Part shown: in pieces, positions 1 to 64,000 of the stretch
Position numbering within the stretch: the first letter of the stretch is position 1
How the letters are laid out: the number at the start of each line of letters is the position of its first letter
NCBI GenBank assembly: GCA_035632415.1
Contig: DASQGW010000132.1
Location: forward strand, 2,563-66,562
From: Burkholderiales bacterium
GTDB taxonomy: Bacteria > Pseudomonadota > Gammaproteobacteria > Burkholderiales > SG8-39
Reading direction: 5' to 3'
DNA length: 64,000 nt
Translations under genes and position numbers: made by a program
The notes under the pieces: model-generated
Seen by the model: only the letters and a program-made list of their open reading frames with translations
Told to the model about the DNA's origin: nothing
The model's database searches: none

Positions 1-823
1 AGTCCTGCAGCATCGACGGTTTGTGCGCCGCGCCGGAGCCGATCTGCCCGCTCGGACCGCCTTTTGGACGATGCGGCGCCTGGTCGACCGCGACGCCGAG
101 CCCGCATGCGATGGCTCGCGCCTCCCCGGCGGCGCGCTCGGCGAGCGGTTTCAGATCGGCGTCGTCCTGGACCTGGCGCACGGTGAGATGGGTCAGCGTG
201 CAGAGCGACGAAGTCCACAGGTTCTGCGCGAGCTTCGCCCAGATCGACTGCCGGATGTCGGCGAGCGGCGGCGAGGCGAGGTCGGCCGCTTCGAGCATGT
301 GGCGCAGCTCGGCGACGAGCGGCGTGTCTTTCGTATCCGGACGCCCGATGACGACCATGTTGTTGCCCGGCACATGGTTCTCGATCACGCCGGGCTCGAC
401 GATCTCGTTCGCCGAATAGGCGACGCCGCCGATCACCCGCTCCGGCGCCACCGCCTTCGCCAGCAAGCCGTCAGGATCGAGCCGCTTCAGCCGCGCGTCG
501 TACCACCAGGGGATGCCGTTCTGCACGAACACCACCGCCGTGCCGGCGCCAAGGAGCGGCGTGCACTGCTCGGCGAACGCGCCGAGCAGGTTCGCCTTGA
601 GCGTGACGAACACCGCATCCTGCTGTTCCAGTTCGCGGGCGCTCGCCGCTGCGCGCACCCGTCCGACGATGGTCTGGCTGCCGTGCAGCAGCTTGATGCC
701 CCGGCTGCGCATCGCCTCGAGGTGCGCGCCGCGCGCGAGCACCGAGACATCGTTGCCCGCCGCGGCGAGCTTGGCGGCGATGTGCCCGCCGACCGCGCCC
801 GCGCCGAAGACGCACAATTTCAT
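1..823 (-). CDS. 2-dehydropantoate 2-reductase family protein (ApbA/PanE-like), 3' end outside window
   Basis: I translated the minus strand from the ATG at comp. 821-823: MKLCVFGAGAVGGHIAAKLAAAGNDVSVLARG... This has a Rossmann GxGxxG N-terminus. The frame stays open to the window edge, so it is missing from the ORF track. The antisense ORF 23..868 is a shadow. Confidence 0.75.
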   Translation of the reverse strand, partial: MKLCVFGAGAVGGHIAAKLAAAGNDVSVLARGAHLEAMRSRGIKLLHGSQTIVGRVRAAASARELEQQDAVFVTLKANLLGAFAEQCTPLLGAGTAVVFVQNGIPWWYDARLKRLDPDGLLAKAVAPERVIGGVAYSANEIVEPGVIENHVPGNNMVVIGRPDTKDTPLVAELRHMLEAADLASPPLADIRQSIWAKLAQNLWTSSLCTLTHLTVRQVQDDADLKPLAERAAGEARAIACGLGVAVDQAPHRPKGGPSGQIGSGAAHKPSMLQD

Positions 824-842
824 GCCGATAGAATAACCCGCC

Positions 843-1694
843 ATGAAAATCTGCCGCTTCGACAATGACCACCTCGGCCTTGTCGGCGAGGACGGCATCC
901 GCGACGTCACCGCCGCGCTCGGCAAGCTGCCGGCCGTGGGCTATCCGTTCCCGAGGCACGATGCGCTCGTCGCGCACCTCGCCGAGCTCAAGCCGGAGCT
1001 CGAGCGCCTCGCGAAATCGGCCAAGCCCGTGCCGGTCGAAAGGGTGAAGCTCCTGAGCCCGGTCGCCAACCCGGGGAAGGTCATCGCCGCGCCGGTGAAC
1101 TACAAGAAGCATCTCGAGGAAGCGCTCGCCGACAAGGGCATCCACCACGGCAATCTCGTCCAGGAGATCCACAAGGCGGGCATGTTCCTCAAGGCGACGA
1201 GCGCCGTGGTCGGCGCAGGCGAAGGCGTGAAGCTCGTGCATACCGACCGTCGCAACGACCACGAAGTCGAGCTCGCGCTCGTCATCGGCCGCACCGCCAA
1301 GAACATCGCCGCCGCGCAGGCGATGGATTACATCGCCGGCTACTGCATCGGCCTCGACATGACCATTCGCGGCCCCGAGGAGCGCAGCCTGCGCAAGTCG
1401 CCGGACTCCTATTGCGTGCTCGGGCCGTGGCTCGTGACGCGAGAAGAAGTGCCCGATCCCGGGCAGCTTTCAGTAAAGATCGCCGTGAATGGATCGGTGA
1501 AGCAGGATGCCCACACGAGCGACCTCATCCTGAGCGTCGCAGAGCTCATCGAGTGGGGCAGCTCGTTCTATACGCTGCATCCCGGCGACGTGATCCTCAC
1601 CGGCACGCCGCAGGGCGTCGGGCCAGTGCGGCCGGGCGACGCAATGCTCGCCACGATCGAGCGCATCGGCTCGATGCGGGTGCAGGTGTCCTAA
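843..1694 (+). CDS. fumarylacetoacetate hydrolase (FAH) family protein
   Basis: 283-aa ORF with an FAH-fold C-terminal pattern (...HPGDVILTGTPQGVGPVRPGD...). It is followed by a hairpin terminator. Confidence 0.9.
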   Translation: MKICRFDNDHLGLVGEDGIRDVTAALGKLPAVGYPFPRHDALVAHLAELKPELERLAKSAKPVPVERVKLLSPVANPGKVIAAPVNYKKHLEEALADKGIHHGNLVQEIHKAGMFLKATSAVVGAGEGVKLVHTDRRNDHEVELALVIGRTAKNIAAAQAMDYIAGYCIGLDMTIRGPEERSLRKSPDSYCVLGPWLVTREEVPDPGQLSVKIAVNGSVKQDAHTSDLILSVAELIEWGSSFYTLHPGDVILTGTPQGVGPVRPGDAMLATIERIGSMRVQVS

Positions 1695-1700
1695 ATGGAG

Positions 1701-1731
1701 AGGCCACCGGGCAGCGCCGCGGTGGCCTTTT
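1701..1731 (+). terminator. putative intrinsic terminator between convergent genes
   Basis: The stem aggccaccg (1701-1709) pairs with cggtggcct (1720-1728). The loop is 10 nt and a tttt run follows. Confidence 0.5.
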
Positions 1732-1744
1732 GAGGCGGAAAAGA

Positions 1745-2110
1745 CTACTTCGTCGTGCTGCTGCTGGAGGACGGCGACGTGCTGCTCGCTCCGCTGGCGG
1801 CCGAGCCGCTCGGGGTCGAGCTGGAGCTCGAGGGGCTCGACGAGGAAGACGAGGACGAGCCGCCGCTTGCGTTGTCTTTCTTGTTCAGGTCGATCGAGGT
1901 CGACGAAGAGCTCGAGCCCGAAGGCGCCGTGCTCGGCGTGCTGGTCGTGCCGCCGGCGGATGACGACGACGAGCCCGAGGGCGACGTGGTCGCGCCCGAC
2001 GGCGAGGTGGCCGACGAACTCGAGGTGCGATCGGCGCCGCGGTCGCACGCCGTCATCAGCGTCGCGCCAAGCGCCAGGGAAACAGCGACTGCAATAGTGG
2101 ACATTCTCAT
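1745..2110 (-). CDS. poly-serine-rich lipoprotein (121 aa)
   Basis: Internal start MRMSTIAVAVSLALGATLMTAC with a lipobox (LMTAC) and a GGAGG 7 nt upstream. The rest is a Ser/Thr/Pro/Gly low-complexity tail ending SSSSSTTK. Confidence 0.65.
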   Translation of the reverse strand: MRMSTIAVAVSLALGATLMTACDRGADRTSSSSATSPSGATTSPSGSSSSSAGGTTSTPSTAPSGSSSSSTSIDLNKKDNASGGSSSSSSSSPSSSSSTPSGSAASGASSTSPSSSSSTTK

Positions 2111-2163
2111 GGGGCCTCCGTGGTTGGGGTAAGGAAAGCAGAGCAAATATCGGACCGGGATGA

Positions 2164-2478
2164 TCAGTTCTTCATCGTCGGCTTCGTGTCGCGCGATTGC
2201 GGGCCGGCCTGATCGCCGTCTTGCCGGAAGTCGCGATGCTGGTCGGCGTGCTTCGGATCGACCTGGCCCTGCACCGGGTTCGCGCCCTCGCGCCGCTCGG
2301 CGGCTGAAGGCGTTCCGGCGTTCGCGGGTGTCGTGGACGATCCTGCGGCCGCCTGCGGCAGGGCCGGGCCGCTGTCGGCCTTCGGCGACGGGGGAGTCGT
2401 GGTGTGGCGATCGCAGCCCGCAGCGAGCGCGAGCGCAAAGGCGAGCGCCATGGTCCGGAGTTTCATCGTAGTGTCCAT
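2164..2478 (-). CDS. small lipoprotein, hypothetical
   Basis: MDTTMKLRTMALAFALALAAGC has a signal peptide and lipobox. A GGAGGG Shine-Dalgarno (SD) sequence precedes the ATG at 2478. Confidence 0.6.
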   Translation of the reverse strand: MDTTMKLRTMALAFALALAAGCDRHTTTPPSPKADSGPALPQAAAGSSTTPANAGTPSAAERREGANPVQGQVDPKHADQHRDFRQDGDQAGPQSRDTKPTMKN

Positions 2479-2523
2479 TTCCCTCCGGTTGCAAACGGCG
2501 GGCCCGCCGGCGACGCGTGTACC

Positions 2524-3555
2524 ATGCGCGCCGTGAATCTCCTACCCACCACCGTCGTGGGCAGCTATCCGCAGCCGAACTGGCTGATCGATCGGGCGAA
2601 GCTCGGCTCGAAGGTGCCGCGCGTGCGCGAGCCCGGGATCTGGCGCGTCGAACCGGAATTCCTGGAGCAGGCGCAGGACGATGCGACGCTGCTCGCGATC
2701 CGCGACATGGAAGCGGCTGGCCTCGACACCATCACCGACGGCGAGATGCGGCGCGAGAGCTACTCCAACCGCTTCGCCACCGCGCTGGAAGGCGTCGATA
2801 TCGTCAATCCCGGCACGACGATCAACCGCACCGGAGCGCGCTCGGTCGTGCCGCGCATCACCGGCCCCATTCGACGCAAAGCGCCGATCGAGGTGCGCGA
2901 CGTCGAGTTCCTGCGCCGCAATACCGACCGCAGGATCAAGATCACCCTGCCCGGGCCGTTCACGATGGCGCAGCAGGCGCAGGACGATTACTACAAGGAC
3001 GAGGAAGCGCTCGCCCTGGCGTATGCCGCCGCGGTGAACGAGGAGCTGAAGGACCTCAAGCGCGCCGGCGCCGACGTCGTGCAGCTCGACGAGCCCTGGC
3101 TGCAGGCACGCTCCGACCGCGCGGCGCGCTATGGCGTGAGGGCAATCAACCGTGCGCTCCAGGGCATCGAGGGCACGACCGTCGTGCATCTTTGCTTCGG
3201 CTACGCTGCCGCGGTGAAGGACAAGCCCTCGGGGTATTCCTTCCTCGGCCAGCTCGCCGATACGACCGTCTCGCAGATCTCGATCGAAGCGGCGCAGCCG
3301 CGCCTCGACCTCGCGATCGCGCGCGAGCTCGCGCCGAAGCAGGTGATGGTCGGCGTGATCGACCTCGGTACCGAGGCGGTCGAGACGACCGAGCAGGTCG
3401 CCTCGCGCATCCGCTCGGCGCTCGAGCACGTTGCCGCCGAGCGGCTGGTGGTCGCGCCGGACTGCGGCATGAAATACCTGCCGCGCGACGTCGCCTTCGG
3501 CAAGCTGAAAGCGCTTGCCGCGGGCGCGGCGCGGGTTCGAAAAGAAATCAGCTAG
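2524..3555 (+). CDS. cobalamin-independent methionine synthase family protein (MetE catalytic-domain-like)
   Basis: Starts MRAVNLLPTTVVGSYPQPNWL. Contains the Zn-ligand-type motifs VVHLCFGY and VVAPDCGMKY that are typical of the MetE C-terminal domain family. Confidence 0.85.
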   Translation: MRAVNLLPTTVVGSYPQPNWLIDRAKLGSKVPRVREPGIWRVEPEFLEQAQDDATLLAIRDMEAAGLDTITDGEMRRESYSNRFATALEGVDIVNPGTTINRTGARSVVPRITGPIRRKAPIEVRDVEFLRRNTDRRIKITLPGPFTMAQQAQDDYYKDEEALALAYAAAVNEELKDLKRAGADVVQLDEPWLQARSDRAARYGVRAINRALQGIEGTTVVHLCFGYAAAVKDKPSGYSFLGQLADTTVSQISIEAAQPRLDLAIARELAPKQVMVGVIDLGTEAVETTEQVASRIRSALEHVAAERLVVAPDCGMKYLPRDVAFGKLKALAAGAARVRKEIS

Positions 3556-3740
3556 GCGGCGGCGGGTGTGCGCGCCTGCGCGCGCGGCTCATAGCCCGCT
3601 TCGCGCGCCGCGATCACGCACTCGAAGTAGAGCGCATAGCTCTCCTTCGACTCGACCGGGCGGCCGTCCGCTGGCGTGTGCCGCCACTTCCAACGGAAGC
3701 TCTTCTTGTGATTGACGTGGAATATTTCGCAGACTTTCAT
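3552..3740 (-). CDS. small hypothetical protein (62 aa)
   Basis: The ORF shows GC3 bias. No family was recognised. It overlaps the upstream gene stop by 4 nt in convergent orientation. Confidence 0.4.
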   Translation of the reverse strand: MKVCEIFHVNHKKSFRWKWRHTPADGRPVESKESYALYFECVIAAREAGYEPRAQARTPAAA

Positions 3741-3897
3741 CTGCCCTTTATACAGCGCGCGCGCGAGCGCGCGAGTGGCGCTCTCCTGAATCTATCGTAG
3801 AGTCTAGAACGACAGCGGGGCGAACTTCCGCACACGTCGCTCGCGCCCGACTCCGGCGGTGTACAGGTTTCCCCGACGGTCGTAGCATCGGCGCACC

Positions 3898-4974
3898 ATG
3901 AAGATCACCTCCATCGACACCGCCCTCCTCACCGTGCCGACGCCGAAGCCGATGGCGCTGCAGTACCCGCATCACAAGATCGTCGTCGCGCAGATCTCGA
4001 CCGACGAAGGGGTGCGAGGCCTGGGCTACAGCCTTTCGTTCAACGGCGGCGGCGCCGAAGCCGTCCATACCTACCTCGAGACGCGCCTGAAGCCGGCGCT
4101 TCTCGGCGAGGATCCGCTCTACGTCGAGCGGCTATGGGAAAAGATGTTCCGCGTCGACATGGGCGTGCGCAAGCACGGCACCGCCGCCTACGCCCTTTCC
4201 GCTCTCGACATCGGCCTCTGGGACATTGTCGGCAAGACCGCGAAGCTGCCGCTCTACAAGCTCTGGGGCGCGGCGAGCGACCGGGTCGCCGCTTACGGCA
4301 GCGGCGGCTGGTCGAAATACTCGATCGACGACCTGGTCAACGAGGCGCAGAAGTACGCGGCGCTCGGCTGCAAGTACTACAAGATGAAGATCCACCATCC
4401 GGATCCGGCGGTGAACGCGAGCCGCGTCGCCGCGGTGAAGAAAGCACTCGGGCCCGGGGTGCGCATGATGGTCGACGTGAACCAGAACCGGGACGTGCTG
4501 GGCAACGAGCGGCAGGCGCGCCTCCTCGAGGAATACGACCTCCTCTGGTACGAGGAGCCGGTGCTCGCCGACGATTTCGACGGCTATGCCGAGGTCGCCG
4601 CGAGGGTCAGGATCCCGATCGCCGCCGGCGAGAACCACTACACGCGCTGGGAGTTCAAGCAGCTGCTCGAGCGCAAGGCGCTGCACTTCGCGATGCCCGA
4701 CGTGTGCCGCGCCAACGGTTTCTCCGAGACGCTGCGCATCGGCAAGCTCTGCGCCGCTCATGGCGTCCCGCTCACGCCGCACCTCATCCACGAGATCTCG
4801 ATCCACGTCGTCGGCGCCCTCGCCAACGGCTTCCTCGTCGAATTCATGGACTGGGCGCCGCCCGATCTCTTCCAGGAGCTGCCCGAGTGCAAGGACGGCC
4901 TCTTCCGCATTCCGGATCGGCCGGGGCATGGCATTTCCCTGCACCCCAAGGCGGTGGAGAAATATCGCGCATGA
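3898..4974 (+). CDS. mandelate racemase/muconate lactonizing enzyme family protein (enolase superfamily)
   Basis: 358 aa. The N-terminal capping domain and the barrel carry the typical ...DIGLWDIVGK...LPLYKLWG... and MVDVNQ / YEEP / AAGEN metal-ligand strands. Confidence 0.9.
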   Translation: MKITSIDTALLTVPTPKPMALQYPHHKIVVAQISTDEGVRGLGYSLSFNGGGAEAVHTYLETRLKPALLGEDPLYVERLWEKMFRVDMGVRKHGTAAYALSALDIGLWDIVGKTAKLPLYKLWGAASDRVAAYGSGGWSKYSIDDLVNEAQKYAALGCKYYKMKIHHPDPAVNASRVAAVKKALGPGVRMMVDVNQNRDVLGNERQARLLEEYDLLWYEEPVLADDFDGYAEVAARVRIPIAAGENHYTRWEFKQLLERKALHFAMPDVCRANGFSETLRIGKLCAAHGVPLTPHLIHEISIHVVGALANGFLVEFMDWAPPDLFQELPECKDGLFRIPDRPGHGISLHPKAVEKYRA

Positions 4975-5348
4975 ACTTCACCAAGGTCGTGCTCTTCACC
5001 GATCGCGATGGCCGCGCGCGGTTCAGGGAAGAAGAGATCCCGCTCACCGAGGGCAACCCCCAGTCGATGCTCTCCAGGGTGCTCGCCTCCTCCGGCTACC
5101 AGCTGCGTTACAGCCCGGCGGGTTTCCGCAGCCAGTGGCACTGCACGCCGGCGCCGCAATGGGTCTTCATCCTCAAGGGGGAGATGGAGATCGGCGTACG
5201 CGACGGAGCCCGAGTCTTCAAGCCGGGCGAGCACTTCTACGCTTCCGATCTCCTGCCGCAAGGCGCGAGCTTCAACGCCGACCTGCACGGCCATTGGAGC
5301 GCACAACGGGGCAAGGACCCGCTGGTCACGTTGTTTCTAAAGACTTGA
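4971..5348 (+). CDS. cupin-like small protein
   Basis: Its ATG overlaps the stop of the upstream gene (ATGA), implying translational coupling. It is a 125-aa beta-rich sequence (WVFILKGEMEIGVRDG...GEHFYASD). Confidence 0.7.
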   Translation: MNFTKVVLFTDRDGRARFREEEIPLTEGNPQSMLSRVLASSGYQLRYSPAGFRSQWHCTPAPQWVFILKGEMEIGVRDGARVFKPGEHFYASDLLPQGASFNADLHGHWSAQRGKDPLVTLFLKT

Positions 5349-5349
5349 A

Positions 5350-5727
5350 TTACTGACTGCGCTCGAACGGGTCGGTGTGCTCGAACCGATCCCATCCCGC
5401 GCGTACCGCGTGGCGGTTCTTGGCCCACTCGAGCTGCGATTTGCCGCGGTTACGCTGATAGTCGCGCTGCAGCTCGCGCTCGCACTGCTCGTAGGTCAGG
5501 CCGGCGTAGCGGACGCGGCCTTCCCATCCGGTCCGGTAGGCGGGGTAATAGTCGTCGAAGGTATAGCCGCGCTCGTAGTACGGCTCGCGCAGGTAGTTCT
5601 CGCGCCAGAAGGCTTCCTCGACCGCCGGATCCACGCGCTCGGCCATGCTCGGCTTGCGCCGCCGATCTCCGCTCGCCGGCATGCGGGAGCGGTCCTCGGC
5701 AACGCGTCGTTCGGTGAAAAGTGCCAT
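5350..5727 (-). CDS. hypothetical protein (125 aa, Tyr/Arg/Glu-rich)
   Basis: The internal start MALFTERR is preceded by GGAG. The upstream part of the 261-aa track ORF overlaps the DUF445 gene region and looks non-coding. Confidence 0.6.
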   Translation of the reverse strand: MALFTERRVAEDRSRMPASGDRRRKPSMAERVDPAVEEAFWRENYLREPYYERGYTFDDYYPAYRTGWEGRVRYAGLTYEQCERELQRDYQRNRGKSQLEWAKNRHAVRAGWDRFEHTDPFERSQ

Positions 5728-5780
5728 TGCGCTCTCCTTGTTGCTGTTGGACCGGAGAGCGACGCAATTTGCGTGCCGGT

Positions 5781-7055
5781 CTAGCGGACGAGCTGTGTAA
5801 TCGCTGCGATGGCGAGGCCCGCGAGGCCGCCGACCAGCGTGCCGTTGATGCGGATGTACTGCAGGTCGGGGCCTATATGGCGCTCGAGCTCTGCGACGAG
5901 CTTCTCCTCCTGCCAGCTCATGATCTGGTCTTCGACGAAGCGCCCGATCTTGGAACGATGCTCCTCGATGAGCGCCGGCACGCTGCGCAGGATCTGCTCG
6001 TCGATCCAATGCTGCATCTCCCGATCGGCGCGCAGGCTCCGGCCGAGCGACTCGACCATCGCCGTGACGCGCTGGTGGAGCGACGCGGGGCTGCGGTCGT
6101 GCTCGGAGCCGAGCCAGCCGCGGAACTCGGTCCACAGGCTCGCGATGTAGCGCCCGAGCGCCGGGCTCTCGAGCGCCTCGTCGCGCAGCTTGTGCACGCG
6201 CTCGCGCAGCGCCTCATCGTTCTTCAGCCGCTGCACGAAGTCGGCGACGAAGGCGTCGAAGCGCCTGCGCAGCTCATGATCCTGGTCGTGCCGTACCTCG
6301 GAGATCTTCTTCACCGCCACTTCGACGATCTTGAGCGCCGCCTTGTCGTCGAGCTTGAGTCCCAGCCAGTCGGAGAGCCACTTCAAGAGCGGCGCGCTCT
6401 TCGCCACCTCGCCCGCGATGTAGGCCTGCGTCTCGCTCTTGGCCAGCACATCGTCCAGTGCGCGCAACGCCGCATCCAGCAGCTCGTGATGCCGCTTGTT
6501 CTCGGTCAGGATATCGAGGAGCTGCGCCGCCCCGCCGGCGAAGTCCGCCTCGCGCAGGCGCCGGGAAATGGCTTGCTGCAGGTAATGGTGCACGCGCTCA
6601 TCGTCCAGTGCGGCGAGGCCGTGCGCCGTGAAGCGCACGACGTAGTTCGCCACGGCTTCGGCGTTGTCGATGCGGATCAGCCAGCCGTAGAGCGTGCGCG
6701 CCGGACGGAAGTCGCGGATGCGCTGCACGACGGCTGCGCTCGTCAGGAAGTTGGACTGGATGAAGTGCGACAAGCCCGCGGCAATGCGCTCTTTGTTGCG
6801 CGGGATGATCGCGGTGTGGGGGATGAAGCGCAGCCCGAGCGGATGGTGAAAGAGCGCCGTCACCGCGAACCAGTCGGCGATCGCGCCGACCATCGAGGCC
6901 TCGGCGGTGACCGAGACCCAGAAGAGCCACGGATACCGGTGCTCGAACGCCTGCGCGCCTGCATAGAGCACGCCGGCGAGCACGAGCAAGCCGCTCGCGC
7001 GCCACTTCATGCGCGCAAGCCGTGCGTCGCGTTCCGCTTCTCCGTCTAGGCGCAT
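5781..7055 (-). CDS. DUF445 family membrane-associated protein
   Basis: 424 aa. Has N-terminal transmembrane segments and the motif ...ADWFAVTALFHHPLGL.IPHTAIIPRNK... that is characteristic of DUF445/YjiN-like proteins. Confidence 0.85.
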   Translation of the reverse strand: MRLDGEAERDARLARMKWRASGLLVLAGVLYAGAQAFEHRYPWLFWVSVTAEASMVGAIADWFAVTALFHHPLGLRFIPHTAIIPRNKERIAAGLSHFIQSNFLTSAAVVQRIRDFRPARTLYGWLIRIDNAEAVANYVVRFTAHGLAALDDERVHHYLQQAISRRLREADFAGGAAQLLDILTENKRHHELLDAALRALDDVLAKSETQAYIAGEVAKSAPLLKWLSDWLGLKLDDKAALKIVEVAVKKISEVRHDQDHELRRRFDAFVADFVQRLKNDEALRERVHKLRDEALESPALGRYIASLWTEFRGWLGSEHDRSPASLHQRVTAMVESLGRSLRADREMQHWIDEQILRSVPALIEEHRSKIGRFVEDQIMSWQEEKLVAELERHIGPDLQYIRINGTLVGGLAGLAIAAITQLVR

Positions 7056-7064
7056 TGCGCCTCC

Positions 7065-7649
7065 TTACGAAAGAACGTAGGCCAGTCTATACAGGCCGAC
7101 CGTCGCGCCGGCTACCGCGGAGGCTGCGACTGCGGCCTCGTTGTAGCCGGCGACGAGCGCCACGGCGCCGGGCGACGCGTCACCGCCCCGCAGCTTCTGC
7201 TCCGTGGTCTGCGGCGGCGGCTCTCCGATGCTGCGAAGAAGATGAGCCGCGACTATGCCCTTGCGCGAAGCGAGCGCCGCAAGATCCAGCGTCGTCGCGC
7301 TCCACGAACGCACCGTAAGCAACGTCTGTGCGAGCGCGCTGCCGGAGCTCGCTTCCACCCGGCACAAGCCGCGGACCATGTTGCGGTGATGCGGCATCAT
7401 CTTGCGCGACCAGGCGGTGGGATTGTTCAGGCGCTCGAGGTACGCGGCGCTGGTCAGCGTGCCCTCGTCTTCCAGCTCGTACAAGATGAAATAGCTGCGC
7501 TCGTCCGCCGAGACCCAGCGCGAGCCGCGCAGGAATCCGGGGATCGACAGCCGCTCCGGCATGTGCTCTTGCGCATGCCAATGGTCGAACTCTTCGCGGA
7601 CTTCGGCGGCGACCTCGCACCAGATCGCCACCGCCGCCTTACCGAGCAT
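7065..7649 (-). CDS. hypothetical protein
   Basis: Starts MLGKAAVAIWCEV and overlaps the end of the upstream gene by 11 nt. No family was recognised with confidence. Confidence 0.6.
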   Translation of the reverse strand: MLGKAAVAIWCEVAAEVREEFDHWHAQEHMPERLSIPGFLRGSRWVSADERSYFILYELEDEGTLTSAAYLERLNNPTAWSRKMMPHHRNMVRGLCRVEASSGSALAQTLLTVRSWSATTLDLAALASRKGIVAAHLLRSIGEPPPQTTEQKLRGGDASPGAVALVAGYNEAAVAASAVAGATVGLYRLAYVLS

Positions 7650-8427
7650 CGAGCATCGCTTTCGTCGCCCGCAATGCACGGCGCACACGCTCGGCCGCCG
7701 GCATCGGCTTGGCGCAGGGAATCTCGAGGCTGATCGGCAGGTCGGCCGGCAACGCGTCCAGCAGAGCGCGCAGATCGAGCGCGCCTTCGCCGGGAAAGAG
7801 CCGGTCGCCGCGCGCCTGGCGGATCATCTCCTGCATGCTGCTCGGCACTTCCGCCCGCGCGTCGCAGAGCTGCATATAGCGTAGCCGCGGCTTCGGCACG
7901 CGCGCGAGCTCGGCCGGCCGGTCGCCGCCACGGAAGAAGTGGATCGCATCGACGAGCAGCGCGGCGTTCGGCCGCGCGGCGCCTTCGATCACGCGCAGCG
8001 CCTTGCCGACGTTGGACACATCGACCCAGGGCATCGGCTCCAGGTTCGCCGCGACCCGGTACTTGGCAGCGAGCTCGCAGAGCTCGCCGAAGCTGTTGGT
8101 GAGTCGCGAGGCGTCCGGATCGGCGCCATGCACCAAAAGCTCGGTCGCGCCGAGGCGCTGGGAGATTTCGAGCATGGGCTCGAAATCCTCCACGCGGGTC
8201 TGCGCCTCGAGCCGGAAGACCTCGATGTCGTAGATGCGCACGCCCGTCTCTTTCGCCGCTCGCTCGATGGCAGGCAGGTCGAGCGGCGCGTGGGGGGACG
8301 CTTGTCCTGTCACCGGGATGAGCCGCAGCCCGACGGCGTCGTAGCCTGCCTTCGCGGCCGTGGCGATGAGCTCGGGCGGCGCGAGCTCGAGCGCGGTGAG
8401 ATGCGCGAGGCCGATCTGGCGACTCAT
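7639..8427 (-). CDS. sugar phosphate isomerase/epimerase (xylose-isomerase-like TIM barrel)
   Basis: Starts MSRQIGLAHLTALEL, overlapping the upstream stop as ATGA. Shows the TIM-barrel AP-endonuclease-2-like pattern. Confidence 0.8.
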   Translation of the reverse strand: MSRQIGLAHLTALELAPPELIATAAKAGYDAVGLRLIPVTGQASPHAPLDLPAIERAAKETGVRIYDIEVFRLEAQTRVEDFEPMLEISQRLGATELLVHGADPDASRLTNSFGELCELAAKYRVAANLEPMPWVDVSNVGKALRVIEGAARPNAALLVDAIHFFRGGDRPAELARVPKPRLRYMQLCDARAEVPSSMQEMIRQARGDRLFPGEGALDLRALLDALPADLPISLEIPCAKPMPAAERVRRALRATKAMLDAR

Positions 8428-9266
8428 GCGGACGCGAGCCGGCGGAAATGCGCGTCCATGCGCGTCGCGTCGGCGTCGAGACCGGTGAAGAGCTTGAAAG
8501 CGCCGAGCGCCTGCCCGACGTTCATGTGCCCGCCGTCCATGACGGCGCAGCCGGCGCGCCGCGCCGCCTTGAGGAGCGGCGTCTCGAGCGGAACATAGAC
8601 GACCTCCGATACCCACATCGACGGCCGCAGCAGCTCCTCGGGTACCGCCGAGCCGGGATGCTTCGCCATGCCCATGGGCGTCGCCTGAACGAGCCCGCTC
8701 GCGCCGCGCAGCGCGGTGTCGAGATCGGCACGGGCGCTCGCCTGCCGCGGGAAGTGACGTCGCAGCCGATCGGCAAGCGCCGCCGCCCGCGCGGCATCCT
8801 GATCGACGATCGAGAGCCGCTGCGCGCCAAGGCGCAGCAGCGCATCGGCACAGGCCGCTCCCGCGCCGCCGGCGCCGATCAGCGCCACATGCGACAAGTC
8901 GGCGCCGGGCAGTGCGCGCCGCAAACCCCAGGTCCAGCCCGAGCCGTCGGTGTTGTGACCGATGAGCTTGCGCCCATCGCGCACCACGGTGTTCACCGCG
9001 CCGATGGCCTGCGCCTCTTCCGCCAGCGCATCGAGGAGCGGCATGACGAGCTGCTTGCAGGGGTACGTGACGTTGAGGCCGGCGAAGCCCATCGTGCGGG
9101 CCGCCGAGATGAGCCCCGGAAGAGCATCCGTGCCGACCCCGGCAGCGTCGAGGTCGATGAGCTGGTAGTGCACGCGCAGGCCGTGATGCCTGCCCTCCTC
9201 CTCCTGCAGCGCCGGCGAGAGCGAGCGCTGGATGCCGGCGCCGATCAGGCCAAGGAGGGTCTTCAT
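8424..9266 (-). CDS. shikimate/quinate 5-dehydrogenase
   Basis: Contains MKTLLGLIGAGIQRSLSPALQ..., NVTYPCK, GHNTDG and the LIGAGGAGAA Rossmann motif, which are AroE/YdiB family signatures. Confidence 0.85.
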   Translation of the reverse strand: MKTLLGLIGAGIQRSLSPALQEEEGRHHGLRVHYQLIDLDAAGVGTDALPGLISAARTMGFAGLNVTYPCKQLVMPLLDALAEEAQAIGAVNTVVRDGRKLIGHNTDGSGWTWGLRRALPGADLSHVALIGAGGAGAACADALLRLGAQRLSIVDQDAARAAALADRLRRHFPRQASARADLDTALRGASGLVQATPMGMAKHPGSAVPEELLRPSMWVSEVVYVPLETPLLKAARRAGCAVMDGGHMNVGQALGAFKLFTGLDADATRMDAHFRRLASA

Positions 9267-9273
9267 CCCGGGG

Positions 9274-10572
9274 CTACGACGGCCGGTAGCCGAAGAGTTT
9301 CGGCAGGAAGAGCACGATCTCCGGAATGAATGTCATGAGGGCGAGCGCGCCGATCATCACCCATAGGAACGGTAGCACCTCGCGCACGAGATCCGCCAGG
9401 CTCACTTCCCCGATCTTTACCATGAGGAACAGGAGCAAGCCGTAGGGCGGCGTCACCAGGCCGATCATGATGTTGACCACGACCACCACGCCGAAATGCA
9501 CGAGGTCGATGCCGAGCGCAGCCGCGGTGGGAAGCAGGACCGGCACGACGACGAGCAATATCGTCGTGCCTTCCAGGAAGCAGCCGAGAACGAGGAGCAG
9601 GATGTTCGCGGCCAGCAGGAACGTGAACGGAGAGAGCTCGCGCGCCTTCAGCAGGGCGGCGACCGTCTTCGGGATGTTCTCCACCGTGACCACATAGTTG
9701 AAGACCAGCGCGCCCGCGATCAGCATGCCGATCGAGATGGTGATGCGCGCGCTGCCGACGAGCGAACGGTACACGTCGCCCCAGCGCACGCTGCGATAGA
9801 GGGCGGCGGACACGAGGAGCGAGTACGCCGCCGCGGCCGCCGCGGCCTCCGTGGGCGTGGTCACGCCCGAATACAGGAGCCCGAAGAGGATCACCGGCAT
9901 CAGCAGCGCCGGGAATGCCTCTACGGTCACGCGCGGCAGCTCGCGCAGCGGCACGGCCGCCTCGACCGGAAAGTTGCGTTTCTTCGCGGTGGCGGCGATC
10001 AGCCCCATCTGCACGCCGCCGATCAGGAGGCCCGGGATGACCCCGCCGAGAAAGAGATACGCGATCGAGGTATCGGAGATCAGCGCGTACAGCACCATGG
10101 GGATCGACGGCGGGATGATCGGCCCGATGACGGAGGACACCGCGGTCAGCCCCGCGGCGAAGGCGGGCGGGTAGCGGCCATCCCGCGTCATGAGCGATTG
10201 CATCACCCTGCCCGAGCTTGCGGCGTCGGCGAGCGCCGAGCCCGACATGCCGGCGAAGATGATGCTCTGCACGACGTTGACGTGGGCAAGGCCGCCGCGC
10301 CAGCGGCCGACGAGCGCGTTACAGAAGCGCAGCAGCCGGTCCATGATGCTGCCCGAGTTCATGAATTCCGCGGCCAGGATGAACAGCGGAATCGCGAGCA
10401 GCAGGTAGCTGGAATACATGCCGTTCAGGAGCTGCTCGGCGGCGATGCCGGGATCGATGCCCTTCGCGTAGAGGTACAGGATCGAGCCGGCGATCATCGA
10501 GTGCCCGATCGGCAGGCCGAGCAGGCTCAAGCCCACGATCGCGATGAGCGCGAGGGCGAAGGCGCCCGTCAC
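9274..10572 (-). CDS. TRAP transporter large permease (DctM family)
   Basis: 432-aa polytopic membrane protein with the typical DctM sequence. Its start overlaps the DctQ stop by 4 nt. Confidence 0.9.
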   Translation of the reverse strand: MTGAFALALIAIVGLSLLGLPIGHSMIAGSILYLYAKGIDPGIAAEQLLNGMYSSYLLLAIPLFILAAEFMNSGSIMDRLLRFCNALVGRWRGGLAHVNVVQSIIFAGMSGSALADAASSGRVMQSLMTRDGRYPPAFAAGLTAVSSVIGPIIPPSIPMVLYALISDTSIAYLFLGGVIPGLLIGGVQMGLIAATAKKRNFPVEAAVPLRELPRVTVEAFPALLMPVILFGLLYSGVTTPTEAAAAAAAYSLLVSAALYRSVRWGDVYRSLVGSARITISIGMLIAGALVFNYVVTVENIPKTVAALLKARELSPFTFLLAANILLLVLGCFLEGTTILLVVVPVLLPTAAALGIDLVHFGVVVVVNIMIGLVTPPYGLLLFLMVKIGEVSLADLVREVLPFLWVMIGALALMTFIPEIVLFLPKLFGYRPS

Positions 10573-11066
10573 AGGCCCGAGGACACTTTCGTGAACTCCG
10601 CCGCCTCAGGATCCTTCCCGCGCAGGAGCTTCGACAGGAGCCACACGTACCGCACGATGATCGCGACGAGGAACACGACGTAGATCGAGTACATCCAGTC
10701 CATGCGAATCTTCAGGTACGAGGCCCGCTCGACCTTCATGAAGCTCACGTAGTCGAACGACGGCTTGAGCGACGCGCCGTAGAGGACGATGAGGGCGAGC
10801 GCCGAGGCGATGGCCATGGCGATGCGCCGGCGCGGGCGGACGGAGCTGTAGATGAGGTCGAAGCGGATCTCTTCCTTCTCGCGCAGCACGAACGCGGAGC
10901 CGAACAGCACGAGCCACAGCCAGCTCGCCACGGTGAGCTCGGCGGCCCAGCCCACCGGGAAGTTGAACACGTAGCGGAAGACGACCTGCACGATGAAGGC
11001 GACGAACATCGTCGCGAGGAGCCCCGCGGCGATGTTCTCCGCCCTGCGCTGCAGCCAGCCGAACAT
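10569..11066 (-). CDS. TRAP transporter small permease (DctQ family)
   Basis: 165 aa with 4 transmembrane segments. Sits between the DctP and DctM genes with no gaps. Confidence 0.85.
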   Translation of the reverse strand: MFGWLQRRAENIAAGLLATMFVAFIVQVVFRYVFNFPVGWAAELTVASWLWLVLFGSAFVLREKEEIRFDLIYSSVRPRRRIAMAIASALALIVLYGASLKPSFDYVSFMKVERASYLKIRMDWMYSIYVVFLVAIIVRYVWLLSKLLRGKDPEAAEFTKVSSGL

Positions 11067-12050
11067 CTATTTCAAGGCGTTGATCTTTTCCAGCAGCCCC
11101 TTCGGCCACTCCTTCGCCTCGTCGGAGGCGAGATAGACCTTCTGCGCGTAGGCCCTGAACGCGCCCTGGTCGGGCGTGTAGACCTGCAGCCCCTGCTTGC
11201 GAAAGCTCTCGGCGAGCTCGGCCTCGCGCTTCCGGTGCTCGGTCGCGCTCCAGGCGATCGCCTTGTCGGCCGCCGCCTGGAAGGCCTTCTGCTTCGCCGC
11301 GCCCATGGCGTTCCAGGTCTTCAGGTTCACCGTCAGGAGGTCGTAGCCCACGAGATGCGACGTGAGCACGATCTGCGACATCACCTCGTAGAACTTCATG
11401 TTCTGCACGTTGGGCAGCGGATTGTCCTGGCCGTCGATCGCACCGGTCTGCAGGCCCGTGTAGACCTCGGCGTACGCCATCGGCGTGGGATTCGCGCCGA
11501 GCGAGCGGCCGAGCAGCTGCCAGGCGTCGCCGGGCGGCATGCGCAGCTTGATGCCGGCGAGGTCCGCGGGCGTGCTGATCTTCTTCGCCGGCTTGAGACC
11601 CACCTGCCGGGTGCCGAAGAAGGTCGGGCCGAGGATCCTGACCTTCAACTGATCCTGCGCCTCCTTCTTGAATTGCGCGCCGAGCTCGCCGCTCCAGAAC
11701 GCATTGAGGTGCGCCGCGTCGCGGAAGAGGTACGCCGAGGTGAGGATCGACCAGGCCGGGATCTGCTTCGAATAGTCCTGCGGCGCGATGTTGCCCAGCT
11801 CGAGGTTGTCGCGCTGCAGGGCAACGAGCTCGGTGCCCTGCTTGAAGAGCGTGCCGTTGTAGAACGGCTCGACGGTGAAGTCGCCCGCCACGTCCTGCGC
11901 AAACATCCGGACCATGTCGGCGCGGATGTCCTTGTCCGAGAACACAGCGGCAAAACGCAAGGTCGGCTTCGCCTGCCCCAACGCCGGCAGCGCTCCGGCC
12001 GCAACCAGAGCCGCGCCTGCCTTCAGCGCGGTACGACGGTCGATGCTCAT
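11067..12050 (-). CDS. TRAP transporter substrate-binding protein (DctP family), Tat/Sec signal
   Basis: Internal start MSIDRRTALKAGAALVAAGALPALGQA with a GGAGGAG SD. The rest is DctP-like. The 912-aa track ORF is an artefactual upstream extension. Confidence 0.9.
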   Translation of the reverse strand: MSIDRRTALKAGAALVAAGALPALGQAKPTLRFAAVFSDKDIRADMVRMFAQDVAGDFTVEPFYNGTLFKQGTELVALQRDNLELGNIAPQDYSKQIPAWSILTSAYLFRDAAHLNAFWSGELGAQFKKEAQDQLKVRILGPTFFGTRQVGLKPAKKISTPADLAGIKLRMPPGDAWQLLGRSLGANPTPMAYAEVYTGLQTGAIDGQDNPLPNVQNMKFYEVMSQIVLTSHLVGYDLLTVNLKTWNAMGAAKQKAFQAAADKAIAWSATEHRKREAELAESFRKQGLQVYTPDQGAFRAYAQKVYLASDEAKEWPKGLLEKINALK

Positions 12051-12718
12051 CGCTTCTCCTCCTTGGTTAGGTAACTCAAGATGATGTCGGCCACGATCTC
12101 GCGGCGCCGCGCCACCTCGCCCTGGCGGCCCATGTCGCGCTGGAAGATCGCGCCGAACGTGTAGCGGTTGGTGACGTTGAACATGCCGAGCGCGGCGATC
12201 GCCTTGTGGATCTCGACCGGGTCGACGTCGCGGCGAAAGAGGCGCTGCCGCTCGCCGCGCGCCAGCACCTCGCCCAGGCGCTCGATGATCGGGCGGTTGA
12301 GCGTGCGCATGGCCTTCGACTTGCGCAAATGCCGGCCGCGCGCCTGGTTCTCGGCCACCACGATGCGCACGAAGCCTTCGTGCTCGAGGTAATAGTGGTA
12401 CGTGAATTCGACGATGCGGCGGATCGCCGCCGCCGGATCGAGGTGCTCGAGGTCGAGCCGGGCTTCGGCCTCGCGGATCTCGCCGTAGACCTGCTCGAGC
12501 ACCGCGAGGTAGAGCTTCTCCTTCGAGCCGAAGTAGTAGTTGATGAGCGCTCGCGTGGTGTGGGTGCGCGCGGCGATCGCATCCATGCTGGCGCCCTTGA
12601 AGCCGCGCGCCGCGAACTCCTCCATCGCGGCGGCCACGATGCGGGCGCGGTTCACCTCGGGCGCCTTCGGCTTGCGCATCGCCGCGCTGCGGTCGGCGAC
12701 CCTTGGAATTAACGACAT
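12047..12718 (-). CDS. TetR family transcriptional regulator
   Basis: Has the N-terminal helix-turn-helix ...IVAAAMEEFAARGFKGASMDAIAARTHTTRALINYYFGSKEKLY. Its stop overlaps the DctP start. Confidence 0.85.
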   Translation of the reverse strand: MSLIPRVADRSAAMRKPKAPEVNRARIVAAAMEEFAARGFKGASMDAIAARTHTTRALINYYFGSKEKLYLAVLEQVYGEIREAEARLDLEHLDPAAAIRRIVEFTYHYYLEHEGFVRIVVAENQARGRHLRKSKAMRTLNRPIIERLGEVLARGERQRLFRRDVDPVEIHKAIAALGMFNVTNRYTFGAIFQRDMGRQGEVARRREIVADIILSYLTKEEKR

Positions 12719-12767
12719 TGCAAGTTAAATTTAACAGCCTCGCAAATTTGGAGCAACGCCCGGCGCC

Positions 12768-13622
12768 ATGACCGCCCAGGAAAGCCTGCCCGAGCCGTCC
12801 AATCCCCTTGGCATCGACGGCCTCGAATTCGTCGAGTACGCCACCTCGCAGCCGCAGCAGTTCGGCGCGCTCCTGCAGAAGATGGGCTTCGCCGCCGTGG
12901 CGCGCCACCGCTCGCGCGAGGTGATGCTCTACCGCCAGGGCGCGATGAACCTGATCGTCAACGCGCACGAGGCGGCGAGCGGCACGCCCCTCCTCTCGGC
13001 GTTCGCGCTGCGCGTGCGCGATGCGGCCTTCGCGCACAAGCACTCCCTCGACCTCGGCGCCTGGGACATGCCGACGCGCGCCTCGGCCATGGAGCTCAAC
13101 ATCCCGGGCATCCACGGCGTCGCCGAGACGCTCGTCTACTTCGTCGACCGCTACCGGGACTTCTCGATCTACGACGTCGACTTCGTGCCGCTCGCCGGCA
13201 CGCAGCCGAAGCCTCCGGCCATCGCGGGCCTGCATTGGTTCGGCATCGTGCAGTCGATCCTCGGCGATCGCACGGCCGACTGGCTCGACTTCTACGAGCA
13301 CCTCTTCGGTTTCACCGTGCTGCCGAGCGGGCAGTACTTCGGCGTGCTCCCCAAGGGCACGCTGGTCGAGAGCCCGTGCCACAAGTTCTACCTGCAGCTG
13401 ATCGAGCCGCCGCCCGGCGCGGAGGACATCCGCTGGGACGAGAGCCTGGTGCGGGTGGGCCTCGGCGCCACCGATGTGCCGGCGGCGGTCCAGGCGCTCA
13501 AGGCGCGCGGCGTGGTGTTCGTCGATCGCGGCGCGGTGCAGCCGAGCGAGAAAGGCGCGCTGACGCAGCCTTATCTCGGCGGCGTGACCTTCGAGCTCGT
13601 CCACAGCGCGAGGGGAACCTGA
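12768..13622 (+). CDS. VOC-fold, 4-hydroxyphenylpyruvate-dioxygenase-like protein (QuiC C-terminal-domain-like)
   Basis: 284 aa. Begins ...GIDGLEFVEYAT... and has two VOC modules. It is divergent from the TetR/TRAP operon and lies 1 nt upstream of a dehydratase-like TIM-barrel gene. Confidence 0.75.
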   Translation: MTAQESLPEPSNPLGIDGLEFVEYATSQPQQFGALLQKMGFAAVARHRSREVMLYRQGAMNLIVNAHEAASGTPLLSAFALRVRDAAFAHKHSLDLGAWDMPTRASAMELNIPGIHGVAETLVYFVDRYRDFSIYDVDFVPLAGTQPKPPAIAGLHWFGIVQSILGDRTADWLDFYEHLFGFTVLPSGQYFGVLPKGTLVESPCHKFYLQLIEPPPGAEDIRWDESLVRVGLGATDVPAAVQALKARGVVFVDRGAVQPSEKGALTQPYLGGVTFELVHSARGT

Positions 13623-13623
13623 G

Positions 13624-14487
13624 ATGAACCTCGACGACTTCGGCATGGACACCATCACGCTCGCCGGGCCGCTCGAGGCCAAATTGCGCGCGACGCGCGA
13701 GGCGGGCTTCACGCAGATCATGCTGAACGCCACCGACATCGTCGGCCACCCCGGCGGCGAGGCGGCGGCCGTCGCCGCGGTGAAGGCGAGCGGCCTGCGC
13801 GTCACGGGGTTCCAGGTGCTGCGCGACTTCGAAGGACTCTCAGGACACCTGCACGCCTACAAGGTCGATGTCGCCAAGGCGATGCTCGAGATGTGCCGCG
13901 AGCTCGGCTCGCGCGTGCTCCTCATCTGCTCCTCGGCGAGCGCGCATGCGACGGGCGAGCTCGAGGCGCTCGTCAAGGACCTGCGGAAGCTCGCGATGCT
14001 CGCCGCGCCGCTCGATATCCGCATCGCGTACGAAGCGCTCTCGTGGGGCCGGCACGTCAACCTGTACACGCAGGCGTGGGAGCTGGTGCAGGCGGCCGAC
14101 CGCTCGAACCTCGGCATCGCGCTCGACTCGTACCATATCCTCGCGCATGCGAGCGGGCTGGAGCCCCTCGAGGAGATCGAGGCCCGCAAGGTGTTCCTGG
14201 TGCAGCTCTCCGACTTCCTGTGGCAGGAGGTGCGCTCGCCGCAGGACCGCATCGAGACGGCGCGACATTCGCGTGTCTTCCCCGGCGAGGGCGTGCACAG
14301 CGAGAACGTCATCGAGCTCGTGCGCAGCCTCGATGCGATGGGCTACCGGGGCGACTACAGCTTCGAGGTATTCAACGACGACTACAAGCAGCTGCCGCTT
14401 CCGATCGTCGCGCAGCGCGCCCGCGCCTCGGTGAAGTGGATCACCGGCCGCGTGGCGCGCCGCAGCCTGCCGCGCAGGCAGGCTTAG
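13624..14487 (+). CDS. sugar phosphate isomerase/epimerase TIM barrel, 3-dehydroshikimate-dehydratase-like
   Basis: 287 aa. Contains MNLDDFGMDTITLAG...GF..IML and ...RIAYEALSWG...D.YH...EVFND, a pattern resembling QsuB/QuiC N-terminal domains. Confidence 0.75.
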   Translation: MNLDDFGMDTITLAGPLEAKLRATREAGFTQIMLNATDIVGHPGGEAAAVAAVKASGLRVTGFQVLRDFEGLSGHLHAYKVDVAKAMLEMCRELGSRVLLICSSASAHATGELEALVKDLRKLAMLAAPLDIRIAYEALSWGRHVNLYTQAWELVQAADRSNLGIALDSYHILAHASGLEPLEEIEARKVFLVQLSDFLWQEVRSPQDRIETARHSRVFPGEGVHSENVIELVRSLDAMGYRGDYSFEVFNDDYKQLPLPIVAQRARASVKWITGRVARRSLPRRQA

Positions 14488-14492
14488 CTCGG

Positions 14493-14843
14493 TTACTTGC
14501 GCGACGTCGAGCCGCTGCTCGCCGGCTTGTCCTTGTGCATCGTGTCCTCGACCTTGTTCTTCGCGGCGCTCGCGTCCTGCTTGGTCATCGCCTCGAGGTA
14601 CTCCATGCGCGAGAGCTTGCCGTCGCCGTTCTTGTCGGCCTGCTTGAACTTCTTGAAGAGCTCGGGGTTCTTCGCCGCCTCGGTGCGCGAGAGGTAGCCG
14701 TCGTTGTTCTTGTCGAGCGCGTTGAAGCCGGGGTCATGCTTCGCCTTGTCCTTGCCGATGTGCTGCTCGGCGGCGTAGCTGGCGCCGACCGCGAGCGCAA
14801 GCGCCGCTGCGACGAGAAAGAAAAGTGATTGCGTGAGCCTCAT
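14493..14843 (-). CDS. secreted EF-hand domain protein
   Basis: Has a signal peptide (LALAVGASYAA) and two canonical EF loops, DKNNDGYLSRTE and DKNGDGKLSRME. The tail is Ser-rich and ends GSTSRK. Confidence 0.8.
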   Translation of the reverse strand: MRLTQSLFFLVAAALALAVGASYAAEQHIGKDKAKHDPGFNALDKNNDGYLSRTEAAKNPELFKKFKQADKNGDGKLSRMEYLEAMTKQDASAAKNKVEDTMHKDKPASSGSTSRK

Positions 14844-14936
14844 GGGAAGTCCTTAACGAGTGGTCATCGAGGTCACGACTATGCGAGCGCCGCCGCGCCG
14901 CGACAATGCGCCGGAAGGCACATCCCGACTGAAGAT

Positions 14937-15689
14937 TCAGTAAGGCGAGGGCTGGCCGAGGTCGAGGCCGTGCTTCTTCAGCAGCGCCTGGTGCTCGGGC
15001 GCGGCGAGGAACTGCAGGAAAGCGCGCGCCACGTCGGGCTCGCGCGACGCGGCCGCCACCCCGCCGGAGAAAATCGTCACTTTCTGGATCTCGGCCGGCA
15101 ACGGTCCGACGTACTGGATCCCCGGATAGTTGACGAGCTCGCTCACCTGCTGGAAACCGAGATCGCCTTCGCCTTTGGCGAGCACCCCGCCGACTGCCAC
15201 GCCGGGCGGCGTGACCTTGAGCTTCGGTTTCAACTCCGCCATGACGCCGAGCTTGCCGAACAGCGCGTTGAGATAGACGCCGCTCGGGCCACTCGAGATC
15301 ACGACCGACTTCGCCGCCGCGAGCGCCTTCTTCACCGCGTCGGCGGTGCTGATGTCGGGCTTCGGCGCGCCCGCCTTAACCGCCACGCCGACCAGCGAGC
15401 GCGCGACATCGGAGCGGCTGCCGGCCATCACCTTGCTCGTGTCGATCAGCTCCTCGAGCGAGTCGGAAGCGAGGATCACCGCGTCGAACACTTCGCCCGC
15501 CTTCATGCGCTTCATCACGTCGGCGGTGCCCGCCCAGGTGGTCGTGATCTTGTGCTGGTTCGCTTTCTCGAACTGCGGCGCGAGCTCGACGTACGCCTCC
15601 TTGATGCCGGGTGTTGCGAGCACCGTGATGTCCGCCGCGTGCGCCGTTGCGCCGATTGCCAAGCCTGCCGCCACGAATAGGTTCCTCAT
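14937..15689 (-). CDS. periplasmic substrate-binding protein, ModA/PBP2-like (orphan)
   Basis: Starts MRNLFVAAGLAIGATAHA, a signal peptide. The body is molybdate-binding-protein-like (...VISSGPSGVY...GFQQVSE...). No adjacent permease or ATPase gene. Confidence 0.75.
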   Translation of the reverse strand: MRNLFVAAGLAIGATAHAADITVLATPGIKEAYVELAPQFEKANQHKITTTWAGTADVMKRMKAGEVFDAVILASDSLEELIDTSKVMAGSRSDVARSLVGVAVKAGAPKPDISTADAVKKALAAAKSVVISSGPSGVYLNALFGKLGVMAELKPKLKVTPPGVAVGGVLAKGEGDLGFQQVSELVNYPGIQYVGPLPAEIQKVTIFSGGVAAASREPDVARAFLQFLAAPEHQALLKKHGLDLGQPSPY

Positions 15690-15763
15690 CAGTCCGCCAA
15701 TCGAGATGTGGCGCCGAGGATGCCGCGATTGCACGCGGCGGGCAAGCGCAGAAATGAAAAAGG

Positions 15764-15955
15764 CTAGACCGGCGGCGTGCCGGGTCCGCCGCCCCGCCCG
15801 CCGCGGTAGCCCATGACGAGCGACACGATGAACGCGATCAGGAAGAGGAAAAACAGCACTTTCGCGATGCCCGCGGCCGTCCCGGCGAGGCCGGCGAACC
15901 CGAAGATGGCCGCGAGGATCGCAATCACGAAGAATCCGATCGCCCAGCTGAGCAT
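15764..15955 (-). CDS. DUF1328 (UPF0391/YtjA-like) small membrane protein
   Basis: [47 protein letters not shown] is the hallmark sequence of this family. Confidence 0.8.
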
Positions 15956-16007
15956 AAAGCCTCCAAAACGGTTTGAAGGGACAACCGTTCCGTGCAATCG
16001 CCGTGCC

Positions 16008-16334
16008 TTAGGGAAGAGTCGCCTCAACCTGCGGTGCCGAGGGCTCGGCCTCTACCGGAGGCATTTCGTCGGCGTCGACGACGGGCTCATCGTCGCCTTC
16101 CTCTTCTCCGGAAGCGATCGCAGGCTTCGCGTACGGCGCGAGCAAGCCGAGGATACGCAGGTCGTCCCGGGTCACGGGCTGCAACGGGCCCAGCCAATTG
16201 AGGAACTGGAGGAGGTGCGCAATCCGCTCCGGGTGCGCGCACGGAGCAGAAGGATCGAACGTGCTGCCGGTCTGCATGCGCGGCGCGCGGTCGGGGATCA
16301 GCGAGAGAGTGCGGACGATGGTCGCAGCGTTCAT
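16008..16334 (-). CDS. hypothetical acidic protein
   Basis: 108-aa ORF with coding-like GC3 bias. No family was recognised. Confidence 0.45.
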
Positions 16335-16487
16335 TCTTTTCCTCCTGCAAACGAGCGTAGCCAGCCTGCCGCCGCCTGCCTAGCGCAAATTCCCGCGATC
16401 GGTTGGAAGAGAAACGCTACGCGGTGTCACCCGCAAACGTCAGGCGGCGCCTGACGAGGCCGAAATATTGCCTGGTTGCGTTGCAGG

Positions 16488-16781
16488 ATGATGGCAATAC
16501 GCATCGGGTTGGCTGCACTGCTCGCTAGTAGCGCCGCTTTCGCGCAAACCCCCGGCATGGGCGAGACGCGCCCCACGCCGCCGAGCCTCGACGAAAGCCG
16601 CGGCCCGGTAGGCGACGGAACGGGAAAGCAACCCGCACCCGAGGTCGCGCCCGGGAAGCAACAGGCGGCAGCGGACCGCGAGTTGAGCGCCCAGTGCCTG
16701 CGCGACGAGCGCGCCGCCGCGGCAGGCGGCTCGCGTCGCGCCGAGCCGGCAACTTCGACACCGCCGCAAAACCCGCGATAG
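16488..16781 (+). CDS. small secreted protein with Cys motif (paralog of 21839..22156)
   Basis: Signal peptide MMAIRIGLAALLASSAAFAQ. Shares the C-terminal motif ...ELSAQCLRDERAAAAGGS with the 21839 gene. Confidence 0.5.
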   Translation: MMAIRIGLAALLASSAAFAQTPGMGETRPTPPSLDESRGPVGDGTGKQPAPEVAPGKQQAAADRELSAQCLRDERAAAAGGSRRAEPATSTPPQNPR

Positions 16782-16795
16782 GTACACTTGGCGAT

Positions 16796-17422
16796 GTGGC
16801 GGTCCTGCGCATCGCGAAGATGGGCAATCCGGTGCTCCTGTCCAAAGCGGAGCCGGTCGCCGATCCCACTTCGCCGGAGACCCGCAGGCTCGCCGCCGAC
16901 ATGCAGGAGACCCTGGAGGACATCGGCGCGAGCGGACTCGCCGCGCCGCAGGTCTTCGTCCCGAAGCGCGTGGTGGTCTACCGCATCATCGCGGCGCGCA
17001 TTCCCGCGGGCTCGGGCCTCGAGCCGCGACCCTGGACGGTGATGGTCAATCCGGTCATCACGCCGAAGGCGCAAAGGACGACGGAGGTCTGGGAGCGGTG
17101 CCTCTCGGTGCCCGGGCTGCACGGCAAGGTGCCGCGGTATCTCGAGATCAACATCCGCTACCAGACCCTCGAGGGAGAAACGGTGAGCCATGACGCGTTC
17201 AGCTCCTGGGCCGCGCTCCTGCAGCACGAATGCGATCACCTGGACGGAGTGCTCTACCCGCAGCGCATGACAGACCTCTCCTTGCTCGCGTACAACGAAG
17301 AGCCCGGGCCGCTCGCACGCGAAGTCCACGCAAACCCCTCACTTGCCAAACGCGGAATCGACCCGCTCTTCATCGATCTCGTCGAGCGCTGGCCGGGACG
17401 CCAGCGCTGGTTCCCGGCCTGA
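16796..17422 (+). CDS. def: peptide deformylase
   Basis: GTG start gives (M)AVLRIAKMGNPVLL. Carries the three Def motifs: GLAAPQV, RCLSVPG (EGCLS-like) and QHECDHLDG (HExxH). The C-terminal tail is longer than usual. Confidence 0.85.
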   Translation: MAVLRIAKMGNPVLLSKAEPVADPTSPETRRLAADMQETLEDIGASGLAAPQVFVPKRVVVYRIIAARIPAGSGLEPRPWTVMVNPVITPKAQRTTEVWERCLSVPGLHGKVPRYLEINIRYQTLEGETVSHDAFSSWAALLQHECDHLDGVLYPQRMTDLSLLAYNEEPGPLAREVHANPSLAKRGIDPLFIDLVERWPGRQRWFPA

Positions 17423-17434
17423 AGCGGAGTCACC

Positions 17435-18496
17435 ATGTTCATCACCGGATTGGGCACGGCAGTGCCGGACAAGCGTTACTCGCAGCGCCAGTGCCTCGAG
17501 GCGCTGCGCGCGGCGCCCCAATTTGCCCGCCTGGCCGCGCCGTCGCGCGTGCTGCTCGAGCGTGTCCTCGGCAGCGGCGAAGGCGTGCAGACGCGCCACC
17601 TCGCCCTCGACGCGCTGGGTGAAGCGTTCGAGCTCGACCCGGATGCCCTGCACCGGCGCTACTTCGCGCATGCGCCCGCGCTCGCGACCCGCGCGGCGCG
17701 GGCAGCGCTCGACGATGCCGGCGCCGCGGCCGACGAAATCGACGCCTTGCTGATCAGCACCTGCACCGGTTACCTGTGCCCCGGGCTGACGAGCTACGTC
17801 GCCGAGCGCCTCGGACTGCGCAGCGACGCGCTGCTGCTCGACCTCGTCGGCCAGGGCTGCGGCGCTGCGCTGCCGAACCTGCGCACGGGCGAGGCACTCC
17901 TCGCCGCGCAGCGCTGCGGCCGCGTGCTCTCGGTCTGCGTCGAAGTCTGCAGCGCCGCGCTCTACATCGACGACGATCCCGGCGTGCTGGTCAGCGCCTG
18001 CCTCTTCGGCGACGGTGCCGCGGCGGCAGTCACCGCGCTTCAGCCGAAGAAAGACGCGCGCACCGTCCGCTGGATCGGCGCCGCCACGATCGCCGACCCG
18101 GCCTCGCGCGAAACGTTGCGCATGGAGAGCCGCGGCGGCCTGCTGCGCAACATCCTTTCGCGCTCGGTGCCGCAGACCGCCGCAGAGCATGCTTCATCCC
18201 TGCTCGGTAGGGAATTGGAGCAACGCGGCCTTGCGATGAGCGACATCCGCGCCTGGATCTGGCACGCGGGCGGGAAGACGGTGCTCGAGCGCCTGCGCGC
18301 GCTGACCGGCCTGGACGAGCACGCCACGCGGCGCAGCGCCGAGATCCTCGGCCGCTTCGGCAACCTCTCGAGCCCCTTCGTCTTCTTCGTGCTCGCGCAG
18401 GCCCTGCGCGAGCGCGCGCCCGGTGGCTGGTGGTGGATGTCGTCCTTCGGGGCTGGCTTCAGCTGTCACGGCGCGCTGCTCGAAGTGTCGGCTTGA
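17435..18496 (+). CDS. type III polyketide synthase (chalcone/stilbene synthase family)
   Basis: 353 aa. Has a candidate Cys-His-Asn triad in contexts LVGQGCGAAL, IWHAGGKTVL and FGNLSSPFV. Lies 12 nt downstream of def. Confidence 0.85.
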   Translation: MFITGLGTAVPDKRYSQRQCLEALRAAPQFARLAAPSRVLLERVLGSGEGVQTRHLALDALGEAFELDPDALHRRYFAHAPALATRAARAALDDAGAAADEIDALLISTCTGYLCPGLTSYVAERLGLRSDALLLDLVGQGCGAALPNLRTGEALLAAQRCGRVLSVCVEVCSAALYIDDDPGVLVSACLFGDGAAAAVTALQPKKDARTVRWIGAATIADPASRETLRMESRGGLLRNILSRSVPQTAAEHASSLLGRELEQRGLAMSDIRAWIWHAGGKTVLERLRALTGLDEHATRRSAEILGRFGNLSSPFVFFVLAQALRERAPGGWWWMSSFGAGFSCHGALLEVSA

Positions 18497-19165
18497 ATGC
18501 ACGCGCGCGTCCTCGAGCCGGAGTGGCTCGACGAGCTGCCGCCGCAAGATCCCCGTGCCATTCGCTCGCGTGCCGACTTGCGGCGCGTCAACGGGTTCAT
18601 GGGCAATGCGCGCCTCATTGCCGGCCCTCTGAGGCTACATCTCAAGGAGGGCGCTCGCATCGCCGACCTCGGCTCGGGCGACGGCCACCTGATGTTGCGC
18701 ATCGCCGAGCGGCTGCGCCGTCCGGGCATCGAGCTGAGCCTGGTCGACCGAGCTCCAGTCGTGAGCGAGGCGACGCTCGCGCGATTCAAGCAGCTCGGGT
18801 GGCGCGTGCGCGTGGTGTCGCGGGACGCCCTCGCCTTCCTTCGCGAGACCGAGACCGACGTCATAGTGGCCAATCTCTTTCTGCATCACCTTCCGGCGTC
18901 GGCGCTCCGCGAGCTGTTTGCAGCCGTTGCGCGGAGCGCACGCATGCTCGTCGCTTGCGAGCCGCGGCGTTCGCGCCTGGCGCTCGCGGGCTGCCACTTG
19001 CTCTGGTTGATCGGCTGCAATGACGTGACGCGCCACGATTCCCTAGTCAGCGTGCGCGCGGGATTCGGCGATGGCGAGCTGTCGGCGCTGTGGCCATCGG
19101 GCTGGACGCTCGAGGAGCGAAACGCGCCGCCCTTCAGCCATTTGTTTGTCGCCCGTGCGCGCTGA
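18497..19165 (+). CDS. class I SAM-dependent methyltransferase
   Basis: Starts at the base immediately after the PKS stop. Has SAM motif I, IADLGSGDGHL. Confidence 0.8.
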   Translation: MHARVLEPEWLDELPPQDPRAIRSRADLRRVNGFMGNARLIAGPLRLHLKEGARIADLGSGDGHLMLRIAERLRRPGIELSLVDRAPVVSEATLARFKQLGWRVRVVSRDALAFLRETETDVIVANLFLHHLPASALRELFAAVARSARMLVACEPRRSRLALAGCHLLWLIGCNDVTRHDSLVSVRAGFGDGELSALWPSGWTLEERNAPPFSHLFVARAR

Positions 19166-20183
19166 CGTGCTCATATTGGGTGGTGGGCCCGCTGGCGCAA
19201 CGGCGGCGATTCTCCTCGCCCGTGCCGGTCGAGAAACATACGTGGTGGAGAAAAGCGAGTTCCCACGACGCAAGGTGTGCGGCGAATTCGTCGCGGCGAG
19301 CGCCATCTCGCTCCTCGGCGAGCTCGGGCTCAAGGAGCGCTTCGACGCCCTGGCCGGCCCGGAAGTGCGCCGCATCGCCGTATGGAGCGGCAGGCGGGTG
19401 CTCGAGGCACCGATGCCGGGCCATCGGTACCCGCGCGCGCTCGAGCGCGACAAGCTCGATACGCTGCTCCTCGACGAGGCTGTCCGGAGCGGAGCACACC
19501 TCGTGCGCGATGGAGCCGGCATCCACGCCAGCACCGTCATCCGTGCCCACGGCTCATGGCAGCGCAACGTGCAACCGAAGCCCTCCGACCTCTTCGGCTT
19601 CCAGGCGCATTTCTCCGGCGGCGCGCTGCCGCCCGGTACGATCGCCCTGATTCCATTCCCCGGCGGCTATGGCGGGCTCGTCGAGCGCGCGCATGGGCGC
19701 TCGACGTTTGCCTGTTGCATACGTCGCGACCGGCTGCAAGCGCTTCGCGAAGGCGGGGTGTCGGCCGGTGAATCGGTCCTGCGCCATGCGATGCACGCCT
19801 GCCCCACTCTCGGCGAGGCCCTCGCCACCGCGACGCTGGACGAGCCCTGGCTCGGCGCCGGCCCCCTCCATCCCGGCATGCGAACGCTCCGCGTGGACGG
19901 CGTCTACTCGATCGGCAATGCAGCGGGCGAAGCGCATCCCGTGGTCGGCGAAGGCATCGCGATGGCGATGCAGTCGGCGGCGCTCCTCGCGCAGTGCCTC
20001 CTGCAGGGCGGAGACTATGCACGCCTATGGCGCCGCCGCTTCGCGCTGCGCCTGCGGGTGTCCGCGGGCCTCGCGCATCTCGCGATGCTGCCCGGGGCGG
20101 CTGCGCTCGCTCCGCTCCTCGGCGGGATGCCGCGCCTCATCACCGCGGCGGCGTTGCTCAGCGGGAAGCGAGCAGCTTCCTGA
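19155..20183 (+). CDS. FAD-dependent oxidoreductase (geranylgeranyl-reductase/flavin monooxygenase-like)
   Basis: GTG start overlaps the methyltransferase end by 11 nt. Contains VLILGGGPAGATAAILLARAG (GxGxxG) and GNAAGEAHPVVGEGIAMA. Confidence 0.8.
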   Translation: MRADVLILGGGPAGATAAILLARAGRETYVVEKSEFPRRKVCGEFVAASAISLLGELGLKERFDALAGPEVRRIAVWSGRRVLEAPMPGHRYPRALERDKLDTLLLDEAVRSGAHLVRDGAGIHASTVIRAHGSWQRNVQPKPSDLFGFQAHFSGGALPPGTIALIPFPGGYGGLVERAHGRSTFACCIRRDRLQALREGGVSAGESVLRHAMHACPTLGEALATATLDEPWLGAGPLHPGMRTLRVDGVYSIGNAAGEAHPVVGEGIAMAMQSAALLAQCLLQGGDYARLWRRRFALRLRVSAGLAHLAMLPGAAALAPLLGGMPRLITAAALLSGKRAAS

Positions 20184-20955
20184 TCTCCTCGGCCCGCGCG
20201 GGCGTCATGCCGCCCGCGGCGAGCGCAAGCGGCACCGTCTTCAGCGCAAGCGTGCGGTAGATCTCGCCGAAGCGCACATCGAGCGCATCGAGCGCGGCGA
20301 GGTGGCGCCGCACCGTGTCGATATCGCCGCGGGCGATCGATCCCGCCATCGCCTTCGACGGCCCGGAATGCGCCACCGCGTCGGTAGCGCCGCGCAGGAG
20401 GCCGAGCAGCGCGGTGAGCGCGTCCTCGGGCGCGATGCCGATCCGCTTGTAGATCTCCACGCCCTCGGCGAGCAGCGCACACACGAACGCTGCGGCGAAA
20501 TGCGCGCCGCCGTGGTACGCCGCGCGCGCCCCAGGCGGGATGACGAGCAGCCGGGCGCCGAGCGCATCCACCATGCTCTTCAACCGGGAAAGCAAAGGTT
20601 CATCCGCTTCGACTGCGATGGCGGCCCCGGCGATCGAGCGCGCCGCGATTTCAGGGTCCGCGAACATGACGAGCGGATGGAAGCCGCCCACCGGGCCGCT
20701 GGCAGCCTCGAGCACCGTGAGCTCGGCCGCGCCGCTGCAATGCACGACGCCCTGCTTCTTCCACGTGAGCGACCGGCAGGCGGCGGCGATCGCGTCGTCC
20801 GGCACGGTGAGAAACACGATGTCGGAGGCGTCCACGACCTTCTGCGCATCGCCGCGCGAGCGGCTCGCGACGCCGGTGATCGTGTAGCCGGCGCGCGAAA
20901 GGGCGAGGGAAAGGCCCTTGCCGACGCGCCCGGCGCCGACAAAGCCGAGCCTCAT
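20158..20955 (-). CDS. Rossmann-fold / DUF2520 domain protein
   Basis: Starts MRLGFVGAGRVGKGLSLALSRAG. The C-terminal region is DUF2520-like. Its start overlaps the stop of the SDR gene. Confidence 0.75.
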   Translation of the reverse strand: MRLGFVGAGRVGKGLSLALSRAGYTITGVASRSRGDAQKVVDASDIVFLTVPDDAIAAACRSLTWKKQGVVHCSGAAELTVLEAASGPVGGFHPLVMFADPEIAARSIAGAAIAVEADEPLLSRLKSMVDALGARLLVIPPGARAAYHGGAHFAAAFVCALLAEGVEIYKRIGIAPEDALTALLGLLRGATDAVAHSGPSKAMAGSIARGDIDTVRRHLAALDALDVRFGEIYRTLALKTVPLALAAGGMTPARAEEIRKLLASR

Positions 20956-21770
20956 GAATCGAGGAACAGATCGCGCCGAGGCGACGCGCCGGGCACGGCG
21001 TCGTAGCGACCAAAATCGGTCACGCCTTCGCCTCGCAGCACCGCCTCGTCGATGAGGAAATTCCCGGTGAAATCGATTCCCTTCGCGAGAACCGCATGCG
21101 CGGCGTCGGCCATGATCTCGGGCTTGCGGCACTGCTTGAAGGCCTCCCGGCCGGCGATGTGCGAGATGGCGGCGGTGGCGATCCAGGTCTGCGGCCATAG
21201 CGCGTTCACCGCCACCTTGCCTTTCAGCTCCGCGGCGAGGCCGAGCACGGTCAGGCTCATGTTGTACTTGGCGATGGTGTACGCGGTGTGCGGGGCGAAC
21301 CAGCGCGCATTGAGGTTGAGCGGCGGCGAGAGCGTGAGGATGTGCGGCGTCTTCGCCTTCAGGAGGTGCGGCAGGCACGCGCGGCTCGCAAGCCAGGTGC
21401 CGCGGTAGTTGATCTGGTTCATCAGGTCGAACATCTTCACCGGCGTCTCGGCGGTCGGCGTCAGGCTGATCGCCGAAGCGTTGTTCACGCAGACGTCGAT
21501 GCCGCCGAATGCCTTGACCGTCGCGGCCACGGCGCTTTCGATCTGCTCCGGGAAGCGGATATCGCACTGGATCGGAAGCGCTTCGCCGCCGGCGCGGCGC
21601 AGCTCTTCGGCCGCGCTGTGGATCGTGCCCTCGAGCTTGGGATGCGGCTCGGCCGTCTTGGCGGCGATGGCAATGCGCGCGCCGTCGCGTGCCGCACGCA
21701 GCGCAATGGCGAGGCCGATGCCGCGGCTGCCGCCGGTGATGAACAGCACCTTGCCTTTGAGCGTCGCCAT
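20952..21770 (-). CDS. SDR family oxidoreductase
   Basis: MATLKGKVLFITGGSRGIGLAIA carries the TGxxxGIG motif. Also has NNAS and the YxxxK motif (YTIAK). Confidence 0.9.
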   Translation of the reverse strand: MATLKGKVLFITGGSRGIGLAIALRAARDGARIAIAAKTAEPHPKLEGTIHSAAEELRRAGGEALPIQCDIRFPEQIESAVAATVKAFGGIDVCVNNASAISLTPTAETPVKMFDLMNQINYRGTWLASRACLPHLLKAKTPHILTLSPPLNLNARWFAPHTAYTIAKYNMSLTVLGLAAELKGKVAVNALWPQTWIATAAISHIAGREAFKQCRKPEIMADAAHAVLAKGIDFTGNFLIDEAVLRGEGVTDFGRYDAVPGASPRRDLFLDS

Positions 21771-21838
21771 GGCGAGCCATGATAGCCGCGGCGCCGTCTG
21801 GAACGCACATTGCTTGCAACTGGGCGATGGAGGTGCCC

Positions 21839-22156
21839 ATGCGCCTATTGATACTGATTCTTACGTTATGCCCTTCCCTGGTCCTCGCGCAGGCCGGCGA
21901 TCCCGCGCGCGGCAATACGCCGCCGGGCACGAGCCAGGACGGGAGCGGCCCGCTGGACGGTGCGGTCAAGGGCGGCTCGATCGTGCCCGGCGAAAGCGCG
22001 GGCGTGCCGAACAAGGACTCGCAGACCCCGGCCGCGGAACGGCTCAAGCGCTGCGACGAGTTGAGCGGCACGCTGCGCCAAGACTGCCTCGCCCGGGAAC
22101 GCAGCGCGGCCGGCGGCTCGAGCGCGCCGCGCCCGATCCAGAAAGAGAAGAAATAA
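21839..22156 (+). CDS. small secreted protein with Cys motif (paralog of 16488..16781)
   Basis: Signal peptide MRLLILILTLCPSLVLAQA. The C-terminal RCDELSGTLRQDCLARERSAAGGS is similar to the 16488 gene. Confidence 0.55.
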   Translation: MRLLILILTLCPSLVLAQAGDPARGNTPPGTSQDGSGPLDGAVKGGSIVPGESAGVPNKDSQTPAAERLKRCDELSGTLRQDCLARERSAAGGSSAPRPIQKEKK

Positions 22157-22162
22157 TTACTG

Positions 22163-22239
22163 AAAAAGGGGTCAGAGCAATTTTCCTGTAACTACTAACG
22201 TCCGTAGGTGTTACTGGAAAATTGCTCTGACCCCTTTTT
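22163..22239. repeat. AT-rich perfect inverted repeat (24-bp arms, 29-nt spacer)
   Basis: Left arm aaaaaggggtcagagcaattttcc (22163-22186) is the exact reverse complement of ggaaaattgctctgaccccttttt (22216-22239). It lies between convergent genes and overlaps the last codons of the LivM-like gene. Confidence 0.9.
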
Positions 22240-23133
22240 TGGTTTGAAGAGACCCAGCGCGGCGCCGAGGATGCCCTTCGGCATGTAGATGATGAAGAGG
22301 ACGAGCATCACGCCGTAGATCGTGGTGTCCAGCGCCGGGTAGCGGTTGCCGAATGCGAGGCGCAGGCCCTCCGCGAGGAGCAGGGTGAACGCGGCGCCCA
22401 CCGTCGGGCCGAGCATCACGAACATGCCGCCCGCGATGACGCCGAACACCATTTGCAGGCTGATCGCGAGGCCCGAGACGGTGTCCGGGTTCACGTAGAG
22501 CTGGTATTGCGCGTAGAGGATCCCGCCGACGCAGGTCATGAGCGCCGAGATGAGCGTGATGCGGAGCTTCGCGCGCGTCACGTGGATGCCGATCGAGGCC
22601 GCCGCTTCCTCCTCCTCGGCAATCGCCTGCAGCGCGAGGCGCCCCATGCTGCGATCGACCTGGCGCCACACCCACAGCCCGCCCAGCCAGAAGACGGCGA
22701 CGATGACGAGCCAGATCTCCTTCCCGGAGAACTGCAGCGCGCCGAAGGCCATGGTGTTGCCCTGGTGCAGCGCGGTCACCGGCGTCGCGCCGAGCGAGCC
22801 GCCCGTGGTGTCGCGCCACGCGGTGATGATGAGCCGCGCCACTTCCGAAAGCGCGAGCGTGACGAGCGCGAAGTAGTGGCCGACGATGCGGAACCGGAAG
22901 CAGGGATAACCGATCACCACCGCGACCACGGCGCTCAGCGCGAGGGCGGCGAGCGCGCCGAGCCAGGGCGAGACTCCGTAGTAGTTCCACAGCATCACCA
23001 CGGTGTACGCGCCGATGCCCATGAAGGCGCCATGCCCGAAGCTCACGAGCCCCAGCCGGCCCATGAGCGACCAACTGGTGTAGATGTATCCCCATAGGAG
23101 CACCAGGATGGCCAAGTGGAGCGGGTAGTTCAT
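22195..23133 (-). CDS. branched-chain amino acid ABC transporter permease (LivM-like)
   Basis: Starts MNYPLHLAILVLLWGYIY. It is polytopic and LivM-like. The last 15 codons (PKKGSEQFSSNTYGR) are encoded by the inverted repeat. Confidence 0.85.
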   Translation of the reverse strand: MNYPLHLAILVLLWGYIYTSWSLMGRLGLVSFGHGAFMGIGAYTVVMLWNYYGVSPWLGALAALALSAVVAVVIGYPCFRFRIVGHYFALVTLALSEVARLIITAWRDTTGGSLGATPVTALHQGNTMAFGALQFSGKEIWLVIVAVFWLGGLWVWRQVDRSMGRLALQAIAEEEEAAASIGIHVTRAKLRITLISALMTCVGGILYAQYQLYVNPDTVSGLAISLQMVFGVIAGGMFVMLGPTVGAAFTLLLAEGLRLAFGNRYPALDTTIYGVMLVLFIIYMPKGILGAALGLFKPKKGSEQFSSNTYGR

Positions 23134-23996
23134 TTGCCTAGGATCCCGCGCGGCCGCCAGAACATCACCGCGATGAAGAAGATGAACGCGATGACATAGC
23201 CCCATTCGACGGCAAAGAAGAACCCGCCGACGGCGATGAACTGCGCAAAGATGAATGCGGCGATGAAGCCGCCGACCATGTTGCCGAGGCCGCCCAGTAC
23301 GCAGATGAGGAACGTGATCGGCCCGAAGGAAAGCCCGATCGCGGGATGCACGTCGTACTGGAGCACGAGCAGGCATGCCGCGAGGCCGGCGAGCGCGCCG
23401 CCCAGCGCGGACGTGATGGCGAAGATCTTCGCCGGATCCACGCCCATCAGCGGCATGATCGAGCGATCCTGGCTGATCGCGCGGATTGCGGTGCCGAGGT
23501 AGGTGCGTGTAAGAAGGAGATATAGCCCGATCACGCCGCCGAGCGCGGCACCGAATGCGACGAGGCGCGAGCCGGAGAAGGACATCTCGCCGAGATGCAC
23601 CGAGGGCAACGCGACGCCCAGGTTCCTGAACTCGATGCCGAAGGCGAGCGTCGCCGCCGCCTGCAGGAAGAAGAGCACGCCGCCGGTGACGAGGAGCTGG
23701 TTGATCGGCTCCGCCGTGAGCACCGGCCGGATCACGAACTGATGGAGGAGGTACCCCAGGAACGCAACGATCCCGATCGCCGCCAGCATCGCGAGGAGCA
23801 GCGGCCAGTGGAACTGCACGTACAGGTAGTACACCGCATACATGCCGCACATGATGAGCTCGGCGTAGCAGATCCAGACGACGTCGATCACGCCGAACAC
23901 GAGGTTGAGGCCGAGCGAAAGCAGCGCGAGCAGACCGCCGAGCAGTAGGCCGTTCAGCACCGCCTCGAGCAGGTAGATGTCGAAGATGTCGCTCAC
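23130..23996 (-). CDS. branched-chain amino acid ABC transporter permease (LivH-like)
   Basis: GTG start gives (M)SDIFDIYLLEAVLNGLLLG and overlaps the LivF stop as GTGA. Confidence 0.85.
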   Translation of the reverse strand: MSDIFDIYLLEAVLNGLLLGGLLALLSLGLNLVFGVIDVVWICYAELIMCGMYAVYYLYVQFHWPLLLAMLAAIGIVAFLGYLLHQFVIRPVLTAEPINQLLVTGGVLFFLQAAATLAFGIEFRNLGVALPSVHLGEMSFSGSRLVAFGAALGGVIGLYLLLTRTYLGTAIRAISQDRSIMPLMGVDPAKIFAITSALGGALAGLAACLLVLQYDVHPAIGLSFGPITFLICVLGGLGNMVGGFIAAFIFAQFIAVGGFFFAVEWGYVIAFIFFIAVMFWRPRGILGK

Positions 23997-24691
23997 AGGC
24001 CTAGATATGCCTTCTGTATTTCCGGCGCCGCAAGCAGCTCGGCGGCCGTTCCCGATTGAACGATGCGGCCGGCTTCGAGCAGGTAGGCGCGGCTCACGAC
24101 TTTCAGCACCTGCCGGATGTTCTGCTCGACGATCAGCACGGTGTAGCCCTGCGCGCAGATGCGCCGGACGAGCTCGAAGATCGATTGCACCACCACGGGC
24201 GCGAGTCCTGCCGACGGCTCGTCCAACAGGAGCAGTTTGGGGCCGGACATGAGCGCCCGCCCGATCGCGCACATCTGCTGCTCGCCGCCCGACATCGCGC
24301 CCGCGGGCAGGTTGCGGCGCTCCTTCAGGCGCGGGAATAGCCCGTAGACCATTTCCAGCCTCTGGGCATACTGCGTGCGCGACGTAAAGGCGCCCATGCG
24401 CAGGTTTTCCTCGGCGGTGAGACGGGGGAAGAGGCGCCGGTTCTCGGGCACCTGCGCGATCCCGCGCGCGACCACGGCATGGGCCGGTACGTCGCTCAAT
24501 GTCTTGCCGTCGAACACCACATCGCCGTGCGTCGGCGCGATCAGCTTGGAGATGAGGCGCAGGAGCGTCGTCTTGCCTGCGCCGTTCGGCCCGATCACGG
24601 CGACCGATTCTCCGGCGTTCACCTCGAGCGAGACGTCGAAGAGCGCCTGGAAGCCGCCGTAGCCGGCGGAAACATTAGCGACCCGCAGCAT
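23993..24691 (-). CDS. ABC transporter ATP-binding protein (LivF-like)
   Basis: Walker A GPNGAGKTT, signature MSGGEQQ and Walker B LLLLDEPS. Confidence 0.9.
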   Translation of the reverse strand: MLRVANVSAGYGGFQALFDVSLEVNAGESVAVIGPNGAGKTTLLRLISKLIAPTHGDVVFDGKTLSDVPAHAVVARGIAQVPENRRLFPRLTAEENLRMGAFTSRTQYAQRLEMVYGLFPRLKERRNLPAGAMSGGEQQMCAIGRALMSGPKLLLLDEPSAGLAPVVVQSIFELVRRICAQGYTVLIVEQNIRQVLKVVSRAYLLEAGRIVQSGTAAELLAAPEIQKAYLGL

Positions 24692-25418
24692 AGGCCTGCA
24701 CTTCCGGCGCGTCGGTGCCGAGGTAGACCTCGATCACCTTCGGGTCTCGGGCGACTTCGGAAGGCTTTCCGCGGGCGATGACTTCGCCGTGGTCGAGCAC
24801 CACGCAGCGGTCGACCACGCGCATCAGCACGCCCATGATGTGCTCGACCCAGACGATGGTGATGCCGCGCTTCGCGCGGATGCCCGACAGCATCTCCGCC
24901 GCCTGGTCCATCTCCGAGTGGTCCAGGCCGCCGAGCGACTCGTCGGCGAGGAGCAGCTTCGGCTGCGTCGCGAGCGCCCGCGCGAGCTCGAGCTTCTTCA
25001 GTCCCGCCGCGCCGAGGCGCTCGACGCTCTCGCCGCGCAGCCCGACGAGGTCAAGGCACTCGCGCGCATGGGCATACGCCTGCTCGCGGGACAGGGCCTG
25101 GTTGCTGCCATAGAACGCGGCGAGCGCGACATTCTCGAGCACCGAGAGCTTGCGGAAGGGCTTGGGGATCTGGTGCGTGCGCCCGATGCCGGCGTGCGCG
25201 ACGCGATACGCCGGCAGCCCGCCGATCTCCTCGCCGAGAAAGCGCACCGAACCCGCCGTGGGCGCAAGCGCGCCCGCGATCAGGTTGAAAGTGGTGCTCT
25301 TGCCCGAGCCGTTCGGGCCGATGAGGCCGAGGATCTCGCCCTCGGCCACCTCGAAGGAAACATTCTTGACGGCGAGGAAGCCGTCGAAGCTCTTGGTCAG
25401 CCCCTCGACACTAAGCAC
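24675..25418 (-). CDS. ABC transporter ATP-binding protein (LivG-like)
   Basis: Walker A GPNGSGKST plus a LLLADESLGGL-type Walker B region. Confidence 0.9.
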   Translation of the reverse strand: MLSVEGLTKSFDGFLAVKNVSFEVAEGEILGLIGPNGSGKSTTFNLIAGALAPTAGSVRFLGEEIGGLPAYRVAHAGIGRTHQIPKPFRKLSVLENVALAAFYGSNQALSREQAYAHARECLDLVGLRGESVERLGAAGLKKLELARALATQPKLLLADESLGGLDHSEMDQAAEMLSGIRAKRGITIVWVEHIMGVLMRVVDRCVVLDHGEVIARGKPSEVARDPKVIEVYLGTDAPEVQAYAAGR

Positions 25419-25421
25419 CTA

Positions 25422-26693
25422 TCAGGGTGCGAACGTATGGCCCTTCGGGAACGGCAGCACCGGGTCGGTGGTCTGCACGGCCTTCGGCCAGGCGATGCGC
25501 GCGCGGCCGTTGACGTACTGCATCACGACCACGAACGAGCGCTCGTTCTGTCCGGCCATCGGGCCGTCCTTGAAGAACTTCACGCCGTAGCCCTGGATCG
25601 TGCCGCCCACCGGGATGTCGACGTCGAGCGCGGCCTTCCGCAGCGCCTCCGGATCGATGCCGCCGTACTTCTTGATCGCGACCGGCAGGACATCGTGCAG
25701 GAAGATGTAGGTGTTGTTGAAGCCCATCGCCGCGTGCGGCGGCATTTCGCCAGGGCCTTTCACCCGCTCGTAGCGCGTCTGCAGCTCTTTGATGAGTTCC
25801 GCCACGCCGGGCTTCAGCGTCTTCGGGTCGAGGAGCTGCGCGGCGGCCGGATCGGCCGAATGGAAGTAGTTCACGTCGTCGCCGAAGGTCTGCCGCAGCT
25901 TGTCGATCTGGCTGTGGCCGGCGCCGTGGCCGATCAGCGCCTTGAACTTGAGGCCCTGCTCCTTCGCCTGCCGCAGGAAGAGCGTGATGTCCGGGTTGTA
26001 GCCGGTGTGCAGGATCACGTCGGGCCGCGCGCGCTTCAGCTTCGTGACGAGGCTGGAGAGGTCGGGCGAGGAGGCCGCATAGCCCTCCTTCATCACGACG
26101 TTCATGCCCATCTTCTTGCACTCGATCTCGTTCGCCGCAGCGACGCCGGCGCCGTACGGGCCGTCCTCGTGGATGATGGCGATGCGCATGTTCTTCGGAT
26201 CGATGCCGAACTTGGGCTTCGAGTAGTAGTGCACGTACTCGCAGGTGGCGTGACCGTACTGGTCGCTGTGCACCGTCGGGCGGAAGACGTACTGGAAGTG
26301 CTTGTCCTTCAGGACGGAGGAGGCGACGCAGACGTTCAGCCAGAGGAATTTCTTCCGCGCGTCGGCCTGCTGGGCCATCGGCACGCATTGCGCGCTCGAA
26401 TACACGCCCATCACGAGATCGACCTTCTCCTGGTCGTAGAGCCGCGTCATCTCGTTGATGGCGACATCGACCTTGGATTGGGCGTCGGCGTAGATGGGGT
26501 TGATCTTGTAGCCCATCACGCCGCCCTTCTCGTTGACGTAGTCGACCGCGGCCTTGGTGCCCACCTGCGCGGGCTCCGAGCCGCCGCCGGCAAAGGGGCC
26601 GGTGACGTCGTAGATGAAGCCGATCTTGATTTCCTTCTGCTGCGCCTGGGCGGCGAAGGCAGCCAGGCAAAGGGCTAAAGCGGTGATACGCAT
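25422..26693 (-). CDS. ABC transporter substrate-binding protein (LivK/Leu-Ile-Val-binding family)
   Basis: Signal peptide MRITALALCLAAFAAQAQ followed by a type I periplasmic binding fold sequence. Confidence 0.9.
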   Translation of the reverse strand: MRITALALCLAAFAAQAQQKEIKIGFIYDVTGPFAGGGSEPAQVGTKAAVDYVNEKGGVMGYKINPIYADAQSKVDVAINEMTRLYDQEKVDLVMGVYSSAQCVPMAQQADARKKFLWLNVCVASSVLKDKHFQYVFRPTVHSDQYGHATCEYVHYYSKPKFGIDPKNMRIAIIHEDGPYGAGVAAANEIECKKMGMNVVMKEGYAASSPDLSSLVTKLKRARPDVILHTGYNPDITLFLRQAKEQGLKFKALIGHGAGHSQIDKLRQTFGDDVNYFHSADPAAAQLLDPKTLKPGVAELIKELQTRYERVKGPGEMPPHAAMGFNNTYIFLHDVLPVAIKKYGGIDPEALRKAALDVDIPVGGTIQGYGVKFFKDGPMAGQNERSFVVVMQYVNGRARIAWPKAVQTTDPVLPFPKGHTFAP

Positions 26694-26731
26694 AAGGACT
26701 CCCCTCCTCTCGGCAGAAGTCTAGCGAGGAT

Positions 26732-28186
26732 TCAGGCGAGGGTGTAGGCGGTTTTTACGGTCGTGTAGAACTCCGCCGCATAGCGCCCCTGCTCGCGCGG
26801 GCCGTAGCTCGAGCCTTTGCGGCCGCCGAAAGGCACGTGGTAGTCGACGCCCGCGGTGGGGAGGTTCACCATCACCATGCCCGCTTGCGCGTGGCGCTTG
26901 TAATGGGTCGCGTGCTTGAGCGATGTCGTGCAGATCCCGGATGAAAGGCCCATCTCGGTGTCGTTCGCCCAGGCGAGTGCTTCCTCGTAGTCCTTGGCCC
27001 GCAAGACGCTTACGACGGGACCAAAAATCTCTTCCCGGTTGATGCGCATGCCGGGCGCCGTGTCGGTGAAGAGCGCGGGCGTCATGAAGTAGCCGGGCTG
27101 GCCGTCCGTATTCCGCTCCACACGGTTCCCTCCATAGGCGAGGCGGCCGCCTTCTTTTTGACCAATGGAAAGATAGTCCAGGTTCTGGGCAAGCTGGCGC
27201 TCGTCGACCACCGGGCCGATGTCGGTGCCTTTCTTGCGCGCGTCGTCGACCTTCAGGGTCTTGAGTTTTTCGATCACCGCGGCGACGAAGCGGTCATGGA
27301 TCCCCTGCGTGGCGATGACTTTCGACGAGGCGGTGCAACGCTGGCCGGTAGAGAAGAACCCGCCCTGCACCGCGCAGTTCACCGCGGTGGGAAGATCGGC
27401 GTCGTCCAGTACCACCAACGGGTTCTTGCCGCCCATCTCCAGCTGGAATTTCTTCATGCCGGTCACGGCCGCCTGGGCCACCTTCCGACCGATCGCCTGC
27501 GAGCCGGTGAAGCTGATCGCCGCGATGCGCGCATCGCCGAGCACCGTATCGCCGATCTCGGAGCTCTTGCCCATCACCAGGTTGAAGACGCCGGCCGGAA
27601 GCCCGGCGCGGCTGATGATCTCGGTCAGCGCCCAGGCGCTGCCGGGCACGAGCTCGGCGGGCTTGAACACGACCGCATTGCCGTAGCAGAGCGCGGGCGC
27701 AATCTTCCACGCCGGGATCGCGATGGGGAAGTTCCAGGGCGTGACGATCGACACGACGCCGAGCGGCTCGCGCGTGATCTCCACGCCGACGCCCGGGCGC
27801 ACCGACTGGACGATCTCGCCCGGGATGCGCAGCGCTTCGCCGGCGAAGAACTTGAAGATGTACCCGGCGCGCACGACCTCGCCGACCGCTTCCGGCAGCG
27901 TCTTGCCCTCCTCGCGCGCGAGGAGGTCTCCCAGTTCTGCCTTGCGGGCGAGGATCTCGGTGCCGATCGTATCCAGCGCATCGAAGCGCTGCTGCGGCGT
28001 GCTGAGCGACCAGGCTGGAAAGGCCGCGTGAGCCGCGCCGATCGCATCCTTTGCCTGCCTTTCCGTAGCGCGGGCGTACTTGCCGATGACATCGCGCGTA
28101 TCCGAAGGGTTGGTGTTGGCGTATTCGCCCGAGCCCTCCGCCCAGGCGCCGTTGATGAAATTGCCGAAGGTCTTGGGTCTGTCCAT
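26732..28186 (-). CDS. aldehyde dehydrogenase family protein
   Basis: Contains FTGSQAIGRKV, ELGGKNP and the catalytic-Cys context FFSTGQRCTASS. Starts MDRPKTFGNFINGAW. Confidence 0.9.
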   Translation of the reverse strand: MDRPKTFGNFINGAWAEGSGEYANTNPSDTRDVIGKYARATERQAKDAIGAAHAAFPAWSLSTPQQRFDALDTIGTEILARKAELGDLLAREEGKTLPEAVGEVVRAGYIFKFFAGEALRIPGEIVQSVRPGVGVEITREPLGVVSIVTPWNFPIAIPAWKIAPALCYGNAVVFKPAELVPGSAWALTEIISRAGLPAGVFNLVMGKSSEIGDTVLGDARIAAISFTGSQAIGRKVAQAAVTGMKKFQLEMGGKNPLVVLDDADLPTAVNCAVQGGFFSTGQRCTASSKVIATQGIHDRFVAAVIEKLKTLKVDDARKKGTDIGPVVDERQLAQNLDYLSIGQKEGGRLAYGGNRVERNTDGQPGYFMTPALFTDTAPGMRINREEIFGPVVSVLRAKDYEEALAWANDTEMGLSSGICTTSLKHATHYKRHAQAGMVMVNLPTAGVDYHVPFGGRKGSSYGPREQGRYAAEFYTTVKTAYTLA

Positions 28187-28254
28187 GGCTCTCCTCGCGC
28201 ACGGCATGATAGCCGCGCAGGAACCGGCCTTGCTTGCGCGCTGTCAACGCTGAT

Positions 28255-28578
28255 ATGCGAGCGATTGCTTCCCTTTTCTTCCTCGTTGCCGCGACCGCCT
28301 TCGCGCAGGACGAGCCCGTGGTGAGCCCGATCCCGGCCAAGGACATGAAGCCCGGCTATGGCGTAGTGGCTAGCGTGACCGATGTGCAGGTGCTGACGCC
28401 GGAGCGCTCGGCTGCCGCCGGTGGATCGGCGCGGGGCGAGAGGACCTTCCAGCCCATGTACCGGATCGGCATACGCATGCCCGACGGAGCCATGCAGTAC
28501 CGTGACCTCGACAAGCCGGAGTTCAAAGTCGGCGACAATGTGCTCCTGACCAACGCCGGCGACATCCTTCCCGATTAG
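28255..28578 (+). CDS. small secreted protein, 'IRMxDG-QY' family (paralog 1 of 3)
   Basis: Signal peptide MRAIASLFFLVAATAFAQ. C-terminal motif YRIGIRMPDGAMQYRDLD...VGDNVLLTN is shared with 29830..30234 and 42947..43384. Confidence 0.6.
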   Translation: MRAIASLFFLVAATAFAQDEPVVSPIPAKDMKPGYGVVASVTDVQVLTPERSAAAGGSARGERTFQPMYRIGIRMPDGAMQYRDLDKPEFKVGDNVLLTNAGDILPD

Positions 28579-28618
28579 CTTCGTCTACGTCTCCAACGCC
28601 GAGGACGGCACCCTCGGC

Positions 28619-29602
28619 ATGTATCGTCTGCTCGCCGACGGCGCGCTCGACCACCTCGCGTACCTGACGGTCGAGAAGACGGTGATGCCCATGACCGTGA
28701 GCCCGGACAAGCGCTGGCTCATCGTCGCGACGCGCGCAAAGCCCTGCAAGGCGTTCACTTTCCAGATCGCGAACGCCGAGCTACGGTGGCTCGGCAACGG
28801 TCCGCTCGCCGAAAGCTGCCCGTACATCACTTTCGACCGCAGCGGACGCTGGCTCCTCTCGGCGTCCTATCACGCGGGACTCGTCAGCGTGAATCCCGTC
28901 GGCGCCGACGGTGTGGTCGGCGAGCCGATGCAGGTAGTGCCGACTGCGCGCAACGCGCACGCGATCCAGACCGACCGCACGAACCACTACGTCTTCGTGC
29001 CGCACCTCGGCACGGACCAGGTGTTCCAATTCCGCTTCGACGCGAAGAGCGGAAGGCTCGAGCCGAATTCGCCGCCGTGGGTGCAGCTCAAGGCGGGATC
29101 CGGACCGCGCCATCTGGTCGTCAGCAAGGACAACCGGTTCGTGTACGTGCTGTGCGAGCTCACGGCGACGGTCTCAGCACTTGCGCACAAGGATGGCATG
29201 CTGACGGAAGTGAGCAGCGTGTCGGCGCTGCCGCCCGAGAGCAGGCTTAGGCCGGGCACGGCGCGGCTGCCGGATGCGCCACCGCGCGATCGCAGCAGCG
29301 ACATCTGGGCGTCGGACGTGCACCTGACGCCCGACGAGCGCTTCCTGTACGCCGCCGAGCGCACGCTGAGCATGATCCATTGCTTGCGTGTGGAGGGCGG
29401 CAAGCTCGCTCACGTCGGCAGCACGCCGACGGAGAAGCAGCCGCGCGGCTTCGCCATCGATCCGGGCGGGCGCTACATGGTCGTCTCGGGCGAGCAGTCG
29501 AGCACCCTCTCTTCGTATGCGATCGAGGGCGGCGGCAGCCTGCGCCTGGTCGGCCGCTACGCGGGAGGCAAAGGCGCGAACTGGGTGGAGATCGTGGCCT
29601 AG
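28619..29602 (+). CDS. 6-phosphogluconolactonase-like 7-bladed beta-propeller lactonase
   Basis: Similar to E. coli Pgl/YbhE throughout (e.g. ...SPDKRWL..., PRHLV, ...HLTPDERFLYAAERT..., PRGFAIDPGG). Homology continues upstream to SFVYVSNAEDGTLG, where the only start-like codon is ATT at 28574. The ATG at 28619 is the first canonical start. Confidence 0.8.
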   Translation: MYRLLADGALDHLAYLTVEKTVMPMTVSPDKRWLIVATRAKPCKAFTFQIANAELRWLGNGPLAESCPYITFDRSGRWLLSASYHAGLVSVNPVGADGVVGEPMQVVPTARNAHAIQTDRTNHYVFVPHLGTDQVFQFRFDAKSGRLEPNSPPWVQLKAGSGPRHLVVSKDNRFVYVLCELTATVSALAHKDGMLTEVSSVSALPPESRLRPGTARLPDAPPRDRSSDIWASDVHLTPDERFLYAAERTLSMIHCLRVEGGKLAHVGSTPTEKQPRGFAIDPGGRYMVVSGEQSSTLSSYAIEGGGSLRLVGRYAGGKGANWVEIVA

Positions 29603-29763
29603 CGGAAACCTTCGGTCGCGCGCGAAACGCTCGCGTGCACGATCAACGCGGTCGCACCGAGGAAGGCCAGCAAGCCGAGCGGCCCGCGCCGGAACGCCGA
29701 CAAGAGCAGCAGGCCGGTCCCGGCGAGAGCCTCGATTTGGGTGGGTCTCATGCCGCGCGACAT
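29599..29763 (-). CDS. possible 54-aa membrane protein
   Basis: My own translation gives MSRGMRPTQIEALAGTGLLLLSAFRRGPLGLLAFLGATALIVHASVSRATEGFR. It has two hydrophobic segments and is below the ORF-track size cutoff. Speculative. Confidence 0.3.
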   Translation of the reverse strand: MSRGMRPTQIEALAGTGLLLLSAFRRGPLGLLAFLGATALIVHASVSRATEGFR

Positions 29764-29829
29764 GCAATCGGCGTGCGCGGAGCAAATCTTGCTGGGCCTC
29801 TCCTGCTTTCACCTCTTTGGAGAACGCCG

Positions 29830-30234
29830 ATGAAACGACTCGCCCTTCCGCTTTCTTTCGCCGCGCTCGCCCTCGCCGCCTGCGCCGAGCCCGCCGTTCA
29901 GCCGGCCATGGCGCCGAGCGCCCCGATCGCGCCGCGGCAGCTCTCCTATGCGCCGGGCTACGGGCGCGTCGAGTCCGTGCTCTTGCAGGAGACGCAGTCT
30001 TCGGTGAGCGGCGGCACGGCGACCGGCGCTTCAGGCCATCCCGCGGGCACTTCCGCCACCGACCGTCCCGAGCCGCCGGTCGGCGTGCCTTCGAGCTCGG
30101 CGGGCCGCGGCGTGCGCCTCGGCATCCGCATGGACGACGGCACGATGCAATACATCGAGACCGATTCCGACCAGTATCCGAAGGGCACGCGGGTGCTGCT
30201 CACCTCGGATCACGTCATCCAGAAGGTGCAGTGA
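29830..30234 (+). CDS. small lipoprotein, 'IRMxDG-QY' family (paralog 2 of 3)
   Basis: MKRLALPLSFAALALAAC has a lipobox. C-terminal motif VRLGIRMDDGTMQYIETD...GTRVLLTS. Confidence 0.65.
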   Translation: MKRLALPLSFAALALAACAEPAVQPAMAPSAPIAPRQLSYAPGYGRVESVLLQETQSSVSGGTATGASGHPAGTSATDRPEPPVGVPSSSAGRGVRLGIRMDDGTMQYIETDSDQYPKGTRVLLTSDHVIQKVQ

Positions 30235-30238
30235 GCCT

Positions 30239-31222
30239 CTACTTGCCGAGCATGTAGAGCTGCCACAAATCCTTGTGGCTCATGTGGAGCATCGGCCGGA
30301 TCGCAGCCAATCCGGTCCGGCCGACGCTTTTCTCCAGATACTTCAGCTCCGCGAATTTCTCTCGCGTGGCGTCATCGACCGGCACGTCGAAGCCGCTCTC
30401 GCGCATCATCAGCACGCCCTTCGCGCGCAGCGCGAGCTCGGTGTATAGGCGAAGGTAAGCGAGGAGATCGGCCACCACCAGGCCCTGGAAGCGGTCCTTC
30501 AGCTGAGAGAGATATTTGCCCACCGGCGAATCCGAAAGGCGGCCGGAATTGATGAGCTCGAGCATCTCGGCGTCGGCATCGAAGCCGCGTCCGAGCCAGT
30601 CGCCCACCGCCGCCTCGCTGCGAGTGAACACGGCGTTCAGCAAGAGCGGCATGACGATGGCCACGCCGGCAGTGGAGAGAAAAGGCGAGAAGAGGAAATG
30701 GTTGAAGGCCGAGTGCAGCACCACGGCCGTCACGAAGCCCGGCAGGTAGGCATAGGGCCGCTCGAGCAGTGCGACGGAGGCGATCGCAAAGATCGCGGTC
30801 GCGCCGCCATGCATGATCGCGGTGCCGAAGCCGCGCACGAACCACGCCGCGAGCCCGGCTTGCGGCGCGATCGCGAGGTAATCGAGGTTCTCGACCAGCG
30901 CGAAGCCCGCGCCGACCGCGAAGCCGAAGATCGCGGCGTCGACGAGGAAGCCGATGCGGTGCGTGCGGATGAGCGCGAAGATCACTGTCGCTTTCAGCGC
31001 TTCCTCGATCACCGGGGAGACATAGCGCGTGTAGAAGGCGAAATCGAAATGCGCGAGCAGCGCGCCGTTCACGAAGTACGCGATCCCGGCGATCACCATG
31101 CCCGCGGCTACGGCGGCGACCACTGCCCGCAGGCGCACCAGCTTGTAGCTATCGAGGAGGACAAGCGCGCCCAGGAAGCAAAGCACCGGAGCGAGGCCGA
31201 GCAACGGGCGCACGAAATTCAT
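30239..31222 (-). CDS. PrsW family intramembrane metalloprotease
   Basis: Starts MNFVRPLLGLAPVL and is polytopic. Has the PrsW motifs EExxK (VIEEALKAT) and HxxxN (LHSAFNH), plus a soluble C-terminal extension of about 100 aa. Its start codon overlaps the stop of the upstream gene by 1 nt. Confidence 0.8.
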   Translation of the reverse strand: MNFVRPLLGLAPVLCFLGALVLLDSYKLVRLRAVVAAVAAGMVIAGIAYFVNGALLAHFDFAFYTRYVSPVIEEALKATVIFALIRTHRIGFLVDAAIFGFAVGAGFALVENLDYLAIAPQAGLAAWFVRGFGTAIMHGGATAIFAIASVALLERPYAYLPGFVTAVVLHSAFNHFLFSPFLSTAGVAIVMPLLLNAVFTRSEAAVGDWLGRGFDADAEMLELINSGRLSDSPVGKYLSQLKDRFQGLVVADLLAYLRLYTELALRAKGVLMMRESGFDVPVDDATREKFAELKYLEKSVGRTGLAAIRPMLHMSHKDLWQLYMLGK

Positions 31223-34191
31223 TACATGATCTTGAGCGAGACCATCCATTCGTCGCCGCTGCGCGTGGCGCCCTTGTAGCCGACGGCATAGCCCACCGAG
31301 AGCGTCATCTCGTACCAGTGCAGGACGCTGAAGCGCAGGTCCGCCTGCGCGCCGACGTTGTTGTAGCGAGTGCGGTAGGAGCTGTCGCTCGGATCGGTCC
31401 ACAGCGCCGTGGCGAAGAGCGCCGGACGCAGCCACGCCAGGTAGAACGCGGGCGTGCCGACCGACTCGAACACGACCGGCGGCAGGTTGGCCTCGAGCAT
31501 GCTGCGGGCGAAGGTGCGCCCACTCAGCTCGTTCAAGTCGAAGCCGGGCATGGAGTAGTAGTCGCGGTAGCGCTTCTCGTTGTGCGCGTCGACCCAGTTG
31601 TTGCCGAAGCCGCCGAAGAAGAAGTTCGCGTAGGGATCCGAGCGCTCGCCGTGCGCGACACCCGCGGCGTTGCGCAGCCAGATCGACGAGTGGCCGAGCG
31701 GCAGCGGCACGCCGAAGTCGAGCCCGCCGCGCAGCTGCGGGCTGAACGTGTCGTTCGCGTAGTTGCTGTAGAAGACCCCGTTCGCGACGATTCCCTTCTC
31801 GTCGTCGACCGCGCCGCGCGACTTGCGCGTATCGGTGTAATAGAGCCCGGCCTCGGCGGTGACGAGCCGCTCCGCGGTCGCCGCGACGTTCTGCGCCGCC
31901 GGCAGCGCGTCGAGGTTGTGGTAATAGGCGAGGTCGGACTTGAAGTCGAGCCGCCGCGGCTCGTCGAAGATGAGCGCCTTGTCGTAGCCGCCGTCGGTCT
32001 GGAAGCCGCGCCGGCTGCGGATCGTCGGGCCGAAGAGGTCGTAGAAGTCCGAGCGGTTGTACGCCGCCCCGGCGTGCCAGTTCAGGTACTGGTAGCGCGC
32101 ATCGACGTGCGTGCGCTCGTTCGACGGCAGGTCCTGCGATGGCGTGAACGCGGCCGTGATGCCGAGCGTGCCGAGGTCGAGCGGGTCGTCGATGAAGACG
32201 TGGTAGCCGATGCCGATCTTGCGCTTGTAGCCTTGCAGCACCGGGTACGCGCTCTCCACGCCCAGGCGCTTGAGCGGCAGGTAGGCGCCCTTGTCGATGA
32301 CGAGCTTCTGGTCGTCCACGGTCGAAGGCGCCGGCACCTGCCAGGTCTTCACCACCGGGTGCTTCTCCGCGAGCTCCGCTCCAAGGAAAGTGATCGCGCT
32401 CACGTCCTTGAGCGGCTTCGGCTCGATCATCGCCGGCACGAAGCCGTCGGCGGTGTAGTGAAGGACGATGAGCTTGCCGTCGTCGAGCGGCACGGGACGG
32501 AAATAGCCCGCCTCGGCGTTCGACACCGCCTCGACGTCGCCGCTCGCCACGTCGTAGCGGAAGATGTTCGAGACGCCGGTGTAATAGCTCGAGCCGTAGA
32601 GGGAGCGGCCGTCCTTCGAGAAGACGAAGCTCTCGGGCACCGAGGTGCCGAACTTGAATTCGCTCACCGGCTTGAATTCACCCTTCAGCACGCGCTCGAG
32701 CTCCCAGACCTTCAGGAACTGCTCGCCGCTCACTTCCGCCACGGACGCGGAGACGAGCCGGCCGTCGGGCGAGATGTCGAGGTCGTACGGGACGACGCCA
32801 TAGGGGAACGTGTAGATCTGATTCCACTCGGTGTAGGGGTACGGGATGCGCACCAGCGTCGCGAGCGCGCTCTCGTGGCGTATGCCGAGGAGCGAGCGGT
32901 CGACCGGGTTGAACACCAGCTCGCCGATGCGCGAATCGGGCAGCAGGTCCTTGACCTCGCCGGTGTCGACGTTGACCGCCATCACGTCGCGCAGCGCATG
33001 GTTGTCGTTCGAGTAGAAGAGCGTGCGGCTCGCCGGGTCCCAGGCGAGGCCGGTCACCTTGTAGAGCAGCGTGTCCTTCAGGTCGACGATACGGCGTACC
33101 TGGCCGGTCTTCGTATCGAGCGCGCCGATGTGCGCCACCACGCCCTGGTAGTCGAACGCGCCGTACAGGATGCCCTTGTCGTAGTACAGGCGCGAGCTCG
33201 AGCCGACCGCCGTCGGCACGAGCTGCCGGTACGGCGTGATCGGCTGCGTGCGCACCTGGGCGAGGTTCTTCGCCTGGAAGTCGCGCTCGAACGCGATCCA
33301 GTCGGCCCAGGCGCGCTCGAGCGGGATGCCGAACACATGCTCGAACTGGTCGGCGTAGTGGCGCTTGCTGTCCTCGTCGCGGCGCAGCCACTGGATCACC
33401 TTCTCGGGCGAATAGGCGTAGGCGAGCCAGGTGAAGAAGCGCGTGCCGTAGAGATAGGCGTTCGATCCCACCTGGAAGTCGATGCGCGTGCCGCGCGAAT
33501 CGAGGCCCAGGGGATCGTAGAAGTGCGCGTGGTCGCGCACCATGGCGCGGAACACCATCTCGTAGAAGCCGCTCTGCACCCGGCCGAGGCCGCCCGCCAT
33601 CCACGTTTCCATGAACACGGCGCTGCCTTCCGCGTACCAGCGAGGCACGGTAAAGCGCGGCACGGTGAGATAGCTGTAGAGCAGCGTCTCGGGATGAGGC
33701 TGCGTCGGGAACACCTTGCCGCCGAAGAAGCGGCGCCACTTGCGGTCGGTCTCGCTCGCGATGTCGGTCGTCGCCACGTGCGTGAGCTCGTGGTTCATGA
33801 TCGAGTACAGGCGCTCGGAGGCCGAGAAGGTCTCGAAGGCATACGAGACGGGCGCCATGTCGAAGCGCAGCGTGTTCCGCGGCAGCGGCGAGGCGCTCGC
33901 GTTGCCGTAGTCCGAGAAGTCCTTCAGGAACACGGTGACCTTCTCGTAAGGCTCCCAGCCGAGGACGCGCCGCTGGAAGGCGAGCGCGTTGGTGAAGGTA
34001 CGCACCGCGTGCGGCGCGAGATAGGAGAGCTGCGGGTCGAAGTAAACCAGCCGCAGGTCCTTCGTCTCGACGAACGAAAGGCCGAGCGGGTTCACTTCGG
34101 CACCGTGCGCCGCGCTTCCGAGCGCGAGCGCCAGCCCGATGATGAGCGAGCGAATGCTTCCCCTCCCCCAGAACGAAACCGCCGACCCCAA
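31222..34191 (-). CDS. large exported protein: HExxH metallopeptidase-like head + PD40/TolB-like beta-propeller repeats + Tyr/Gly-rich C-terminal half
   Basis: Contains IMNHELTHV followed by WYAEGSAVFMETW (Peptidase_MA-like HExxH...E). PD40-like repeats are present (DISPDGRLVSAS, FSKDGRSLYGSS, WDPASRTLFYSN). The 5' end is uncertain. TTG at 34191 is the only canonical option. An in-frame ATT at 34155 sits 6 nt after GGGGAGGGG and would give a textbook signal peptide (M)RSLIIGLALALGSAAHG/AE. The 1249-aa track ORF is an artefactual extension through the repeat array. Confidence 0.8.
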   Translation of the reverse strand: MGSAVSFWGRGSIRSLIIGLALALGSAAHGAEVNPLGLSFVETKDLRLVYFDPQLSYLAPHAVRTFTNALAFQRRVLGWEPYEKVTVFLKDFSDYGNASASPLPRNTLRFDMAPVSYAFETFSASERLYSIMNHELTHVATTDIASETDRKWRRFFGGKVFPTQPHPETLLYSYLTVPRFTVPRWYAEGSAVFMETWMAGGLGRVQSGFYEMVFRAMVRDHAHFYDPLGLDSRGTRIDFQVGSNAYLYGTRFFTWLAYAYSPEKVIQWLRRDEDSKRHYADQFEHVFGIPLERAWADWIAFERDFQAKNLAQVRTQPITPYRQLVPTAVGSSSRLYYDKGILYGAFDYQGVVAHIGALDTKTGQVRRIVDLKDTLLYKVTGLAWDPASRTLFYSNDNHALRDVMAVNVDTGEVKDLLPDSRIGELVFNPVDRSLLGIRHESALATLVRIPYPYTEWNQIYTFPYGVVPYDLDISPDGRLVSASVAEVSGEQFLKVWELERVLKGEFKPVSEFKFGTSVPESFVFSKDGRSLYGSSYYTGVSNIFRYDVASGDVEAVSNAEAGYFRPVPLDDGKLIVLHYTADGFVPAMIEPKPLKDVSAITFLGAELAEKHPVVKTWQVPAPSTVDDQKLVIDKGAYLPLKRLGVESAYPVLQGYKRKIGIGYHVFIDDPLDLGTLGITAAFTPSQDLPSNERTHVDARYQYLNWHAGAAYNRSDFYDLFGPTIRSRRGFQTDGGYDKALIFDEPRRLDFKSDLAYYHNLDALPAAQNVAATAERLVTAEAGLYYTDTRKSRGAVDDEKGIVANGVFYSNYANDTFSPQLRGGLDFGVPLPLGHSSIWLRNAAGVAHGERSDPYANFFFGGFGNNWVDAHNEKRYRDYYSMPGFDLNELSGRTFARSMLEANLPPVVFESVGTPAFYLAWLRPALFATALWTDPSDSSYRTRYNNVGAQADLRFSVLHWYEMTLSVGYAVGYKGATRSGDEWMVSLKIM

Positions 34192-34220
34192 AACGAAACC
34201 GCCGACCTTTAGGCCGGCGG
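34186..34220 (-). terminator. terminator/attenuator-like hairpin between anti-sigma gene and large exported-protein gene
   Basis: The minus strand reads ccgccggcc-taaa-ggtcggcgg followed by tttcgttttg. This is a 9-bp stem with one mismatch and a T-rich tail. Confidence 0.45.
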
Positions 34221-34246
34221 TCCTTGTTACGACTTGTCGGCGGCGC

Positions 34247-35527
34247 TTATTTTGACTGCGAGGCCATCGATGCGGAAGCCGCGGCGGCAAACGCCTGGGG
34301 ATTGGCCGACATCGCCTGCATCGCCTGGGGGTTCGCCGCCATCGCCTGGAACGCCTGCGGATTCGCGGCGAGCGCCTGGAAGGCCTGCGGGTGAGCGGCC
34401 ATCGCCTGGAAGGCCTGCGGGCTCGCGGCGAGCGCCTGCATCGCTTGCGGATTCGCCGCCATCGCCTGGAAGGCTTGCGGGTGAGCGGCCATCGCCTGGA
34501 ACGCCTGCGGGCTCGCAGCGAGCGCCTGCATCGCCTGCGGATTCGCCGCCATCGCCTGGAAAGCCTGCGGATTCGCCGCCATCGCCTGGAAGGCTTGCGG
34601 GTTGGCCGCCAGGGCCTGCATTGCCTGCGGGTTGGCCGCGAGCGCCTGGAAGGCCTGCGGATTCGCCGCCATCGCCTGGAAGGCCGACGGATTCGCCGCG
34701 GCAGCCTGGAAGGCCTTCGGGCTGTTCGCGAAGGCCGCGAAGGCCTGCGGATTGGCCGCCATCGCCTGGAAGGCCTGCGGGCTCGAAGCCATGGCCTGGA
34801 ACGCTTGCGGGTTCGCCGCCATCGCCTGGAAGGCCTGTGGGTTCGAGGCCATCGCCTGGAAGGCTTGCGGATTCGCCGCCATCGCCTGGAAGGCTTGCGG
34901 GTTCGCTGCCATCGCCTGGAAGGCCTGTGCGTTCGCCGCGAGCGCCTGCATCGCTTGCGGATTTGCGGCAACGGCCTGGAACTGCGGATCCTTTATGGCC
35001 TTGACGACCACATCGCTCTGCAGCGCCTGCGCGACCGACTGGTCGGCGAGCTTCACGTCCTTGGTCTGGATCGGCTCGGCCGACCGATAGCGCTGGGCTG
35101 GCGTGATGGTGCCCGCAAGCTGGTCGCTTGGCGGCACGTCGAACACGAAGTAACTCACGCCTGCTGCAATCACGGCCACGCTGACGGCGGCCCACACCAA
35201 GCGCTTACGGGCAAAGGGTGCTTGCTGGCCCATTTGAATCTCCCCCAGAAAAATTGTTGGCAACGATATCCCACTTACGCGCAACCACGAGAAAAGTTTG
35301 TGTGCACCGCGGTATGGAGGTGTGTACTTTTTCACGATTCCCTCGGCCAGGTCCGCCGGCGGATTGACCGCCGGTACCCGCGCCAGGGTCTCGAAAAGCC
35401 CTCGCAGCGCGTCGAATTCGGCCTGCGCCGCCGGGTTGGCGGCAAGGTATTGCCGGAGCTCGCGCTCCTCGGCGGGACTTGCCGCGCCGTCGAGCACCGC
35501 GTGCATCAATTCGGTATGTCGGTTCAT
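34247..35527 (-). CDS. anti-sigma factor with decapeptide-repeat extracytoplasmic domain
   Basis: ATG overlaps the ECF sigma stop as ATGA. The N-terminus MNRHTELMHAVLDGAASPAEERELRQYLAANPAAQAEFDAL is anti-sigma-domain-like. One transmembrane segment (RLVWAAVSVAVIAAGVSYFVF) is followed by about 24 copies of ANPQAFQAMA. An internal ATG (MGQQAPF, preceded by GGGGGAG) could be an alternative start. Confidence 0.8.
   Translation of the reverse strand: MNRHTELMHAVLDGAASPAEERELRQYLAANPAAQAEFDALRGLFETLARVPAVNPPADLAEGIVKKYTPPYRGAHKLFSWLRVSGISLPTIFLGEIQMGQQAPFARKRLVWAAVSVAVIAAGVSYFVFDVPPSDQLAGTITPAQRYRSAEPIQTKDVKLADQSVAQALQSDVVVKAIKDPQFQAVAANPQAMQALAANAQAFQAMAANPQAFQAMAANPQAFQAMASNPQAFQAMAANPQAFQAMASSPQAFQAMAANPQAFAAFANSPKAFQAAAANPSAFQAMAANPQAFQALAANPQAMQALAANPQAFQAMAANPQAFQAMAANPQAMQALAASPQAFQAMAAHPQAFQAMAANPQAMQALAASPQAFQAMAAHPQAFQALAANPQAFQAMAANPQAMQAMSANPQAFAAAASASMASQSK
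34276..34990 (-). repeat. 30-bp tandem repeat array (~24 units) inside the anti-sigma CDS
   Basis: The plus-strand unit is approximately gccatcgcctggaaggcctgcgggttcgcc, repeated head-to-tail without spacers. A 90-bp higher-order period is visible (gtgagcggcc at 34391 and 34481). Confidence 0.95.
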
Positions 35528-36072
35528 GCCGTCGCCATGTGCTTGAGGAGCGTGCGCAGCCGGCCGCGGGCCTCGAAAAGCCGCGACTTCACCGTCTCGA
35601 CCTTGAGCTCGAGGATGTCGGCGATCTCCTCGTAGCTGCACTCCGAGAAGTGTCGCAAGGTGAGCACTGCCCTGTCGGTGAACTTCATCTGCATCAAAGC
35701 CTTCTGCACCTCTTTCGAAACCTGCGCGGCACCGAGCCGCGACTCGGGGTCGGCGTCTTCCGCCGGCGTCCCGTCCCCGCCGTCCTCGAGCGGTTCCTCG
35801 CGGCCGGCGCGGCGCAGCAAATTCAGCGACTCGTTCAGGGCGATGCGGTACACCCAGCTGAAGAACTTGTACCGCGCGTCGTACCCGCCCAGCCGCTCCG
35901 CGACGCGCAGGAAAACCACCTGCGTGATGTCGCGCGCATCTTCCTCGCGGCCGAGCACCCGGAAGGCCGCGTTGTACAGGGGCCTCTGGTACTTCAGTAC
36001 GAGCTGCCTGAACGCGGCGTTGTCGCCGCGGCGCAGGCGCTCGACCAGCGCATCATCGGGCTCCCTGTCCAC
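35524..36072 (-). CDS. ECF (group 4) RNA polymerase sigma factor
   Basis: 182 aa. Region 2 (...RQLVLKYQRPLYNAAFRVLGREEDARDITQVVFLRV...) and region 4 (...CSYEEIADILELKVETVKSRLFEAR) are recognisable. Confidence 0.9.
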   Translation of the reverse strand: MDREPDDALVERLRRGDNAAFRQLVLKYQRPLYNAAFRVLGREEDARDITQVVFLRVAERLGGYDARYKFFSWVYRIALNESLNLLRRAGREEPLEDGGDGTPAEDADPESRLGAAQVSKEVQKALMQMKFTDRAVLTLRHFSECSYEEIADILELKVETVKSRLFEARGRLRTLLKHMATA

Positions 36073-36107
36073 TCAATTACACGCCGGCGGCGGGAAAGTT
36101 GGCGTTC

Positions 36108-36404
36108 TTATTTGGCCGCCTCGATCTCGAAGATCTGGTCGAAGCCCGAATACTGCAGGATGTCGCGCAAGTGCCGGCTGACGCCGGCGAGGCGAAGCTT
36201 GCCGCCCGCGGCCATGAGCCGCTTCTGCGTCTTGAGCAGCACGCCGAGCCCCGCGCTCGAGATGTACTCGAGCTGGCCGCAGTCGAGCGTGACCGTGCCC
36301 GAGACCTTGTCGAGGAAGGACTGCGCGTTCGCGCACTGCGCGGCGTCGAGCCGCCCGGCGATGACCACCGTGCCGGCGGCAGGACCGTTCTCAATCGTCA
36401 GCAT
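36108..36404 (-). CDS. STAS-domain anti-sigma factor antagonist (RsbV/SpoIIAA-like)
   Basis: 98 aa. The LEYISSAGLGVLL motif contains the conserved phosphorylatable Ser position. Overlaps the upstream gene by 14 nt. Confidence 0.85.
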   Translation of the reverse strand: MLTIENGPAAGTVVIAGRLDAAQCANAQSFLDKVSGTVTLDCGQLEYISSAGLGVLLKTQKRLMAAGGKLRLAGVSRHLRDILQYSGFDQIFEIEAAK

Positions 36405-38061
36405 CGATTTTTTCCGTCTTCCTGAAGGTTATGCGACTCGTGCGCTCGTCGGCGGAATAGCGGTACTGGATGGAATCCACCATCTTGCGGATGAGGTGGA
36501 TGCCGAGCCCGCCCGGCTTCCTCTGCTCGAGCGGCAGGTTGATGTCCGCCTCCGGCGCCTGCGTCACGTCGAAGGGCTCGGCATCCGCGTCGATGAGGGT
36601 CACCTCGACGCCGCCCGCGACACTCACGATGTCGATGCGAACCGGCGAGTCGCTCTTTTTCCCGTACTTCACTACGTTCGTGAAGAGCTCCTCGAGGACG
36701 AAGTCGGCGGTGCGCGCGAGCTCCGCGTTCATGTTCTCCCGGGTGAACGCGAAGATCGCTTCCAGCTCGTCGAACGAGCGCTTGAAGCTGCGCATCACGA
36801 CCGGGCCGGCGCGCTTCACCAGCACCACCGTCATGTCGTCGTCCTGCGCTTCGCCGGCAAACGCCGAGATCGCGGCGAAGAGCTCGGCCACGATATCGGC
36901 CGGAGCCTGCCGCTGGTTGCGCGCGATGACGGCCTTCACGCGCTCCTCGCCATACTCCTCGCCCTCGCTGTTCCTCTGCTCGAAGATGCCGTCGGAGACG
37001 AGCGCGAGCATGTCGCCTTCCGCGAGCGTCACCGAGAGCGAAGGCCGCAGGCGCGCGATCGGCATGGCGGCGAGCGGGAAGCTGGTCGGCTTGAAGTCGC
37101 CGAAGCTCCTTTCGGCCGCGCGGTAGACGAGGATCGGTCCTTGTCCGCCGCTGTGGAAGCGCAGCGCGTGCGTCTTCGGATCGAGCAGACCGATGAAGGC
37201 GGTGATGAAGCGGTCCGAGGGCAGCCGCTCGGCGAGCTGGTTGTTCACCTGCCGATAGGCCGTGTCGAGGTCGGCGCCCATGCGGAACGCCATGCGCAGC
37301 ATCGCCTGCATCTGCGTCACCGAGAGCGCCGGGCCGATGCCATGGCCCGTGGCGTCGCCGAGGACGATGAGCAGGCCTTGCTCGATGAGCGCCAGGTCGT
37401 AGGTGTCGCCGCCCGTGAGGTCCGCGGGCTTGAAGGTGCCGTAGACCTCGTAGCCCGGCAGGTACGGCATGGTGGAGGGCAGCGTGCTCATCTGCACGAT
37501 GCGCGCGGTCTCGAGCTGCTGGCGCAGCTTCTCGCCTTCGATCAGCTCCTGCATCATCAGCGTTCGCTGCAGGGCCACCGCGCACTGCGCCGCGAGCACG
37601 CGGCCCAGGTTTTCATCGGCCAGGTCAAACACGCCGTCGGCCTTGTTCAGCAACTGCATGACGCCGACCAGCACGCCCTTGTGGTCGATGAGCGGCAGCG
37701 TGAGGAGGCAGCGCGTGCGGTAGCCGGTCTTCTTGTCCGTGCTCGCATCGAAGCGCGCATCGGCGTAGCAGTCGGGCACGTTGATGATCTGCCGCGTGCG
37801 CGCGCAACTGCCGACGATGCCGGTGCCCGCCGCAATGCGCACCTCCTTGATCTCGTTCGCCACGCGCAGCACGAGCTCTTCGCTGTTCCGGTCGTAGAGC
37901 CAGACCGAGCCGCGGTCGGCATTCAGCACCCGCATGCCGGCATCGACCACTTCCGAGAGCATGGTCTCGAGGTCGAAAGGTGCCGCAAGCTTGCTCGCGA
38001 GCGCGAGGATCGGCTGCAGGTCCCGGGCCGAAAGGTGCTGCTCGCGCGAAGGAGCGTTCAT
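36391..38061 (-). CDS. GAF sensor - PP2C (SpoIIE/RsbU-type) phosphatase - RsbW-like HATPase fusion protein
   Basis: Starts MNAPSREQHL. Three domains are recognisable:
- GAF-like (...DRGSVWLYD...TGIVGSCA...).
- PP2C motifs (GGDTYDL, LGDATGHG, SDGIFE, DDDMTVV).
- C-terminal RsbW-like kinase region (...LEELFTNVVKYG...GGLGIHLIRKMVDS). Confidence 0.85.
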   Translation of the reverse strand: MNAPSREQHLSARDLQPILALASKLAAPFDLETMLSEVVDAGMRVLNADRGSVWLYDRNSEELVLRVANEIKEVRIAAGTGIVGSCARTRQIINVPDCYADARFDASTDKKTGYRTRCLLTLPLIDHKGVLVGVMQLLNKADGVFDLADENLGRVLAAQCAVALQRTLMMQELIEGEKLRQQLETARIVQMSTLPSTMPYLPGYEVYGTFKPADLTGGDTYDLALIEQGLLIVLGDATGHGIGPALSVTQMQAMLRMAFRMGADLDTAYRQVNNQLAERLPSDRFITAFIGLLDPKTHALRFHSGGQGPILVYRAAERSFGDFKPTSFPLAAMPIARLRPSLSVTLAEGDMLALVSDGIFEQRNSEGEEYGEERVKAVIARNQRQAPADIVAELFAAISAFAGEAQDDDMTVVLVKRAGPVVMRSFKRSFDELEAIFAFTRENMNAELARTADFVLEELFTNVVKYGKKSDSPVRIDIVSVAGGVEVTLIDADAEPFDVTQAPEADINLPLEQRKPGGLGIHLIRKMVDSIQYRYSADERTSRITFRKTEKIDADD

Positions 38062-38123
38062 TGGCCGCCGAATGTAGCCATCCGGCAGCCATTTGTCAGG
38101 CCTTGGGTGTACGCTAGGCCCCG

Positions 38124-38561
38124 ATGCTTCGCATCCTCCTTCTCCTCCTTGCGGCGGTACCGCTGGCACAGGCGGAGACCTACAAATGGGTGGACGAGCG
38201 GGGTGTCGTGAACTACTCCAATGCGCCGCCGCCGGATTCGGCGAAAGGCGCGATTCCGGCGCAGACCGTGCCCGACCGGATCTCCAGCTATCAGACCGAT
38301 CCGGCCACCAATCCGTCGATCGAGGTCTATCGCCGGCTCGACGCGAACCAGCAGGACTGGCTCCAGCGCCAATACTTGATGGCGATGCAAGCCGCTGCGG
38401 CGCCGCAACCTGCGACGAATTCTTACGATTACGGGCCCTATTACTACCCCGCCTACGGCGTCGTACCCGCGCGGCGCGGCTTCCACCGCGGCGGCGCGGC
38501 GTTCACACCGATCAGGTCCGGTCCGCATCCGAATCCGCGCGCATCTCTGCGCCGCTTCTAA
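38124..38561 (+). CDS. DUF4124 domain secreted protein
   Basis: Signal peptide MLRILLLLLAAVPLAQA followed by the hallmark ETYKWVDERGVVNYSNAPP. Confidence 0.8.
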   Translation: MLRILLLLLAAVPLAQAETYKWVDERGVVNYSNAPPPDSAKGAIPAQTVPDRISSYQTDPATNPSIEVYRRLDANQQDWLQRQYLMAMQAAAAPQPATNSYDYGPYYYPAYGVVPARRGFHRGGAAFTPIRSGPHPNPRASLRRF

Positions 38562-38576
38562 TCAGCGAGGTCCACG

Positions 38577-38984
38577 ATGGCACATACCGGCGGCTGCCTT
38601 TGCGGCGCCATCCGCTACACCATTACCGCGCCGATCACCGAGCTGCGCGCGTGCCACTGCGTGCACTGCCAGCGCGCCTCGGGCTCGCACGGCACCGTGG
38701 CGGCGTTCGTTCCCCGCTCGGGCTTCCATCTCGACAAGGGCGAGCCCAAGCGCTTCACGACGAAGGCCGACAGCGGGCGGACGCTCATGCGCTATTTCTG
38801 CGCCGACTGCGGCTCGCCGATCTACAGCCACCGCGAGACGACGCCCGACGTGCTCGGCGTGCGCGCCGGGACGCTGGACGATTCCTCGGGTTTGACAATC
38901 ACCACGCACATCTGGACCAGCATGGCGCGCCCCTGGTCGCCTATCGATCCCGCCGCCAAGCGCATCGAAGGGCAGCCCGCATGA
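38577..38984 (+). CDS. GFA (glutathione-dependent formaldehyde-activating/CENP-V) family protein
   Basis: Shows the GGCLCGAIRY...CHCVHCQR...FCADCGSP cysteine pattern. Confidence 0.85.
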   Translation: MAHTGGCLCGAIRYTITAPITELRACHCVHCQRASGSHGTVAAFVPRSGFHLDKGEPKRFTTKADSGRTLMRYFCADCGSPIYSHRETTPDVLGVRAGTLDDSSGLTITTHIWTSMARPWSPIDPAAKRIEGQPA

Positions 38985-39568
38985 GCACCGAGCAGATGGT
39001 GGATCCGCACGATGTCGTGATGACCGGGGAGAACTCGTTCATCCGGCTTTCCAACGACGGCGGCAAGACCATGACCGATCGCGTGAGCCACTGGCGCGTG
39101 CTGTGGTCGCCTTCGGGGCAAGGGCACGCCCTCTTCATCGAGTCGCCGCTCGTGGAAGGCGGCCGGGCAGTCTATGCCGACAACTTCGGCGTCGTGCGAT
39201 ACCTCCAGCGCCACATCGAGAAGTTGCTGCATCCGCCGTTCGCCGACGAGTCGGCCCCGATCATCGATGCTGCGTTCGAGCGCACCGGGAATTCGCTCTC
39301 GACGGTGGAGGAGCGCATCACGACCGATGATGAAGCGATCGTCCTTTCGTGGTGGGACCTGATGAAGCCCTTCATCCTCACCATGCCGCCCGGCGCGATG
39401 AACCGCCCGCTCGGCGTCTTCAGCACCTTCATCCCGGCGCGCAGCGCGCAGCTCTCGGTGAACGGCGAGGCCTCGCGCGGCCAGGTCTTCGCGCAGGAGC
39501 GCTTCGGCAAACCCTCGTCGAGCTGCTGCCTCGCGTGGTCCGAGAGCTGGACGCGACCCGTTCGTTAA
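38981..39568 (+). CDS. hypothetical protein (195 aa)
   Basis: ATG overlaps the upstream stop as ATGA. It is the 3' third of the composite 491-aa track ORF. No family was recognised. Confidence 0.6.
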   Translation: MSTEQMVDPHDVVMTGENSFIRLSNDGGKTMTDRVSHWRVLWSPSGQGHALFIESPLVEGGRAVYADNFGVVRYLQRHIEKLLHPPFADESAPIIDAAFERTGNSLSTVEERITTDDEAIVLSWWDLMKPFILTMPPGAMNRPLGVFSTFIPARSAQLSVNGEASRGQVFAQERFGKPSSSCCLAWSESWTRPVR

Positions 39569-39761
39569 ATGAGGGCTAGGCACGCGGCGTGCTGAGCGTG
39601 TTGCGGACACCAACGTCCGCAACTGGAGACGCTCATGAATCGAGATCAGGCCAAGGGCCACAGGCGAAGGGCAAGAACATGGCTCGCCGGGGCTCGCACT
39701 AGAGCCTTGGCCCGCGGGCGCGTCCGTGCAAGGATGCGCACTACTTCACCGAGGAGGCACC

Positions 39762-40052
39762 ATGGGCAAGGGCTACGTCGTCGTCACCTACCGCAAGATC
39801 ACCAACCAGGAGAAATGGCAGGCGTACGCCAAGCTCGCTGCGCCCGCGATCCAGAAGGCCGGCGGCCGCTTCATCGTGCGCGGCATGCCGTCCGCGATCC
39901 ACGAGAAGGGCATGAAGGAGCGCGTGGTGATCGTCGAGTTCGACAACGTGCACAAGGCGATGGCCGCGCACGACAGCCCCGACTACAAGAAAGCCCTCGA
40001 AGTGCTGGGCGACGGCGCCGAGCGCGACTTCAGGATCGTCGAGGGCGTCTAA
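39762..40052 (+). CDS. DUF1330 domain protein
   Basis: Starts MGKGYVVVTYRKITNQEKWQAYAKLAAPAIQKAGGRFIVRG with a GGAGG SD. Typical DUF1330 sequence. Confidence 0.8.
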   Translation: MGKGYVVVTYRKITNQEKWQAYAKLAAPAIQKAGGRFIVRGMPSAIHEKGMKERVVIVEFDNVHKAMAAHDSPDYKKALEVLGDGAERDFRIVEGV

Positions 40053-40076
40053 TTCCGGACAACGTCCGGGATTATT
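40050..40076 (+). repeat. 27-bp palindromic repeat, copy a (solo)
   Basis: Sequence taattccggacaacgtccgggattatt. It is a near-perfect palindrome, TAATTCCGGAC-aac-GTCCGGGATTA. The TAA stops of both convergent flanking genes lie within its two ends. Confidence 0.85.
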
Positions 40077-41046
40077 TCTTCAGCGCGTCGGGATTCACCA
40101 TGTTGATCGGCCTGCCGGCGGCGAAGGCGTTGATCTGGTCGAAGATGTCGGAGAACTGCACCTCGAACTCGTCGCGCGTGACGTAGCCGAGGTGCGGGGT
40201 GCAGACCACGTGGTCCATCGCGAGCAGCGGATGCTTGCCGCCGAGCACCGGCTCTTCCTCGTAGACGTCGACCGCCGCCTTGCCCGGCCGTCCCGCCTTT
40301 AGCGCGGCGACGAGCGCGCCCGGCTCGACGAGCGGCGCGCGGCTGGTGTTGACGAAGATCGCCGTCGGCTTCATGCGCGCCAGATCGGCCGCAGTCACTA
40401 TCCCCCGGGTTGCGTCCACGAGGCGCATATGCAGTGTGAGCACGTCCGCGCGGGCGAAAAAATCTTCCTTGCTCGCGGCGACTTCGTAGCCCTCCTCCTT
40501 CGCCTTCTGCCGCGACTGCTCGCGCGCCCAGACCAGGATCTTCATGCCCATCGCCGCGCCGATCTTCGCCACCTCGGCGGCGATGCGCCCGTAGCCGAAG
40601 ATGCCGAGGTATTTGCCGCGGAGCGTGGATCCCACGCCGACCTGCCATTTGCCGGCTTTCAGCGCGGCGACGTTCTGCGGGACCTCGCGCGCAGCCGAGA
40701 GGATGAGCGCCCAGGTCATCTCGGAGGTGGAATAGGACGGCGTGCCCGCGTGCATGTTCGAGCACACGAGGATCCCGAGGCGCGTGCAGGCCTCGATGTC
40801 GATATGCGGGTAGACGCTGCGCTGGCTGATGAGCTCGAGCTTCGGCAGCCGCTCGAGGAGCGGCGCGCGGATCTTGGTGCGCTCGCGGATGAGCACGAGC
40901 GCCTCCGTGCCCTTCAGGCGCTCGGCGAGCGCGTCGGTGTCCTGCAGGTGGTCATTCCAGATCCTTACTTCGTGCCCGGCGAGCTTGGCGAAGACGCCCA
41001 GCGTGCGGATCGTGTCGTGGTAGTCGTCGAGGATGGCGACCTTCAT
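40072..41046 (-). CDS. D-isomer-specific 2-hydroxyacid dehydrogenase family protein
   Basis: 324 aa. NAD-binding motif [13 protein letters not shown] and catalytic-region contexts ...NTSRAPLV... and ...CTPHLGYVT. Confidence 0.9.
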
Positions 41047-41078
41047 CGCCGCCGCATCTTACTAGAGGTTACTAGAGG

Positions 41079-42311
41079 CTACGCGAACGCCGGCTCGAGC
41101 CTGCGCTTCTGCGTCGGCGGGCGCTCGTCCATCAGCCATTGCAGCGTGAACGCCGCGGCGCCGATCACGAGCAGCGCACCCCACGCGAAGTTGTAGTTGC
41201 CGAAGCGGTCGAACACGATGCCGCCCATCCACGCGCCGAAGAACGAGCCGACCTGGTGCGAGAGGAAGGCGAGGCCGAAGAGCATGTTGAAGTGCGCAAA
41301 CCCGAACACCCGGCCGATGATGCCGGTGACGAGCGGCGTCACGCCGAGCCACAGGAAGCCCATCGCGGCGGCGAAGACGAGCGTCGTCGCCGCGCTCACC
41401 GGCACGAGCAGGAACGTCGCGATGAAGATCGTGCGGAAGAGGTAGATGAGCGCGAGCAGGTGCTTCTGGCTGTAGCGCGCGCCAAGCAGGCCGAAAACGT
41501 AGGTGCCGACCGTGTTGAAGAGGCCGATCAGCGCAAGCGAGCTCGCCGCCACGCCCGGCGCGACGCCGCAGATCTGCAGATACGCCGGCAGGTGCGTGGT
41601 GAGGAAGACGAGCTGGAAGCCGCAGGCGAAGAAGGCGAGCGTCATGAAAACGAAGCCGCGGTGCCCCATCGCTTCGCGCAGTGCGTCGCCCAGCTTCTGG
41701 TTCGACTTTGCGGCGGGCCCGCCGGCCGATGGCAGCTCCCGGATGGGGAGGGAGAGGAGCGCCACCGAGCCGGCGATCACCGCAAAGCTCATCATCGCCG
41801 CGCGCCAGCCGAAGCCGTCGATCATGAACTGGCCGAACGGCGCGAGGAAGAAGGTGCCGAGCGATCCCGCCGCCGCGACGAGGCCCACGGTCTGGCTGCG
41901 TTTCTCCGGCGGCGTGGCGCGCGAGATCGTGCCGAGCAGCACGCCGAAGCCGGTGCCCGCGGTGCCGATGCCGGCGAGGAAGCCCGCGACGTGCAGCGCG
42001 CCGGGAAACGACGCGGCGAACATCATGAGCGCCAATCCCGAGGCGTAGATGAGCGCGGTGCCGATGAGCACCGGCCGCGCGCCATGGCGATCGGCGATCG
42101 CGCCGACGAGCGGTTGCGACACGCCCCACACGATGTTCTGCAGCGCGATCGCGAAGCCGAACGTGGCCGCGGAGATGCCGAGGTCCACCGTCATCGGCCG
42201 CATGAATAGCCCGAGGCTCTGGCGCAGCCCCATGCAAAGGGAGATGATGGCCCCGGAGAGGAGCAGCAATACGAGCATCGAGCGTCGGCGGGCGGTCATC
42301 GGCAGGTACAC
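41079..42311 (-). CDS. MFS transporter
   Basis: About 12 transmembrane segments with MFS motif A-like sequence GAIADRHGARPVL. The start could be the ATG at 42299 (MTARRRS). Confidence 0.85.
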   Translation of the reverse strand: MYLPMTARRRSMLVLLLLSGAIISLCMGLRQSLGLFMRPMTVDLGISAATFGFAIALQNIVWGVSQPLVGAIADRHGARPVLIGTALIYASGLALMMFAASFPGALHVAGFLAGIGTAGTGFGVLLGTISRATPPEKRSQTVGLVAAAGSLGTFFLAPFGQFMIDGFGWRAAMMSFAVIAGSVALLSLPIRELPSAGGPAAKSNQKLGDALREAMGHRGFVFMTLAFFACGFQLVFLTTHLPAYLQICGVAPGVAASSLALIGLFNTVGTYVFGLLGARYSQKHLLALIYLFRTIFIATFLLVPVSAATTLVFAAAMGFLWLGVTPLVTGIIGRVFGFAHFNMLFGLAFLSHQVGSFFGAWMGGIVFDRFGNYNFAWGALLVIGAAAFTLQWLMDERPPTQKRRLEPAFA

Positions 42312-42374
42312 CGGTCTGTGTACCTATATTCGCCGACGTCCTAGAATGCGTCAAGCAAAATAGTAAACCGACCT

Positions 42375-42932
42375 GTGCATAAGTCCACGACCCACTCCGA
42401 GCGCATCCTGGCCGCGGCCGACAAGCTCTTCTACGAGCAGGGGATTCGCTCGGTCGGCGTCGACACCATCGCCGCCCGGGCCGGCGTGTCGAAGCGCACG
42501 CTCTACAACTATTTCCCGACGAAGGACGATCTCATCGCGGCGTACCTCACCGCGCGCTTCAAGCACGTCGAGGCGTCCGACGCGCCGGCGCGCGAGCAGA
42601 TCCTCGGCTACTTCGATCGCCTTGAAAAAATGATGAGCGACAGCGGCTTCCGCGGCTGCCCTTACGTGAACGCCGTGGCCGAGATCAGCGACCGCAAGCA
42701 CGCGGCGATCGGCATCGCCGTGCGCTTCAAGGAAGAACGCGTGCGCTGGTACAAGACCCTGCTCGAGCGCATGGCGGTCGCCGATCCGCAAGGGCTCGCG
42801 ATGCAGCTGCAGATCCTCGTCGAAGGGGCGATCGCCTCCGCGCTCGTGCGTGACGATCCGTCCTTCGGCCGCTCGGCGCGCGCAGCGGCCGAAGTTCTCC
42901 TGGACGCAGCCTCTAGGAAGACGAGGAAATAG
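42375..42932 (+). CDS. TetR family transcriptional regulator
   Basis: Helix-turn-helix ...ILAAADKLFYEQGIRSVGVDTIAARAGVSKRTLYNYFPTKDDL. Divergent from the MFS gene. Confidence 0.85.
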   Translation: MHKSTTHSERILAAADKLFYEQGIRSVGVDTIAARAGVSKRTLYNYFPTKDDLIAAYLTARFKHVEASDAPAREQILGYFDRLEKMMSDSGFRGCPYVNAVAEISDRKHAAIGIAVRFKEERVRWYKTLLERMAVADPQGLAMQLQILVEGAIASALVRDDPSFGRSARAAAEVLLDAASRKTRK

Positions 42933-42946
42933 GAAGCTCCTCGAGG

Positions 42947-43384
42947 CTAGAGCGCCGGGTATTTCATCGTCCCGTCGTTGGTGATCGAGACGCGCTCGCC
43001 GATCGAGATGTCCGCCGCAGCGGTGTCGAGGTACTGAAGCGAGCCGTCATCCATCCGGATCGTCACGCGCTTGGTCGCGCCCGGCACGCTGGAGCCCGCG
43101 GCGGCCGAGGCCGGCAGGTTGATGATCTGCTCGATCTTGCCCGTGCCGGCGCGCAACGGCTGCGGCGCGGGCGTGGCGACGACGACAGGGGCGCTTCCGG
43201 ATGGCGGCACGACCACCGTGGGCGCGGCAGCCGTAGTCGTGGCCGGTGCGGTCACTACCGCTGCGGTGGGCGGTGAAGGCTGCACGACGACCGGAGCCGG
43301 CGCCGGCGCGACACGGCTTTCCGCAGCGCAACCCGCGAGGATGGCAATCGTAAGGGCGGACAGGGGAACAGACAATTTGCTCAT
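42947..43384 (-). CDS. small lipoprotein, 'IRMxDG-QY' family (paralog 3 of 3)
   Basis: MSKLSVPLSALTIAILAGC has a lipobox. A Pro/Ala/Val-rich linker is followed by KRVTIRMDDGSLQYLDT...GERVSITN. Confidence 0.65.
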   Translation of the reverse strand: MSKLSVPLSALTIAILAGCAAESRVAPAPAPVVVQPSPPTAAVVTAPATTTAAAPTVVVPPSGSAPVVVATPAPQPLRAGTGKIEQIINLPASAAAGSSVPGATKRVTIRMDDGSLQYLDTAAADISIGERVSITNDGTMKYPAL

Positions 43385-43450
43385 GGGGAATCTCCTTTTG
43401 GCGGAGGAGCAAAGAGCAAACTTCGTTCCCAAGGCGTAGGATGCGCGCGC

Positions 43451-43930
43451 GTGAACCGGGCCTTTGCCGCCTCAGCCCTCATCTTTCTCGCCGCGTGCGC
43501 GAGCGAGCCGACATCGCGGCCCTATTCCGCGTCGTCGCGCAGCGAAGTGAGCGCGTCCGTGGCCGATCGTGCCGCGGCGCAGGCGACGACCATGCGCGGC
43601 CGGCCGTATCACTTCGGCGGCGACTCGATTTCAGCCGGGTTCGATTGCAGCGGGCTCGTCAAGTACAGCTACCGCCAGGTCGGCGTCGACCTGCCTCATA
43701 GCACCGAGCAGCTGCGCCGGCTCTCGCGTCCGGTGAGGGTCTCCGGCCTGAGGCGCGGCGACCTCCTCTTCTTCGACCTCGAAGGCAAGAAGAGCTCGCA
43801 CGTCGGCATCTACCTCGGTAACGGCCGCTTCATCCACGCCCCTTCCACAGGGAAGAGCGTGCGCAGCGACCGCCTCGACTCTCCGTACTGGAAGAAGCAT
43901 CTCTCTGAAGCGCGCCGGGTCACAGCTTAA
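43451..43930 (+). CDS. C40 (NlpC/P60) family peptidase lipoprotein
   Basis: GTG start and lipobox FLAAC. The catalytic Cys context is GFDCSGLVKYSY, followed by ...HVGIYLGNGRFIHAP. Confidence 0.85.
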   Translation: MNRAFAASALIFLAACASEPTSRPYSASSRSEVSASVADRAAAQATTMRGRPYHFGGDSISAGFDCSGLVKYSYRQVGVDLPHSTEQLRRLSRPVRVSGLRRGDLLFFDLEGKKSSHVGIYLGNGRFIHAPSTGKSVRSDRLDSPYWKKHLSEARRVTA

Positions 43931-43942
43931 TTGGGGAGCGTC

Positions 43943-44641
43943 ATGGCAAAGCGTCACGCAGTCGTCTCGGAGAAAGCCTGGCTCGCCGCGCGCAAGAAGT
44001 TGCTGGCGAAGGAGAAGGCGCTCACGCGCAACCGCGACAAGCTCGCCGCTGCGAGGCGAGCGCTGCCGTGGCAGGCGGTGACGAAGGACTATGTCTTCGA
44101 AGGCCCCGATGGGCGCAAGACCCTGGCCGAGCTCTTCGAAGGACGCAGCCAGCTCATCGTCTATCACTTCATGTTCGGACCGGGCTGGGGCGCGGGCTGC
44201 CCGCACTGCTCGCACTGGGCCGACAGCTTCGACGGCGCGATCGTGCATCTCAAGGCGCGCGACGTGGCGATGGTCGCGATCTCCCGCGCGCCCTACCCCG
44301 AGCTCGCCGCATACCACCGGCGCATGGGCTGGCGCTTCAAGTGGTATTCAGCCGCCGGCAACGATTTCAACTTCGACTTCCACGTGTCGTTCACGCCGGA
44401 GGAACTGAAGCGGAAGAAGGCGTTCTACAACTTCGTCGAGCAGGATCCCGGCGTCTCGGAGCGCGAAGGGGTGAGCGTTTTCTTCAAGGATGCGAAAGGC
44501 AAGGTGTTCCGCACGTACTCAACATACGCGCGCGGCATCGACGCGTTCAGCGTCGACTACCAGTATCTCGATCTCACGCCCAAGGGCCGCGACGAGGGCG
44601 GCCGCGGGCCCTTCTGGGTGCGCCGCCACGACGAGTATTGA
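43943..44641 (+). CDS. DUF899 thioredoxin-like family protein
   Basis: MAKRHAVVSEKAWLAARKKLLAKEKALTRNRDKLAAARRALPW...YHFMFGP...CPHCS is characteristic of DUF899. Confidence 0.8.
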   Translation: MAKRHAVVSEKAWLAARKKLLAKEKALTRNRDKLAAARRALPWQAVTKDYVFEGPDGRKTLAELFEGRSQLIVYHFMFGPGWGAGCPHCSHWADSFDGAIVHLKARDVAMVAISRAPYPELAAYHRRMGWRFKWYSAAGNDFNFDFHVSFTPEELKRKKAFYNFVEQDPGVSEREGVSVFFKDAKGKVFRTYSTYARGIDAFSVDYQYLDLTPKGRDEGGRGPFWVRRHDEY

Positions 44642-44665
44642 AGTTGCGTTAGGCTAGCGGCCCGC

Positions 44666-46312
44666 ATGAACAAGATCACCGGCCGCGCCGCCTTCCTGCA
44701 GCTCCTCGCCGACGAGAAGGTCAGCCACCTCTTCGGCAATCCCGGCACCACGGAGCTCGCCATCATGGAAGCGGTGCCGCAATTCCCGCAGCTCAAGTTC
44801 GTGCTGGGACTCCAGGAGGCGAGCGTTGTCGCCATGGCCGACGGCTACTGCCGCGCGAGCGGCAGGCTCGCCGCGGCGAACGTGCACGTCATGCCCGGCC
44901 TCGGCAACGCGATGGGCGCGCTCTACAACGCCAAGTTCTCGGGCTCGCCGATCATCCTCACCGCCGGCCAGCAGGAGCAAGGGCATGGGTTGCTCGAGCC
45001 GATGCTTTACGAACCCCTGGTGCCCGTCGCACAGCCGCTCGTGAAATGGGCCGTCGAAGTCACGCGCGCGGCGGACCTGCCGCGCATCATCCACCGCGCC
45101 GCCAAGCTCGCGCTCACGCCGCCGACCGGCCCGGTGTTCCTCAGCCTGCCCGGCGATGTCCTCGACGAGACGCTCGAGTTGGACATGGGGAAGCCGGTGC
45201 GCATCGACGCCGCCGTGCGGCCCACCGATGCGACGCTCAACCAGATCGCCGCCCTGCTCGCGGCTGCGAAGCGCCCTGCGATCCTCGCCGGGCAGGAGCT
45301 CGCCTCGCGCGATGCGTTCGCCGAAGCGGCGCAGCTTGCCGAAGCGCTGGGCGCCGCCGTGTTCGGGTCCTCGATCCCCTACTCGGCCCAGTTCCCGAGC
45401 GAGCACCCGGCGTTCATGGGCACGTTCACGCGCCTGCAGAAGCAGGTGCGCTCGACTCTCGAGCAGTACGACCTGCTCCTTGTCCTTGGAGCCGATCTCC
45501 TGCGCATGTCGGTATACAGCCCGGTCGAGCCGCTGCCGCCGGAGCTCGCAGTGATCCACGTCTGCGAGCGCGCGCACGAGCTCGGCAAGAACTACCGCAC
45601 CGATCTCGCCGTGCACGCGGACGTGAAGGAAACCTTGCGCGCCCTATTGCCGCTCGTGAAGGCTCATCCGCAGGCAAGGCAGCGCCTCGCCGAGCTGAAA
45701 CCGAACAACTGGAGCGCGCAGCGCGACAAGGCGCGCATCGACGCGATGCTCGCCGCCGAGACGAAGCCGATCGATCCGCAATATCTGATGCTGCGCCTCA
45801 CCGAATCGCTGCCGCGCGACGCGGTGCTGGTGGACGAAGGGCTCGTCAGCACGTATTCGCTGCCGAAATTCATGGTCCACCGCGGCCCGCGTGACTACTA
45901 CGGCCTCGCGAGCGGCGGGCTCGGCTTCGCCGTGCCGGGCGCGGTGGGCATCAGCATGGCGCTTCCCGGCCGGCCGATCGCCGTCATCGTCGGCGACGGC
46001 AGCGCGATGTACAGCGTCCAGGGATTGTGGACCGCGGCGCACGAGCGGCTGCCGATCACCTATGTGATCGCCAACAACCGCGGCTATCGCATCATCAAGG
46101 AGCGCCTCGTCTCGTTCCGCAAGACCGACAAGTTCACGGGCATGGACATCCGCAATCCCGACCTCGACTTCATGGCGCTCGCGCAGTCCTTCGGCCTCGC
46201 CGCGCGGCGCGTCACCGATCCGCAGGACATCGCTCCCGCCCTGCGCGAGGCGATGGCGAGCGGCAAGCCGAATCTCATCGACATCCGCGTCGCCGACGGC
46301 TTCGGCGCTTAA
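44666..46312 (+). CDS. thiamine-diphosphate-dependent enzyme (acetolactate synthase/benzoylformate decarboxylase-like)
   Basis: 548 aa. N-terminal ...HLFGNPGTTEL... and the ThDP-binding motif GDGSAMYSVQGLWTAAHERLPITYVIANN. Confidence 0.9.
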   Translation: MNKITGRAAFLQLLADEKVSHLFGNPGTTELAIMEAVPQFPQLKFVLGLQEASVVAMADGYCRASGRLAAANVHVMPGLGNAMGALYNAKFSGSPIILTAGQQEQGHGLLEPMLYEPLVPVAQPLVKWAVEVTRAADLPRIIHRAAKLALTPPTGPVFLSLPGDVLDETLELDMGKPVRIDAAVRPTDATLNQIAALLAAAKRPAILAGQELASRDAFAEAAQLAEALGAAVFGSSIPYSAQFPSEHPAFMGTFTRLQKQVRSTLEQYDLLLVLGADLLRMSVYSPVEPLPPELAVIHVCERAHELGKNYRTDLAVHADVKETLRALLPLVKAHPQARQRLAELKPNNWSAQRDKARIDAMLAAETKPIDPQYLMLRLTESLPRDAVLVDEGLVSTYSLPKFMVHRGPRDYYGLASGGLGFAVPGAVGISMALPGRPIAVIVGDGSAMYSVQGLWTAAHERLPITYVIANNRGYRIIKERLVSFRKTDKFTGMDIRNPDLDFMALAQSFGLAARRVTDPQDIAPALREAMASGKPNLIDIRVADGFGA

Positions 46313-46324
46313 ATAGGGAAGCTA

Positions 46325-47101
46325 ATGGACGAACTGCTCTACGAATTGCGCGACGGCGTCGGCTACGTCACCTTCAACCGGCCGCAGGCGCGCAACGCGC
46401 TGACGTTCGGCATGTACGAGCGCCTGGCCGAGATCTGCAACAACGCAAACAGCGACAAATCGGTGAAGGCGCTGCTCATCACCGGCGGCGGCGACAAGGC
46501 CTTTGCCGCCGGCACGGATATCTCGCAGTTCAGGACGTTCGATAAAGAGCAGGACGCGCTCGACTACGAGGCGCGCATCGACCGGGTGATGAACGCGATC
46601 GAGAAGTGCCGCGTGCCGACCATTGCCGCGATCCACGGCGCCTGCACCGGCGGCGGCGCGTCGATCGCCGCCTGCTGCGACCTGCGCATCGCCTCGCGCG
46701 CCATGAAGTACGGCTTCCCGGTCGCGCGCACGCTGGGCAACTGCCTCTCCATGTCGAGCTACAACCGCCTGGTCTATCTCGTCGGGCCCTCGCTCGTGAA
46801 GGACATCGTCTTCCAGGCGCGCCTGATCGAAGCCGACGAGGCGCTCGCCAAGGGCCTCGTCACCGAGCTGCTCGACGACCAGGCGGCGCTCCTGAAGCGT
46901 GCCGAAGAGCTTGCGCGCACCGTCGCCACCATGGCGCCGCTCACGCTGCAGGCGACGAAGGAGGCGGTCCTCCGCCTGCGGCCGAAGATCGAGCACGGCG
47001 AAGGCAACGACATCGTGCTCATGTGCTACATGAGCCAGGACTTCCGCGAAGGAATGGAGGCGTTCCTCAACAAGCGGAAGCCCGTTTGGAAAGGCCGCTA
47101 G
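46325..47101 (+). CDS. enoyl-CoA hydratase/isomerase family protein
   Basis: Crotonase fold, with ...ITGGGDKAFAAGTDI... and ...PTIAAIHGACTGGG. Confidence 0.9.
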   Translation: MDELLYELRDGVGYVTFNRPQARNALTFGMYERLAEICNNANSDKSVKALLITGGGDKAFAAGTDISQFRTFDKEQDALDYEARIDRVMNAIEKCRVPTIAAIHGACTGGGASIAACCDLRIASRAMKYGFPVARTLGNCLSMSSYNRLVYLVGPSLVKDIVFQARLIEADEALAKGLVTELLDDQAALLKRAEELARTVATMAPLTLQATKEAVLRLRPKIEHGEGNDIVLMCYMSQDFREGMEAFLNKRKPVWKGR

Positions 47102-48363
47102 GCCGCATTCTGTTAGCGACCTTCGGGTCGCTCGGCGATCTGCATCCCTACATCGCCGTCGCGCGCGCCCTCGCCGCTCGCGGCGCGCAGCCGCTGATCG
47201 CGACGGTGCCCGATTACCGGGAGCACGTGGAGCGCGAAGGCATCGCGTTCGCGCCGGTGCGGCCCGGCATGGCGGAGTTCGGCGACTACCAGGCGCTGCT
47301 CGCCAAGCTCTTCGACGCAAGACGCGGCAACGCATTCCTGATCCGCGAGATGGTGATGCCCTATTTGCGCACCACCCACGAAGACCTGTCGAAAGCCGCC
47401 GAGGGCGCGAAGCTCCTCGTCTCGCATCCGCTCACGCTCGCGATCCCGATCATCGCCGAGCAAAGGCGCCTCCCCTGGGTGTCGACCGTGCTTTCGCCGG
47501 CGAGCTTCATGTCGAGCTTCGATCCGCCGATCATCGCCGGCGCCGAATGGCTGCATGCGGTCGGCAAGCTCGGCCGCACGGCGTACCGCCTCGCGTTCAG
47601 CCTGCCGCGCCTGATGCTGCGGCGCTGGGAAGAGCCGCTGCACGCCTTCCGCCGCGAGCTCGGCGTGACGCCGCTCCCCGGCCCGGCGATGCTCGAAGGC
47701 CAGTTCTCTCCGCATCTGAACCTGGCGCTGTTCGACCCGCCGCTCGCGCCGCCGCAGCCCGACTGGCCGCAGAACACGGTCGTTACCGGCGCGCCGCTGC
47801 ATGACGGTGGTCTTGATCCTCGAGTGCAAGAACAATTGGACATCTTCCTCGCCGCCGGCGAGCCACCGCTCGTCTTCGCGCTCGGCTCCTCCGCCGTCTG
47901 GGTGGCGGGCGATTTCTGGAACATGGCCGCAGAAGCGACGCGCACGCTCAAGCGCCGGGCGATCCTCATCACCGGAGGCGATACGCCCACGCGCCTCGCC
48001 GAGCTTCCGCCGGGCATCGGCGTATTCGGCTACCTTCCCTACTCGATGATCTTTCCGCGCGCAGCCGCCGTGATCCACCAGGCCGGCATCGGCACGCTCT
48101 CGCAGGCGCTGCGCAGCGGCCGCCCCCAGCTCATCGTGCCCTTCGCCTTCGACCAACCCGACAACGCCCGGCGCGCCGCACGCCTCGGCCTTGCGCGCGT
48201 GCTGCCGCGGGCGAGGCTCTCTGCCGGCACTCTCAAAGCGGAACTGGCTGCCCTGCTCGCGGATTCCCGCTATGCCCAGCGCGCCGAAGCGGTCGGAAGA
48301 GAATTGAAATCGATCGACGGCGCGGCGCGCGCCGCCGACGCGCTTCTCTCGATCATTAAATAG
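47086..48363 (+). CDS. glycosyltransferase (GT1/MGT-type, UDP-glycosyltransferase-like)
   Basis: Contains ILLATFGSLGDLHPYIAVARAL and C-terminal ...VIHQAGIGTLSQALRSGRPQLIVPFAFDQPDNA. The start is proposed at TTG 47086 and overlaps the upstream gene by 16 nt. Start uncertain. Confidence 0.8.
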   Translation: MERPLGRILLATFGSLGDLHPYIAVARALAARGAQPLIATVPDYREHVEREGIAFAPVRPGMAEFGDYQALLAKLFDARRGNAFLIREMVMPYLRTTHEDLSKAAEGAKLLVSHPLTLAIPIIAEQRRLPWVSTVLSPASFMSSFDPPIIAGAEWLHAVGKLGRTAYRLAFSLPRLMLRRWEEPLHAFRRELGVTPLPGPAMLEGQFSPHLNLALFDPPLAPPQPDWPQNTVVTGAPLHDGGLDPRVQEQLDIFLAAGEPPLVFALGSSAVWVAGDFWNMAAEATRTLKRRAILITGGDTPTRLAELPPGIGVFGYLPYSMIFPRAAAVIHQAGIGTLSQALRSGRPQLIVPFAFDQPDNARRAARLGLARVLPRARLSAGTLKAELAALLADSRYAQRAEAVGRELKSIDGAARAADALLSIIK

Positions 48364-48372
48364 GGAGAGACC

Positions 48373-48849
48373 CTATTTCTGGTCGGCGCAGACGGCGAGC
48401 GACTTGCGGTCCGGCGCCCAGGGCAGGCGCCGCTCCCAGTCCGGCACCTGCGCGTCGGCGGTGAGATAGCCGCGCACGGCGTGCACGCCGTGGATCAGGT
48501 CGCGCGGCGTGGCATTGAGCGCGATCAGGTCTTTCGCGCAGACATATACGGTGGCGCCGCTCGCGCGGGCCTTCTGGAGGATGTCGGCGGTGGCGGCAGT
48601 CGCCGTCGAGGCGATGAGGCGGCGCGCCTCGTTGTCGGCCACCAGCAGCTTCCATCCCGGCGGATCCTGCGGCGTGCGCTGCGCGGCCTCGTCGGCGACC
48701 GCCTGCTCGATGGTGAAGGCGTTGTCGGCGATGTACAGGTACGGACCCATCGGCGCAGCACCGCCGGGGCGCGCGATCGGGGTTTTGGCGGTCTGCGCCG
48801 CCAGGGTGCCCGCCGCAAGTGTCAGAAGGATGAAAGCCAGCGCCCGCAT
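48373..48849 (-). CDS. hypothetical exported protein
   Basis: Signal peptide MRALAFILLTLAAGTLAAQ. No family was recognised with confidence. Confidence 0.55.
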   Translation of the reverse strand: MRALAFILLTLAAGTLAAQTAKTPIARPGGAAPMGPYLYIADNAFTIEQAVADEAAQRTPQDPPGWKLLVADNEARRLIASTATAATADILQKARASGATVYVCAKDLIALNATPRDLIHGVHAVRGYLTADAQVPDWERRLPWAPDRKSLAVCADQK

Positions 48850-48951
48850 GTGCCCATTAGACAACGCGCGAGCCGATTAGTGGCCGACCGGGAATAAACG
48901 GCCGCCTGGCCGGGTCTTGCACGGTGGATCCACCTCCCACAGGAGATTGAT

Positions 48952-49845
48952 ATGCAACCGGTCGACCGCAGGCAGTTCCTCAAGATCGCAGGCCTTGGCG
49001 GCGTGGTGTTCGCCTCCGGCCTGGGCTGTGCCAGCACCAAGTCCGACATGGCGTACGGAGCCGGCCAGGACGAGTTCTTCTTCGTGCAGCTCTCCGACAC
49101 GCACTGGGGATTCAAGGGCGCGCCCAACCCCGATGCCGAGGGCACGCTGCCGAAGGCGATCGCCGCGGTGAACGCGCTCGATCCGCAGCCCGACTTCATC
49201 GTCTTCACCGGCGACCTCACCCACACCACCGACGACCCGGCCGAGCGCCGCCGGCGCATGGCCCGGTTCAAGGAGCTCATTGGCGGACTGAAGACCCAGC
49301 GCATCCGCCTCATGCCCGGCGAGCACGACGCGTCGCTCGACAATGGCGCGGCGTTCAAGGAGTTCTTCGGCGAGACGCACTACAGCTTCGACCACAAGGG
49401 CGTGCACTTCATCGCGCTCGACAATGTCTCCGATCCCCATGGCGCGATCGGCGACGAGCAGCTCGCCTGGCTGAAGAGCGACCTCGCCACGCAGAAGCCC
49501 GATGGGCGCATCGTGGTGCTCACGCACCGGCCGCTCTTCCCGCTGTATCCCCAGTGGGACTGGGCGACGAAGGACGGCGCGCAGGCGATCGCCGCGCTGA
49601 TGCCGTACCAGCACGTGACTGTGTTCTACGGGCACATCCACCAGGAGAACCACTTCAAGACTGCGCACATCGAGCACCACTCGGCCAAGTCACTCATCTT
49701 TCCGCTGCCCGCGCCCGGCTCGACGCCGAAGCGCGTGCCGCTCGCCTGGGATCCGGCGCATCCGTACCGCGGGCTCGGTTTCCGGGAAGTGGAAGCCGAG
49801 AGCAATGAATACAAGCTCACCGAGCTCCCGGTCGCCAAGGCATGA
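48952..49845 (+). CDS. metallophosphoesterase with twin-arginine signal
   Basis: MQPVDRRQFLKIAGLGG is Tat-like. Calcineurin-like motifs are LSDTHWG, FTGDLTH, LTHRP and GHIH. Confidence 0.85.
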   Translation: MQPVDRRQFLKIAGLGGVVFASGLGCASTKSDMAYGAGQDEFFFVQLSDTHWGFKGAPNPDAEGTLPKAIAAVNALDPQPDFIVFTGDLTHTTDDPAERRRRMARFKELIGGLKTQRIRLMPGEHDASLDNGAAFKEFFGETHYSFDHKGVHFIALDNVSDPHGAIGDEQLAWLKSDLATQKPDGRIVVLTHRPLFPLYPQWDWATKDGAQAIAALMPYQHVTVFYGHIHQENHFKTAHIEHHSAKSLIFPLPAPGSTPKRVPLAWDPAHPYRGLGFREVEAESNEYKLTELPVAKA

Positions 49846-50177
49846 ACCGCCGGCTTTTCCTGCTCCTGCCGCTCGCGGGGGCGGCCTGGGCGCAGCCTGA
49901 GCCGCGCGTGATCGCCATCCGGGCGAAGAAGTTCGAGTACATGCCCGCCGAGATCGAGCTCAAGGCGGGCGAGCCGGTGGTGCTCGAGCTCACGACCGAG
50001 GATGTGCACATGGGCTTCGATGCGCCGGAGCTGGGTCTCCACGCCGACATCATTCCCGGAAGAGTGGTGCGCGTGCCTTTCACGCCCGGGAAGCCCGGCA
50101 GCTTCGAGTTCGCCTGCGATGTCTTCTGCGGCTCGGGCCACGAGGACATGACAGGCGTGATAAAAGTTGCGGCGTGA
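49842..50177 (+). CDS. cupredoxin-domain protein (secreted)
   Basis: Has a signal peptide. Candidate copper-ligand context ...CDVFCGSGHEDM and an upstream H (DVHMGF). ATGA overlap with the upstream gene. Confidence 0.8.
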   Translation: MNRRLFLLLPLAGAAWAQPEPRVIAIRAKKFEYMPAEIELKAGEPVVLELTTEDVHMGFDAPELGLHADIIPGRVVRVPFTPGKPGSFEFACDVFCGSGHEDMTGVIKVAA

Positions 50178-50686
50178 GCCGAGGGCGCTTCGAGGAAGTG
50201 GTGCTGCCGTATGCCGATGCGGCCTATAACCTCGCGCGCTGGCTCACCCGCAACGATCACGACGCCGAGGACGTGATGCAGGAAGCGATGCTCCGCGCCT
50301 ACAAGTTCTATCCCGGGCTGCGCGGCGAAGCGCGGCCGTGGCTCCTCGCGATCGTGCGCAACGCCTGCTGGACCTGGCTCGAGAAGAACCGCCCCGGCGA
50401 GCTCGCCATCGCCGAGGAGCCCGAAGCCGACACGCCAGGCCCGGACGTGCTCCTCGCGCGCGAGCTCGACCGGCGCGCGCTGAACGAAGCCATCGCCACG
50501 CTGCCGGTGCCGTTCCGCGAGACGCTCATCCTGCGCGAGCTGGAAGATCTTTCGTACAAGCAGATCGCGCAGATCGCCGAGGTGCCGATCGGCACCGTCA
50601 TGTCGCGCCTCGCGCGCGCGCGGCGCATGCTCGCCGAGAAGCTGAGCCCCACCACCGCCGCGCCGCGGCTACGGCTCCATAAATGA
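50174..50686 (+). CDS. ECF RNA polymerase sigma factor
   Basis: GTG start overlaps the upstream stop as GTGA. Region 2 is ...DAEDVMQEAMLRAYKF and region 4 is LSYKQIAQIAEVPIGTVMSRLARAR. Confidence 0.9.
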   Translation: MSRGRFEEVVLPYADAAYNLARWLTRNDHDAEDVMQEAMLRAYKFYPGLRGEARPWLLAIVRNACWTWLEKNRPGELAIAEEPEADTPGPDVLLARELDRRALNEAIATLPVPFRETLILRELEDLSYKQIAQIAEVPIGTVMSRLARARRMLAEKLSPTTAAPRLRLHK

Positions 50687-51381
50687 AGCCCGACGACAAG
50701 ACACTGAACGCGTATCTCGACGGCGAGCTCGACGCCCCGGCGAGCCTCGAGCTCGAGCGCGAGCTGGCGCAGAACCCGGCGCTGCGCGCCTCCTACGAGC
50801 GGATGCGCCAGCTCTCGGCAGCCGTGCGCGAGAAGGCCGAGTACTACCCCTCGCCCACGCACCACAAGCTCGCGCCCGCCGAGCGCAAGCGCTGGATCTG
50901 GCTCGCGCCGGCCTTTGCCTTCGTCCTCATCGTCGGCTTCGGCCTGGGCGTGTTCCTCGCCCAGCCGACCGAGGAGGAGCTCCTCGGCAACGAGATGATC
51001 GCGAGCCACGTGCGCGCCACGCTCTCCGGCCGGCTGATCGACGTCGCCTCCTCCGACCAGCACACGGTGAAGCCGTGGCTCTCCGCGCGCCTGCCCTTCT
51101 CGCCGATGGTCGCCGACCTCTCGCAGGAGGGCTACACGCTCGCCGGCGCGCGCCTGGACTACATCGGCGCGCAGGCGGTCGCCACGCTCGTCTACCACCG
51201 CCGCCAGCACGTGATCGACGTATTCGTCTGGCCGACCCCGAGCGAGGCGCCCAAGTCGGCCTACGCGCGCGACGGCTTCAACGTCGAGCACTTCGCGCGG
51301 AACGGCATGCGCTACTGGATCGTCTCCGACCTCAATCGCAACGAGCTCGACGACTTCACCCAGCTCCTCGCATCGAGGTAA
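50683..51381 (+). CDS. anti-sigma factor (single-pass membrane)
   Basis: ATGA overlap with the sigma gene. The N-terminus LNAYLDGELDAPASLELERELAQNPALR is followed by one transmembrane segment (WIWLAPAFAFVLIVGFGLGVFLA) and a periplasmic domain. Confidence 0.8.
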   Translation: MKPDDKTLNAYLDGELDAPASLELERELAQNPALRASYERMRQLSAAVREKAEYYPSPTHHKLAPAERKRWIWLAPAFAFVLIVGFGLGVFLAQPTEEELLGNEMIASHVRATLSGRLIDVASSDQHTVKPWLSARLPFSPMVADLSQEGYTLAGARLDYIGAQAVATLVYHRRQHVIDVFVWPTPSEAPKSAYARDGFNVEHFARNGMRYWIVSDLNRNELDDFTQLLASR

Positions 51382-52474
51382 AGATGCCCTCCGGCAGCAG
51401 CGCGCTGACGGTCACGTTCGGAACATCGACGACGTTGCTCACGCGCAGGTCCACCGCGACGCTGCAGATGACGTAGGCCTGCTCCTTCGTCCAGCCGCGC
51501 TCCTGGAGGAGCTCGATCATGTTGATGACCGCGTTCTTCGCGGCGAGCGAGAGGTCGCAGCTTTCGTTCTTCCCCTCGGGCGTGATCGGCATCCCCATCG
51601 TGGCGATGAAGTTCCGCGGCGCGGCGATTTCCGGCGGCTGGAAGAAGCCCGGATGCGAGAAGCGCGGCCAGACGATGCGCTTGGCAGCGGCCTCGCCCTT
51701 GTGGATCCTGAAGCGCACGACGCACGTCGCGCCCATCTCGATCGCCGTGCCGCAGCACTCGGAGTCGCCTTGTGCGAAGTGCGCGTCGCCCGCCGAGTAA
51801 AGACCGCCGTCGACCGCGACCGGGATGAAGAGGCGCGATCCTTTGGTGAGCTGCTTGATGTCGGCGTTGCCGCAGTTCTCGCGCGGCGGGATCGTACGCA
51901 GGCCTTCCGAGCCCACGCTGGGTGGAAAGGCGTTTTCGGGATCCGGCGGCCAGACGCGCCCGCCGCGCGCCTTCAGCTCCGCCTCGCGCGAGGCCCACTT
52001 CTTCAGCTGCTCGTGCGATGGGGCGAGCCCGGCCGTGCCCATGAACGCACCGTTCGGGATGCGCACGCCGGGAAGCTGCGGGCTGGTCGCGTACTGCGGC
52101 GTGATGTCCCAGTGCGCGACGAAGTGGTAGTCGAAGAGCTCGGGCAGGAACGCGCCGTTCGGCGCGAAGCGCGTCCAGCCGTACTTCTCGGGCACGATGT
52201 CGAGGTACTCGATCTCCAGCAGGTCGCCCGGCTTCGCGCCCTTCACGTAGACCGGGCCGGTCAGCGGGTGGGCCACGTTCCTTTGCAGCTTTTCCAGGTC
52301 GCTCGCGACCGTGTGGGGGCCGATCTGCAGGTCGTTCGCGTCGCGGGTCTCTAGGGCGACATCCTCGCCGGGCGCCACTTCGACGATGGCCGGGATATCG
52401 GGATGCCAGCGGTTGTGCCCGGTGTGCGGCTCCTCGCGCAGGCGCTTCTTTCGGTCGATGCGGACGGTCTTCAT
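51356..52474 (-). CDS. acetamidase/formamidase family protein
   Basis: Starts MKTVRIDRKKRLREEPHTGHNRWHPDIP. Contains ...NCGNADIKQL... and ...GDAHFAQGDSECCGTAIE, which are FmdA/AmdA family hallmarks. Confidence 0.9.
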   Translation of the reverse strand: MKTVRIDRKKRLREEPHTGHNRWHPDIPAIVEVAPGEDVALETRDANDLQIGPHTVASDLEKLQRNVAHPLTGPVYVKGAKPGDLLEIEYLDIVPEKYGWTRFAPNGAFLPELFDYHFVAHWDITPQYATSPQLPGVRIPNGAFMGTAGLAPSHEQLKKWASREAELKARGGRVWPPDPENAFPPSVGSEGLRTIPPRENCGNADIKQLTKGSRLFIPVAVDGGLYSAGDAHFAQGDSECCGTAIEMGATCVVRFRIHKGEAAAKRIVWPRFSHPGFFQPPEIAAPRNFIATMGMPITPEGKNESCDLSLAAKNAVINMIELLQERGWTKEQAYVICSVAVDLRVSNVVDVPNVTVSALLPEGIFTSMRGAG

Positions 52475-52488
52475 CCCACCATTTTGCT

Positions 52489-52515
52489 GAATTCCGGACA
52501 ACGTCCTTAATTATT
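52489..52515 (+). repeat. 27-bp palindromic repeat, copy b (forward)
   Basis: Sequence gaattccggacaacgtccttaattatt. Confidence 0.9.
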
Positions 52516-52524
52516 CTGGCGAGC

Positions 52525-52548
52525 TATATTTGCAGCGGGGAGGAAATG
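52525..52548 (+). promoter_or_regulatory. conserved TATAyT-GCAGCGG-GGAGG-ATG module following repeat copy b
   Basis: tatatttgcagcggggaggaaatg resembles atatactcgcagcggagggaatg at 54451-54473, which lies upstream of the substrate-binding-protein (SBP) gene. Interpreting it as -10 plus SD plus start is inference. Confidence 0.35.
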
Positions 52549-52612
52549 CCGGTGTCTGCCGGTCGAGGATCGCGCGCCCGATCGCGCGGACGAGCGATAT
52601 CCGGCCTGATCG

Positions 52613-52639
52613 AATAATTAAGGACGTTGTCCGGAATTC
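52613..52639 (-). repeat. 27-bp palindromic repeat, copy c (reverse)
   Basis: aataattaaggacgttgtccggaattc is the exact reverse complement of copy b. Confidence 0.9.
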
Positions 52640-52640
52640 C

Positions 52641-53534
52641 ATGATCCAGCGCTGGTTCGGGTTCCTGCGCCTCACCTACGCGGAGATGATCGCGCCGCTC
52701 GTCGTCGCGCTCGCCGCAGCGGGTGCGCTCGCCGTCATGCTGATCACTTGGGGACCGACGTGGGTGCCCCCGGAGTGGGCGCTGCTCACGCCGGCCATCG
52801 CCGTCATCGGGGCGAACTTCTGGGGCTGGACGGCGAGCTTCCGGCGCCTGCGCGCGCTCGAGGACGTGCCGCGCTCGCACATCGGCACTTGCGCGCAGGG
52901 CTACGCACGGCTGGAAGGACGCGCCGCTGTCTTCCCCGGCAAGCCGCTCCTCGCGCCGGTGTCCCAGCAAGCGTGCTGCTGGTATCGATACGAGCTGGTG
53001 ACTTTCGACGCCGAAGGCCACGCGCACACCGAGGCGAAGGAAGAGACCGAATGGTCCTTCGCCATGCGCGACGAGACGGCGGAGTGCATCGTCGATCCGG
53101 CCGGCGCGCAGATCTTCCCGGTGCGCGTGCAGAGCTACCGCGACAAGAGCCAGCACTGGACCGAGCACGCGATCTTCCCGGGCGACCCGATCTGCGTCGT
53201 CGGCCAGTTCACCACCGCGATCTCGGGCGTGAGCGAAGCGGAGATCGAGTTCCGCGTCGGCCAGCTCCTCGCCGAGTGGAAGCGCCACCGCCAGTACACC
53301 GAAGCCGAATGGGACGGCGTGCGTGCGCAGGCGCGGCGCGAGGTCGAGGCGGCGATGGTGCGCGAGCCGCCGCAGAACCGGATCGAGAAGCCGTCGGACG
53401 ACCGGCCCTTCATCATCACCGCCGAGGCGCGCGACGACCTCGAGCGCGACCTCCTCATCTGGGCGTGGATCCACGCCTCGTGCTTCGTCGGCGGCGTCGC
53501 GATGCTGGCCTGGCTGTATTTCCGCTTCCTTTGA
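52641..53534 (+). CDS. membrane protein, GIDE-like (tentative)
   Basis: Starts MIQRWFGFLRLTYAEM. Two N-terminal transmembrane segments and one C-terminal segment flank a central soluble domain (...GYARLEGRA...CCWYRYEL...). The family assignment comes from remembered architecture only. Confidence 0.7.
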   Translation: MIQRWFGFLRLTYAEMIAPLVVALAAAGALAVMLITWGPTWVPPEWALLTPAIAVIGANFWGWTASFRRLRALEDVPRSHIGTCAQGYARLEGRAAVFPGKPLLAPVSQQACCWYRYELVTFDAEGHAHTEAKEETEWSFAMRDETAECIVDPAGAQIFPVRVQSYRDKSQHWTEHAIFPGDPICVVGQFTTAISGVSEAEIEFRVGQLLAEWKRHRQYTEAEWDGVRAQARREVEAAMVREPPQNRIEKPSDDRPFIITAEARDDLERDLLIWAWIHASCFVGGVAMLAWLYFRFL

Positions 53535-53546
53535 GAGAGTCCTCCC

Positions 53547-53576
53547 GTCGTCCCCGCGCAGGCGGGGACCCCGTTT
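53547..53576 (+). repeat. left 30-bp inverted repeat (self-hairpin) flanking GIY-YIG remnant
   Basis: gtcgtccccgcgcaggcggggaccccgttt contains an internal hairpin, tccccgc-gcag-gcgggga. Confidence 0.85.
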
Positions 53577-53582
53577 AGAAAA

Positions 53583-53785
53583 TTAGAAAGCCTGTGCGGA
53601 GAGGTCTTTCCATTCGGGATTCATCTCCTCGATGAGCCGGATCTTCCATGCGCGGTTCCACTTCTTGAGTCGCTTCTCTCTCCGCTGCGATGCGCCTCGA
53701 TGCGAGCGGCCAGATTGCCTGTTACGCCTATGTACAGCGTTCCATAGGGTTCGCTGGCATTTGGGGAGCAACGCACTCGTGTCGA
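53583..53785 (-). pseudogene. GIY-YIG nuclease family gene remnant (internal deletion + frameshift)
   Basis: Two frames each hold part of the family sequence:
- One frame gives ...ASEPYGTLYIGVTGNLAARIEAHRSGE, the GIY-YIG N-terminal motif.
- A different frame gives REKRLKKWNRAWKIRLIEEMNPEWKDL, the family C-terminus.
- The roughly 35 aa normally found between them are missing. Confidence 0.6.
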
Positions 53786-53809
53786 CGGGCGTTGACCCTA
53801 AAAAAAGAC

Positions 53810-53839
53810 AAACGGGGTCCCCGCCTTCGCGGGGACGAC
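53810..53839 (-). repeat. right 30-bp inverted repeat flanking GIY-YIG remnant
   Basis: aaacggggtccccgccttcgcggggacgac is the reverse complement of the left repeat with one mismatch. Confidence 0.85.
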
Positions 53840-53852
53840 CATCGAAGCGTCC

Positions 53853-54389
53853 CTAGTCGAAACGCAGGAGCTCGCGCTCGCCGAAGCCGAAGGCGCGAGC
53901 GACGATCAGCTCCGGGAACTGCTCGACGCGCGTATTGTTGATGTTGACGCTGTCGTTGTAGAACTCGCGCCGGTCGGCGATGGCGTTCTCGAGCTCGGTG
54001 ATGCGCCGCTGGAGCTGGAGGAAGTTCTCGTTCGCCTTGAGCTCGGGATAGGCTTCGGCCAGGACGAAGATCCGCGCCACGCCGGCGCGCAGCGCGGCCT
54101 CCGCCGGGCCGAGCGCGGCCATGTCCTGCGCCTCGCGCGCCTGCGCCACGCGCGTGCGCGCTTCGGCCACCCGCACCAGCGTGTCGCGCTCGAAGTCGCG
54201 GTAGGCCTTGCACACTTCGACGAGGCGCGGGATCTCGTCGTGCCGCTGCTTGAGGAGCACGTCGATGTTGGCCCACGCCCGCGCCACGTTGTTCTTCACC
54301 GTGACAAGTCCGTTGTAGACCATGATGGCCTGGACGATGGCCACCACCGCCACCGCAGCGAGCACCACCAGCAGGACCTGTCCGACCAT
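53853..54389 (-). CDS. LemA family protein
   Basis: Starts MVGQVLLVVLAAVAVVAIVQAIMVYNGLV, a transmembrane segment. Then ...NIDVLLKQRHDEIPRLVE...FYNDSVNINNTRVEQFP... follows, which is the LemA signature. Confidence 0.85.
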   Translation of the reverse strand: MVGQVLLVVLAAVAVVAIVQAIMVYNGLVTVKNNVARAWANIDVLLKQRHDEIPRLVEVCKAYRDFERDTLVRVAEARTRVAQAREAQDMAALGPAEAALRAGVARIFVLAEAYPELKANENFLQLQRRITELENAIADRREFYNDSVNINNTRVEQFPELIVARAFGFGERELLRFD

Positions 54390-54406
54390 GCGGGGCGAAG
54401 CGTACC

Positions 54407-54433
54407 GAATTCCGGACGACGTCCTTAATTTTT
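54407..54433 (+). repeat. 27-bp palindromic repeat, copy d (forward)
   Basis: gaattccggacgacgtccttaattttt has 2 mismatches to copy b. Confidence 0.9.
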
Positions 54434-54450
54434 CGATTCCTGAGGCGGGC

Positions 54451-54473
54451 ATATACTCGCAGCGGAGGGAATG
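54451..54473 (+). promoter_or_regulatory. conserved TATAyT-GCAGCGG-GGAGG-ATG module upstream of SBP gene
   Basis: atatactcgcagcggagggaatg ends in the ATG of the 54471 CDS and is similar to 52525-52548. Confidence 0.35.
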
Positions 54474-55472
54474 AATGGGCGGCATCCAATAAGAATTACG
54501 TACTTGGTACGAAACTTCCTGTTGCTGGTCCTCCTCGCCCCGCTCGCTGCGGTGGCACAGCAGCCCAAGATCTACCGCATCGCGGTCCTCGAGCGCGATG
54601 CTTCCGGACAGACCGGGCCGAACTTCGCCGCCCTGAGGCAAGGGTTCCGGGAGCTCGGCTACGTCGAGGGCCGGAACATCGCCATCGGCTACCGCGCGAG
54701 CGATGGCGACGACGCCCGCTACCCGGCGCTCTGCGCGGACGCCGTGAAGCTCGAGGCGGATCTCATCGTCGTGCGCGGCGCGGCCGGAGCCGCGGCGTGC
54801 CGCAAGGCGACGAGCTCGATCCCCATCATCTTCACCGGCGTGGCCGACCCGGTGGCGCGCGGGCTGGTGGCGGACGTCGGGCGCCCCGGCGGCAACGTCA
54901 CCGGGATCATGTTCCCCTCGGGGCCGATCGTGACGGCAGCGCGCCTCGAGCTCCTGAGACAGGTGTTCCCGAAGATCACGCGCATCGCGGCGATGATGAA
55001 CCTGGGCGGGCCCGAGCTCGGACGCGCCCGCCAGCAGCTCGAAAGCGCGGGCCGCGACTTCGGCATCAGCGTGGAGGTCTTCGACGTGCGCTCTCTGGTC
55101 GACTTGCGGACTGCGTTCGCGCAGGCCGCGAACGAGCGGCTCGAGGCCGTCTATGTGGTGGGCGATGCCCTGATGGAAGCGAACCGCAAGCTCGTCGGCG
55201 ATCTCGGCCTCAGGCACGGCCTGCCCACGATGACCGCGGAATCGAGTTTCGTGGAAGCGGGGAGCCTTCTTTCCTACGGGACCGACACCTCAGCGCAGTA
55301 CAAGCGCGTGCCGGCCATCGCCGACCGGATCTTCAGGGGCGGCAAGCCGGCCGAGATCCCGGTGGAGCGACCCACGCTCTTCAGCGTGGCGGTGAACCTG
55401 AAGACCGCCAAGGCGCTCGGCGCGAGGGTGCCGAGGTACGTGCTCTCGCGCGCCGACCGTGTAATCCAATAA
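54471..55472 (+). CDS. ABC transporter substrate-binding protein (COG2984/ABC_sub_bind-like), orphan
   Basis: Has a signal peptide. Contains ...KIYRIAVLE...LRQGFRELGYVEGRNI.., ...PIIFTGVADPV..GLV....PGGNVTG and C-terminal ...NLKTAKALG. There are no adjacent permease or ATPase genes. The TAA stop lies inside repeat copy e. Confidence 0.85.
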   Translation: MNGRHPIRITYLVRNFLLLVLLAPLAAVAQQPKIYRIAVLERDASGQTGPNFAALRQGFRELGYVEGRNIAIGYRASDGDDARYPALCADAVKLEADLIVVRGAAGAAACRKATSSIPIIFTGVADPVARGLVADVGRPGGNVTGIMFPSGPIVTAARLELLRQVFPKITRIAAMMNLGGPELGRARQQLESAGRDFGISVEVFDVRSLVDLRTAFAQAANERLEAVYVVGDALMEANRKLVGDLGLRHGLPTMTAESSFVEAGSLLSYGTDTSAQYKRVPAIADRIFRGGKPAEIPVERPTLFSVAVNLKTAKALGARVPRYVLSRADRVIQ

Positions 55473-55494
55473 TTAAGGACGTTGTCCGGAATTC
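55468..55494 (-). repeat. 27-bp palindromic repeat, copy e (reverse)
   Basis: aataattaaggacgttgtccggaattc is identical to copy c. Confidence 0.9.
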
Positions 55495-55495
55495 A

Positions 55496-55702
55496 CTAGC
55501 GCCGGCCGGCGGCGACGCGCCGCACGTCCTCGTCGGTGATGAGGTCCACCAGGCGGAGGAAGATGTTGCGCGGCAGCTCGTGCTGGCTTTCCCAGGCCGA
55601 GAAGTCGTGCTCGCTCGCGCCGAGGAAGGTGCGCACCTTTTCCTCGCCGCCGAGGATCTCGGTGGCGCGCTTCAGCGCGCGAGTATGGATGTCATGAAGC
55701 AC
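55496..55702 (-). CDS. small hypothetical protein (68 aa)
   Basis: The ORF sits between repeat copies e and f. No family was recognised, and a vague resemblance to antitoxin-type helical domains is not supported. Confidence 0.45.
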   Translation of the reverse strand: MLHDIHTRALKRATEILGGEEKVRTFLGASEHDFSAWESQHELPRNIFLRLVDLITDEDVRRVAAGRR

Positions 55703-55835
55703 GAGCCCTCCCCAGAGCTGTGTTCAACAGTTCGATGCGTGGAATTGAAACGAGCGCACGAAGAATGCATCGCGCCGCGCGCGGCGTCAATGACTCGCAA
55801 TGAAAAAATATTTTTCGTTGCTCCGGCGCTACTTC

Positions 55836-55862
55836 AGATTCCGGACAACGTCCTTGATTCTT
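55836..55862 (+). repeat. 27-bp palindromic repeat, copy f (forward, degenerate)
   Basis: Sequence agattccggacaacgtccttgattctt. Confidence 0.8.
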
Positions 55863-55912
55863 GAGCGGCATCAAATTGCGCCGGAGGCAGCACTTGCTTA
55901 CTCCGCGCCGCC

Positions 55913-56308
55913 ATGGACGATCGTTCGTTGTGGCAGCTCCTCGCGGCGAATGCGGCAGCGCTTGCTATCGCCTGGGCGCTGGACCTCTCGATCGGCAGCG
56001 TCGTGATCGGCGCCATGCAGGTCATCCGCATCGCAAGGCTCCGCCGGTTCGTGCCCGACCTCGGTGCTCCACCTGGTCTATCTCATCTTCATCCTGGTCG
56101 CCACGGGAGGGAACGTCGGCGATCCTTTCGCGCTCCTTGCATGCGGCGCCGCCTTTCTCCTGCATCACGCGCTTAAGCTGCGGCCATGATCCTGACGGGC
56201 GCGATTTTCTGGGGTGACGCGGGTCCTGGGGGATGCTGCTCTTCGGCGCGCTCAAGACCCTCGCCGACGCGCTGATGCAATTCCGTACCAAGTACGGAAC
56301 TCGATAAT
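55913..56308 (+). pseudogene. frameshifted small multi-TM membrane protein gene
   Basis: Hydrophobic segments continue across at least three frames: ...LAIAWALDLSIGSVVIGAM..., then VLHLVYLIFILVATGGNVGDPFALLACGAAFLL..., then MLLFGALKTLADAL... No single frame is open across the region. Confidence 0.4.
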
Positions 56309-56329
56309 TAAGGACGTCGTCCGGAATTC
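56303..56329 (-). repeat. 27-bp palindromic repeat, copy g (reverse)
   Basis: Sequence gataattaaggacgtcgtccggaattc. Confidence 0.85.
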
Positions 56330-56434
56330 GCGACATCCTGCGAAATGACGTGCGGGTGAACGTCTACAACTTCTGACATGGACCCGTATTCGCAGGTACG
56401 CTACGCTGCCAGCGTCAATCTAGGGGAGACGGCG

Positions 56435-57046
56435 ATGAAAAAGATATTGGTTCTGTTGGCGGCGCTCGCGGCCTCGAGCGCCGCGCATGCAATCGGCATC
56501 GGCGCGAAGGTCGGCACCACCGGCATCGGCGGCGACATCGCGATGAGCGTATTTCCGCTCGTCGATGCGCGCGTGGGCTGGGCGGGCGGCAGCATCAGCC
56601 GCACCTACAGCACCTCCGGCGCGAGCTACGACGGGAAGATCAAGCTCAATAACCTGAATGCGCTCCTCGACTTCCACCCGCTCGGGCCATCGTTTCGCCT
56701 CACCGGCGGCGTGATCTTCAACGACAACAAGTACGACGCCACCGGCACGCCGAGCGGCATCCCGGGCAGCTTCAATGCCAGCGTGAAGGGCAACAGCGCC
56801 GCGCCTTACCTCGGCGTGGGCTGGGGCCGCGTCGCCGGCATGGGCGTCAACTTCTATGCCGATCTCGGCGCGATGTTCATGGGCAGCCCCAAGGCGACGA
56901 TCAACGCCAACTGCTCCGGACTCTCCGGGGCCCAGTGCACGGCGCTCCAGAACCAGGCCGCGACCGAGCAGTCGGCGCTGCAGGACAAGCTGAACAGCTT
57001 CAAGATCTATCCAGTCCTCAGCATCGGCCTGACGATCGGCTTCTAG
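56435..57046 (+). CDS. outer-membrane beta-barrel protein
   Basis: Starts MKKILVLLAALAASSAAHA, a signal peptide, with a GGGGAG SD. Shows an alternating beta-strand pattern and a C-terminal ...LSIGLTIGF ending in Phe. Confidence 0.75.
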   Translation: MKKILVLLAALAASSAAHAIGIGAKVGTTGIGGDIAMSVFPLVDARVGWAGGSISRTYSTSGASYDGKIKLNNLNALLDFHPLGPSFRLTGGVIFNDNKYDATGTPSGIPGSFNASVKGNSAAPYLGVGWGRVAGMGVNFYADLGAMFMGSPKATINANCSGLSGAQCTALQNQAATEQSALQDKLNSFKIYPVLSIGLTIGF

Positions 57047-57048
57047 AT

Positions 57049-57825
57049 ATGTGGGCAGTCCTCCGGGCGGGCGCGCTCGCCCTCTGCTTTCCCGCGCTCG
57101 TCTTCGCGCAGGCCGCATCTCAACCCACTTCTGCACACAAGTTCGAGCCGGCGGTCGGCCAGCCCGGCAAAGACGTCGTCTGGGTGCCGACGCCGCAGGT
57201 GGTGGTCGACAACATGCTCGATACGGCGAAGGTCACGCCGGCCGATTTCGTGATGGATCTCGGCTCGGGCGACGGCCGCACGGTGATCACCGCCGCGAAG
57301 CGCGGCGCCCGCGCCCTCGGCATCGAATACAACCCCAACATGGTCGCGCTCTCGCGCGAGAACGCCAAGGCCGCCGGCGTCACCTCGCGCGCCGAGTTCC
57401 AGCAGGCCGATCTCTTCAAGACCGACCTCTCCAGGGCGACCGTGATCACGATGTTCCTGCTGCCGGAGATCAACAAGAAGCTGCGGCCCGCGATCCTGAA
57501 GCTGAAGCCCGGCACGCGCGTCGTGTCGAACACGTTCACCATGGGCGACTGGCAGCCCGACGAGACGCATACGGTGGCGGGCTGCGAAAGCTCGTGGTGC
57601 ACCGTGCTCTTCTGGGTCGTGCCGGCGCAAGTGGCGGGCAGCTACAAGACGAAGGCGGGCGACCTGATCCTCAAGCAGGAATTCCAGATGCTGCACGGCA
57701 CGCTCACCGCCGACGACCGCACCGTGCCGGTGGCCGGCAAGGTGCTCGGCGAGGACATCACGCTCAAGTCGGGGAGCCAAACCTACCGGGGCCGCAAGAA
57801 CGGCAACACGCTCGAGCTGCTCTGA
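57049..57825 (+). CDS. class I SAM-dependent methyltransferase with N-terminal signal/anchor sequence
   Basis: MWAVLRAGALALCFPALVFAQAAS looks like a signal peptide. SAM motif I is VMDLGSGDGRTVI. Begins 3 nt after the outer-membrane-protein stop. Confidence 0.75.
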   Translation: MWAVLRAGALALCFPALVFAQAASQPTSAHKFEPAVGQPGKDVVWVPTPQVVVDNMLDTAKVTPADFVMDLGSGDGRTVITAAKRGARALGIEYNPNMVALSRENAKAAGVTSRAEFQQADLFKTDLSRATVITMFLLPEINKKLRPAILKLKPGTRVVSNTFTMGDWQPDETHTVAGCESSWCTVLFWVVPAQVAGSYKTKAGDLILKQEFQMLHGTLTADDRTVPVAGKVLGEDITLKSGSQTYRGRKNGNTLELL

Positions 57826-57929
57826 TTCGAGGTAGCGGGCGCCGCGATAGGCAGTCCCTCGGCCGACGCCATCGGCACAGCGGTTGCAAGCAGGTGGGGC
57901 GCAAGTCCACCACCACGGAGGTTTCACCC

Positions 57930-58295
57930 ATGCCGAAGACCCTTAGTATCAGTGCAGCCGCTGTCCTTTTTGCGCTGTCGTCCCTCGCCGTCGCCAACGG
58001 CTCGTCGTCCAAGTCGCCGTCCGCCTCGGGCAGCTCGAGCTCGAGCGGCTCGATGAGCAGCACCCCGTCGTCCTCGTCGTCCTCGCCCTCGGCCGCCTCG
58101 GGTGGCACGTCGAGCGACACGCCGAGCAGCAGCTCGACGCCGAGCTTCTCGTCCGTCGACACGAACCACGACGGCAAGATCACGCGCGCGGAGTGGGACG
58201 CTCACTTCGGGAAATCGAGCTCCGGCTCGACCGGCGCCTCGGGCAGCACGTCGTCGCCGAGCACGAGCTCGAGCAGCAGCTCCAGGACGAAGTAA
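57930..58295 (+). CDS. poly-serine-rich secreted protein with one EF-hand loop (121 aa)
   Basis: Signal peptide MPKTLSISAAAVLFALSSLAVA, long Ser tracts and the loop DTNHDGKITRAEW. It ends SSSSSRTK and has the same length as the 1745..2110 protein. Confidence 0.65.
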   Translation: MPKTLSISAAAVLFALSSLAVANGSSSKSPSASGSSSSSGSMSSTPSSSSSSPSAASGGTSSDTPSSSSTPSFSSVDTNHDGKITRAEWDAHFGKSSSGSTGASGSTSSPSTSSSSSSRTK

Positions 58296-58324
58296 CCGGG
58301 CAGCGCTTCAACAGCCTCGCGCCG

Positions 58325-59152
58325 TCACCGATGCAGGTGGCTCCACGGCGCGAGGCGCCGCTCGACCCATTTCAGCGCCGAGGTGAGCGAGACGCCGAGC
58401 ACCATCAGCACGATCACGGGCACGAAGGTCTTGTCCATCTCGAAGTTGTTGGCGTAGCGCGTGATCATGAAGCCGAGGCCGGTGATCGTCGTGTAGAACT
58501 CGGCGATCACCATGCCGACGAGGCCCCGCCCGATCGCGAGCCGGATGCCGGCGGTGACGTAGGGCAGCGCGAAGGGCAGCAGCACGTCCTGCCACATGCG
58601 CCACTCGGTGGAGCGGAAGGAATGCGCCACCTCGAGCATGTTCTTGTCGCACTCGCGCACGCCCTGGTAGGTGCTGATCAGGATCGGGAACACGGCGAAG
58701 AGGAACACCACGATGATCTTCGCCTTGAGGTAGATGCCGAACCACAGCACGAGCAGCGGCACCAGCGCGACGAGCGGCGTGGCATAGAACGCGTTGAGCG
58801 GCAGGTCGAGCGCCCAGTCGAGCCAGCGCACGCGCGCCATCAGCACCGCGAGCGGGATGCCGGCGACGATCGAGGCGAGGAGGCCGTAGAGCAGCACCTC
58901 CAGGCTCTGCCCGAGGAACATCGGCAGCTCGCCCGACACGGTGAGGTTGTAGAACGCCACCGCGATCTTGCTCGGGTAGCTGAAGAAGATCGGATCGATG
59001 TGCGGCCCGACGAGCTGCCAGACGACGAGGAGCAGCGCCGTGAAGCCGTAGCGGAAAAGCGCCGGCCGCTGCCAGAAGGGCAGCGCCGGCTTCTTCGCGG
59101 CCGCAGGCGCCTTGGCTAGAACACCGGCGTCTTGCAGGCGGGCCCCTTCCAC
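58325..59152 (-). CDS. ABC transporter permease (NitT/TauT family)
   Basis: Polytopic, with an EAA-like region (...EVAHSFRSTEWRMWQDVLLPFALPY...). The start is proposed at GTG 59152, overlapping the SBP gene. Start uncertain. Confidence 0.8.
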   Translation of the reverse strand: MEGARLQDAGVLAKAPAAAKKPALPFWQRPALFRYGFTALLLVVWQLVGPHIDPIFFSYPSKIAVAFYNLTVSGELPMFLGQSLEVLLYGLLASIVAGIPLAVLMARVRWLDWALDLPLNAFYATPLVALVPLLVLWFGIYLKAKIIVVFLFAVFPILISTYQGVRECDKNMLEVAHSFRSTEWRMWQDVLLPFALPYVTAGIRLAIGRGLVGMVIAEFYTTITGLGFMITRYANNFEMDKTFVPVIVLMVLGVSLTSALKWVERRLAPWSHLHR

Positions 59153-60129
59153 TCGCCGAGCTTCTTGATCGCCTTCTCGGCGAAGGTCTTGTCGATCGTC
59201 TGGTCGTAGGTCGGCGTCTTGCCCTGCTCGATGTTGCCGACCTTGGTCATGAGCTCGGCGGTGAAGTTGACCCGCTCCGGGTCGAGGCCCGTGTTTGCGT
59301 CCCACAGGCAGTTCTTCACCATGAAGTCGTAGGTGTCGGAGATGATTCTCTCCGGGTAGCCGGTGTGCTTGACCATGATCGGCATCACCTTCGCCTTGTC
59401 CTGGTACATGATGCGCGTCGCCTCGATCGTCGCCTCGACGAAGGCCTGCAGCGCGGCGGCCTTCGACTTGATGGTCTCGTCCTTCACCGCGTAGTAGGTG
59501 TACATCTGCTTCGGCTGCAGCTCCCACATGCGCGCGATGGCGTGCAGGCTCGGCACCTTCTCCTTCGCGAGCATCTCCTGCTCGACGTGCAGGATCGCGG
59601 TATCGACCTGGTTCGCGACCAGCGCCGGCACGTCCTCGCTCGCGATCGTCACGAAGCTCACGTCCTTGGGATCGATCTTCGCGGCTCGCAGCACGCTCTT
59701 GCTCAGGATGTCGGCGAAGCCGCCCGGCTGCTGGATGCCGATCCTCTTGCCCTTGAGGTCCGCCATCGTCTTGATGTCGCCGCGCACCACCATCGAGGCC
59801 TCGAACTTGTAGAGCGTGCCGAGGATGCCCTTCACCTTGGAGCCCTTCGAGATCGCCACCGAGGTGACCGTGCCCGGCACCTGCCCGACGTCGACGTTGC
59901 CGGCAAGCATGGCGCGGAACACCTTGACGCCGTCCTCGAGCGCGACCGTCTTCACCGTCACCCCGTGCTTCTTGAAGAGCCCGAGGTCCTGCGCCACGAG
60001 CACCGGCATGTGCACGACGTTGGGCGGCGTGGTCGGCATGCCGACCACGAGATCCTGCGCCTGACTCGCGAACGGCGCGGCGAGCGCGCCAGCCGCGAGC
60101 GCGGCTATTGCCAAGCGAAAACTACGCAT
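59116..60129 (-). CDS. ABC transporter substrate-binding protein (NMT1/THI5-like, NitT/TauT family)
   Basis: Starts MRSFRLAIAALAAGALAAPFASQA, a signal peptide, with a GGAGGAGGAG SD. Confidence 0.85.
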   Translation of the reverse strand: MRSFRLAIAALAAGALAAPFASQAQDLVVGMPTTPPNVVHMPVLVAQDLGLFKKHGVTVKTVALEDGVKVFRAMLAGNVDVGQVPGTVTSVAISKGSKVKGILGTLYKFEASMVVRGDIKTMADLKGKRIGIQQPGGFADILSKSVLRAAKIDPKDVSFVTIASEDVPALVANQVDTAILHVEQEMLAKEKVPSLHAIARMWELQPKQMYTYYAVKDETIKSKAAALQAFVEATIEATRIMYQDKAKVMPIMVKHTGYPERIISDTYDFMVKNCLWDANTGLDPERVNFTAELMTKVGNIEQGKTPTYDQTIDKTFAEKAIKKLGEWKGPACKTPVF

Positions 60130-60206
60130 TGCTCCTCCTCCTCTGGTCTGTTTTCTTCTCTTCCGCGGCGACTCTGCTACCGCGACTCTTAACACAGGCT
60201 TACGGC

Positions 60207-60977
60207 TCACACGATGAATTCAGCCTCGCGCGCCTCCTTCATGAGCGTGCTCCAGACATGCTCGCGCAGCTCGACGAAGCGAGGGTGCACCAGGGTCTCG
60301 CGCCCGCGCGTGCGCGGCAGGTCGACCCGGACCGTCTCGTGCACCCCGCTCGGCCGTCCCTTCAGCACCACCACCCGGTCGCCCATGAGCACCGCCTCGT
60401 CGATCGAGTGCGTGACGAACACCATGGTGGTGGGCTTCAGCTCCCAGATGCGCAGGAGCTCGAACTGGAGGATCTCGCGCGTCTGCGCGTCGACCGCGCC
60501 GAACGGCTCGTCCATGAGGAGCACGCGCGGCTCGACGGCGAGCGCGCGGGCGAGGCCGCAGCGCTGCTGCATGCCGCCGGAGATCTGGTAGGGATAGTAG
60601 GTCTCGAAGCCCTTGAGCCCGACGAGCTGCACGTAGCGCGGCGCCTTCTCCTCGATCTCGGCCCGCGAGGCGCCCGTGACCTTGAGCCCGTAGGCCACGT
60701 TTTCCGCGACGGTCTTCCACGGGAAGAGCCCGAAGTGCTGGAACACCATCGCCACGCCCTCGCGCGGCCCGGTGACCACCTGGTTCTCGATGCGGATCTC
60801 GCCCGCGTCGAGCGGGATCAGGCCGTCGATGCAGCGCAGCAGCGTCGTCTTGCCGCAGCCGGAAGGGCCGATGATCGCCACCACCTCCCGCTCGCCCACC
60901 TCGAGGTTCACGCCTCGAAACACCTCGAGCGCGCCGAAGTGCTTCCCTGCCCCGTTGATCGCGATCCGCGCCTGCAT
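60207..60977 (-). CDS. ABC transporter ATP-binding protein (NitT/TauT family)
   Basis: Walker A GPSGCGKTT, signature ISGGMQQR and Walker B LLMDEPFGAVD. Confidence 0.9.
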   Translation of the reverse strand: MQARIAINGAGKHFGALEVFRGVNLEVGEREVVAIIGPSGCGKTTLLRCIDGLIPLDAGEIRIENQVVTGPREGVAMVFQHFGLFPWKTVAENVAYGLKVTGASRAEIEEKAPRYVQLVGLKGFETYYPYQISGGMQQRCGLARALAVEPRVLLMDEPFGAVDAQTREILQFELLRIWELKPTTMVFVTHSIDEAVLMGDRVVVLKGRPSGVHETVRVDLPRTRGRETLVHPRFVELREHVWSTLMKEAREAEFIV

Positions 60978-60996
60978 CGGCCGAATCCTATCTCAC

Positions 60997-61302
60997 CTAT
61001 TCCGGGGAGGGCGGCAGCGGAAACGCCGCGTAGACGGCATGGCACGCCTCGTCGTACGAGCGCTCGCCGATCGCCGCATAGGCGAGGAACCCCGCGCTCA
61101 AGGCAGCGCCCGCCACGAGCATCCGGCGCCGGCGCGGACGCAGAAAAGCATGCGCGCTCGAAGCGAGGCCGATCACCGCGATCATCACGCCCAGCCAGAT
61201 CGAGTAGATGTAGTTCTCCGCGCCGACGAGCGTGGACGAGAGCATGAAGCCGCACACCGCCGGCATCTGCGCCCAGGCGAGCACGCCGAAGACGAGCGAC
61301 AC
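60997..61302 (-). CDS. small membrane protein (start uncertain)
   Basis: Three hydrophobic segments. The minimal model starts at a GTG. The hydrophobic N-terminus extends upstream to an in-frame ATT at 61347, which lies 6 nt after AAGGGAAG and 2 nt after the upstream stop. Confidence 0.4.
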   Translation of the reverse strand: MSLVFGVLAWAQMPAVCGFMLSSTLVGAENYIYSIWLGVMIAVIGLASSAHAFLRPRRRRMLVAGAALSAGFLAYAAIGERSYDEACHAVYAAFPLPPSPE

Positions 61303-61349
61303 GGCGGCGACGAATAGATTGCCCGGCTCTTTACGGTCGGTCTGAATGA

Positions 61350-61679
61350 TTATCTTCCCTTGTGCGCTTCCTCGAACGACTCCAGCGTCCGCTTCAGATC
61401 GTCGAGCAAGGGAAGCCACCGGGCCGATTCCGCGTCCTTCGCGATCGACCGCAGGAGTTCGCCCAGGCTTCCGCGCTCGCGCAAGGCGTGCTTGCCGTCG
61501 AGGTAATCGAGGATCTGCTGCTCGAACTCGTCGATGCGCAGGCTGCCCGCGCCTAGCCCGCAAGAGCAGTTGCCGCCCATGAGGACGTGGCCCTGCGCGA
61601 GGCTCGTCCATTTGCCGAGGAGCTGCGCGGCTTCGATCCTCGCGTTTCTCGCCTTCGCGCGTTTGCTAAGCTTTGCCAC
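61350..61679 (-). CDS. hypothetical protein (109 aa)
   Basis: ORF with coding-like composition, divergent from the hydantoinase genes. No family was recognised. Confidence 0.55.
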   Translation of the reverse strand: MAKLSKRAKARNARIEAAQLLGKWTSLAQGHVLMGGNCSCGLGAGSLRIDEFEQQILDYLDGKHALRERGSLGELLRSIAKDAESARWLPLLDDLKRTLESFEEAHKGR

Positions 61680-61700
61680 CCTCCAACCAGAATAAACATC

Positions 61701-63779
61701 TTGGCTCCTTCACGAAAGGCTCATACCCGCCTCGCGGTCGACATCGGCGGCACGTTCACCGACGTCGCCGCGTTCGACGAACAATCCGGGCGCCTGCTCC
61801 TCGGCAAGGCGCTTTCCACCCCGGCCCGGCTGGTCGACGGCATCACCCACGGCGTGGAAAAGGCCGCCGTGCGCTACGCCGATGCGTCGATCTTCATGCA
61901 CGGCTCGACCATCGCGATCAATACGCTCCTCGAGCGCAAGGGCGCGAGGACCGCGCTCGTCACGACGGAAGGCTTCCGCGACGTGTACGAGATCGGCCGC
62001 ATCAACCGGCCCGACTCCTACAACCTGTACTTCCACAAGCACGTGCCGCTCGTGCCGCGCTCGCTCGCGTTCGAAGTGCGCGAGCGCATGACCGCCGAAG
62101 GCGACGTGCACATCGCGCTCGACGAGGCGAGCGTGCTCGAGGTCTGCCGGCAGCTCAAGCGGCAGAAAGTCGACGCCGTCGCCATCATGCTCCTGCACTG
62201 CTACGTGAACCCGGACCACGAGGCGCGCGTGAAGGCGATCGTGCAGCGCGAGCTGCCGCACGCCTTCGTCACCGCTTCGCACGAGCTTTCGCAGGAATAC
62301 CGCGAGTTCGAGCGCTGCTCGACGGTGGCCGCCAACGCCTACATCGGACCGGTGGTGAGCGAGTACGTGCGCGGCATCGACGAGCACCTCAAAGGCTCGG
62401 GATTCGGCGGCTCGTTCCTGCTCGTGCAATCGACCGGCGGCCTTTACGAATCGCACCAGGCGCAGCGCCAGTGCGTGCGCATGCTGGAATCGGGTCCCGC
62501 GGCCGGCGTCATCGGCGCGCAGGCGCTCTGCCGCGAGATCGGCCTCGACGATGCCGTCGCCTTCGACATGGGCGGCACCACGGCGAAGGCCGGCGTGATC
62601 TATCGCGGCGAGGCGCTCACCACGGGAGTGGCGCTGGTGGGCGGCTACGCGCAAGCGCTGCCGGTGCAGATCCCGATGATGGACATCTTCGAGGTCGGCA
62701 CCGGCGGCGGCAGCATCGCCTCCGTCACGGACAGCGGCGCCTTGCGCGTCGGGCCGCAGAGCGCAGGTGCCGAGCCCGGACCGGCCTGCTATGGGCGCGG
62801 CGGCGAGGCTCCGACGGTCACCGACGCGAACCTGGTGCTCGGCCGGCTCGGCGCGACGCGCTTCCTCGGCGGCGAGATGACGCTGGACGAGGCTGCCGCA
62901 CGGCGGGCTATAGAAGACAGGGTGGCAAAACCACTCGGCGTGGACGTCACTCGGGCGGCGGACGGGATCCTGCGCATCGCCACCACGGCGATGTCCTACG
63001 CCGTGAAGGCCGTCTCCACCGAGCGCGGCCTCGACGCCGCCGCCTTCGCGCTCATCGCCTACGGCGGCGCCGGACCGCTGCATGCTTCCGCGATCGCACG
63101 CGAGATCGGCATGCAGCGAGTGATCGTGCCGCGCGTGCCCGGGCACTTCTGCGCCTTCGGCATGCTGTTCTCGGATCTCCGCTACGACCTGGTGCGCACC
63201 TGGTTCACGCGCCTTGCGGATGTTTCCTTCGACGCGATTCACGCCATTTACGAGGAATTGATAGGGGAAGGGCGAAAAGCGCTGGCCGCATCGGGCATCC
63301 GGCCGCAGCGCGTGACGATCTCGCGCGCCGCCGACATGCGCTACGTCGGGCAGGAGCATCCAGTGACGGTGCAGCTGCCGCCGGACGTCTTCCACCGGCG
63401 CGATCCCGAGGCGCTCAAGCGCCAGTTCGACGAGGAGCACCTGCGCCGCTACGGCACCAACGCACCCAGCGAGCGCGCCGAGATCGTGAGCCTGCGCGCC
63501 GCGGTGAGCGGCGTGCTGAAGAAGCCGCCGATGGAGCGCATCGCGCGCGGCGGGAAGGAGCCGCTCGCCTCGGCGCGCCGCGGCACCCGCCGGGCTTTTT
63601 TTGGAAAGCACATGGCTACGCCGACCTTCGCTCGCGAGGCGCTGCGCGCGGGGAACACCATCGCCGGGCCGGCGCTCATCGAGGAGCACGCCTCCACCAC
63701 GGTCCTCCTGCCCGGCGACCGGATGAAGGTGGACGCGTTCGGCAACCTGGAAATCGAAGTGGGCAGGAGGCGCGCATGA
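61701..63779 (+). CDS. hydantoinase/oxoprolinase family protein (HyuA-like)
   Basis: The proposed TTG start gives (M)APSRKAHTRLAVDIGGTFTDV, the family N-terminus. The rest of the 692 aa is HyuA-like. Confidence 0.85.
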   Translation: MAPSRKAHTRLAVDIGGTFTDVAAFDEQSGRLLLGKALSTPARLVDGITHGVEKAAVRYADASIFMHGSTIAINTLLERKGARTALVTTEGFRDVYEIGRINRPDSYNLYFHKHVPLVPRSLAFEVRERMTAEGDVHIALDEASVLEVCRQLKRQKVDAVAIMLLHCYVNPDHEARVKAIVQRELPHAFVTASHELSQEYREFERCSTVAANAYIGPVVSEYVRGIDEHLKGSGFGGSFLLVQSTGGLYESHQAQRQCVRMLESGPAAGVIGAQALCREIGLDDAVAFDMGGTTAKAGVIYRGEALTTGVALVGGYAQALPVQIPMMDIFEVGTGGGSIASVTDSGALRVGPQSAGAEPGPACYGRGGEAPTVTDANLVLGRLGATRFLGGEMTLDEAAARRAIEDRVAKPLGVDVTRAADGILRIATTAMSYAVKAVSTERGLDAAAFALIAYGGAGPLHASAIAREIGMQRVIVPRVPGHFCAFGMLFSDLRYDLVRTWFTRLADVSFDAIHAIYEELIGEGRKALAASGIRPQRVTISRAADMRYVGQEHPVTVQLPPDVFHRRDPEALKRQFDEEHLRRYGTNAPSERAEIVSLRAAVSGVLKKPPMERIARGGKEPLASARRGTRRAFFGKHMATPTFAREALRAGNTIAGPALIEEHASTTVLLPGDRMKVDAFGNLEIEVGRRRA

Positions 63780-64000
63780 AGCGACGCAAGGTCGACGCGG
63801 TCCTCACCGAGATCGTGCGGAACGGCGTCATCGCGGTGACCGAGGAGATGAAGACCAACCTCATGCGCACCGCCTACAACATGATCATCTACGAGGCGCT
63901 CGACTTCACCGTCGGCCTCTACACGCCCGAAGGCGAGACGGTGTCGATCGGCCTCGGCCTGCCGAGCTTCATCCGCGGCATGGCGGAGACGGTGAAGGCA
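63776..64000 (+). CDS. hydantoinase B/oxoprolinase family protein (HyuB-like), 3' end outside window
   Basis: ATGA overlap with the HyuA-like gene. MKRRKVDAVLTEIVRNGVIAVTEEMKTNLMRTAYNMIIYEALDFTVGLY is the typical HyuB N-terminus. Confidence 0.8.
   Translation, partial: MKRRKVDAVLTEIVRNGVIAVTEEMKTNLMRTAYNMIIYEALDFTVGLYTPEGETVSIGLGLPSFIRGMAETVKA

Follow-up and report, generated by a model that had tools for sequence, protein, structure and literature searches.

The locus examined here, part of a 64,000-nt stretch of DNA (the window, meaning the whole of the stretch analysed), holds six co-directional minus-strand genes that encode a GAF-PP2C-RsbW-like fusion protein, a STAS protein of the anti-sigma-antagonist type, an ECF sigma factor, a membrane anti-sigma protein, an HExxH protein (termed BIG) and a PrsW-family intramembrane protease (Table 1). 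All six ORFs were confirmed as originally predicted. The fusion and STAS genes overlap by 14 nt according to their coordinates, and reading the sequence gives an ATGA overlap between the sigma and anti-sigma genes and a 1-nt overlap, TAATG, between the BIG and PrsW genes. GC3 is 0.81–0.93 across all six frames, and the proposed start codons are supported because it falls to ~0.5 in the ORF extensions upstream of them; BIG is taken to start at a TTG at 34191, with an alternative ATT at 34155 that has a strong Shine-Dalgarno sequence. The block lies between a DUF4124 gene that diverges from it and a lactonase gene that converges on it, and the flanks in the window (DUF4124, GFA, lactonase and aldehyde dehydrogenase) contain no secretion genes. 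The host is an uncultured soil betaproteobacterium.

Table 1 Genes and sequence features of the six-gene block, in window positions.
Feature	Coordinates	Strand	Details
Sigma-70-like promoter candidate CTGACA-17-TACATT	38071..38099	-	Consensus match alone
GAF-PP2C-RsbW-like fusion gene	36391..38061	-	556 aa; Pfam
STAS anti-sigma-antagonist-type gene	36108..36404	-	98 aa; Pfam STAS_2 and STAS
Two-block promoter-like motif CCAACTT-N12-CGTGTAATT	36075..36102	-	Ends 2 nt before the sigma GTG start
ECF (group 4) sigma gene, RpoE/AlgU/SigW-like	35524..36072	-	182 aa
Degenerate second motif copy CAAACTT-N14-CGTAAGT	35273..35300	-	Inside the anti-sigma ORF
Internal Shine-Dalgarno GGGGGAG and ATG (Met99, 35233-35231)	35231..35249	-	Within the anti-sigma ORF
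Membrane anti-sigma gene	34247..35527	-	426 aa
Tandem 30-nt repeat, 23.1 copies	34290..34982	-	Encodes the low-complexity periplasmic tail of the anti-sigma protein
GC-rich hairpin ACCGCCGGCC-TAAA-GGTCGGCGGT then TTCGTTTTG	34189..34221	-	Between the anti-sigma gene and BIG
HExxH protein gene, BIG	31222..34191	-	989 aa
PrsW-family intramembrane protease gene	30239..31222	-	327 aa; Pfam PF13367

The domain assignments of the original prediction were borne out and, apart from that of the HExxH protein, they exceed Pfam thresholds. The fusion protein comprises a GAF domain (aa 30–165; 70.8 bits), a SpoIIE/PP2C phosphatase domain (aa 228–417; 141 bits) and an HATPase_c_2 kinase-like domain (aa 440–543; 58.9 bits). 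Its GAF domain bears the cyclic-nucleotide NKFDE motif (NKADGVFDLADE), which is kept in 43 orthologues as NK-x4-F-x3-DE, and its PDB matches are cNMP-binding GAF domains (CyaB2 1ykd, E=7e-34; PDE2A, PDE10A and PDE5); by motif and matches it is of the cyclic-nucleotide type, a cyclic nucleotide being the putative ligand. The metal motifs of the PP2C domain (GGDTYD, GDATGHG, SDGIFE and DDDMT) are conserved, as are the N-box Asn and the G2 box of the RsbW-like kinase domain. The G1 box of the latter is D-x-D-[VA]-E-x-F throughout the family and does not contain the DxGxG glycines, and phosphorylation of the STAS protein is uncertain because this G1 box is non-canonical. The STAS protein scores 59 bits against Pfam STAS_2 and 62.3 bits against TIGR00377 (cut-off 53.45), with the phosphorylatable-serine motif YISSAGLG kept in 49 sequences. 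Orthologues of this partner switch show three fusion states, and in 3 orthologous loci STAS is fused to the kinase domain.

The ECF sigma factor matches Pfam Sigma70_r2 and Sigma70_r4_2 and scores 102 bits against TIGR02937 (cut-off 42.9); the solved proteins closest to it are AlgU (97.7 bits), sigma-E (79 bits) and SigW (79 bits), and it reaches the cut-off of none of the NCBIfam equivalogs. As a single sequence the anti-sigma protein has no Pfam anti-sigma match and shows no visible zinc-binding HxxxCxxC, while a profile of its N-terminal region matches RsiW (PDB 5wuq_C, E=2.1e-8) and 26 of 34 orthologues match zf-HC2. It consists of an RsiW-like class I domain (aa 1 to ~85), a linker, a transmembrane segment (aa ~109–131), a juxtamembrane motif (GTITPAQRYR...KDVKL) and a tail of 23 copies of the 10-aa repeat ANPQAFQAMA, in place of which the orthologues carry other low-complexity repeats (e.g. 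GNAAG, DGRG and NQQAKV). From Met99 onwards the protein is the same as X, the name used here for a conserved protein that spans the membrane once and has a low-complexity tail; the juxtamembrane motif of X is conserved from Proteobacteria through to low-GC loci from rumen metagenomes. The anti-sigma domain and X form one continuous ORF in >30 betaproteobacterial loci, and X stands alone in seven loci (L005, L006, L064, L011, L060, L161 and L122). The N-terminus at Met99 (MGQQAPFARKRLVW) matches the start of X in sigma-less loci (MNQQASPATRKTTIW), and translation from the internal Shine-Dalgarno sequence and Met99 would yield a shorter form of the protein, identical to X where X stands alone. 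The anti-sigma protein is a fusion peculiar to this lineage, in which the RsiW-like domain is joined to the cytoplasmic end of X.

The original description of BIG, an exported protein of about 980 aa, needs correction in length (989 aa) and in kind, since the model predicts a barrel in the outer membrane, which is more than export alone. No Pfam family matched it above threshold (Omp85_2 19.4 against a cut-off of 23.1; PD40 weak). A full AlphaFold2 model of good overall confidence (pLDDT 81.9, pTM 0.79) gives a signal peptide (aa 1–30), an HExxH...E peptidase-like domain (aa 38–313), a TolB-like beta-propeller (aa 330–590) that matches TolB both by structure and by sequence profile, a helical linker (aa 603–642) and a beta-barrel (aa 644–989) of ~16 long strands. 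There is no Pfam match to POTRA before the barrel, and a short helical linker follows the propeller instead. All 40 close homologues keep the HExxH residues (H134, E135 and H138) and E188 without change, and conservation of these positions is ≥90% among 28 distant homologues, which gives the pattern of gluzincin (clan MA) metallopeptidases, HExxH with a glutamate ligand further downstream. Four of these 28 match Peptidase_MA_2, weakly (best E=1.7e-5; 18.1 bits against a cut-off of 32.4 for P0145, the one member with a listed score), and a poor model of the peptidase domain only (pLDDT 58) gave no significant result in a fold search, the top matches being M1 aminopeptidases at E=0.75. Precomputed annotation places PF19143 on several BIG homologues. 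BIG as a whole is a predicted outer-membrane barrel that carries a peptidase-like domain and a TolB-like propeller, with a putative topology.

The PrsW protein scores 56.6 bits against PF13367 (cut-off 23.5) and only 24 bits against the Bacillus-type equivalog (cut-off 225). The catalytic motifs EExxK, MHGG and HSAFNH, together with VEN, are kept in 75 sequences, as is a C-terminal domain of ~130 aa, which is strongly conserved, lies outside the Pfam PrsW model and extends to the distant proteins L161 and P0145. Fusions of PrsW proteins to cytoplasmic signalling domains have been described (PMC3482391). In Bacillus subtilis RsiW is cut by PrsW and then by RasP (PMC3498285), and action of PrsW on the anti-sigma protein of the window gains direct support because RsiW is the known PrsW substrate. 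The link between the two that was originally predicted is therefore well supported, the anti-sigma domain being RsiW-like and the sigma factor RpoE/AlgU/SigW-like.

Several promoter-like elements and a hairpin lie in and around the block. The sigma-70-like candidate falls within the 62 nt that separate the fusion gene from the divergent DUF4124 gene, and is one site found against 0.7 expected by chance. Upstream of the sigma gene, the dyad CCAAC-N16-TGTA occurs in 41 of 48 loci, whereas shuffling gave it in no more than 4; its spacer is fixed in length and free in sequence among the aligned loci, and the motif is absent from the sigma-less loci. The two-block motif of the window may function as a promoter; it abuts the sigma start codon and would therefore give a leaderless or near-leaderless GTG-initiated mRNA, which is unusual. 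The degenerate second copy falls in the linker that joins the anti-sigma domain to the transmembrane segment, and near-consensus copies occur at the same place in ~27 loci. The hairpin before BIG (-45.8 kcal/mol, z-score -3.6) is present with its tail in 71 of 76 loci; it is terminator- or attenuator-like and could uncouple expression of BIG and PrsW from that of the regulator genes. Because two sigma-type motifs and a conserved terminator-like hairpin lie within it, the block is unlikely to be transcribed simply as one message.

Comparison across genomes identified the block as a real unit and a widely conserved signalling cassette. An identical eight-domain order was found in 40 of 45 loci (species-level genomes with enough upstream flank), a strong positive outcome of the synteny test originally proposed, and in 77 of 83 loci PrsW comes after BIG. 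Five otherwise intact cassettes of close relatives (L005, L006, L011, L060 and L064) lack both the sigma gene and the anti-sigma domain; four of them (L006, L011, L060 and L064) keep the switch, with RsbW domains 55–71% identical, and in L005 the sequence ends upstream of the STAS gene. In a distant set of 80 loci, with BIG ~30% identical to the window protein, PrsW adjoins BIG in ~68, an orthologous ECF sigma factor is present in ~12 and PP2C/RsbW/STAS genes in ~10, in differing gene orders; one representative has PrsW and BIG fused. All four combinations were found (core only, core with sigma, core with switch, and all three), the distant lineages including both switch and core without sigma and sigma and core without switch. 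Judged from this distribution, X-BIG-PrsW appears to be an ancient core, to which the sigma/anti-sigma pair and the partner switch would be two independent add-ons. As cassettes with the core alone or without the sigma gene show, freeing this sigma factor is not the only function of the core.

The cassette resembles parts of several known systems. Like sigma-W/RsiW/PrsW/RasP of B. subtilis, it has an RpoE/SigW-type ECF sigma factor, an anti-sigma protein that crosses the membrane once and matches RsiW in its cytoplasmic domain, and a PrsW-family protease in which the conserved motifs are intact. It differs from that system in that prsW shares a cassette with the sigma gene in a Gram-negative host, the periplasmic part of the anti-sigma protein is a long low-complexity repeat of the X family, the anti-sigma domain has no visible HxxxCxxC, PrsW has its extra C-terminal domain, and the cassette further includes an outer-membrane HExxH/propeller protein and a partner switch. 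RsbU/V/W-type switches normally control group-3 sigma factors; the window combines PP2C, STAS bearing the conserved serine and a kinase-like domain of the GHKL type, as do RsbU/RsbV/RsbW and SpoIIE/SpoIIAA/SpoIIAB, but the neighbouring sigma factor is an ECF type with a membrane anti-sigma protein of its own, the kinase G1 box is atypical and the switch persists without the sigma gene. Mycobacterium tuberculosis Rv1364c likewise has PP2C and an RsbW-like kinase in one polypeptide (PDB 3ke6, E=4e-11), but its sensor is a PAS domain, whereas that of the window is a cNMP-type GAF domain and STAS is a separate gene. In Bordetella, the gene for the ECF sigma factor BtrS lies beside the BtrU/BtrV/BtrW partner switch in a type III secretion locus, a likeness drawn from the description of that locus rather than from sequence; the window differs in having no type III secretion context and in having a membrane anti-sigma protein, PrsW and BIG. 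With sigma-E/RseA/DegS/RseP of Escherichia coli the window shares an RpoE-like sigma factor, a -35 element of the AACTT type and the proposed link from the state of the outer membrane to anti-sigma proteolysis; unlike there, the site-1 cutter would be PrsW and/or a metallopeptidase-like outer-membrane protein rather than a DegS-type serine protease, and the cassette has no RseB homologue. As the original prediction supposed for this combined gene content, no published description of the six-gene cassette was found in the literature searched.

We propose that the locus is one signalling cassette built around the ancient X-BIG-PrsW envelope core, a reading to which we assign a probability of about 0.45 in the form set out here; the protein–protein contacts, the cleavages, the order of the proteolytic steps, the BIG topology and the GAF ligand are those we infer. 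X would cross the inner membrane once and extend a long disordered tail into the periplasm, BIG would be an outer-membrane barrel that bears a TolB-like propeller and, on the periplasmic side, an HExxH peptidase-like domain, and PrsW would be a protease of the inner membrane whose C-terminal domain lies in the cytoplasm. At rest the anti-sigma domain would hold the sigma factor at the membrane. On an envelope signal, BIG would process the periplasmic tail of X and PrsW would cut X near the membrane, in parallel with site-1 cleavage of RsiW in Bacillus, after which a general site-2 protease and cytoplasmic proteases would free the sigma factor. The free sigma factor might then transcribe its own gene from CCAACTT-N12-CGTGTAATT and, through the internal motif copy, the short form of X, BIG and PrsW, giving feedback. 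The GAF-PP2C-RsbW/STAS switch, probably responding to a cyclic nucleotide, would most likely gate the protease core from the cytoplasm, the PrsW C-terminal domain being the best candidate target. If the soluble domains of BIG were instead displayed at the surface in a type V-like manner, they would be kept apart from X.

That the six genes are mere neighbours with no shared function is effectively refuted by synteny, because the order is conserved across many genomes: it stays constant between unrelated, differing flanking genes in 40 of them, and in distant phyla the parts are re-assorted and yet still linked. Fusions of PrsW with BIG, of RsbW with PP2C or STAS and of the anti-sigma domain with X, and the overlapping stop and start codons of adjacent genes, tell against it as well. 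Sigma factors are the classical binding partners of RsbW-type domains, the switch genes stand directly upstream of the sigma gene in 40 loci, and the PP2C and STAS residues are intact, all of which would suit an arrangement in which the RsbW-like domain serves as another anti-sigma factor, in the cytoplasm, that makes direct contact with the ECF sigma factor and is displaced by dephosphorylated STAS, while PrsW and BIG independently destroy the membrane anti-sigma protein and the sigma factor integrates two inputs. We consider this unlikely, given that the switch is retained in the four close-relative cassettes with neither sigma gene nor anti-sigma domain and that distant loci have switch without sigma and sigma without switch. 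It is also the arrangement of the original proposal, in which one ECF sigma factor is wired to two input layers, and that proposal lacks support in its original form. Since switch and sigma occur independently, the switch most likely acts on the PrsW/BIG core and not on the sigma factor, a claim drawn from gene co-occurrence.

The core could also belong to the regulon of the sigma factor instead of being its sensor. X-BIG-PrsW would then be an envelope maintenance or quality-control machine and the sigma factor would be controlled only by the anti-sigma domain, perhaps via the switch, with no cleavage of the anti-sigma protein by PrsW. The internal sigma-type motif upstream of short X, BIG and PrsW, the many rumen-type loci that have the core without any sigma gene, and the conserved hairpin that parts the regulator genes from BIG are consistent with such an arrangement, but in >30 loci X itself carries the anti-sigma domain as a fusion, and this domain is specifically RsiW-like, RsiW being the known PrsW substrate. 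A target of the sigma factor may, moreover, still regulate it, because feedback of this kind is common, and we judge a core that serves purely as output to be improbable.

Returning to the preferred reading of one cassette around an envelope core, it is possible, if somewhat doubtful, that X-BIG-PrsW represents an ancient and undescribed trans-envelope proteolytic sensor, formed by an outer-membrane barrel protease, the inner-membrane PrsW and a disordered tether that spans the periplasm. Lineages would have plugged two optional modules into this sensor: an ECF sigma/anti-sigma output, here through an RsiW-like domain on the tether, and a cyclic-nucleotide-sensing switch that acts from the cytoplasm as a gate on the intramembrane protease. 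If true, this would represent a new kind of partner-switching output and an 'inside-out' control of regulated intramembrane proteolysis.

With a single genome scanned for each GTDB species, we recovered at least 590 genomes with a relative of BIG, the large HExxH protein of the cassette, and 80 loci were taken for comparison, with their gene content scored by tblastn using the domains of the window as queries. The order GAF > PP2C > RsbW > STAS > sigma > anti-sigma > BIG > PrsW on one strand was found in 40 of the 45 loci with enough upstream DNA, and PrsW follows BIG in 77 of 83 loci. Conserved loci belong to Usitatibacteraceae, Casimicrobiaceae, other Burkholderiales, three gammaproteobacterial genomes and one Anaeromyxobacter-labelled bin. 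Three contigs with BIG homologues of 65–70% identity present the same gene order among wholly different neighbours, with the RsbW-like domain in a different fusion state on each. Across 46 loci, the partner switch consists of a GAF-PP2C-RsbW fusion with a separate STAS gene (26 loci), of separate GAF-PP2C, RsbW and STAS genes (14), of a separate GAF-PP2C with an RsbW-STAS fusion (3), or of another or broken arrangement (3). Synteny, originally proposed as a test of the six-gene block, is thus clearly kept in related genomes, and we consider the cassette to be a functional unit with a probability of about 95%. One locus (L019) has an insertion of ~1.5 kb between BIG and PrsW. BIG occurs without adjacent PrsW or partner switch in the Steroidobacteraceae loci L071, L080, L081, L083 and L044, where an orthologous ECF sigma gene with the CCAACTT...GTGTAATT motif described below, and a short anti-sigma gene, lie ~5 kb downstream of BIG; these are the same parts in a different arrangement.

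Within the window (G+C ~67%), ORF listing and translation bore out the six co-directional minus-strand genes and their junctions as first described, with a 14-nt overlap between the fusion and STAS genes, ATGA at the sigma/anti-sigma junction and TAATG common to BIG and PrsW. The proposed start codons are backed by third-position GC values of 0.81–0.93 in frame, which fall to ~0.5 in the upstream ORF extensions. Pfam upheld the PP2C, STAS, ECF and PrsW calls: the 556-aa fusion protein matches GAF (70.8 bits), SpoIIE/PP2C (141 bits) and HATPase_c_2 (58.9 bits), the 98-aa protein matches STAS_2 and STAS, the 182-aa protein matches Sigma70_r2 and Sigma70_r4_2, and the 327-aa protein matches the PrsW-protease domain (56.6 bits, cut-off 23.5). 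NCBIfam agrees at superfamily level for the sigma factor (sigma70-ECF, 102 bits, cut-off 42.9) and for the STAS protein (anti-sigma-factor antagonist family, 62.3 bits, cut-off 53.45). The cassette is bordered by unrelated genes, with a divergent gene for a DUF4124 secreted protein and a GFA gene beyond it on one side, and a convergent lactonase gene and an aldehyde dehydrogenase gene downstream. The DUF4124 gene shows no conserved adjacency to the cassette in the other loci checked for flanking genes. A 1249-aa ORF overlapping BIG was rejected as a gene: it was listed because the BIG frame stays open across the 30-nt repeats of the anti-sigma gene, where the off-frame translation is arginine-rich.

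Coordinates of features in and beside the cassette (window positions)
Feature	Position	Strand	Remarks
DUF4124 secreted protein gene	38124–38561	plus	62 nt from first gene of cassette
First promoter-like motif and adjoining sigma start	36072–36102	minus	upstream of sigma gene
Second promoter-like motif, degenerate	35300–35273	minus	followed by GGGGGAG and ATG at 35233
ANPQAFQAMA repeats of anti-sigma protein	34247–34990		
Rejected 1249-aa ORF	31222–34971	minus	
GC-rich hairpin with T-rich tail	34189–34221	minus	between anti-sigma gene and BIG
20-nt direct repeat, 2.1 copies	34166–34207		CCCCAAAACGAAACCGCCGA (plus strand); overlaps hairpin 3' arm and presumed BIG TTG
BIG, TTG start	34191	minus	989 aa
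BIG, alternative ATT start	34155		preceded by strong GGGGGAGGGG Shine–Dalgarno

A metagenome scan seeded with BIG proteins ~30% identical to that of the window provided a further 80 distant loci (39–61% G+C), which were scored with HMMs built from orthologues. PrsW adjoins BIG on the same strand in ~68 of these 80 loci, the remainder being mostly truncated contigs, while an orthologous ECF sigma factor (146–171 bits) is present in ~12 of 80 and PP2C/RsbW/STAS genes, in several gene orders, in ~10 of 80. A further component is X, a conserved single-pass protein that corresponds to the window anti-sigma from Met99 onward; in core-only loci of rumen type, X lies directly upstream of BIG and PrsW directly downstream. 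All four combinations occur, namely core only, core with sigma, core with switch, and all three together, and we conclude that X-BIG-PrsW is the ancient core, with the sigma/anti-sigma pair and the partner switch as two independent accessory modules. The lower-GC (39–61%) contigs from rumen and other metagenomes that carry the core are probably Bacteroidota. A second X-like gene (L161 13045–13875), with a transmembrane segment and GTIAKAEKYRKQTMTERDIQL, lies just downstream of BIG in one distant locus, besides the upstream X.

Neither the sigma gene nor the cytoplasmic anti-sigma domain is present in five loci, among them the closest relatives of the window (BIG 78–80% identical). Their membrane protein begins just before the transmembrane segment ('MNQQASPATRK..WI..'), matching Met99 of the window anti-sigma. 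Stand-alone X has only a short stub in the cytoplasm, crosses the membrane once and carries a conserved juxtamembrane motif, GTI.PAQRYR...DVKL, together with a low-complexity tail whose repeat type depends on lineage (ANPQAFQAMA, GNAAG, DGRG or NQQAKV). In three gammaproteobacterial loci and the distant L161 the anti-sigma has its own transmembrane segment, with X as a separate gene. That the anti-sigma domain and X of the window might be separate genes joined only by a chance open frame was considered and, for the betaproteobacterial clade, rejected: in more than 30 loci a single ORF starting at the sigma stop codon runs through both. An internal start for X within the fused ORF probably also exists. 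The repeats in the window give sub-threshold matches to STI1/ubiquilin/XPC-binding families of eukaryotes, whose client-binding helices are rich in Met and Gln; these matches are probably a compositional effect, and a chaperone-like binding surface is possible.

Putative regulatory elements are also conserved. A dyad search found a CCAAC-N16-TGTA core, belonging to the longer CCAACTT-N12-CGTGTAATT, ahead of the sigma gene in 41 of 48 loci, compared with at most 4 in shuffles, and the spacer is fixed in length and free in sequence. This first motif ends 0–4 nt before the sigma start codon, usually GTG, which implies either an mRNA with little or no leader or a promoter of unusual geometry; no Shine–Dalgarno is visible before this start. 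Some 27 loci carry a second copy ~240 nt inside the anti-sigma ORF, where it sits in the linker ahead of the internal Met of X, and the motif is lost in sigma-less loci. With an AACTT −35 element as for RpoE/AlgU, both copies may be sigma-dependent promoters, of which the first would be autoregulatory and the second would drive short X, BIG and PrsW. Further copies were seen downstream of PrsW at L074 (position 14144), possibly marking another regulon member, and on either side of a ~2 kb insertion between STAS and sigma at L045. The hairpin upstream of BIG, detected by folding and a custom scan and missed by a simple terminator scan, has the stem (A)ACCGCCGGC...GCCGGCGGTT and a T-rich tail. 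It lies ~50 nt upstream of BIG in 71 of 76 loci (among L001–L083), with a stem sequence that is nearly constant, beyond mere pairing ability. It looks like a terminator or attenuator, and could serve as an attenuator, RNA-stability element or protein-binding site; Rfam matched nothing in the block at gathering score. A weak sigma-70-like promoter candidate precedes the first gene of the cassette. Given the internal promoter-like motifs and the hairpin, the six genes are probably not a simple single transcript.

Protein searches returned more than 6000 relatives of BIG, mainly from Burkholderiales or Usitatibacter metagenome-assembled genomes, every named one being a 'hypothetical protein'; this distribution assigns the window to an uncultured betaproteobacterium from soil. 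An exhaustive search of 50%-identity representatives (E ≤ 1e-3) gave 2905 clusters with full-length relatives down to ~25% identity. The AlphaFold2 model of BIG (40 homologues) is confident (pLDDT 81.9, pTM 0.79) and presents a signal peptide, an alpha/beta and helical domain (aa 38–313), a beta-propeller (aa 330–590) that is TolB-like both structurally and by sequence profile, short linker helices and a C-terminal barrel of ~16 long strands (aa 644–989). The barrel has Omp85_2 matches below threshold, and no POTRA domain was seen. Close homologues all carry H134, E135, H138 and E188, and conservation of these residues is still at least 90% among distant homologues, four of which touch Peptidase_MA_2. 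Modelled alone, aa 31–325 reached a pLDDT of 58, below that of this region when modelled at full length, and a fold search with this low-confidence model found nothing significant (best E = 0.75, M1 aminopeptidases); the model was set aside as evidence. The full-length fold search was dominated by propeller matches (TolB, LRP6) and uninformative for the N-terminal domain and barrel, and profiles from close and diverse alignments matched only TolB-type propellers in the PDB. The peptidase fold was not confirmed by modelling and fold search, and we therefore call the domain no more than gluzincin-like. BIG is predicted to form an outer-membrane barrel that also bears this domain and the TolB-like propeller, and a direct proteolytic role is tentative, with the balance leaning somewhat against it. 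Two distant homologues (P0152 and P0175, ~1210–1226 aa) carry an N-terminal extension of ~280 aa, with a weak match in P0175 to AMIN, a periplasmic localisation domain, which would fit a periplasmic orientation of the soluble part of BIG.

The original prediction gave one ECF sigma factor two inputs, envelope proteolysis and a phospho-switch. In B. subtilis, RsiW is cut by PrsW (site 1) and RasP (site 2) (PMC3498285). When the N-terminal 95 residues of 34 anti-sigma orthologues were combined into a profile, it matched RsiW of B. subtilis (PDB 5wuq chain C, E = 2.1e-8) over nearly the full length, with RskA, MucA and RseA as weak next matches, and 26 of the 34 orthologues match the zf-HC2 anti-sigma family; the nearest solved relatives of the sigma factor are AlgU, sigma-E and SigW. 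The PrsW motifs EExxK, VEN, MHGG and HSAFNH are conserved. This RsiW-like domain, RsiW being a PrsW substrate, and the conserved PrsW motifs are the strongest support for the proteolytic input, and PrsW-dependent proteolysis of the anti-sigma factor is likely. In comparison with the sigma-W/RsiW/PrsW system of Bacillus, the cassette would be a Gram-negative counterpart whose proteases are encoded beside the sigma gene.

The second input fared differently. Both the PP2C domain, in all four of its metal-binding motifs, and the STAS protein, in its serine motif, are conserved, the PP2C-kinase portion has a match in M. tuberculosis Rv1364c, and the kinase-like domain keeps its N-box asparagine and G2 box; its G1 box lacks the glycines throughout the family, making kinase activity uncertain. 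The GAF domain, with best matches to CyaB2, PDE2A, PDE10A and PDE5 (E down to 7e-34) and a conserved NKFDE motif, is by sequence of the cyclic-nucleotide-binding type. Direct action of the switch on the sigma factor is at odds with its retention in sigma-less cassettes and its joining of the core without sigma in distant loci, which make a target inside the core more likely; neither ECF sigma factors nor class I anti-sigma domains have been described as interaction partners of RsbW-type proteins (PMC7406223). That the switch acts on the core and not on the sigma factor is nevertheless an evenly balanced proposition. The obvious candidate target is the C-terminal domain of PrsW, ~130 conserved residues outside the Bacillus enzyme model. 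In one representative protein PrsW and BIG are fused in frame and this domain precedes the BIG signal peptide, which implies that it is cytoplasmic. Fusions of PrsW proteins to signalling domains of the cytoplasm are known (PMC3482391).

The best-supported model is a serial one: the sigma factor would be sequestered through the RsiW-like domain that is fused to X; X would be processed by BIG and PrsW upon an envelope signal; a general site-2 protease would release the sigma factor, which would re-induce its own gene and the core; and the core would be gated from the cytoplasm by the partner switch with its cyclic-nucleotide-type GAF domain. We place this model as a whole just short of even odds. 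In keeping with the original prediction, no described system with this gene content was found in the literature searched (subscription journals lay outside it), and the main text of the ECF classification paper does not mention PrsW, STAS or PP2C context. Each component is of a known kind. We found no earlier description of how they are combined here, of the X and BIG families or of the modular architecture, and with moderate probability the core is new in a more fundamental sense.

Bacteria rely on ECF sigma factors as one of their main types of signalling system and, to our knowledge, the destruction of their anti-sigma factors is understood in only a few models. For the BIG family, present in at least 590 species-level genomes and annotated throughout as hypothetical, the cassette offers a first functional context. 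The data suggest that an anti-sigma factor can arise by fusion of a sigma-binding domain onto a pre-existing protease substrate, and a partner switch with a cyclic-nucleotide-type GAF domain tied to an intramembrane protease is a connection undescribed in the literature searched. The hosts are abundant yet barely studied betaproteobacteria of soil and wastewater (Usitatibacteraceae and Casimicrobiaceae).

Follow-up and report, generated by a model that had tools for sequence, protein, structure and literature searches.

A widespread anti-sigma factor cassette with a tandem-repeat periplasmic tail and two predicted proteases, pointing to possible proteolytic signalling across the cell envelope

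Much of bacterial envelope signalling runs through pairs of ECF sigma and anti-sigma factors, and for most ECF groups we know of neither an established signal nor an established sensor domain. A stretch of DNA of 64,000 nucleotides from a soil bacterium of the Burkholderiales (DASQGW010000132.1, hereafter the window) poses this question for a single locus: what might be sensed by an anti-sigma factor whose extracytoplasmic part is an array of decapeptides? In the family to which this locus belongs, the sensor part stays repetitive even as its sequence and length change, and it is linked to a pair of predicted proteases, of which one has a predicted anchor in the outer membrane. The cassette is widespread and unstudied, and our comparative analysis suggests that it may be a hitherto undescribed device for proteolytic signalling across the envelope. 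Coordinates are collected in Table 1.

Table 1. Features of the cassette, with positions counted from the first letter of the window.
Feature	Position	Strand	Description
PrsW-family intramembrane protease	30239-31225	minus	328 aa; ATG overlaps the stop of the preceding gene
Outer-membrane partner (predicted)	31222-34191	minus	~980 aa (989 aa as called)
Partner, N-terminal part			Signal peptide; HExxH domain with its HELTH motif at 134-138
Partner, propeller and barrel			TolB-like beta-propeller, ~320-590; ~16-strand Omp85-like barrel, ~640-989
Intrinsic terminator	34190-34221	minus	Hairpin CCGCCGGCC-uaaa-GGUCGGCGG plus U run, 3' of the sigma/anti-sigma unit
Anti-sigma factor gene	34247-35527	minus	426 aa; ATG overlaps the sigma stop codon (ATGA, 35524-35527)
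Non-repeat C-terminus	34247-34273	minus	ASMASQSK (8 residues) and stop
30-bp array	34274-34993	minus	24 units NPQA[F/M]QA[M/L]AA, residues 179-418
Juxtamembrane motif, periplasmic	35039-35113	minus	GTITPAQRYRS...DVKLADQ, residues 139-163
Transmembrane segment (single)	35141-35200	minus	Residues 110-129; ARKR basic cluster on the N-terminal side
Internal Shine-Dalgarno and possible start	35231-35246	minus	GGGGGAG (35240-35246) and ATG, Met99 (35231-35233), just ahead of the transmembrane segment
Cytoplasmic anti-sigma domain	35288-35527	minus	~Residues 1-80 (LMHAVLDG... helices)
ECF sigma factor	35524-36072	minus	182 aa
ECF-type autoregulatory promoter	36076-36101	minus	CCAACTTT-N13-CGTGTAAT, 5' of the sigma gene
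STAS anti-anti-sigma-like protein	36108-36404	minus	98 aa; Pfam STAS_2, 4.9e-16
GAF-PP2C(SpoIIE)-HATPase_c_2 fusion	36391-38169	minus	592 aa

The initial annotation had described about 24 decapeptides encoded by a 30-bp array, and 24 ten-residue units, a count that derives from a short-read assembly, were found in the minus-strand frame of the anti-sigma ORF. Tandem Repeats Finder reported a single array (34290-34982; period 30, 23.1 copies, 77% matches, 0 indels, score 665), and no second large tandem repeat occurs in the window. The first unit is degenerate (KDPQFQAVAA). At the other end the array continues, as had been noted, to within ten residues of the stop, and the terminal Lys/Arg is kept in betaproteobacterial relatives. 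The plus strand and the other frames (ORFs 34234-35004 and 34391-35635) were excluded by the codon-position pattern and by the homologues, which cover the protein over its full length in one shared, uninterrupted frame; the array belongs to the extracytoplasmic part, in the frame proposed earlier. Unit-to-unit pairwise differences were 0.19, 0.08 and 0.43 at codon positions 1, 2 and 3, respectively. Since the third position is the most variable, selection acts on the encoded peptide, and the decapeptide sequence is under purifying selection within this lineage. The 240 array residues comprise 95 A, 44 Q, 23 P, 20 F, 19 M, 18 N, 9 S, 6 L, 2 K, 2 H, 1 D and 1 V, which agrees with the previous description as rich in M, Q, F, A and P and almost uncharged, except that there are two lysines, not one. 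The 90-bp higher-order period exists, but it is weak and local in extent: units three apart share a mean identity of 0.80 vs 0.77 for units one or two apart, and a 300-nt block aligned to itself with a 90-nt displacement gives 86% matches vs 78-81% at other shifts.

An array of this kind could in principle be an assembly artefact. The longest exact repeat inside it is 40 nt, and 33 of 820 31-mers are non-unique. Independent Logan unitigs from a soil-metagenome run (X1) tile positions 33771-36200 with 0-1 mismatches, and four soil metatranscriptomes contain related arrays without indels. The shortness of the exact internal repeats and the concordance of independent unitigs and RNA contigs rule out an artefact.

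Structure prediction, which had been suggested with the initial annotation, was carried out with AlphaFold2. The repeat region (pLDDT 65-80) was modeled as helices at positions x0-x7 of each decade, such that the units are predicted to be 8-residue helices, each broken at Asn-Pro. The unit opens with an Asn cap and Pro/Ala, after which come two helical turns that carry Phe/Met as residue 5 and Leu/Met as residue 8. A Foldseek search of the PDB with the tail gave weak, generic alpha-solenoid matches only (TM <=0.38), namely armadillo repeats and a phage receptor-binding protein. A pentapeptide-repeat fold (A[D/N]LXX beta-helix) was rejected on the basis of the period of 10, the lack of a Pfam Pentapeptide match and the purely helical AlphaFold2 model. 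The tail is a homogenised, recently resized form of an old 10-residue structural repeat.

Judged by its sequence, the 426-aa protein is a putative single-pass ECF anti-sigma factor with the array as its periplasmic C-terminus; the overlap with the ECF sigma gene, an N-terminal helical anti-sigma-like domain and the one transmembrane segment support the original assignment. Searches against NCBIfam gave weak matches far under the cut-offs, for residues 5-84 to PRK13920, 'putative anti-sigmaE' (6.3e-8; 32 bits, cut-off 225), and to NF052375 'antisigma' (30 bits, cut-off 100). No match to Pfam zf-HC2 or RskA was obtained with the protein, and residues 1-100 contain no Cys, so the anti-sigma domain is not zinc-binding. 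AlphaFold2 models residues 1-40 as entirely helical (pLDDT 83-95), with confident helices spanning residues 3-49. M8, A10, V11, L12 and D13 are invariant, and the presence of the domain tracks the sigma gene exactly: both are present or both absent. Separate genes for the anti-sigma domain and the tail were considered and rejected, no intervening stop being found in any domain-bearing orthologue. An AlphaFold2 helix at residues 105-129 matches the transmembrane segment, in a model of medium overall confidence in which the transmembrane and juxtamembrane parts have pLDDT <50. An N-in, C-out orientation is expected from the positive-inside rule. Beyond the membrane, the juxtamembrane segment that opens with GT[IV]xPAQRY is the best-conserved extracytoplasmic part of the protein, with G139, T140, A144, Q145, R146, Y147, L160, D162 and Q163 invariant. 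It is the candidate site for recognition or cleavage by a protease.

The anti-sigma gene is translationally coupled to the ECF sigma gene. The sigma factor matches Pfam Sigma70_r2 (2.4e-14), Sigma70_r4_2 (9e-14) and Sigma70_ECF, as well as NCBIfam TIGR02937 sigma70-ECF (102 bits, cut-off 42.9); its best equivalog-level matches (PRK12513, SigW and RpoE) are all under their cut-offs. The promoter motif upstream occurs once in the 64-kb window vs 0.01 expected, and an AAC...CGT motif stands at the equivalent position in at least 45 of 55 extracted loci. The canonical GGAAC-N-CGT promoter was not found in the orthologous upstream regions; the conserved motif proper is CCAACYTTT-N12-13-CGTGTAAT. 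Soil metatranscriptome contigs correspond exactly to the promoter-to-terminator unit, array included, and span the sigma and anti-sigma genes. Contig ends lie at 36054-36058, one of them joined to sequencing adapter, and RNA coverage ends at about 34258. The terminator hairpin (ACCGCCGGC...GCCGGCGGTTT) is kept in most beta/gamma loci. A terminator follows the anti-sigma gene, and in most clades a separate sigma-70-like promoter serves the protease genes beyond it. Based on this arrangement of terminator and separate promoter, the protease genes are not simply co-regulated with sigma.

The ~980-aa partner probably starts at an ATT codon (34153-34155). Its AlphaFold2 model (pLDDT 80.5, pTM 0.79) contains about 16 long strands at residues 644-988. 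Foldseek returned TolB at E 5e-9, and the propeller dominates the matches, among which are colicin TolB-box complexes. The TolB propeller binds disordered peptides. Pfam Omp85_2 scores 22.9 bits on the isolated barrel and 19.5 on the full protein (cut-off 23.1), and a match to this family (PF19143) is precomputed for several homologues. For the HExxH domain no significant Pfam or PDB sequence match was obtained, the best being BSP peptidase (E 0.21), and the whole partner has no PDB sequence relatives by single-sequence or profile search. The N-H-E-x-x-H motif and E-G at residues 188-189 are invariant in 67 of 68 loci. More than 6253 homologues were counted; among the matches listed, all are named 'hypothetical protein' in the source, save one 'WD40 repeat protein'. 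That more than 6000 homologues have no described function marks a sizeable blind spot in the envelope biology of soil Proteobacteria.

The PrsW-family protein matches Pfam PF13367 PrsW-protease (3.3e-15; 56.6 bits, cut-off 23.5), scores 24 bits against the NCBIfam PrsW equivalog, under its cut-off of 225, and carries a cytoplasmic C-terminal extension of ~130 aa. Its catalytic motifs (EExxK, H and HxxxN) recur in 60 of 62 loci. Upstream of the sigma gene, the fusion protein matches Pfam SpoIIE (6e-41), GAF (2e-19) and HATPase_c_2 (7e-16), and together with the STAS protein it is a partner-switching module. PADLOC models of anti-phage defence gave no matches among the six cassette proteins.

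The family was sampled through 24 close homologues, 181 loci in GTDB genomes (motif search) and 41 metagenome loci. A phmmer search with the transmembrane-plus-motif segment gave 235 cluster representatives; P0148, a protein of 2240 aa with 11 matched stretches in this search, is an unrelated repeat protein and was rejected as spurious. The gene order PP2C-STAS-sigma-antisigma-~980aa-PrsW is kept in Beta- and Gammaproteobacteria, where the STAS gene is syntenic and the PP2C fusion is so even in loci without the sigma gene. Alphaproteobacteria keep the tail-~980aa-PrsW triad without sigma or anti-sigma domain, as do some Betaproteobacteria. Among cultured carriers, Halieaceae bacterium WMMBA7 has the six-gene form, and Sphingomonas sp. 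RB1R13 and URHD0057 have the triad. In virtually all loci of sufficient length, the gene for the tail protein is found in synteny with those for PrsW and the HExxH protein. Since the alphaproteobacterial triads have no sigma output, signalling can be neither the ancestral nor the only role of the tail.

Throughout ~120 orthologous loci the tail is a tandem repeat, and its unit is wholly different between lineages, with a period of 3, 4, 5, 6, 8, 9, 10, 12 or 15. Tail length ranges from 73 to 514 aa (~7-fold) and Met content from 0 to 7%. Many orthologous tails have no Met, Phe or Gln and consist of ASN, GGAS, QSSPN, GQST or AARGSD repeats. Polar tails of the GGAS and ASN type cannot form the same helices, which argues against family-wide sequence-specific binding. 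Selection across the family appears to act on tail length and repetitiveness, not on a particular chemistry. Two relatives at 75% and 81% identity have 28 and 23 units, compared with 24 here, with gains and losses of units to either side of a landmark triplet that is conserved. Copy number therefore changes, as had been anticipated from the DNA array, although the carriers of 23, 24 and 28 units represent separate, related lineages and do not belong to a single population; the sequence data for the source sample were unitig-type contigs.

What could such a tail do? We see about an even chance that it serves a cascade of regulated proteolysis, of the RsiW/PrsW type but with an outer-membrane partner, as its extracytoplasmic substrate or tether. 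The long tail would extend to the periplasmic portion of the outer-membrane protein, or be held there, and this contact would shield GTIxPAQRYR...DVKLGDQ, the conserved segment next to the membrane. Upon envelope perturbation, the HExxH domain may degrade the tail, or the tail may be released; PrsW would then perform the site-1 cut near the membrane, and a site-2 protease together with cytoplasmic proteases would remove the remainder. The freed sigma factor would finally transcribe from its own promoter. We infer the cleavage, the contact between tail and partner and the inducing signal from synteny. The initial annotation had offered a related suggestion, protease bait for PrsW or HExxH proteins; the synteny and the nearly invariant catalytic residues are consistent with it, and this support is a matter of genomic context.

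The cascade so proposed has several known counterparts. As summarised in PMC3482391 and PMC10202637, B. subtilis PrsW makes the site-1 cut in RsiW, the anti-sigma-W factor. Common to both systems are an ECF sigma factor with a co-transcribed single-pass anti-sigma factor and a PrsW-family glutamic intramembrane protease, which in our case has intact motifs and is encoded at the locus itself. One of the top NCBIfam matches of the sigma factor is SigW, at 111 bits vs an equivalog cut-off of 209. In contrast to B. subtilis, the host is Gram-negative, the anti-sigma domain lacks the HxxxCxxC zinc motif, a tandem repeat of 240 aa takes the place of an extracytoplasmic globular domain of ~100 aa, and the outer-membrane HExxH/propeller/Omp85-like partner and the PP2C/STAS module are added. 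With the sigma-E/RseA/DegS/RseP system of E. coli, the locus shares a single-pass anti-sigma factor, an autoregulated promoter of the AAC...CGT type and, as proposed, site-1 and then site-2 cuts upon envelope signals. Unlike in that system, the cassette contains no DegS/PDZ protease or RseB, PrsW is the site-1 candidate, and the periplasmic part is repetitive and hypervariable. FecA-FecR-FecI and HasR-HasS likewise place the gene for an outer-membrane beta-barrel beside an ECF sigma factor and a single-pass regulator, and the outer-membrane protein is contacted by the periplasmic part of the regulator, which in HasS is partly disordered (PMC3984077). The outer-membrane protein of our cassette, however, is Omp85-like and not a TonB-dependent transporter, it has a predicted protease and propeller instead of a signalling domain, and a FecR-type periplasmic domain is missing.

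A bolder version of the proteolytic reading, which we regard as unlikely but worth stating, is that the cassette forms an undescribed trans-envelope proteolytic device in which the repeat of an inner-membrane protein spans the periplasm as a 'measuring tape' and enters the propeller/HExxH chamber of an Omp85-type outer-membrane protease. The repeat number, which gains and losses of units could adjust, would set how much envelope disturbance is needed before the tape is consumed; once it is consumed, PrsW would fire and the ECF sigma factor, where present, would be released. The threshold would be tuned by a decoy tail that lacks the anti-sigma domain and is translated from an internal start. 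If true, this would be a new coupling of outer-membrane state to transcription, with a natural signalling threshold set by repeat number.

The partner resembles by description the 'WD40-Omp85' subfamily of the Omp85/TpsB superfamily, which combines an Omp85-type barrel with an N-terminal, non-POTRA, TolB-like beta-propeller and is uncharacterised (Heinz and Lithgow, 2014; PMC4104836). An HExxH domain and linkage to PrsW and a repeat tail, both present at our locus, are not mentioned in that survey. In the full-text-searched literature, including the ECF reclassification (PMC7826278), the Omp85 survey (PMC4104836) and PMC3482391 on PrsW, neither the cassette nor an anti-sigma factor with a tandem-repeat tail was described. 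For PrsW in Gram-negative bacteria and for the uncharacterised 'WD40-Omp85' proteins, the cassette suggests a function that is open to direct testing.

The triads without sigma or anti-sigma domain also suit a different explanation, in which the tail is a periplasm-spanning tether or ruler that links the inner membrane to the Omp85-like partner; anti-sigma signalling would then be a secondary add-on reporting a lost link or a change in periplasm width, and the proteases would serve turnover. TamA-TamB is comparable, an Omp85-family protein encoded beside an inner-membrane-anchored protein with a long periplasm-spanning part, but the span of TamB is a beta-taco fold of fixed sequence, here a tandem repeat, and TamA-TamB has neither proteases nor sigma output. 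The combination of an Omp85-like barrel with large periplasmic domains in the partner, the rod-like run of short helices predicted for the repeats and the constancy of tail length within clades (e.g., 435-440 aa in most Sphingomicrobium-type loci) are as expected of a tether. We nevertheless think it improbable, given the ~7-fold range of lengths in the family and the 23-28 units in close relatives, the disordered GGAS- or ASN-type tails, which would make poor rulers, and two proteases with catalytic sites intact in nearly all loci; the contact with the partner is also one that we infer.

The chemistry of the units suggests that the tail might sense hydrophobic clients. The eukaryotic STI1/XPC-binding-type domains bind such clients through NPxx-capped helices rich in Met, Leu and Gln, and Phe/Met/Leu helix faces of the tail could likewise form a groove for exposed hydrophobic segments. 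Unassembled outer-membrane proteins, lipoproteins or amphipathic antimicrobial peptides would be candidates, and their binding would expose the anti-sigma factor to PrsW. Phe5 and Met8 do lie on one helix face, with Gln3 and Gln6 opposite, and the peptide is under purifying selection; the hydrophobic moment of 0.31, however, is reached by 33% of composition-matched shuffles and is not significant. Pfam XPC-binding scores 33 bits over the whole sequence (cut-off 26.4), and a PF09280 match is precomputed for one relative, but no stretch passes the threshold alone, and the score thus accumulates from compositional matches repeated along the sequence. The weaker UBQLN1 (23.2 vs a cut-off of 27) and STI1-HOP_DP (22 vs 29.1) matches are below threshold, and Foldseek gave no STI1-like match. 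The STI1, ubiquilin and Rad23 domains resemble the tail in having short helices with N-P-x at the start and a high content of Gln, Met, Leu and Phe, but they are 4-5-helix bundles of ~50 residues in the eukaryotic cytosol, whereas the tail is a 240-residue array of strict 10-residue period in the bacterial periplasm, with no single domain-length match. The resemblance is probably convergent, and with orthologous cassettes whose tails wholly lack hydrophobic residues we have little confidence in this explanation.

The extremely fast turnover of unit sequence and number between lineages, and the near-perfect simple repeats of many Betaproteobacteria, typical of contingency-type surface proteins, recall surface display. 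The unfolded tail would be threaded through the 16-strand, Omp85/TpsB-like barrel in the style of two-partner secretion and exposed outside, where phages, predators or neighbouring cells would impose diversifying selection. Within this lineage, however, the units are under purifying selection, a TPS-type secretion domain is absent, and we know of no precedent for an inner-membrane anchor combined with outer-membrane threading. As known Omp85-type barrels, unlike those of the TpsB type, are closed to the outside (PMC4104836), display seems to us still more doubtful than client binding.

The initial annotation had favoured a Met-rich sensor of oxidants (Met-sulfoxide) or soft metals (Cu/Ag), in keeping with 19 Met among 240 residues (7.9%), the near absence of charge and an expected periplasmic location, where HOCl and Cu act, but we now hold this to be very improbable: many orthologous tails have no Met at all, L, I or V freely takes the Met position in relatives with 10-residue units, L, I, V or A replaces Met in homologues of 57-63% identity and partly in relatives of 75-81%, MxxM or MxM (Cu(I)-type) occurs in one unit only with 0 Cys and 2 His, and no Msr, Cop or Cus is found among the six conserved cassette genes.

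A further feature of the anti-sigma gene concerns its internal start. Most orthologues that bear the anti-sigma domain have a Met 39-43 residues ahead of AQRY (28-35 in a few), and a Shine-Dalgarno run of at least 4 nt precedes 69% of these conserved internal Met codons vs 21% of background internal Met codons. Comparison of these sites makes Met99 a possible second start, which would yield the tail protein minus the anti-sigma domain. In orthologues without the domain, the true start is the Met equivalent to Met99.

The 30-bp head-to-tail array that the initial annotation had placed inside the anti-sigma gene was recovered by Tandem Repeats Finder at 34290-34982 (23.1 copies, 77% matches, 0 indels, score 665) and by translation of the reading frame; no other large tandem repeat occurs in the 64-kb window. 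Between-unit differences at codon positions 1, 2 and 3 were 0.19, 0.08 and 0.43, and codon-pair differences among units were synonymous in 720 cases and non-synonymous in 554. This pattern confirms the frame originally proposed and indicates that selection acts on the repeat peptide, not only on the array DNA. The 240 repeat residues include A 95, Q 44, P 23, F 20, M 19 and N 18. Charge is nearly absent, as had been noted, with one Asp and two Lys (one more Lys than first counted); His occurs twice. A 90-bp higher-order period was also detected, but it is weak: unit identity was 0.80 at lag 3 versus 0.77 at lags 1-2, and a 300-nt block matched itself at 86% under a 90-nt shift versus 78-81% at other shifts. 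Its source is a three-unit block (AMQALAA/AFQAMAA/AFQAMAA) in the distal half of the array.

The count of 24 units comes from a short-read assembly; since the longest exact repeat within the array is 40 nt and 33 of 820 31-mers are non-unique, the array can be resolved by ordinary reads. Of the sampled words of 33200-36200, 99% were found in a soil-metagenome run (X1); unitigs assembled independently from that run together span 33771-36200, with 0-1 mismatches. Expression in soil was established from contigs of four metatranscriptomes, representing slightly diverged relatives, that span 34258-36058 without indels and without flanking coverage. These contigs (two studies) carry the sigma/anti-sigma unit only; the adjacent STAS gene had no coverage, nor had the beginning of the ~980-aa gene. 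Word depth was far higher over the array than over the rest of the anti-sigma gene, probably through a pile-up of related repeats from many strains.

Anatomy of the cassette in the window
Feature	Position	Strand	Description
PrsW homologue	30239-31225	minus	Overlaps stop codon of ~980-aa gene
GC-rich hairpin and U run	34190-34221		Downstream of anti-sigma stop codon
Anti-sigma/tail protein ORF	34247-35527	minus	Contains 30-bp array; 426 aa on translation
N-terminal helical domain of 426-aa protein			LMHAVLDG...; followed by linker
Basic cluster and single hydrophobic segment	residues 110-129		
Conserved segment			GTITPAQRYRS...DVKLADQ, after hydrophobic segment
Repeat units	residues 179-418		24 ten-residue units, chiefly NPQAFQAMAA and NPQAMQALAA
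C-terminal end			Eight residues, ASMASQSK
ECF sigma gene	35524-36072		Stop codon shared with anti-sigma ATG (ATGA overlap)
ECF-type promoter	36076-36101	minus	CCAACYTTT-N12-13-CGTGTAAT; strongly conserved
GAF-PP2C-HATPase_c_2 fusion and STAS protein	36108-38169	minus	Partner-switching pair preceding sigma gene

A protein search returned 24 relatives. The nine closest complete ones (53-63% identity, 392-408 aa) share the domain order of the 426-aa protein and a tail of roughly 20 heterogeneous units, e.g. ANSAAFAALASNAAVFNAVLSNPSAFAQYASN. Scanning one genome per GTDB species gave 181 loci, and a metagenome scan gave 41 more. Mapping of six window proteins onto 85 loci revealed three arrangements. 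A six-gene cassette (GAF-PP2C-HATPase, STAS, ECF sigma, anti-sigma/tail protein, ~980-aa protein, PrsW) was found in Betaproteobacteria (Usitatibacter, Casimicrobiaceae, other Burkholderiales MAGs) and Gammaproteobacteria (Lysobacterales, Rhodanobacteraceae, Rudaea, one cultured Halieaceae). A three-gene core of tail protein, ~980-aa protein and PrsW, without sigma and with a tail protein that begins just before the TM segment, was found in Alphaproteobacteria (Sphingomicrobium, two cultured Sphingomonas, Caulobacteraceae). In the intermediate form, five betaproteobacterial loci retained PP2C and STAS and lacked both sigma and the anti-sigma domain. Based on these arrangements, the anti-sigma domain and the sigma gene are gained and lost jointly, and the constant core is the tail protein plus the two protease-like genes. 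The tail protein is obligately paired with these two proteins, whose catalytic residues are conserved. The PP2C-STAS pair is still linked to the tail and protease genes in loci without sigma and anti-sigma domain (L015, L017, L020, L022, L054). None of the six cassette proteins matched a PADLOC defence model.

In every member a tandem repeat follows the invariant motif GT[IV]xPAQRY, and the unit is lineage-specific. Units of a 10-mer class, N-[PA]-x-A-[FM]-x-A-[LM]-A-x, occur in Alpha- and many Betaproteobacteria, with charged forms such as NAEAARFLxx; Gammaproteobacteria carry 9-mers (NAQFQALAS, NNSDFKGLV, DERFRKLxA). One betaproteobacterial subgroup has simple polar units (ASN, GGAS, QSSPN, GGANA, NQGTA, GQST, AARGSD, SATAKAVD, GSSG[VI] and others). 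Tails range from 73 to 514 residues and from 0 to 7% Met. Within the 10-mer class the window array therefore stands out as unusually homogeneous, and across the family the juxtamembrane motif is invariant whereas the tail turns over freely. Copy-number change, predicted from the DNA array, was observed between close relatives: L087 (81% identical) has 23 window-type units and L086 (75% identical) has 28, compared with 24 in the window. Common to all three are the opening unit, the final two units and, in the centre, a landmark triplet (NPQAFAAFAN-xPxAFQAAAA-NPSAFQAMxA), with 8 units before and 13 after the triplet in the window, 10 and 15 in L086, and 10 and 10 in L087. Whole units have been gained and lost on both sides of the landmark.

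An AlphaFold2 model of the tail protein, built on a 19-sequence alignment, was confident for the anti-sigma helices (pLDDT 83-95); confidence was low (pLDDT under 50) in the linker, TM segment and juxtamembrane region. The repeats (pLDDT 65-80) were modelled as one 8-residue helix per unit, broken at Asn-Pro, joining into a continuous run of short helices. A helical wheel puts Phe5 and Met8 on one face and Gln3 and Gln6 opposite; the hydrophobic moment of the unit (0.31) was no higher than in shuffles. Foldseek against the PDB gave only weak, generic alpha-solenoid matches (armadillo repeats, and a phage receptor-binding protein with E 6e-4; TM <=0.38). On whole-sequence score, Pfam XPC-binding was above threshold and UBQLN1 and STI1-HOP_DP below; for these three families no single stretch of the 426-aa protein passed, and STI1-family identity was rejected. 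We read these scores as resemblance of NPQ-capped Gln/Met/Phe helices, not family membership. Pentapeptide-repeat identity was also rejected.

Comparison of 55 extracted loci, with upstream sequence printed for 45, placed CCAACYTTT-N12-13-CGTGTAAT ahead of the sigma gene in 45/45. The motif bears the ECF-promoter signature AAC/CGT and matches the 64-kb window exactly once, at 36078-36101 (0.01 expected), which leaves no further regulon member in the vicinity. The RNA contigs terminate at 36054-36058, one joined to sequencing adapter, as expected if transcription starts shortly after the -10 element. The terminator hairpin and U run are kept across most beta/gamma loci, and RNA coverage ends there. 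Based on the conserved promoter, the hairpin and this end of coverage, the sigma and anti-sigma genes are an autoregulated two-gene unit. A conserved Shine-Dalgarno and ATG (Met99; 35231-35246, minus; L001-L085) lie inside the anti-sigma gene just before the TM segment, and the Met99 equivalent is the annotated start where orthologues lack the anti-sigma domain; a tail-only isoform may thus also be made. The cytoplasmic linker between anti-sigma domain and TM contains a conserved motif, HKLFSWLRVSG (more widely QLFSxSRV; alignment A1), at about 35270-35330 minus (residues ~66-86), coinciding with an AT-rich stretch. A 20-bp tandem duplication at 34166-34207 (2.1 copies, 95% matches) duplicates the terminator 3' arm and U run, so that two copies of TCGGCGGTTTCGTTYTGGGG lie in the stretch from the anti-sigma stop codon to the ribosome-binding site of the following gene. 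In the same intergenic region, the U run of most other clades (L043, L049, L056, L057, L062-L077 and others) doubles as the -35 of a sigma-70-like promoter (TTGCAT-N17-TATGCT), so the protease genes there have a promoter of their own; this element was absent from the window's clade in the intergenic comparison.

The public call for the ~980-aa gene (P0025) starts at an upstream TTG and gives 989 aa. In the window (34153-34191, minus) and in L002, L015, L017 and L022, ATT/ATC-CGN replaces the ATG-CGN (Met-Arg) of other clades, 6-8 nt after GGGGGAGGGG, pointing to translation in this clade from a non-canonical Ile codon immediately after the terminator. P0025 has more than 6253 homologues at E <=1e-10; among those shown, all are named 'hypothetical protein' except one 'WD40 repeat protein'. 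Its AlphaFold2 model was confident (pLDDT 80.5, pTM 0.79), with a signal peptide, an alpha/beta-plus-helical domain that carries HELTH at residues 134-138, a beta-propeller at ~320-590 and about 16 long strands at 644-988. Foldseek matched the model best to TolB propellers (E 5e-9), among them TolB in complex with disordered colicin peptides and with Pal; the barrel scored 22.9 bits against Pfam Omp85_2 (cut-off 23.1). P0025 probably belongs to the uncharacterised 'WD40-Omp85' subfamily with a TolB-like propeller named by Heinz and Lithgow (PMC4104836). The HExxH domain had no relative in PDB or Pfam; 67/68 loci keep N-H-E-x-x-H and, further downstream, E-G unchanged. The PrsW motifs EExxK, H and HxxxN are kept in 60/62 loci. 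The PrsW homologue has a ~130-residue cytoplasmic C-terminal extension, which no Pfam domain matched; B. subtilis PrsW is about 218 aa and has no such extension.

In B. subtilis, PrsW is established as the protease that makes the site-1 cut in the anti-sigma factor RsiW (PMC3482391, PMC10202637). We give about even weight to a regulated-proteolysis cascade running from tail and outer-membrane protein through PrsW to sigma release. Starting at the inner membrane, the tail would extend towards the outer-membrane protein and its periplasmic propeller/HExxH part, and the juxtamembrane segment would be protected while the tail is intact or bound. Envelope disturbance would free the tail or lead to its digestion, and PrsW would make a cut close to the membrane. 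The anti-sigma domain would then be finished by a site-2 protease together with cytoplasmic proteases, and the released sigma would activate its own promoter. The main rival, that the tail is mainly a tether or ruler to the Omp85-like partner with sigma output an add-on, is suggested by the triads without sigma, and we consider it unlikely. Since orthologous cassettes function with tails lacking the required residues, a sensor of hydrophobic clients is improbable and display on the surface through the barrel slightly more so; the Met redox or soft-metal sensor of the initial annotation, given 0 to 7% Met across the family, is hardly credible.

Regulated proteolysis, as proposed here, likens the cassette to RsiW/PrsW and RseA/DegS, and its outer-membrane partner likens it to FecA-FecR-type cell-surface signalling and TamA-TamB pairing. 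RsiW orthology was rejected: the zinc motif is absent and the sigma falls below the SigW cut-off. None of the literature searched describes this cassette or an anti-sigma factor with a tandem-repeat tail. The components are familiar and the combination is new, as is a sensor part that stays repetitive through the replacement of its sequence. AFQALA-type 10-mers were also seen in P0017 (367 aa), joined to an ECF sigma that has a SnoaL-like extension, and in P0252 (627 aa), upstream of a glycosyltransferase-like region; the contigs behind these two proteins are short or noisy, and both may be chimeras produced by frameshift or assembly.
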